Below, in pieces: positions 1-12,022 of a stretch of DNA of 12,022 nt. The stretch lies in NCBI GenBank assembly GCA_049512935.1, contig JBEKWR010000034.1, positions 1-12,022 of the forward strand. The letters are read 5' to 3'. The notes under the pieces are model-generated. The model saw only the letters and a list, made by a program, of their open reading frames with translations. It ran no database searches and was not told the DNA's origin. This stretch comes from Candidatus Bathyarchaeia archaeon. Its GTDB lineage: Archaea > Thermoproteota > Bathyarchaeia > Bathyarchaeales > Bathycorpusculaceae. The translations under genes and the position numbers were made by a program. Every line of letters starts with the position of its first letter. Within the stretch, counting starts at the first letter, position 1.

Positions 1-1
1 C

Positions 2-649
2 GGAACGGTTCAGGGCGTATCGGTGGTTACCACCACTTGGAACGAAAGAGAAAACATTGAAGAACTGACTCGGCGGATTAGGGCGTCGCTTAAGGGTATC
101 CCACATGAAATAATTGTTGTTGACGACAGCTCTTCGGACGGAACCTTTGAGGCGGCAAGACAGGTTGCTGATTTGGCGGTTTCTAAAGTTCGGGAGGGGC
201 AAACTAAAGGGTTACTTTACGGCATGAAACTGGCGAAATTCCCAACGATCGTGACAATTGACGCCGACTTAGAGAACAGCCCCGAACTTATCCCAAGCCT
301 CATCGGAAAACTTGACGGGTTGGATTTGGTGGTGGCTTCGCGGACGGTTATTCCGAGGTTTTCTGAGAGGTTAGCTTCCAAAATGCTAGGTAAAAGGTTG
401 GGTGCCTCAGATTTTTATTCAAATTTTAGGGCTTACAAGAAACAAACTCTTGAAGGCTTGACTTTGAAGGGCGGCGAAACGTTCGGCGGAGAACTTCTGG
501 TCAGGGCAAGGAAGAAGGGCTGCAGGATTGGCGAGGTAAAGTATGAGCCTCCGCCTAGACGAAGCAAGCCCCGTATCGGCGGCAGGATTCGAGCTAACCT
601 TAGGATAATGGCCGCAACATTCAATTGCTTTCTTATCTTTTTGTTTTAA
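2..649 (+). CDS. Glycosyltransferase family 2 (DPM1/polyprenol-phosphate glycosyltransferase-like), 5' end outside the window
   Basis: The frame is open back to base 2 (GTVQGVSVVTTTWNE), which restores the first GT2 beta-strand. Motifs EIIVVDDSSSDGT and the DxD motif TIDADL are present. The GTG at 23 is probably internal. Confidence 0.9.
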   Translation, partial: GTVQGVSVVTTTWNERENIEELTRRIRASLKGIPHEIIVVDDSSSDGTFEAARQVADLAVSKVREGQTKGLLYGMKLAKFPTIVTIDADLENSPELIPSLIGKLDGLDLVVASRTVIPRFSERLASKMLGKRLGASDFYSNFRAYKKQTLEGLTLKGGETFGGELLVRARKKGCRIGEVKYEPPPRRSKPRIGGRIRANLRIMAATFNCFLIFLF

Positions 650-776
650 GAACGCCTAGTCATATTTCTGGTTCGCAGCCTACGACTTAGTTGTTGTTTG
701 TTGACAGCCACAAACCGTTAAGTTCAAAGCTACCCTAGCGTCATAGTGTATCAAAGCTTTTTTGGAAGGACCAAAA

Positions 777-1340
777 ATGAGCCAAACTAGCGAGAAAAAG
801 GATTTGGAGATTGCAACGCTTGCCGCCGGCTGCTTCTGGTGCACGGAAGCCGCGTACAGCATAATCAAAGGCGTAGAGCGAATTGAGCCCGGCTACACTG
901 GCGGCACGGTGCCTAACCCGTCTTACGAGGAGGTTTCTTCTGGCACTACGGGGCACGCGGAGGCGGCGCAGATTTACTTTGACCAGAAAGTCATCAGTTA
1001 CCGTGAAATCCTGGAGGTTTTCTTCACCATACATGACCCGACTTCGCTGAACAAGCAGGGCGCTGACGTTGGAACCCAGTACAGGTCAGCCATCTTCTAC
1101 CACAACGAAGAACAGAAGGCTACTGCAGAAAAACTCATCGATGAACTCAGCAAAGAGGGCATTTGGGATAAGCCGATAGTTACCAGCGTTGAACCCCTTA
1201 GAGAGTTTTACAGGGCTGAAACTTACCATAAAGACTACTACAAGAAGCATCCGAAAGAGGCCTATTGTCAGGTGGTCATTGCGCCGAAGATTGCGAAGCT
1301 GCAACATCGTTTCGTCGACAAAATCAAGTTACCGCTATGA
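777..1340 (+). CDS. msrA: Peptide-methionine (S)-S-oxide reductase
   Basis: Motifs GCFWC, GYTGG..PNPSYEEV, GHAE, HDPT, GTQYRSAIFY, AETYHKDY and the resolving-Cys segment AYCQVVI. ATG at 777, with GGAAGG upstream, is preferred over TTG 762. Confidence 0.97.
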   Translation: MSQTSEKKDLEIATLAAGCFWCTEAAYSIIKGVERIEPGYTGGTVPNPSYEEVSSGTTGHAEAAQIYFDQKVISYREILEVFFTIHDPTSLNKQGADVGTQYRSAIFYHNEEQKATAEKLIDELSKEGIWDKPIVTSVEPLREFYRAETYHKDYYKKHPKEAYCQVVIAPKIAKLQHRFVDKIKLPL

Positions 1341-1393
1341 TCGCCAAAGAATCCGCCTTGAGAAGCGCTGAGCCCAATTCCAGTTAGTTTTTG

Positions 1394-2641
1394 TCATGTT
1401 ATGTCGAATATCTTTGCTGCAACGTTAACCATTTCCACATCGTTGCTAGCGGCGGCTCGGCGAAAGTTTTCGACAACTGGCAGAAATGTCTTCTTCAGCA
1501 GGACACTTGTTAAGTCGTTGACGATTTTTCTCTTACGCTCATCCAACTCGCCCATCATCTCAAGAGCCTTGGTAAGTTCCCTGCGGCGGTTTTCTTCGAC
1601 CTGGGACAGAAACTCAGAGATGACTTCGTTGACTGAATCGGCGTTAATGGCACACTCCAGAGTTTCAAGTTCCCTGTCGACCACCCTGAAGGCTTCCCAC
1701 ATGCTTTTTTCACGCTCCTGCCTGTCGCTCTCAGAAATCGACGTTAAGTCATCGATATCGTAGAGCTTCACACGCGGAATCTCACTGATGGTTTCCTCAA
1801 CGTTGCAGGGGTCCGAGATGTCAATCACTAAGAGATCATTTTGGTTTTGCCTCGCCGCAATAAGCCAGGAAACCAGTTGTTTCGTCAGCAGATAGTGCGG
1901 GGCGGAAGTGCAGCAGAAAACCACGTCAGCGTCTACAAGAGCCTCGCCTAACTTGTCAAACATCACGGCTTTGCCGCCGAGCTCCCCTGCCAAACGTAAC
2001 GCGCGCTCATAGGTTCTGTTAGCGATAAAAATTGGGCTTAGGCTACGTCTAGCCATTGCCTTGGCAACGAGGGTGCCAGTTTCGCCAGCGCCCATAACTA
2101 GGATCTTCTTGTCGGTGAGGCTGCTCAGCAGGTTTTCGGCGAGTTCCACAGCTGCCGAGCCCACGGAAACGGCGCCCCGGTTGATTCCAGTTTCACTCCT
2201 TACCCGTCTTCCAATGTTTACTGCACGGTTAAACAGTAGGCTTAGAACGGGGCCTGCAGCTTTCGCTTTTTCAGCTTCAAGGTAGCTGTTCCAAACTTGG
2301 TTTATAACTTGGTCTTCGCCTATGACCATGGATTCTAACCCTGAGGCAACCCGCAGCAGATGGTTGAGGGCTTCATGGTTAACGGCGTACTCGATTGCTT
2401 TGCACGCTTCCTGGGTGTGGTCTGACGCGCGGTTCTCCAGATACTCGATGGCGGATTTGACTGTTCGGTCTCCCTGTTCGCTTACAAGGAAGAGTTCAAC
2501 GCGGTTGCATGTTTGGAGAAGCACTGACTCCTGCACGCCGTCGAGCGAGCGCATTTCGGTGTAAGCGTTCGCCTTGTCTTTGAATGATACGGCTTCTAAA
2601 AGCGGCACGCGCGCCGTCTTGTGAGTGATTCTAACGTTCAC
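1394..2641 (-). CDS. hemA: Glutamyl-tRNA reductase
   Basis: THK, catalytic TCNRVE, SGLESMVIGEDQ, SVGSAAVELA, GAGETG dinucleotide-binding loop and ANRT. Start is uncertain because similarity extends upstream of GTG 2641 (see findings). Confidence 0.95.
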   Translation of the reverse strand: MNVRITHKTARVPLLEAVSFKDKANAYTEMRSLDGVQESVLLQTCNRVELFLVSEQGDRTVKSAIEYLENRASDHTQEACKAIEYAVNHEALNHLLRVASGLESMVIGEDQVINQVWNSYLEAEKAKAAGPVLSLLFNRAVNIGRRVRSETGINRGAVSVGSAAVELAENLLSSLTDKKILVMGAGETGTLVAKAMARRSLSPIFIANRTYERALRLAGELGGKAVMFDKLGEALVDADVVFCCTSAPHYLLTKQLVSWLIAARQNQNDLLVIDISDPCNVEETISEIPRVKLYDIDDLTSISESDRQEREKSMWEAFRVVDRELETLECAINADSVNEVISEFLSQVEENRRRELTKALEMMGELDERKRKIVNDLTSVLLKKTFLPVVENFRRAAASNDVEMVNVAAKIFDIT

Positions 2642-2654
2642 GATGTCGGCGGTT

Positions 2655-3656
2655 TTAGGTGACGAGTGCGGGGTTGAGGTAGCCCCCCGTGTTCGTTATC
2701 ACCTTGATGTCTTGCATGACCTGTTCAGAAGAGTTCCACGTATCCTCGACTATCTGCTGAACAGCACGCAGCGACGAAGCCATTTTTTCGCCCATGCAGG
2801 TTAAACGGTAGGCTTTCGGCTTTCTTCGGGTGAAAACGAGTTTCTTGCCCCTCAAGCACCTGAGGTATTTGTAGGTTATTCTTCGGGAAAGCTTTGTTTC
2901 TTTTGCTAGGTTTCCAGCGCTGATTCCTGCCTCGGCGATTGCATCGTAGATTTTTCGTTCTGTTGCCGTAAGGTTTTCTTTAGTTGGGTCGCGTTTTGAT
3001 TTATAGAAGAAAATGTAGTCTCTCTCTTTCGGCGTTGCAATCAGCTTTGCAGAGCATAAACGTTTGAGGACGCGTGAGACGTTTTGGCGTGGAACTATGG
3101 CTTCTATGTCTTCGAACACTTTTTCTCCTGTAAGCATGGCTTGCAAAAGGTTTTCTTCGTACCCTTCGGAGTTGGCGGGAAGTTTCTTGGCGAAGCCTTG
3201 GAAGCGCACGAGCAGTTGGGCTAGGCGGTCCCCGAACGTGGTTGCATAGTACTCGTCGCGCGTTTGAGCAGCTAACCCAATTAGCACAAGAGGGCGCAGG
3301 TATTGTTCGTTGATGTTTGTTTGGCTGTGGTTGTAGCCTGACTTTTTAAGTTCCTGCTGTAGCTTGCCTACCGAGCACCTGCCATTGGCTATGGCTTGGA
3401 GGATCTGGAGTCTTGTCTCGTTTTTTAAAACATTCAAAAGTTCTTTTGTGTAGTTGGGGTTCGCCATGGACTTCCGAAGTGACAGCAGCTCGTTTTTCAG
3501 CTTGTACGCCTTGCAGCGATCAATGCATTGCATGGGGCTGATGGGGGAGCAATTTCTGCATTCTGCAGCAAGGGACTTGAGAACTGTGGACAGGTCGCGG
3601 TTATTCTGTGTTCTTCCCGACGGCGGAATTAAGCCGAGAACAACTAAGTTGGCCAT
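2655..3656 (-). CDS. Putative transcription regulator: N-terminal CX2CX7CX3C motif plus three winged helix-turn-helix domains
   Basis: CRNCSPISPMQCIDRC at 3513-3560; ArsR-like LKNETRLQILQAI...YLRPLVLIGL...YYATTFG; VSRVLKRLCSAKLI; LTATERKIYDAI...LSRRITYKYLRCLRGKKLV. A GGAGG SD (3669-3665) lies 8 nt before ATG 3656, so that start is preferred over TTG 3671. Confidence 0.8.
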   Translation of the reverse strand: MANLVVLGLIPPSGRTQNNRDLSTVLKSLAAECRNCSPISPMQCIDRCKAYKLKNELLSLRKSMANPNYTKELLNVLKNETRLQILQAIANGRCSVGKLQQELKKSGYNHSQTNINEQYLRPLVLIGLAAQTRDEYYATTFGDRLAQLLVRFQGFAKKLPANSEGYEENLLQAMLTGEKVFEDIEAIVPRQNVSRVLKRLCSAKLIATPKERDYIFFYKSKRDPTKENLTATERKIYDAIAEAGISAGNLAKETKLSRRITYKYLRCLRGKKLVFTRRKPKAYRLTCMGEKMASSLRAVQQIVEDTWNSSEQVMQDIKVITNTGGYLNPALVT

Positions 3657-3707
3657 CCAGTTTTCCTCCAAGTAGGCATGGAACGTTTTCGTGTAAAAAG
3701 CGTTGTC

Positions 3708-3747
3708 GTCAAGAAATGTTGACTGGCGTTAGTCAAACTTTCTTGAC
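3708..3747. promoter_or_regulatory. Tandem operator pair GTCAA-N6-TTGAC (3708-3723 and 3732-3747) forming a 40-bp imperfect inverted repeat
   Basis: GTCAAGAAATGTTGAC and (TTA)GTCAAACTTTCTTGAC(TAA). Together: GTCAAGAAA-TG-TTGACT-GGCGTT-AGTCAA-AC-TTTCTTGAC. Confidence 0.8.
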
Positions 3748-3883
3748 TAAGCCTTTTCGGCGGCTTTTTACCTTTGTAACAGGCTTGCCAACTGGTGCCC
3801 GACTCATGAAGCGTGCAAAATCTGGATTAAGCTGGAACTGCTGGTTGGCGGGTGCGGTTTACGCTTGAAAACTTGGTTTACCA

Positions 3884-3899
3884 GTCAAGGTTTCTTGAC
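3884..3899. promoter_or_regulatory. Third GTCAA-N6-TTGAC operator copy
   Basis: GTCAAGGTTTCTTGAC. It shares AGTCAAnnTTTCTTGACTAAGC with copy 2 and CCAGTCAAnnTTTCTTGAC with the reverse complement of copy 1. Confidence 0.75.
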
Positions 3900-3906
3900 T
3901 AAGCTC

Positions 3907-4431
3907 TTAGAACCTGCCGTATCTGCGTTGCTTTTTGCGTTCGGGCTTTCTTAGTTGTTCGCCACATATAGGGCAGTATGCGTTTCCTTTTGATACTGGA
4001 AGAGTGCTGCCGGCTGCGAAGAAATGGCTGTGTGGGCATTTTAGGTCAAAATCGAAGGTTTGGGTTTCGTAGTCGTGGGGGTTGGTGATGATGTCTTCTT
4101 CGAGGGATAGGTTGCTTTGTTTGATTTCATGTTCAGGCTTCTCGGCAGGGATATTAGGCATAGCTTGATGGATTGGTTTAGAAGGGGTTCCATTTTTGGC
4201 TGGGGCGGTAGCCTTGACTGGCTTAGTTGGGATGACAGGTCTGACTGAAACGGTAGTTTCGACTTTGGGGATAACGATTTTGGCAATTTTTGTTTTGGGA
4301 GGGGCTTTGTACGTGTGGGCGGCGGATGCTTTTTTGATTTTGATTATTGCGGCGGTGGTTGAGGTCCCGCAGTCGGGACAGCTTTCGCTGTATAGGGGGA
4401 GGCGACGTCCGCATTTTCGGCAAAACGGCAT
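3907..4431 (-). CDS. Double zinc-ribbon protein with K/P/T/A-rich linker and basic tail
   Basis: N-terminal FCRKCG...CPDCG, C-terminal CPHSH...YCPICG, a low-complexity linker and the tail RKPERKKQRRYGRF. Confidence 0.85.
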   Translation of the reverse strand: MPFCRKCGRRLPLYSESCPDCGTSTTAAIIKIKKASAAHTYKAPPKTKIAKIVIPKVETTVSVRPVIPTKPVKATAPAKNGTPSKPIHQAMPNIPAEKPEHEIKQSNLSLEEDIITNPHDYETQTFDFDLKCPHSHFFAAGSTLPVSKGNAYCPICGEQLRKPERKKQRRYGRF

Positions 4432-4513
4432 AGTCTCACTTTAACTTTTTAGAAGCAAAATGGTTTTGGCTGCCTTTAAACCTTAACGGAGTATTTTAAA
4501 GATTACCTGAATG

Positions 4514-4519
4514 TTTAAA
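4514..4519 (+). promoter_or_regulatory. TATA box candidate for the ncRNA at 4543
   Basis: TTTAAA lies at -29..-24 relative to G4543, which matches canonical archaeal spacing. Confidence 0.55.
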
Positions 4520-4542
4520 GGCTATTGGGTCAGTTTTTGTTT

Positions 4543-4664
4543 GGGTGGGCAATGACGACTCTGGCCCCGAAGACGCGAGGATGATGAGGATCTTGAGTGC
4601 GAAGACGGCAAAATGAACGCTCAGGCTAGTCTTGAACGTTCACTTGTCCTCGAAGAGCCCACCT
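4543..4664 (+). ncRNA. Atypical box C/D-like, multi K-turn/K-loop small RNA
   Basis: Terminal stem GGGUGGGC/GCCCACCU. C-like motifs AUGACGA (4552), AUGAUGA (4581) and AUGAACG (4613). CGAAGA at 4568, 4600 and 4651. Upstream TATA box. No ORF of 60 aa or more covers it. Confidence 0.65.
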
Positions 4665-4777
4665 AACAAAATGCCGCGCCTTTAAGCTTGATAAATGAGC
4701 CCTAACACCAAGCCTTTGAACCAACGAAAACCAGATTTATGCAGGTTAAAACCGTTTTAAGTTTCCAAAAATTGTTT

Positions 4778-4825
4778 GGCTAGGCCAGACGAGAACCATG
4801 CCGGTTGCAAGTCCGACCCAGGCTA
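4778..4825 (+). other. Degenerate tRNA-like minihelix (acceptor stem plus T arm, no anticodon arm)
   Basis: GGCUAGG (4778-4784) pairs with CCAGGCU (4818-4824) with one mismatch. GCCGG-UUGCAAGU-CCGAC (4800-4817) resembles a T arm with one mismatch and an 8-nt loop. A4825 is in the discriminator position. Confidence 0.35.
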
Positions 4826-4898
4826 GTTCTAGATGGTTGAATGCGTTTCAATCCTATTCTAGTCATGTTTTTATCTGTCACTGGGCTATAAGTGTATT

Positions 4899-6191
4899 TT
4901 GGTGACGATTTTGTCGGCGGCTAACATTAGCCAAGTCTACCTCTCTTTAATCCGCACCTTCCAGTTTTATCCCCAAAGACCCACGCTTAACCCCTCGTTC
5001 GACTTTCTCGCAGACGACGCAAAATACTATAATTCAGTCATAAGCGGAAACACAACCTTGGGACAAATGGGCAAGTCTGTTCCAGGCCTTGGAAAACTGC
5101 GCTCTCCTCTTGACGGCTCATGCGCCCTTAATCAAAAGAAAAAAGTGGAAGCAGACTCGCTGTTGACCAAGTTTCAAGACTATTACACGAAGCTTTACGC
5201 TCAAAAGCTGACACTCACGGCGCATTATCCCTGCGTCATCGACATCCTCCCGTCCAAAGGCGTTAATTATCAATTGGATTCCTCGACTCTGCCAGGCTCC
5301 CTGAGCAGCGCTGAAGAAAAAGAAACCAAGATGAGCGCTTCCCTAAGAATCTACCCCGCTGGCTTAGCTTCACTTCGGCTGGGCTTGTTCCTTAGCACGC
5401 AAAGCAGCTTCAAGACGGAAGACATCATCGAGTTCCTCAAGGGAAAAAACGCGGTCGTCAAGATTAAAGCGGAGCAATTCACCATTGAAGACTTGACAGC
5501 TGAATACAGACGCCGACTGCTTGCCGGGTTAAACACTGAGCTTAACTCTTTCAACTGGGAAGACACCTTTTCTTTCGTTGACATAATCAAGGCGGCGCCG
5601 TTAACCCTTGCACAAAACCAAAACGACGTGTTTTTGCCGCTCCTCTGCCTCAAATCAGCACCGAGGGCGAACGAGTGCAGCATCGATAACCTCTCCGAAG
5701 ACCCCGACATCCTTTTGCCCGGATCAAGATGCTTCGTTTCTTACCTTCCCTCAGGAGAGAAGCCAGACCGACGCAAAGTCCGAGGTTGGCTTCGAAACAG
5801 CCTTGAACTCTACTACATGCAGAAGTTTCTAATCCAACGCATCGCTGCACTGACGGACAGCGCGAATTATTCCAGCCTGCTGGAGGAAGTTAACTGGATG
5901 ATAAAGGTTAAGAAGTGGATTTTGCCGCCTAAAATCGCGTCTTTACTGTCTGCTATGAACTACACAAGCCTTCACACAAGAATCTACCCACTGCAAAAAG
6001 ACGTGTGGAGAACCAGATACAACAAAACCCTGCTGGTCTTGGACAAAGGGAACGACATCACGACCGCTAATGCGCAGGCAAAGACGCAGGTCGACGCGAT
6101 TGTGAAGTTAACAAATGACAACAACCATGAAGTCGGCTCGTGGTTTCAGAAGCTCGTTGACATAGCCGCCAAGTTTGTGGGCAAATCCTAG
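4899..6191 (+). CDS. Hypothetical protein (430 aa), no family recognised
   Basis: Long ORF with normal protein composition. TTTTTAT at 4868-4874 lies about 25-31 nt before TTG 4899/GTG 4902, which suggests a leaderless transcript. Confidence 0.8.
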   Translation: MVTILSAANISQVYLSLIRTFQFYPQRPTLNPSFDFLADDAKYYNSVISGNTTLGQMGKSVPGLGKLRSPLDGSCALNQKKKVEADSLLTKFQDYYTKLYAQKLTLTAHYPCVIDILPSKGVNYQLDSSTLPGSLSSAEEKETKMSASLRIYPAGLASLRLGLFLSTQSSFKTEDIIEFLKGKNAVVKIKAEQFTIEDLTAEYRRRLLAGLNTELNSFNWEDTFSFVDIIKAAPLTLAQNQNDVFLPLLCLKSAPRANECSIDNLSEDPDILLPGSRCFVSYLPSGEKPDRRKVRGWLRNSLELYYMQKFLIQRIAALTDSANYSSLLEEVNWMIKVKKWILPPKIASLLSAMNYTSLHTRIYPLQKDVWRTRYNKTLLVLDKGNDITTANAQAKTQVDAIVKLTNDNNHEVGSWFQKLVDIAAKFVGKS

Positions 6192-6211
6192 GAAAACCCT
6201 TCCCGTTAACG

Positions 6212-6238
6212 CTGCCCGAATAGGAAATAAGCGGGCAG
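6212..6238. terminator. GC-rich hairpin between convergent genes
   Basis: CTGCCCG-N13-CGGGCAG lies between the stops at 6191 (+) and 6249 (-). Terminator function is inferred. Confidence 0.4.
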
Positions 6239-6248
6239 AAAACAACGT

Positions 6249-6821
6249 TTATTTCTTTGGTTTTTCCCACAGCTCAAGCTTTTCTTTCTTGAGTTCGCTG
6301 CGCTTCCGTTGCAGGTACCTGTAGACCGTGTGATGTTCGCAGCCCTCGATAATCATCTGCACCGCGTTCCTAGCTGTATCCACCTGCTCAAAGCTGCCGA
6401 TTATCCCAATTGTGTGACCGTAAACAACTACATCAGCTTCCGACAACTCTTCAATCAGCTTTCTTGTCTTGCCTTCGGTGCCGATGATTCTGCCTTTTAC
6501 GCGTTTAATGTCCGATTCTGAGCGTCCAAAGACCAAGCGCAAATCTACCAAGTCAAAAATTTCGTCTTCGTTACGTATCAAGCGGTAAGTGACTTCGGGC
6601 GCGAACCCTCTGCCGATAGCCATTACAACGTCTTTTGCCTTCAGCAGCAGGGATGGGTCGGTTGCTTTTTCTGAAAGCGTAATGGCGACATCTCCTTCGC
6701 TTTCAACGGCAAGTTTTACCTGAAGCTTCTCCTCAATGTACTGTTTAACTTTGCCTTCGGGGCCAATCAGTATGCCGACTCGTTCTTTCGGAATTTTAAT
6801 AAACGTGTCCAAACCAGTCAT
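6249..6821 (-). CDS. KH-domain rRNA-processing protein (archaeal Dim2/Pno1/Krr1 family)
   Basis: Two KH GxxG loops (RVGILIGPEG, GRIIGTEGKTR), AIGRGF and GCEHHTVYRYL. It follows rio1 directly. Confidence 0.95.
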   Translation of the reverse strand: MTGLDTFIKIPKERVGILIGPEGKVKQYIEEKLQVKLAVESEGDVAITLSEKATDPSLLLKAKDVVMAIGRGFAPEVTYRLIRNEDEIFDLVDLRLVFGRSESDIKRVKGRIIGTEGKTRKLIEELSEADVVVYGHTIGIIGSFEQVDTARNAVQMIIEGCEHHTVYRYLQRKRSELKKEKLELWEKPKK

Positions 6822-6824
6822 TTT

Positions 6825-7607
6825 TCAGCCAACAACCATCTTATGCAATTCTTCAACAGGAATAACCTTTACGTCTAACCGACTAAAGAACCTATTCAGG
6901 TTCGTCAAATCCCGCGTCAACAACGAGTCAGCCATCGGATGCTCGATCGCCACGGACTGGGACATGTCGAAAATCACGGGTCTGCCCTTCCACATCATGA
7001 TGTTGTATTCGCTGAGGTCGCCGTGCACTATCTTTGCTTTCTGGCGTAGCCTCTTGAGGTAAGTTACTAGTATTTTGTAAACTTTTTCAGGGTCAGCTGG
7101 CGGCTGCTCCTTGAGCGAGGGGGCGCTAACGCCTTCCTTTCCAATGAACTCCATAACTACAACGTTGCTTTTTACCGCGATAGGTTTTGGCACACGTACC
7201 TTTGCATCAGTAGCTTCTTTGAGGTTGCGAAACTCTTTTTGTGCCCAAACAGCAATCAGCGAGCGAGTGTCATGTTTGACATCTTTAAAACGTGGGTCGC
7301 CTTCAATGTATTTGTGCATGCCCTTCTTGAACTCGGCCGAAGAGGTTAAGTAAATTTTCACCGCTAAGTCCTTGCCTTCCCTATCTGTTGCCCAGTAAAC
7401 TCGCGCTTCCTTCCCAGAGCTAACGACGCCGTTGACTTCGTAAAGGACGCCGCTGTTTAGCAGGTCAAATACGACCATGCGGGTGGTTTGGTCAAAAACC
7501 TCCTCTACGGTGGCGCGTTCCTTTGTCATGTCATGGATCAGCATTTTGTCTCTTCGCTCGACTCTTCTTTCGTTGTGTGCAAGGCGTTCTTGAGCTTTCT
7601 TAGACAT
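6825..7607 (-). CDS. rio1: RIO1-family atypical Ser/Thr kinase (small-subunit biogenesis)
   Basis: SSGKEARVY, AVKIY, YIEGDPRF, WAQKEFRNL, VHGDLSEYNI and IFDMSQSV. ATG 7607 is preferred because TTTTAATA at 7645-7638 overlaps the longer GTG start. Confidence 0.96.
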   Translation of the reverse strand: MSKKAQERLAHNERRVERRDKMLIHDMTKERATVEEVFDQTTRMVVFDLLNSGVLYEVNGVVSSGKEARVYWATDREGKDLAVKIYLTSSAEFKKGMHKYIEGDPRFKDVKHDTRSLIAVWAQKEFRNLKEATDAKVRVPKPIAVKSNVVVMEFIGKEGVSAPSLKEQPPADPEKVYKILVTYLKRLRQKAKIVHGDLSEYNIMMWKGRPVIFDMSQSVAIEHPMADSLLTRDLTNLNRFFSRLDVKVIPVEELHKMVVG

Positions 7608-7828
7608 AACAGTCAACCAGCCTAATCTCTGTAGGACTATTAAAACCACTCGAAGCCAAAGAGGAAACTCGGTTTATAATAGTTTGATCGTAATAGAAAT
7701 TTTTATATATTTTTTTATATTACGAAATGAAATTTGCCGAATTTATCCAAGCATGCGACTCGCTGCAAAATAATTGACTGTGCTCTTCAAATCGTTGATG
7801 CAGAAATGATTGATTAAAAAATTAAAGG

Positions 7829-8134
7829 CTAAAGGGTTAGTATGCCTTTGCGTCTTAGCGTGTCAGCTTGCGAGTGTGTGTAGCGCCAAACGACGTCGCC
7901 GCGTTTGTCAGTTTGGAATTCCCATGGTGAAACGATGACTATGTCGTTTTCCCGTATCCAGACGCGACGCTTCATTTTGCCTCGGATTCGGCAGAGTCTT
8001 TCAGCTCCGTCCTGGCATTTGACGAGGATGCGATCGAAGCCAAGTAGCTTCACCACGACGCCGAGAACTTCGCCTTGTCCTGGATAAACCATCTCGCTGA
8101 TTGCGCCTTCGCTTAACACTTTTTTCTTACCCAA
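7829..8134 (-). CDS. eif1a: Translation initiation factor aIF-1A
   Basis: GVVVKLLG, CQDG, RLCRIRGKMKRRVWIRENDIVIVSPW and KRGDVVWRY. TTG start. Confidence 0.97.
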   Translation of the reverse strand: MGKKKVLSEGAISEMVYPGQGEVLGVVVKLLGFDRILVKCQDGAERLCRIRGKMKRRVWIRENDIVIVSPWEFQTDKRGDVVWRYTHSQADTLRRKGILTL

Positions 8135-8314
8135 ACAGTGTAAACCCCGTTTTTTGGATATTGAAAAACAGTGCTCTCCGTGCTTAAAAGCATGCTCATC
8201 AGATATTGCAGATTTAAAAGATAAATCAGGATGGGATGCTGCCTCGCCGCTTGAAGTCTTGATGTAAGTTTAAATTGTTTGGTCTTGAATATGGTAAATG
8301 GAGCATCCGCAGAA

Positions 8315-9118
8315 ATGTCCTACGTCTTCAACATTCCTTACCGAAACAACGTCAAGCTCAAGCAGGTTATGGAAAGAATAAAGGAAGACAAGAAGCTGCA
8401 AGCTTACTGGAAATGCTGCAACGTCATGGCTATCGAGCGTATGGGCTACACTGACCATGGACCGACCCACGTTAAAATCGTAGCTAACATTGCGTTGAAG
8501 ATGCTGCGGATTCTTGTTGAGAAGAAACTGATTACGCCCAGCATCGTTGAGAATTACGGGATGAAGCCTGAGGATGCGGAAGTGGTGGTTGTTTTAGCGT
8601 CGATATTCCATGACCTCGGCATGATTGTTCAGAGGTTCAACCATGAAATGTACAGTGTCACTTTGGCGCTGCAATTCATGGACTGCTTAAAGCCGACGTA
8701 CAACGACGAAGAAGTCGCCATAATCACGTCCGAGGTTCTTCACGCCATCGTAGCGCATGAGCAACCGCCCAGCATGGACCCAACCCACAAGATACTGACA
8801 AAAGAGGCGGGCATAGTGGGCATCGCGGACGCTTTGGACATGGAGGCGGGCAGGGCAAGAATCCCCTTCCAATCGGGCAAAATAGACATCCACGCGGTTT
8901 CGGCGCTGTCAATCGAGAAGGTAGAGGTTGAAGCGGTTGAAAACAAGAAGAAACCCATCGAGATAAGGATTAAAATGTCCAATTCCGCAGGCGTGTTCCA
9001 GATAGATGAGCTTTTGAAGCCGCGGATAATTTACTCGGGGCTTGAACAGTACTTTCACGTGATCGCCGAAATCACGGGTGAAAAAGAAACCAAGATTATA
9101 GAGAAATTCGAAATTTAG
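8315..9118 (+). CDS. HD-superfamily metal-dependent phosphohydrolase (COG3294-like)
   Basis: GYTDHGPTHV, FHDLG, HAIVAH, ADALDM..GRAR and IHAVSA. TTTAAAT at 8269-8275 favours ATG 8315 over TTG 8279; the start remains uncertain. Confidence 0.88.
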   Translation: MSYVFNIPYRNNVKLKQVMERIKEDKKLQAYWKCCNVMAIERMGYTDHGPTHVKIVANIALKMLRILVEKKLITPSIVENYGMKPEDAEVVVVLASIFHDLGMIVQRFNHEMYSVTLALQFMDCLKPTYNDEEVAIITSEVLHAIVAHEQPPSMDPTHKILTKEAGIVGIADALDMEAGRARIPFQSGKIDIHAVSALSIEKVEVEAVENKKKPIEIRIKMSNSAGVFQIDELLKPRIIYSGLEQYFHVIAEITGEKETKIIEKFEI

Positions 9119-9214
9119 AGGCGCGGAGTGCGAAGGCGCGCTTAGGTTGGCAAAGGTTCAAGCGAAAGATAATTCAGGGACTTCGCTCAGAGAGCATGTG
9201 AAAGGCGGGTTCAA

Positions 9215-10600
9215 ATGGCGACAAGAAAAGAGGTTGACCCATTAGGCGAACGGCTAATTCCCAGAGACGCTTATTTTGGCATTCAAACGTTAAGAGCCAC
9301 GGAGAATTTCCCAGTAAGCGGCATCAAAGCGCCCGCAGCCTTCGTCGACGCTTATGTTCTTGTGAAAAAAGCCGCAGCCGCCGCGAACATGCAGCTGGGT
9401 TGCCTTAACGAGAAAACGGCGAAAGCGATCATTGCGGCGTGCGATGAAGTGCTATCTGGCAAGCTGCGTGACCAGTTCGTCGTTGACGTTTTCCAAGCTG
9501 GCGCAGGCACCTCTTTCAACATGAACGTTAACGAGGTTTTAGCCAACAGGGCACTGGAGATCCTCGGCAAAAAGAAGGGCGACTACAAAACCGTTAACCC
9601 CAACGATCACGTGAACATGGCGCAGTCAACCAACGACACGTTCCCCACGGCGCTCCACATTTCCGTTCTCATGTCTTTGCAGCCGCTGCTTGCGGCGCTG
9701 GACGGGCTGGCTGACGCGTTTATCGGGTTAGGCAAGAAGTATGCTCACGTGCTCAAGTCGGGCAGAACCCACTTGCAAGACGCCGTGCCAGTTACGGTAG
9801 GGCAAGAGTTCACCGCGTACGGTTCAGCCGTCGCCAACGCCTGCATTGAACTGCGGAAAAGGCAGGAAAACCTGTACGCTGTTGCTTTAGGCGGGACGGC
9901 GGTTGGGACAGGAGCCAACGCCCACCCCAAGTACAAGCAGCTTGCAATTGCTGAATTGGCGAGGATGACTGGGTTCCCGCTTAAGAGCGCGGCGGACAAT
10001 TTTGAGGCGCTTCAAAGCATGAGGGCGGCGCAGTCGGTTTCCAGCGGGCTAAAGGAGCTTGCGTTGGAGCTTATCCGCATAGCTAATGACCTGCGTCTTC
10101 TGGCGTCGGGTCCAACAACAGGTCTAAACGAAATCGTGCTTCCGCCCGTGCAGCCTGGCTCATCCATAATGCCGGGGAAAGTTAACCCCGTCATGGCCGA
10201 ATGCCTTGATATGGTCGCGTTCCAAGTGATCGGCTGCGATGCGGCAGTTTCCTTGGCGGTTCAGGCAGGGCAAATGGAGCTAAACGTCATGACCCCCATC
10301 ATAATGTACAACATGCTCTTCTCCGCCCAAATCCTAAGCAACTTCATCCCCGTGTTCACCGAGAAATGCGTCCGAGGAATAACCGTCAACGAGGCACAGT
10401 GCAGCCAATACTTGGAAAAGAACCCGTCCCTTGCCACGCTGCTATCGCCGTACATCGGGTACTTGGAAGCGGCTAAAATCGCCAAGCAAGCCCAAGCGGA
10501 AAACCGCTCAGTGAAGGAAATCGCGTTGGAAAAGAAACTGCTTAAGCCCGAGGAGATAGAGCGGATTTTCAGCCGCAAAAACCTGCTTAACGAGCAATGA
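9215..10600 (+). CDS. aspA: Aspartate ammonia-lyase (fumarase class II/aspartase superfamily)
   Basis: Signature GSSIMPGKVNP, GRTHLQDAVP and QSTNDTFPTA. QAGAGTSFNMN is closer to aspartase (GAGTS) than to FumC (GSGTQ), but fumarase activity is not excluded. Confidence 0.85.
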   Translation: MATRKEVDPLGERLIPRDAYFGIQTLRATENFPVSGIKAPAAFVDAYVLVKKAAAAANMQLGCLNEKTAKAIIAACDEVLSGKLRDQFVVDVFQAGAGTSFNMNVNEVLANRALEILGKKKGDYKTVNPNDHVNMAQSTNDTFPTALHISVLMSLQPLLAALDGLADAFIGLGKKYAHVLKSGRTHLQDAVPVTVGQEFTAYGSAVANACIELRKRQENLYAVALGGTAVGTGANAHPKYKQLAIAELARMTGFPLKSAADNFEALQSMRAAQSVSSGLKELALELIRIANDLRLLASGPTTGLNEIVLPPVQPGSSIMPGKVNPVMAECLDMVAFQVIGCDAAVSLAVQAGQMELNVMTPIIMYNMLFSAQILSNFIPVFTEKCVRGITVNEAQCSQYLEKNPSLATLLSPYIGYLEAAKIAKQAQAENRSVKEIALEKKLLKPEEIERIFSRKNLLNEQ

Positions 10601-10660
10601 CCAAACCGTTGATTCAGCAGTTAAACCGTTGCAAGTTCAGCTTTTTTAGCCAAGCTCAAG

Positions 10661-12010
10661 CTATCCTGCTGTGCCGTAGCCGCTGACGGTGACCACCGCG
10701 TTTGTTGCGGCGGCGCTTGACTGCGCATCGAACACCACGCCCAAAATCAAGTTCTGCGAGGGAAACAGCGTCAGAATCTGGTCATTGCTTAGCCACACTG
10801 CCCCGCTTGCCGTGAAGGCTTGAGTGACTGGGTTAGAGACGACGTTGTCGGCTAGGAGCAGGCGCACGCGGACAGTGACGGTTTCGTTGTTGCTGAAGCT
10901 TCCGTTAACCTGGATTTTGGGTTCAAACGTGAAGATGTCAAGCGGAAGAGCCTGAATAGTCGCGTTGCCAGCGTACTGCCCGCTGACGCCGACTGGGACG
11001 CCCACGTTTTGCCGCTCGAAGGCGCTACCGACCCCGCTGATCCAGATGCTGTATGGGTTGTGTATGCTGGCTGTCCAGTTGCCCAAGAAGTTGACGTCGC
11101 CGTCCAGCATCGGAGCTGGGTTGCAGTTTTGCCCAAGGTCGATGGCGTACATGTTGTTCGGCACGTCTGTGAAGGATTCAAACACCACGCCCGACAGAAG
11201 TGTCTGGTACATTGAGCCGTCCACGAGGAGCCCAGTTTGGTTGGTCACGCCGTCCTGTCCCATCCACATCCTGACGTCCTGCATTTGGCTGTCTGAGAAC
11301 TGTGCGTTGGCTTCAACGTTGATGCCGACGGAGTTGTCGCGGATGTTGAAGAAGCATCGGGTGATTTGTGAGCTGGCGTAGGAGCCTGTCGCGTTGCCCG
11401 TTGGCGTCTGGAAGACTATGCCTTCTGTGGCGTTGATGAAGTAGCAGTTGTCGATCTGCGTGTCCTCGCTCCAAGACCTTGTGTTGGCTAACCAGATTCC
11501 CACTGTGGTGTTCTCAAAAATCATGTTGGCTATGGTTGTTCCAAACGAGTTCTCAACGAGAACTGTCCCGCCGATGACGGTTAAGCCTGAAATGGTTGAG
11601 TATTCTGAGCTTGTGAAGTTGGCGCCGTAAACGATTATGTCGTGTCCGTTTCCGATTATGGTTGCGCCGTCGCCGACGATTTTTGCGTTAACCTTGTTGG
11701 AAACAGAAACGTTCTGGGTCAAAACGTAGTTTCCAGGGTTAAGGTAAACGGAGTTTCCATGAGCCAACGCGGAGTTGATCGCTGATGACGCGCTTGACGC
11801 GGTGGCTGTCGAACCCGTCAGCATGTTCTTCAGCTGGTAACTGTTGCCGTTCTGTGAAACCACGAAGTCGTAGCTTACTGCGCCTGAATTGGCTTGCCCG
11901 CTGGGGCGCGTAAGAATCATGTAAGTGTTGAACGCTGACAGGGCAAGCACAGCTACGAGGAGAACGGCGAGGAAGCGTTTGGAAATCGTGAATTTCGGTT
12001 TAGCTTGCAT
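10661..12010 (-). CDS. Membrane-anchored/secreted parallel beta-helix (pectin-lyase-like) protein
   Basis: Basic N-terminus plus a hydrophobic segment (KRFLAVLLVAVLALSAF). AINSAL...SVYLNPGNY is typical of a beta-helix cap, followed by I/N/G-rich rungs and 10 N-x-S/T sequons. An in-frame TGA at 12022-12020 shows the gene is complete; start is ATG 12010 or TTG 12016. Confidence 0.8.
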   Translation of the reverse strand: MQAKPKFTISKRFLAVLLVAVLALSAFNTYMILTRPSGQANSGAVSYDFVVSQNGNSYQLKNMLTGSTATASSASSAINSALAHGNSVYLNPGNYVLTQNVSVSNKVNAKIVGDGATIIGNGHDIIVYGANFTSSEYSTISGLTVIGGTVLVENSFGTTIANMIFENTTVGIWLANTRSWSEDTQIDNCYFINATEGIVFQTPTGNATGSYASSQITRCFFNIRDNSVGINVEANAQFSDSQMQDVRMWMGQDGVTNQTGLLVDGSMYQTLLSGVVFESFTDVPNNMYAIDLGQNCNPAPMLDGDVNFLGNWTASIHNPYSIWISGVGSAFERQNVGVPVGVSGQYAGNATIQALPLDIFTFEPKIQVNGSFSNNETVTVRVRLLLADNVVSNPVTQAFTASGAVWLSNDQILTLFPSQNLILGVVFDAQSSAAATNAVVTVSGYGTAG

Positions 12011-12022
12011 ATTCAAGGCTCA

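What the first reader, a model, noticed from the sequence alone, without database searches (positions are those of the whole stretch)
2655..3656. Cys4-motif, triple winged-helix protein coupled to hemA: candidate new Fe-S/metal-sensing regulator of tetrapyrrole entry
Seen: a CX2CX7CX3C motif precedes an ArsR-like wHTH and two more wHTHs. The third appears inserted in the wing of the second, because the wing-closing KAYRLTCMG comes only after it. The gene ends 13 nt before hemA, and no other hem gene is in the unit. Established: HemA catalyses the committed step of C5 tetrapyrrole synthesis. The protein does not resemble the Lrp-like AhbA/B often found near archaeal hemA. Inference: a one-component sensor linking Fe-S/Zn/redox status to 5-aminolevulinate supply. 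I do not recognise this architecture as a described family.
Basis: partly seen in the sequence, partly recalled or inferred. Interest (0 to 1): 0.75.

Follow-up and report, generated by a model that had tools for sequence, protein, structure and literature searches.

The report
Cys4 triple winged-helix regulator beside hemA
This gene encodes an undescribed Bathyarchaeia-only DNA-binding protein with four invariant cysteines and three winged-helix domains, and only a minor branch of the family is coupled to a spare, apparently orphan copy of the first tetrapyrrole enzyme.

Summary
The gene (2655-3656, minus strand, 333 aa) is real. It has an N-terminal CX2CX7CX3C motif and three winged helices, and it ends 13 nt before a true glutamyl-tRNA reductase gene. 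The four cysteines are invariant in relatives down to 23% identity. The AlphaFold2 model (pLDDT 90) shows three tandem winged helices, not one nested in another.

The family is patchy and was seen only in Bathyarchaeia (57 of 301 genomes sampled). No characterised family or solved structure matches the whole architecture.

The hemA link holds for only a minor clade. Seven cassettes pair this regulator type with a divergent hemA paralogue ("hemA2"), in unrelated surroundings and often with overlapping reading frames. The other findings argue against a general hemA link:
- 78 of 80 other loci have no hemA nearby.
- The closest syntenic orthologues lack hemA.
- Canonical hemA genes sit in cobamide clusters with no such regulator beside them.
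- The window's genome has no detectable hemB, hemC or hemL.

So "gatekeeper of tetrapyrrole entry" is weakly supported here.

My best reading is a metal- or Fe-S-cluster-bearing transcription factor, co-transcribed with hemA2 from a promoter that carries a genus-wide palindrome. Cofactor, signal and DNA target remain untested.

The parts
2655..3656 (-). Regulator gene ('REG', 333 aa incl. stop 2655-2657); minor paralogue clade of a Bathyarchaeia family
   Evidence: ORF and translation. 1418 homologues with E <= 0.001. Tree placement.
3465..3593 (-). N-terminal helical Cys4 module (residues 22-64). The four Cys (C33, C36, C44, C48) are encoded at 3513-3560.
   Evidence: Motif read from the sequence. 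Invariant in A1 and A2. Helices 22-34, 41-47 and 49-64 in the model. No look-alike outside the family.
3243..3452 (-). Winged helix 1 (residues 69-138), ArsR/SmtB-like
   Evidence: HTH_5 27.6 bits and NF033788 49.1 bits, the latter below its cut-off of 55. Foldseek best hits are HlyU, SqrR and CzrA, single-domain only.
3000..3161 (-). Winged helix 2 (residues 166-219), with its own wing
   Evidence: Secondary structure of the model. Weak MarR_2/HTH_Crp_2 hits at 188-210.
2802..2966 (-). Winged helix 3 (residues 231-285), HTH_45/TrmB-like
   Evidence: HTH_45 38 bits and TrmB 28.5 bits. Model.
2691..2798 (-). Long C-terminal helix (residues 287-322); possible dimerisation element (inferred)
   Evidence: Model helix 287-322. 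W307 is invariant in the close set.
1394..2641 (-). hemA2: divergent paralogue of glutamyl-tRNA reductase, 13 nt downstream of REG
   Evidence: TIGR01035 359.8 bits. Forms one clade with the five other REG-linked HemAs, support 96/94. 55-62% identical to the canonical HemAs of its genus.
3708..3723 (.). Palindrome GTCAA-N6-TTGAC, promoter-proximal box 1
3729..3750 (.). Extended perfect palindrome TTAGTCAA-N6-TTGACTAA, box 2 (core 3732-3747)
   Evidence: Conserved upstream of 12 of 12 related non-main loci.
3884..3899 (.). Third GTCAA-N6-TTGAC box further upstream
3692..3700 (-). TATA-like CTTTTTACA just downstream of box 1 (assignment inferred)
   Evidence: Sequence. The same element is aligned in L001, L003, L004 and L068.

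Best explanation
The gene encodes a member of a family seen only in Bathyarchaeia. Its layout is a short helical module with four invariant cysteines (CX2CX7CX3C), then three tandem winged-helix domains, then a long C-terminal helix.

I read it as a DNA-binding transcription factor whose Cys4 module holds a metal centre. A [4Fe-4S] cluster seems somewhat more likely than structural Zn. Through that centre the protein would respond to redox, oxygen or Fe-S status.

The window's copy belongs to a minor paralogue clade. In that clade the regulator gene was joined, probably once, to a duplicated glutamyl-tRNA reductase gene (hemA2). The pair forms a two-gene operon with adjacent or overlapping frames. 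It is driven by a promoter with twin GTCAA-N6-TTGAC palindromes placed against a TATA-like box.

That palindrome is a genus-wide promoter element. It also occurs in genomes that lack this paralogue, so another factor probably binds it, and the regulator's own operator is unknown.

Shown: the architecture, the cysteine conservation, the cassette, the promoter boxes and the paralogy of hemA2.
Inferred: DNA binding, cofactor, signal, co-transcription, and any control of hemA2 by the regulator.
For: - Three winged helices with high model confidence: pLDDT 90.3, pTM 0.81.
- WH1 and WH3 pass Pfam cut-offs for HTH_5, HTH_45 and TrmB.
- The structural neighbours of WH1 are ArsR/SmtB sensors: HlyU, SqrR, CzrA.
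- The four Cys are invariant in 22 of 22 and 29 of 29 aligned sequences, down to 23% identity. The only other invariant columns among the 29 are M1, G142, L200 and G289. The exact spacing is in 100 of 101 ORFs.
- The family is accessory and has paralogues, which fits a specific regulator. It was found in 57 of 301 class genomes, with 1-3 copies per genome and 2 in the window's genome.
- Each paralogue clade has its own twin palindrome upstream. GTCAA-N6-TTGAC is in 12 of 12 non-main loci plus the window and in 0 of 68 main loci. ATGAC-N4-GTCAT is in 50 of 68 main loci and 0 of 12 others.
- The cassette: all 4 class-sample HemAs that are at least 71% identical to the window's have the regulator directly upstream on the same strand, as do L059 and L068. 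Only these two genes are shared among 6 cassette loci. Frames overlap by 4-41 nt in five of them.
- The linked HemAs form one clade, 96/94. All linked regulators fall in one 16-row clade, SH-aLRT 97.
- Relatives in two other Bathyarchaeia families lack the N-terminal motif. They carry instead a C-terminal winged helix plus a CX2CX7CX9C module. A profile of that module finds the genome's own TFE-beta homologue at E 2e-35. The only PDB match of that homologue is the 4Fe-4S domain of human RPC6. This is a weak analogy in favour of an Fe-S module.
- RNA-library contigs cover 2989-3660 at 99-100% identity in 4 of 4 runs of one study.
Against: - No DNA binding, cofactor or signal has been tested.
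- The conserved promoter palindrome is not specific to this regulator. It occurs 35 times in the genome at 25 loci. It ranges from 0 to 49 per genome in the genus. It is abundant in G112 (26 sites) and G402 (49 sites), which have only a main-type paralogue. The target of the protein therefore remains unknown.
- The N-terminal Cys module shows no profile similarity to the TFE-beta Fe-S domain (hhalign probability 0.4%) and has no look-alike outside the family. Fe-S versus Zn is open.
- In ferredoxins the CX2CX7CX3C spacing occurs only as half of a two-cluster motif (one table passage, PMC8928951). Spacing alone is not diagnostic.
- No RNA contig bridges the REG-hemA junction. hemA is covered in only 1 of 4 runs.
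- The hemA link is absent in most of the family. One cassette (G423, L102) is frameshifted in both genes, which suggests it is dispensable.
Confidence: 0.55

Rival explanations
1. One reading: a one-component Fe-S/Zn/redox sensor that directly gates entry into tetrapyrrole synthesis by regulating hemA (5-aminolevulinate supply).
For: - A conserved, mobile REG-hemA2 cassette in 7 genomes, with adjacent or overlapping frames.
- Invariant Cys4.
- hemA2 keeps all 95 columns that are invariant across 18 HemAs and shows no fixed difference from canonical copies.
- Five of the cassette genomes also carry a canonical hemA, and one of these was shown to have hemB. In those genomes hemA2 could be a separately regulated isoenzyme.
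Against: - 78 of 80 loci are unlinked to hemA.
- The nearest syntenic orthologues are unlinked, and their genomes lack hemA and hemB.
- Canonical hemA in cobamide clusters never has this regulator within 1.5 kb: 0 of 36.
- The window's genome lacks hemB, hemC, hemL and 16 of 18 ORFs of the canonical block. There is no detectable pathway to gate.
- The operon's visible operator belongs to a wider regulon that does not depend on this paralogue.
Confidence: 0.2
2. The protein is not a gene-specific sensor. It is an accessory of the basal transcription machinery or chromatin, with a structural Cys4 metal module (Zn or Fe-S), related in function to TFE-beta/RPC39-type multi-winged-helix factors.
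For: - Unusually high conservation: 62-71% identity across many species and 72% mean column identity.
- Weak sub-threshold hits to RNA_pol_Rpc34 and TFIIE_alpha.
- Weak Foldseek rows to Pol III C82/RPC62 and SelB multi-WH arrays.
- Relatives are fused to a TFE-beta-like WH plus Cys4 module.
- In TFE-beta the cluster is structural and needed for dimerisation (passages of PMC4495717).
Against: - Patchy distribution, 57 of 301 genomes, with lineage-specific paralogues.
- The genome has its own separate TFE-beta.
- hhalign finds no relation between the two Cys modules.
- The Rpc34 hit is under its cut-off, 21.6 against 28.4 bits.
- The Foldseek multi-WH rows have E values of 0.08 or worse and TM below 0.2.
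Confidence: 0.12
3. In the cassette clade the protein acts post-translationally, as a binding partner that controls the activity or stability of GluTR (hemA2).
For: Tight gene pairing with overlapping frames in five cassettes. Such pairing often marks protein partners (general knowledge).
Against: - Most family members have no hemA nearby.
- The protein is built of DNA-binding folds.
- Nothing specific to the cassette clade was identified in the protein.
Confidence: 0.05

Closest known systems
ArsR/SmtB metal and persulfide sensors (HlyU, SqrR, CzrA, SmtB)
   Same: WH1 matches the family HTH profile (HTH_5 27.6 bits). Its best structural neighbours are these proteins (TM by target 0.70-0.77). 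They also couple Cys or metal chemistry to DNA binding.
   Different: - Those are single-domain homodimers of about 100-120 aa. This protein has 333 aa and three winged helices.
- The NCBIfam family model is under its cut-off, 49.1 against 55 bits.
- The cysteines sit in a separate N-terminal helical module, not in the winged helix.
- No Cys lies in the helix-turn-helix of WH1.
TFE-beta / human RPC39 (RPC6): winged helix plus cubane [4Fe-4S] domain
   Same: - Winged helices are combined with a compact Cys4 module.
- Distant relatives of this family carry a genuine TFE-beta-like WH plus Cys4 module at their C-terminus.
- RPC39 has three winged helices plus the cluster domain (passage of PMC4495717).
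   Different: - The Cys module here is N-terminal, with spacing x2/x7/x3. The spacing is x2/x5/x10 in Sulfolobus TFE-beta (C92, C95, C101, C112) and in this genome's own TFE-beta.
- hhalign probability is 0.4%.
- PF05158 is under its cut-off.
- The family is not universal.
SurR and other archaeal thiol or redox-switch winged-helix regulators (recalled; OxsR/TrmB type seen only in a search listing)
   Same: Archaeal multi- or single-winged-helix regulators in which cysteines convert redox state into DNA-binding changes. The neighbours of both paralogue clades include oxidative-damage genes (msrA; peroxiredoxin, flavodoxin).
   Different: - No sequence or fold match to any of them was returned.
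- SurR has two winged helices and a CxxC inside the first (recalled). Here there are four Cys in a separate module and three winged helices.

Membership tests
ArsR/SmtB family | Winged-helix domain matching the family profiles | tested here: inconclusive
   Pfam HTH_5 scores 27.6 bits (cut-off 22), but only profile positions 1-28 of 47 are matched. NCBIfam NF033788 scores 49.1 bits, under its cut-off of 55.
ArsR/SmtB family | Single-domain protein of about 100-120 aa forming a homodimer through its terminal helices | tested here: not met
   The protein has 333 aa, three tandem winged helices and extra N- and C-terminal elements. The oligomeric state was not tested.
ArsR/SmtB family | Sensory site inside the winged-helix core (alpha3/alpha5 metal sites or Cys pairs; definitions recalled) | tested here: not met
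   WH1 (residues 69-138) contains one Cys, C94, which is Y in most relatives. The invariant Cys all lie at 33-48, outside the domain.
TFE-beta / RPC39 | C-terminal Cys4 [4Fe-4S] domain homologous to that of RPC39 | tested here: not met
   The Cys module is N-terminal. hhalign against the TFE-beta Fe-S profile gives probability 0.4%, E 0.15. The template profile was shallow (Neff 1.6), so the test had low power.
TFE-beta / RPC39 | Match to the family profile and role as the genome's basal factor | tested here: not met
   PF05158 scores 21.6 bits against a cut-off of 28.4. A separate TFE-beta homologue lies at G000:C1:145493-145948. The family is absent from most Bathyarchaeia sampled.
Iron-sulfur cluster transcription factors (functional class) | Bound Fe-S cluster whose state changes DNA binding | not testable with these tools
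   Only four invariant Cys within 16 residues are shown. Spectroscopy and metal analysis are needed.
Glutamyl-tRNA reductase (the neighbouring gene) | Full-length match over the curated cut-off, and conserved active-site region | tested here: met
   TIGR01035 scores 359.8 bits against a cut-off of 209.55, and all three Pfam domains are present. T44-C45-N46-R47-E49 and G184-A185-G186 are invariant among 18 HemAs including this one. The role of the Cys as nucleophile is recalled.
Glutamyl-tRNA reductase (the neighbouring gene) | Pathway context: hemL, hemB and hemC in the same genome | tested here: not met
   Own genome (93% complete): PF00490 and TIGR00212 give no match, and TIGR00713 gives 177.5 bits against a cut-off of 527. 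16 of the 18 ORFs of the canonical hem/cobamide block of a same-genus genome have no tblastn hit at 1e-10.

The most novel reading that the evidence does not exclude
The family is a new class of archaeal Fe-S-cluster transcription factors: a compact helical [4Fe-4S] module fused to a triple winged-helix array. Its sister forms swapped that module for a TFE-beta-type cluster domain, which would tie gene-specific regulation to the basal factor TFE. In the cassette clade it controls a stand-alone glutamyl-tRNA reductase that works outside tetrapyrrole synthesis. That enzyme might supply glutamate-1-semialdehyde or 5-aminolevulinate for another use, or for exchange, in a cobamide-auxotrophic archaeon.
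Probability: 0.1. Interest if true: 0.8.

Novelty: new variant of a known kind. Interest (0 to 1): 0.5.

Why it matters
Almost nothing is known about gene regulation in Bathyarchaeia, which are abundant, uncultured archaea of peat, soil and sediment.

- This family has a strictly conserved four-cysteine module on a triple winged-helix scaffold. It is a concrete, easily expressed candidate for a redox or metal sensor in these anaerobes.
- Its fused relatives point to a possible link with the Fe-S-containing basal factor TFE-beta.
- The orphan hemA2 sits in a genome that has many B12-dependent radical SAM genes but no detectable cobamide pathway. That raises a testable question about what a lone glutamyl-tRNA reductase does.
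- For the scan, the lesson is that adjacency to hemA was a property of a minor paralogue clade, not of the family.

Tried and rejected
1. Nested-domain reading (WH3 inserted in the wing of WH2). Rejected from the model's secondary structure.

2. Homology of the N-terminal Cys module to the TFE-beta/RPC39 Fe-S domain. hhalign gave probability 0.4% local and 0.1% global. I do not claim homology.

3. The GTCAA-N6-TTGAC palindrome as this regulator's own autoregulatory operator. It looked attractive because it lies upstream of 12 of 12 non-main loci plus the window, and of 0 of 68 main loci. I rejected it as specific evidence because the box is abundant in genomes that have only the main-type paralogue.

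4. Direct binding of the regulator to HemA2. Complex prediction returned 'no answer' (score 0.00). This counts neither for nor against binding.

5. Whole-architecture match in the PDB.
- Foldseek gave no row with E <= 0.001.
- The two VIA-align libraries were not on the machine.

6. Longer fused forms of the protein (584-2000 aa). None was found at E <= 1e-10. The tool itself notes this is weak evidence.

7. Co-transcription from public RNA libraries.
- The contigs cover part of the regulator gene and, in one run, part of hemA. None bridges the junction.
- Uncovered parts prove nothing. DNA carry-over in the libraries cannot be excluded.
- Contig ends with adapter letters at 2989 and 3658-3660 are not taken as transcript ends.

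8. Signs of neofunctionalisation in HemA2. There are no fixed differences from canonical copies among 18 sequences.

10. Literature.
- 'CX2CX7CX3C' anywhere in text found 2 papers, both on ferredoxin subtype tables. I read one table passage.
- Bathyarchaeota plus glutamyl-tRNA reductase found 3 papers (listing only).
- archaea + ArsR + iron-sulfur cluster + transcriptional regulator + winged helix found 14 papers, 12 listed (listing only).
- The hemA/orphan search was read as a listing only.
- No title or abstract in these listings describes this family.
- Supplementary files were not consulted. They were closed and might hold family tables that I could not see.
Full report
**What is there**

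The minus strand of 2655-3656 encodes a 333-aa protein. A TTG five codons upstream gives the mechanical 338-aa ORF. Homologues start at the Met of the ATG, and a GGAGG lies 9-13 nt upstream of it.

The protein carries C33-x2-C36-x7-C44-x3-C48. Pfam finds an ArsR-type HTH at 79-106 and HTH_45/TrmB at 228-302, both over their cut-offs. The NCBIfam ArsR/SmtB model stays under its cut-off, 49.1 against 55 bits.

The gene 13 nt downstream (1394-2641, minus) is a full glutamyl-tRNA reductase: TIGR01035 at 359.8 bits against 209.55, with all three Pfam domains.

The rest of the window holds a GT2 glycosyltransferase, msrA, a zinc-ribbon protein, KH/RIO/eIF-1A genes, an HD protein, a fumarase and two ORFs with no Pfam family. 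It contains no other hem gene.

**Fold**

I built an AlphaFold2 model from a 59-row alignment. It has mean pLDDT 90.3 and pTM 0.81. Its elements are:
- a disordered residues 1-17;
- a helical Cys module (helices 22-34, 41-47, 49-64);
- three consecutive winged helices at about 69-138, 166-219 and 231-285;
- a long helix at 287-322.

WH2 closes its own wing (strands 206-207 and 215-219) before WH3 begins.

**The family**

The 90%-clustered database holds 1418 relatives with E <= 0.001. The best 120 are 62-93% identical. Where named, they are from Bathyarchaeia, apart from two MAGs labelled bacterial.

An exhaustive HMMER scan of 50% representatives found 138 clusters, 44 of them at E <= 1e-30.

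Cysteine conservation:
- The four cysteines are invariant in 22 of 22 close sequences.
- They are invariant in 29 of 29 full-length representatives down to 23% identity. There the only other invariant columns are M1, G142, L200 and G289.
- The exact spacing is in 100 of 101 ORFs extracted from loci. The exception is an ORF called from an internal Met.

Within the class the family is patchy: 57 of 301 genomes, and 42 of 152 high-quality ones, with 1-3 copies per genome. The window's genome has two full copies. One is the window's. The other is a 'main-type' copy on contig C1.

**Is it coupled to hemA?**

Mostly not.
- Of 80 species-representative loci with 6-kb flanks, 2 have hemA.
- The seven closest relatives (65-71% identity, L001-L007) lie in the same neighbourhood as the window. 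Shared genes include GT2, msrA, KH, RIO, eIF-1A, HD, fumarase and others. In those loci the regulator is followed directly by a convergent msrA with no hemA.
- Three of their genomes have neither hemA nor hemB.
- In the order, hemA (33 of 151 genomes) and hemB (32 of 151) co-occur a few kb apart.
- In a same-genus genome that block holds hemD, a uroporphyrinogen methylase-type gene, hemC, a class-III aminotransferase (hemL position), hemB, a siroheme-synthase-like dehydrogenase, a cobQ-like gene, hemA, cbiX-cbiC, cbiD and another methylase. It is a cobamide cluster.
- None of 12 plus 24 such canonical hemA loci has the regulator within 1.5 kb.

**A real sub-clade cassette**

There is nevertheless a genuine pairing in a minor clade.
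- In a 401-genome class sample, all 4 HemAs that are at least 71% identical to the window's have a paralogue of the regulator directly upstream on the same strand. The 24 that are at most 62% identical have none.
- With L059, L068 and the window, that makes seven cassettes.
- One of them (G423) has frameshifts in both genes.
- Among six cassette loci with 12-16 kb of context, only these two genes are shared.
- In five of the six the frames overlap by 4-41 nt. The window has a 13-nt gap to the first GTG, and the hemA frame is open further upstream.
- The six linked HemAs form one clade (96/94), nested among canonical HemAs of the same archaeal family.
- They show no fixed differences from canonical copies.
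- In the regulator tree the window's protein sits with the msrA-syntenic set (SH-aLRT 100). All hemA-linked copies fall with them in a 16-row clade (SH-aLRT 97), apart from the 69-row main group.
- One origin of the cassette, followed by loss of hemA2 in the msrA-syntenic lineage, is the simplest reading. A gain in the window's lineage is not excluded.

**An orphan hemA**

The window's genome is 93% complete in 49 contigs.
- It has this hemA only.
- It has no PF00490 (hemB) match and no TIGR00212 (hemC) match.
- For hemL it has only a 177.5-bit class-III aminotransferase, against a cut-off of 527.
- Of the 18 ORFs of the same-genus hem/cobamide block, 16 have no tblastn hit at 1e-10. One hits only at 29.5% identity. 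One is the hemA itself, at 59%.
- Nine of 39 other same-genus genomes also lack hemA at the threshold used.
- The genome still has at least eight B12-binding radical SAM paralogues.

The organism therefore looks like a cobamide auxotroph that keeps a lone GluTR. Absence in a MAG is not proof. A second cassette genome without hemB (G382) is only 1.0 Mb, so it carries little weight.

**Promoter**

Upstream of the regulator lie three elements:
- a perfect palindrome TTAGTCAA-N6-TTGACTAA at 3729-3750;
- a second GTCAA-N6-TTGAC at 3708-3723, abutting a TATA-like CTTTTTACA at 3692-3700;
- a third box at 3884-3899.

The twin boxes are conserved upstream of 12 of 12 non-main family loci and 0 of 68 main-type loci. 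Main-type loci instead have ATGAC-N4-GTCAT, usually twice (50 of 68 with at least one). It lies between the regulator and a divergent Xre-like HTH gene.

The GTCAA box is not private to this gene.
- The genome has 35 copies, against 2-10 for other spacings.
- 23 of 25 loci are intergenic, mostly 50-65 nt before an ORF start.
- The downstream genes include five PQQ-like beta-propeller proteins, three NosD/beta-helix proteins, a RuBisCO large subunit, PCMT, a polyferredoxin-like protein and many proteins with no family.
- Counts range from 0 to 49 per genome in the genus.
- Counts are high in G112 and G402, which have only a main-type paralogue.

I therefore take the box as the site of another, unidentified factor. 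The regulator-hemA2 operon would be one member of that regulon. The regulator's own operator is unknown.

**The Cys module**

It has no look-alike outside the family.

Some distant relatives, found in two other Bathyarchaeia families, lack it. They carry instead a fourth winged helix plus CX2CX7CX9C at the C-terminus.
- A profile of that part finds, at E 2e-35, a 152-aa protein of the window's own genome with CX2CX5CX10C. This is the spacing of Sulfolobus TFE-beta C92/C95/C101/C112 (passages of PMC4495717).
- The only PDB match of that protein's family profile is the C-terminal cluster domain of human RPC6 (E 0.0043).
- These relatives are therefore fusions with a TFE-beta paralogue. They coexist with a stand-alone TFE-beta in 4 of 5 genomes.
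- Other relatives, labelled Baldrarchaeia and Thermoprotei, have no Cys module at all.

By analogy the N-terminal module may also hold a cluster. However, hhalign finds no similarity between the two modules. Fe-S versus Zn stays open.

**Context hints**

The main-type paralogue sits in a conserved neighbourhood, also present in the window's genome. Counts are out of 68 main loci:
- Xre-like HTH, 66;
- an unknown 161-aa protein, 65;
- flavodoxin, 62;
- a B12 radical SAM enzyme, 58;
- peroxiredoxin, 40;
- endonuclease III, 41.

The window's clade sits next to msrA. This gives a faint oxidative-damage flavour. The loci come from closely related genomes and the genes are mostly convergent, so I give it little weight.

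**Expression**

In four metatranscriptome runs of one study, contigs 99-100% identical to the window cover 2989-3660 of the regulator gene. One run covers 2027-2278 of hemA. None bridges the junction. This is compatible with expression, but DNA carry-over cannot be excluded.

**Verdict**

The exception is the nested domain.

It overreaches on hemA. The coupling is a feature of a minor paralogue clade, it involves a spare hemA copy, and in this genome there is no visible tetrapyrrole pathway.

I rate it a new variant of a known kind: cysteine- or metal-bearing winged-helix regulators. Interest is moderate.

Noticed in passing
window 3708-3723, 3732-3747, 3884-3899; genome G000, 25 loci: GTCAA-N6-TTGAC (often GTCAAG-N4-CTTGAC) occurs 35 times in the 2.3-Mb genome, against 2-10 for other spacings. 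The sites usually come in pairs 23-35 nt apart and lie 50-65 nt before ORF starts. The downstream genes include PQQ-like beta-propellers, NosD/beta-helix proteins, RuBisCO large subunit, PCMT and many unknowns. Counts range from 0 to 49 per genome in the genus. The binding factor is unidentified.
   Followed up: partly
window 1394-2641 and whole genome G000: This is an orphan glutamyl-tRNA reductase. The 93%-complete genome shows no hemB or hemC, hemL is far under its cut-off, and 16 of 18 ORFs of the same-genus hem/cobamide block are missing. It still has at least eight B12-binding radical SAM paralogues (one on C1, seven hits on C13).
   Followed up: partly
P0174, P0185, P0198, P0181; loci L183-L187 (genomes G189, G294, G304, G234, G258): Relatives of the triple winged-helix core are fused to a TFE-beta-like winged helix plus Cys4 module (395-466 aa). 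They coexist with a stand-alone TFE-beta in 4 of 5 genomes. This is a multi-winged-helix plus Fe-S layout reminiscent of eukaryotic RPC39.
   Followed up: partly
G000:C1:145493-145948 (L177): The genome's TFE-beta homologue is 152 aa with CX2CX5CX10C and is highly conserved in Bathyarchaeia (76% mean column identity in 22 sequences). Sources name it only 'hypothetical', 'transcriptional regulator' or 'B-block binding subunit of TFIIIC'.
   Followed up: partly
G000:C1:174934-174966 (L178) and 50 of 68 main-type loci: Twin ATGAC-N4-GTCAT palindromes lie between the main-type paralogue and a divergent Xre-like HTH gene, just downstream of a TTTAAATA box. There are only 7 such sites in the whole genome. 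This is a likely operator of one of the two proteins.
   Followed up: partly
G017:C1:1483195-1484436 and G026:C32:14931-16169 (L090, L088): The hemA matches lie in open frames of 870 and 877 aa. This suggests a fusion of glutamyl-tRNA reductase with another domain in one Bathyarchaeia genus.
   Followed up: no
L102 (G423:C14:1614648-1618640): One regulator-hemA2 cassette appears degraded. Both the regulator and hemA align in two pieces in different frames. The same genome keeps a canonical hemA elsewhere.
   Followed up: no
matches in G189, G294, G234, G258, G005, G218: Several matches in other Bathyarchaeia families carry one in-frame TAG. These may simply be matches running past the gene's stop. 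I did not check whether TAG is read through in those lineages.
   Followed up: no
window 2989-3660: RNA-library contigs from four runs of one study stop at nearly the same places (2989/2991 and 3658-3660). Two of them have adapter letters beyond the end. The 3' third of the gene and the intergenic regions are uncovered.
   Followed up: no
window 4899-6191 (+) and 10661-12016 (-): Two long ORFs (430 and 451 aa) have no Pfam family at E <= 0.001. The second is conserved (72-88% identity) next to the fumarase gene in related genomes.
   Followed up: no
residues 162-165 of the protein (window about 3162-3173): Most family members have H-S-x-C-Y-E-E at the start of WH2. The window's protein and a few others have N-S-E-G-Y-E-E. 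A fifth, semi-conserved Cys and a His are therefore missing here.
   Followed up: no

Follow-up and report, generated by a model that had tools for sequence, protein, structure and literature searches.

The interval 4543-4664 on the plus strand of the window (by which is meant the whole stretch of DNA analysed, 12,022 nt of contig JBEKWR010000034.1 from a Candidatus Bathyarchaeia archaeon, assembly GCA_049512935.1) is probably a real small RNA gene that specifies a box C/D sRNA. Its product is likely to be a local, enlarged ortholog of a C/D sRNA family that extends throughout Bathyarchaeia and, by covariance model, through much of the phylum, and the anticodon loop of tRNA-Leu(CAA) is quite plausibly the target that its second guide addresses. 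Judged from the sequence, what is new here is the structural variant, enlarged and with odd boxes, and what is known is the kind of RNA, a box C/D sRNA. An initial annotation of the same DNA had suggested an undescribed tri-partite guide or scaffold RNA; its picture of an independently promoted, C/D-like RNA with a K-turn of the L7Ae type stands, but the undescribed class gives way to an enlarged member of an ordinary, phylum-wide family. The departures in size and boxes to which it drew attention (about twice the usual C/D length, with D boxes other than CUGA) are borne out, as the RNA measures 122 nt compared with 65-72 nt in short relatives and its D boxes read AAGA. The features of this copy are given in Table 1.

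Table 1. Coordinates of the predicted sRNA gene and its parts, numbered from the first letter of the window.
Feature	Position	Strand	Remarks
TATA box TTTAAA	4514-4519	+	~29 nt upstream of G4543; same distance in homologues
Whole sRNA	4543-4664	+	122 nt; extent deduced from the terminal stem
Terminal stem, 5' strand (C stem of the terminal K-turn)	4543-4550	+	GGGUGGGC; pairs with 4657-4664; covariation
Box C variant AUGACGA	4552-4558	+	C instead of U at position 5; follows a 3-nt bulge ending AU; ATGAC invariant in alignment A1
D' guide	4559-4569	+	CUCUGGCCCCG; conserved in Bathyarchaeia, variable in other classes
Box D' variant AAGA	4570-4573	+	NAGA in the genus; CUGA or NUGA elsewhere
Box C' AUGAUGA	4581-4587	+	with D' makes the internal K-loop; 7-nt loop 4574-4580
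tRNA-Leu(CAA) guide	4586-4598	+	GAGGAUCUUGAGU; pairs with A31-U43 of the spliced tRNA; core GAUCUUGAG at 4589-4597
Middle CGAAGA	4600-4605	+	where short relatives have box D; first four letters CGAA
Inserted hairpin	4604-4651	+	~48 nt; predicted pairs 4604-05/4650-51, 4607-11/4644-48, 4614-19/4637-42, 4621-25/4631-35
Terminal box D variant AAGA	4653-4656	+	directly 5' of the stem strand; YAAGA-GCCCACC conserved in the genus
Terminal stem, 3' strand	4657-4664	+	GCCCACCU; partner of 4543-4550; inverted repeat I2

Relatives of the locus are numerous and mostly compact. BLAST of positions 4440-4720 detected the locus in 32 of 41 related genomes, members of other families in the order among them, with a conserved core that runs from 4543 to about 4601, and a pattern combining box C with the first and second guides was present in at least 120 contigs of the species collection, nearly all of them titled Bathyarchaeota or Bathyarchaeia. 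When the pattern was relaxed, 153 of 159 loci contained it; the invariance of GAUCUUGAG in these is imposed by the search pattern itself, and the terminal stem could be located in 139 of them. Short homologues of 65-85 nt make up 66 of the 139 and follow the order stem, C, 11-nt guide, D', short loop, C', guide, D, stem; the other 73 exceed 85 nt on account of a hairpin between the tRNA-Leu guide and box D. Most relatives are ordinary C/D sRNAs of 65-72 nt. A covariance model (R1) built from the short C/D forms and run on 151 genomes drawn evenly over the phylum matched 105 of them, nearly always with one copy per genome; among the genomes hit in other classes are complete ones, perhaps of cultured organisms. 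When 20 of its hits from other families and classes were fetched, most proved to have canonical boxes (e.g., GUGAUGA...UUGA...UGAUGA-G-GAUCUUGAGUU-CUGA), and GAUCUUGAG stood before box D in 18, with a variable first guide; the exceptions are G154, which reads GGUCUUGAG, and G175, where the guide is missing and orthology is uncertain.

The Rfam search that the initial annotation had proposed gave no match to the window at the gathering score. The window RNA reaches no more than 12.9 bits on the generic Rfam C/D model, with weak generic C/D matches at E = 2-7, and the best score of a canonical relative is 40.7 bits (E = 2.6e-6), the gathering score being 45 bits; no Rfam family has these guides. 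ARAGORN found no tRNA in the window, and among the literature matches listed there was no paper on a Bathyarchaeota box sRNA. As a side observation on the surroundings of the gene, a KH (Pno1/Dim2-like) gene, usually followed by a RIO1 gene, is found downstream in 49 of the 117 loci whose flanks are long enough, an arrangement that is suggestive only.

The sRNA gene appears to have its own promoter. The TTTAAA reported earlier at -29 is present, and a TATA-like box occupies positions -36 to -20 in 116 of 139 homologues, compared with 6-9 of 139 in three control windows. The 8-bp terminal stem described with it is likewise there, one of its eight pairs being G-U. The initial annotation had made its reading depend on the boxes and this stem being kept in relatives, and the stem does covary: in a sample of 63 distinct short-form relatives, with the stem supplied by hand, 38 cells were changed on both sides versus 10.5 +/- 4.1 after shuffling, and none of 500 shuffles scored as high. 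Sliding the register of the stem lowers the paired share from 81% to 37-54%; RNAalifold, run on the short-form alignment (A1), did not recover the terminal stem. Many of the terminal-stem pairs are G-U, which favours the plus strand, since on the other strand these would be A-C mismatches. With its 3-nt bulge and tandem G-A, the stem has the geometry of a K-turn in the sequence (the structure is predicted), and the AAU bulge and the GACGA facing GAAGA from which that geometry had been read are found at 4551-4558 and 4652-4656.

Within this frame, the boxes depart from the canonical letters to different degrees. AAUGACGA at 4551-4558 is one change (U to C) away from box C RUGAUGA, a variant that is conserved through Bathyarchaeia as AUGACGA or AUGACAG, other classes having the canonical GUGAUGA or AUGAUGA. 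The UGA of C' and the GA of D' are kept in alignment A1 as well as in A2, a MAFFT alignment of the insertions that is not structural. For box D, the constant part across the family is only the GA beside the stem, with CUGA, CGGA, GAGA, GCGA and AAGA all found; the Bathyarchaeia box D is NNGA, and box variants of other lineages include AUGGCAG/CUAA. Three CGAAGA hexamers within 89 nt, as pointed out in the initial annotation (plus strand, 4568, 4600 and 4651), are more than chance would give, and the whole window, both strands counted, holds 19 against 8.39 +/- 2.79 in shuffles. The first (D') and the last (YAAGA at the stem) are conserved in the genus, but the middle one is not, its place being taken in congeners by CGGA, CGUA, CGUU, CGUG or UGAG. 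The GNRA-type tetramers noted in the loops are present in the sequence, but GNRA-like tetramers are not conserved among relatives. Conservation supports two K-turn motifs, one the K-turn at the terminal stem and the other the K-loop of D' and C'.

The guide that follows box C', GGAUCUUGAGU, can pair with tRNA-Leu(CAA) in its anticodon loop and 3' stem. With the spliced tRNA, GAGGAUCUUGAGU forms 13 contiguous pairs (12 Watson-Crick and one G-U) at -23.1 kcal/mol, equal to the best of 3000 random genome windows (a background scored with a slightly shorter guide string of 15 nt), and with the precursor it reaches -19.0 kcal/mol. The tRNA-Leu(CAA) gene (G000 C10:60704-60856, minus strand) has two introns, one of ~29 nt after the D arm and one of 37 nt at position 37/38, the arm reading AAGGA-CUCAAG-(37-nt intron)-A-UCCUU; it is because of these two introns that the target was missed by genome-wide complement searches and by ARAGORN. 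Across 41 genomes, a search for the exact complement CACTCAAGATC brought up almost only the gene itself, being blind to the target because the tRNA has GACUCAAG and then an intron. An arm with CUCAAG, A38 and then UC at 39-40 is present in 24 of 25 relatives, 23 of which read AAGGA...UCCUU and one of which (G038) reads CGGGA...UCCCG; the tRNA-Leu(CAA) candidate of the 25th (G030) looks spurious. The same CUCAAG-A38-UC arm is found in G117, G083, G041, G048 and G057, which include other classes. In G050, G046 and G135, CUCAAGA is kept with other bases at 39-40, position 39 being C or G while the guide keeps A. Guide changes track tRNA changes only in part; in G057, the guide CGGGAUCUUGAGU does fit the arm ACUCAAGAUCCCG of its own tRNA.

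Other targets were tried for this guide and rejected. The MAG itself is without rRNA genes, and the rRNA searched comprised the 16S and 23S of four genomes (G001, G003, G014 and G040) with 1.5-kb flanks. No duplex of at least 9 bp with few G-U pairs was found in these 16S and 23S sequences, the best near-matches having 7-8 pairs each (23S CUCAAGACC at ~470, 23S CUCAAGGUA at ~2040, and 16S CGCAAGAUU at ~865), and the pre-16S flanks offered only G-U-rich sites that are not conserved. In SRP RNA helix 5, guide 2 makes 10 bp, two of them G-U, in four of five genomes, with an interruption in G034, and guide 1 pairs only with four G-U and a bulge and fails in G034. tRNA-Ala(UGC) forms 12 contiguous pairs, but their energy ranks only within roughly the top 1% of background, and tRNA-Leu(CAA) replaced it as the candidate. 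The 42 tRNAs detected by ARAGORN yielded nothing convincing as guide targets, and RNase P RNA and 5S rRNA, scanned for guide complementarity, yielded nothing.

For the D' guide, the best candidate, a weak one, lies in 23S near 1424-1435 (11-12 pairs, own genus only); it does not co-vary across families: the guide is retained in G029 and G032, where the 23S has GGGCAAGGG, and G034 has another guide yet a genus-type site. With tRNA-Arg, 10 of 11 pairs form with a mismatch adjoining the predicted site, and the genome-wide matches to the D' guide lie in ordinary coding-looking DNA.

For relatives of the tRNA-Leu guide that keep canonical spacing, GAUCUUGAG-NN-CUGA, the wobble C34 is the residue picked out by the fifth-nucleotide rule, and Cm34 is accordingly the modification predicted for them. 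Short forms in Bathyarchaeia vary from 4 to 7 nt in the distance that separates GAG from the GA of box D, so that the rule points to positions 32-34 and not to one fixed residue. A fixed guide-to-box spacing is observed for D' in this copy, where 4559-4569 is followed by AAGA, and for the tRNA-Leu guide in the short orthologs. For the tRNA-Leu guide of this copy, the spacing between U4598 and the AAGA at 4653 is 55 nt including the hairpin, which departs from the fixed canonical distance; because the hairpin stands between guide and box D, the methylated ribose, or methylation itself, is not predictable for this copy.

The extra half of the RNA appears to be a lineage-specific hairpin insertion that brings with it no third conserved C/D unit. 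The insertion is absent from 66 of 139 homologues, and the hairpin of this copy folds with z = -2.2; the initial annotation had cautioned that alternative hairpins could form in this region, and the inverted repeat 4611-4623/4633-4645 (I1, 85% complementary) bears out that caution. The inserted segments are predicted to fold as single hairpins and are of at least two independent kinds among the 73 long homologues: the kind found in this genus and related lineages comes after GUGCG, and the second, in 12 loci, comes after GAUCUUGAG and before CCAAGAAUGCGNGA. Median z is -3.1 in the 30 distinct long RNAs without a C-like box (B1b; 23 with z below -2), -1.6 in the 27 distinct long RNAs with such a box (B1a; 11 below -2), and -1.6 in the 12 distinct RNAs of the second insertion type (B2; 5 below -2). 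The repeated unit described earlier, CGAAGACG-N5-AUGA, is present at 4568-4584 and 4600-4616, the copies being 76% identical over 17 nt at a spacing of 32. To judge from these direct repeats, and from locus L026, in which a guide is duplicated, the insertion may have originated when the D'-C'-guide module was copied in tandem, the copy perhaps having decayed since.

A tentative and rather doubtful extension of this reading is that the otherwise invariant guide for wobble methylation of tRNA-Leu(CAA) has been rebuilt in this genus, with a structured hairpin between guide and box D that probably arose by tandem duplication and that has a K-turn of its own in some congeners. If the RNP still methylates, it would then do so without a fixed guide-to-box-D distance, e.g., by means of a third L7Ae site or a junction-like K-turn, and this, if true, would amount to a functional architecture new to C/D RNPs.

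A tri-partite RNP, in which three K-turn/K-loop units would each bind L7Ae and the guides would be arranged as C-g1-D', C'-g2-D'' and C''-g3-D, is unlikely. The repeated unit is in its favour, and all 27 distinct B1a congeners have retained in the insertion a C-like box, RUGAYRA or something close to it; most of them also have GA 7-11 nt upstream of that box (by eye); nevertheless, the 30 further long forms of this and related lineages (B1b) have the hairpin without a C-like box, and the box after guide 2 is not kept, reading CGUA, CGUU or CGUG in congeners. A strict K-turn test (helix, 3-nt bulge, and a GA facing the helix-abutting GA) finds the signature in 5 of the 27 B1a congeners, with UA in three and a few more recognisable by hand, and some members of the genus may have a third L7Ae site. 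For this copy, the third K-turn/K-loop that had been placed at 4600-4616 does not hold up, as AUGA 4613-4616 lies within a predicted Watson-Crick stem (UGAACG/CGUUCA) and the facing strand is AC, not GA. As for a third guide, positions 4642-4651 of this copy do pair over 10 bp with the 16S of congeners near 466, properly placed by the terminal AAGA, but shuffles reach 12; across the 57 long forms, complementarity to the rRNA of congeners in the 12 nt that precede the terminal D box is no better than in shuffles (5.6 vs 6.0 Watson-Crick pairs).

It is decidedly improbable that the enlarged form binds tRNA-Leu(CAA) or its precursor without methylating it, serving as a chaperone or processing aid now that box D lies at a distance from the guide. 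Such a role would suit a guide that is invariant although the hairpin breaks the guide-to-D spacing, and it would also suit the 37/38 introns of tRNA-Leu(CAA), which begin AUC in 20 of 20 own-genus genes and so lengthen the guide pairing in the precursor. In G135 and G083 the guide has a better fit to the intron-containing precursor than to the spliced tRNA, but the G057 guide fits the spliced tRNA only. Chaperone roles of C/D sRNAs are discussed in the accessible portion of one paper (PMC7994747); against such a role here stand the normally spaced short orthologs of most lineages.

A metatranscriptome index search gave two RNA runs of one study, each with 0.10 of the sampled words; their two contig sets cover 4542-4601 only, at 90-99% likeness, before passing into other upstream DNA. 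As these contigs continue into the upstream DNA of relatives, they come from relatives and are uninformative on this organism; no transcript of 4543-4664 from it was found in the metatranscriptome search, where matches were to relatives only. That the plus strand holds no RNA gene at all (the motifs being a chance cluster, the product of a minus-strand RNA gene, or part of the 5' leader of ORF 4899-6191) is scarcely credible, for although the minus strand folds better than shuffles (z = -3.06, compared with z = -1.15, not better, for the plus strand), transcripts were not found and the Rfam gathering score was never reached, the conservation is phylum-wide at one copy per genome, the TATA box distance is fixed, the G-U pairs of the covarying stem speak for the plus strand, and the downstream ORF is present in 0 of 138 other loci.

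By analogy with the known archaeal C/D system, L7Ae would bind the terminal K-turn (AUGACGA with AAGA beside the covarying stem) and the internal D'/C' K-loop of this RNA, and Nop5 and fibrillarin would then join on the L7Ae-bound K-turn and K-loop. In the genome, the fibrillarin and Nop5 genes are adjacent on contig C30 and two L7Ae-family genes were also found; a crude scan of the genome gave ~4 canonical C/D candidates, versus 1 in a reversed-genome control.

Among described systems, the generic archaeal C/D family snoPyro_CD (RF00095) offers the closest frame, in that the short orthologs of 65-72 nt have the same order of C, guide, D', C', guide and D within a short terminal stem, whereas the copy in the window differs from it in length (122 nt), in score (12.9 bits), in its box C AUGACGA and box D AAGA, and in the ~48-nt hairpin between the second guide and box D. 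The predictions listed for Pyrococcus furiosus include a C/D sRNA that would methylate tRNA-Leu(CAA) at C34 (snoRNAdb, cited in PMC7668247), and, as far as the available text of that paper goes, the site is among the predictions undetected in the tRNAs analysed there (PMC7668247). The predicted substrate and position are the same as for the canonical members of the present family. C/D-guided Cm34 is established for tRNA-Trp, where, according to the accessible part of the source, a guide in the intron gives Cm34 and Um39 (PMC6313347). That system shares with the present one ribose methylation in the anticodon arm and an intron-containing precursor, the start of the 37/38 intron here extending the predicted pairing; the tRNA-Trp guide, however, sits in the intron of its own target and works in cis, whereas the present guide would be a separate gene with its own promoter, working in trans.

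More than two standard K-turn sites, or an extra helix at a K-turn strand, occur in U3 snoRNA (with its B/C plus C'/D K-turns) and in k-junctions, and the inserted hairpin could amount to such an extra helix or site. U3 snoRNA is nevertheless an rRNA-processing RNA without sequence or target similarity to the window RNA, and in a k-junction the third helix stands exactly at the C/NC junction, whereas here the hairpin gives way to 3-4 unpaired bases and then to a complete AAGA.

According to the available portion of PMC7994747, the C/D guides of archaea evolve fast, and do so even inside a single genus. Against such fast evolution, one guide is kept here letter for letter in nearly all hits across the phylum, and its conservation points to a widely kept, predicted methylation of a ribose within the tRNA-Leu(CAA) anticodon loop. 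An uncultured lineage gains with it one assignable guide among very few, and in the long forms nature has, in effect, put to the test the "fifth nucleotide from box D" ruler and the extent to which K-turn boxes can drift.

The predicted target of the sRNA, the anticodon arm of tRNA-Leu(CAA), belongs in the source genome to a gene that ARAGORN did not find and that carries introns of approximately 29 nt on the 3' side of the D arm and of 37 nt at position 37/38. The latter intron begins with AUC in all of the tRNA-Leu(CAA) genes from the same genus (20/20), and tRNA-Leu(CAA) is devoid of an intron at position 37/38 in three genomes of other families.

Features of the window and of the source genome (metagenome-assembled)
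Feature	Location	Strand	Remark
tRNA-Leu(CAA) gene	contig C10:60704-60856 (locus L259:80-232)	-	two introns
ORF, 430 aa	window 4899-6191		between the sRNA and the KH/RIO1 gene pair
KH-domain gene (Pno1/Dim2-like)	window 6249-6821	-	
RIO1 kinase gene	window 6825-7649	-	

Downstream of the sRNA, the KH-domain and RIO1 kinase genes are oriented convergently toward it, and the intervening ORF has no Pfam match. Of the 117 homologous loci in which the flank reaches 700 nt or more, 49 likewise have a KH gene after the sRNA, and in 29 of those 49 it is no more than 300 nt away. The closed genomes from this genus have their 16S rRNA gene hundreds of kilobases away from the 23S rRNA gene (L032 and L037 in G003; L033 and L038 in G014), and the two are therefore unlinked. 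The 16S 3' trailer in these genomes contains a run of GGAGG that complements the anti-Shine-Dalgarno end.

Elsewhere in the source genome, the family model, built from short-form homologues, yielded a second, weak match (C12:56311-56350, + strand; E = 7.3e-4, 22.4 bits), which may represent another C/D-like RNA. By eye, two short contigs seemed to have a G+C content far above the rest in the stretches inspected (C41:~3234 and C45:~3260); both contigs may be contamination.

In the ortholog L026 (G032), the tRNA-Leu guide is present twice, as AAUCUUGAGUG and GAUCUUGAGUG, and a segment lying between them is able to pair with the first copy. Within the window copy of the sRNA, to which the likeness is restricted, the 12-nt segment that has the terminal GAAGA as its last five nucleotides (4645-4656, TGTCCTCGAAGA) shares 83% identity with the final part of the D' guide together with box D' (4562-4573, TGGCCCCGAAGA); this resemblance could be the remnant of an internal duplication or else chance. 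In orthologs from another lineage, box C reads AUGGCAG (L241, L252, and L256, from G057, G126, and G111, respectively); the opposing box D is CUAA in G057 and G126, and G111 has CUCA at the same site. Both strands of the tandem G-A/A-G core appear to have been replaced jointly in these orthologs.
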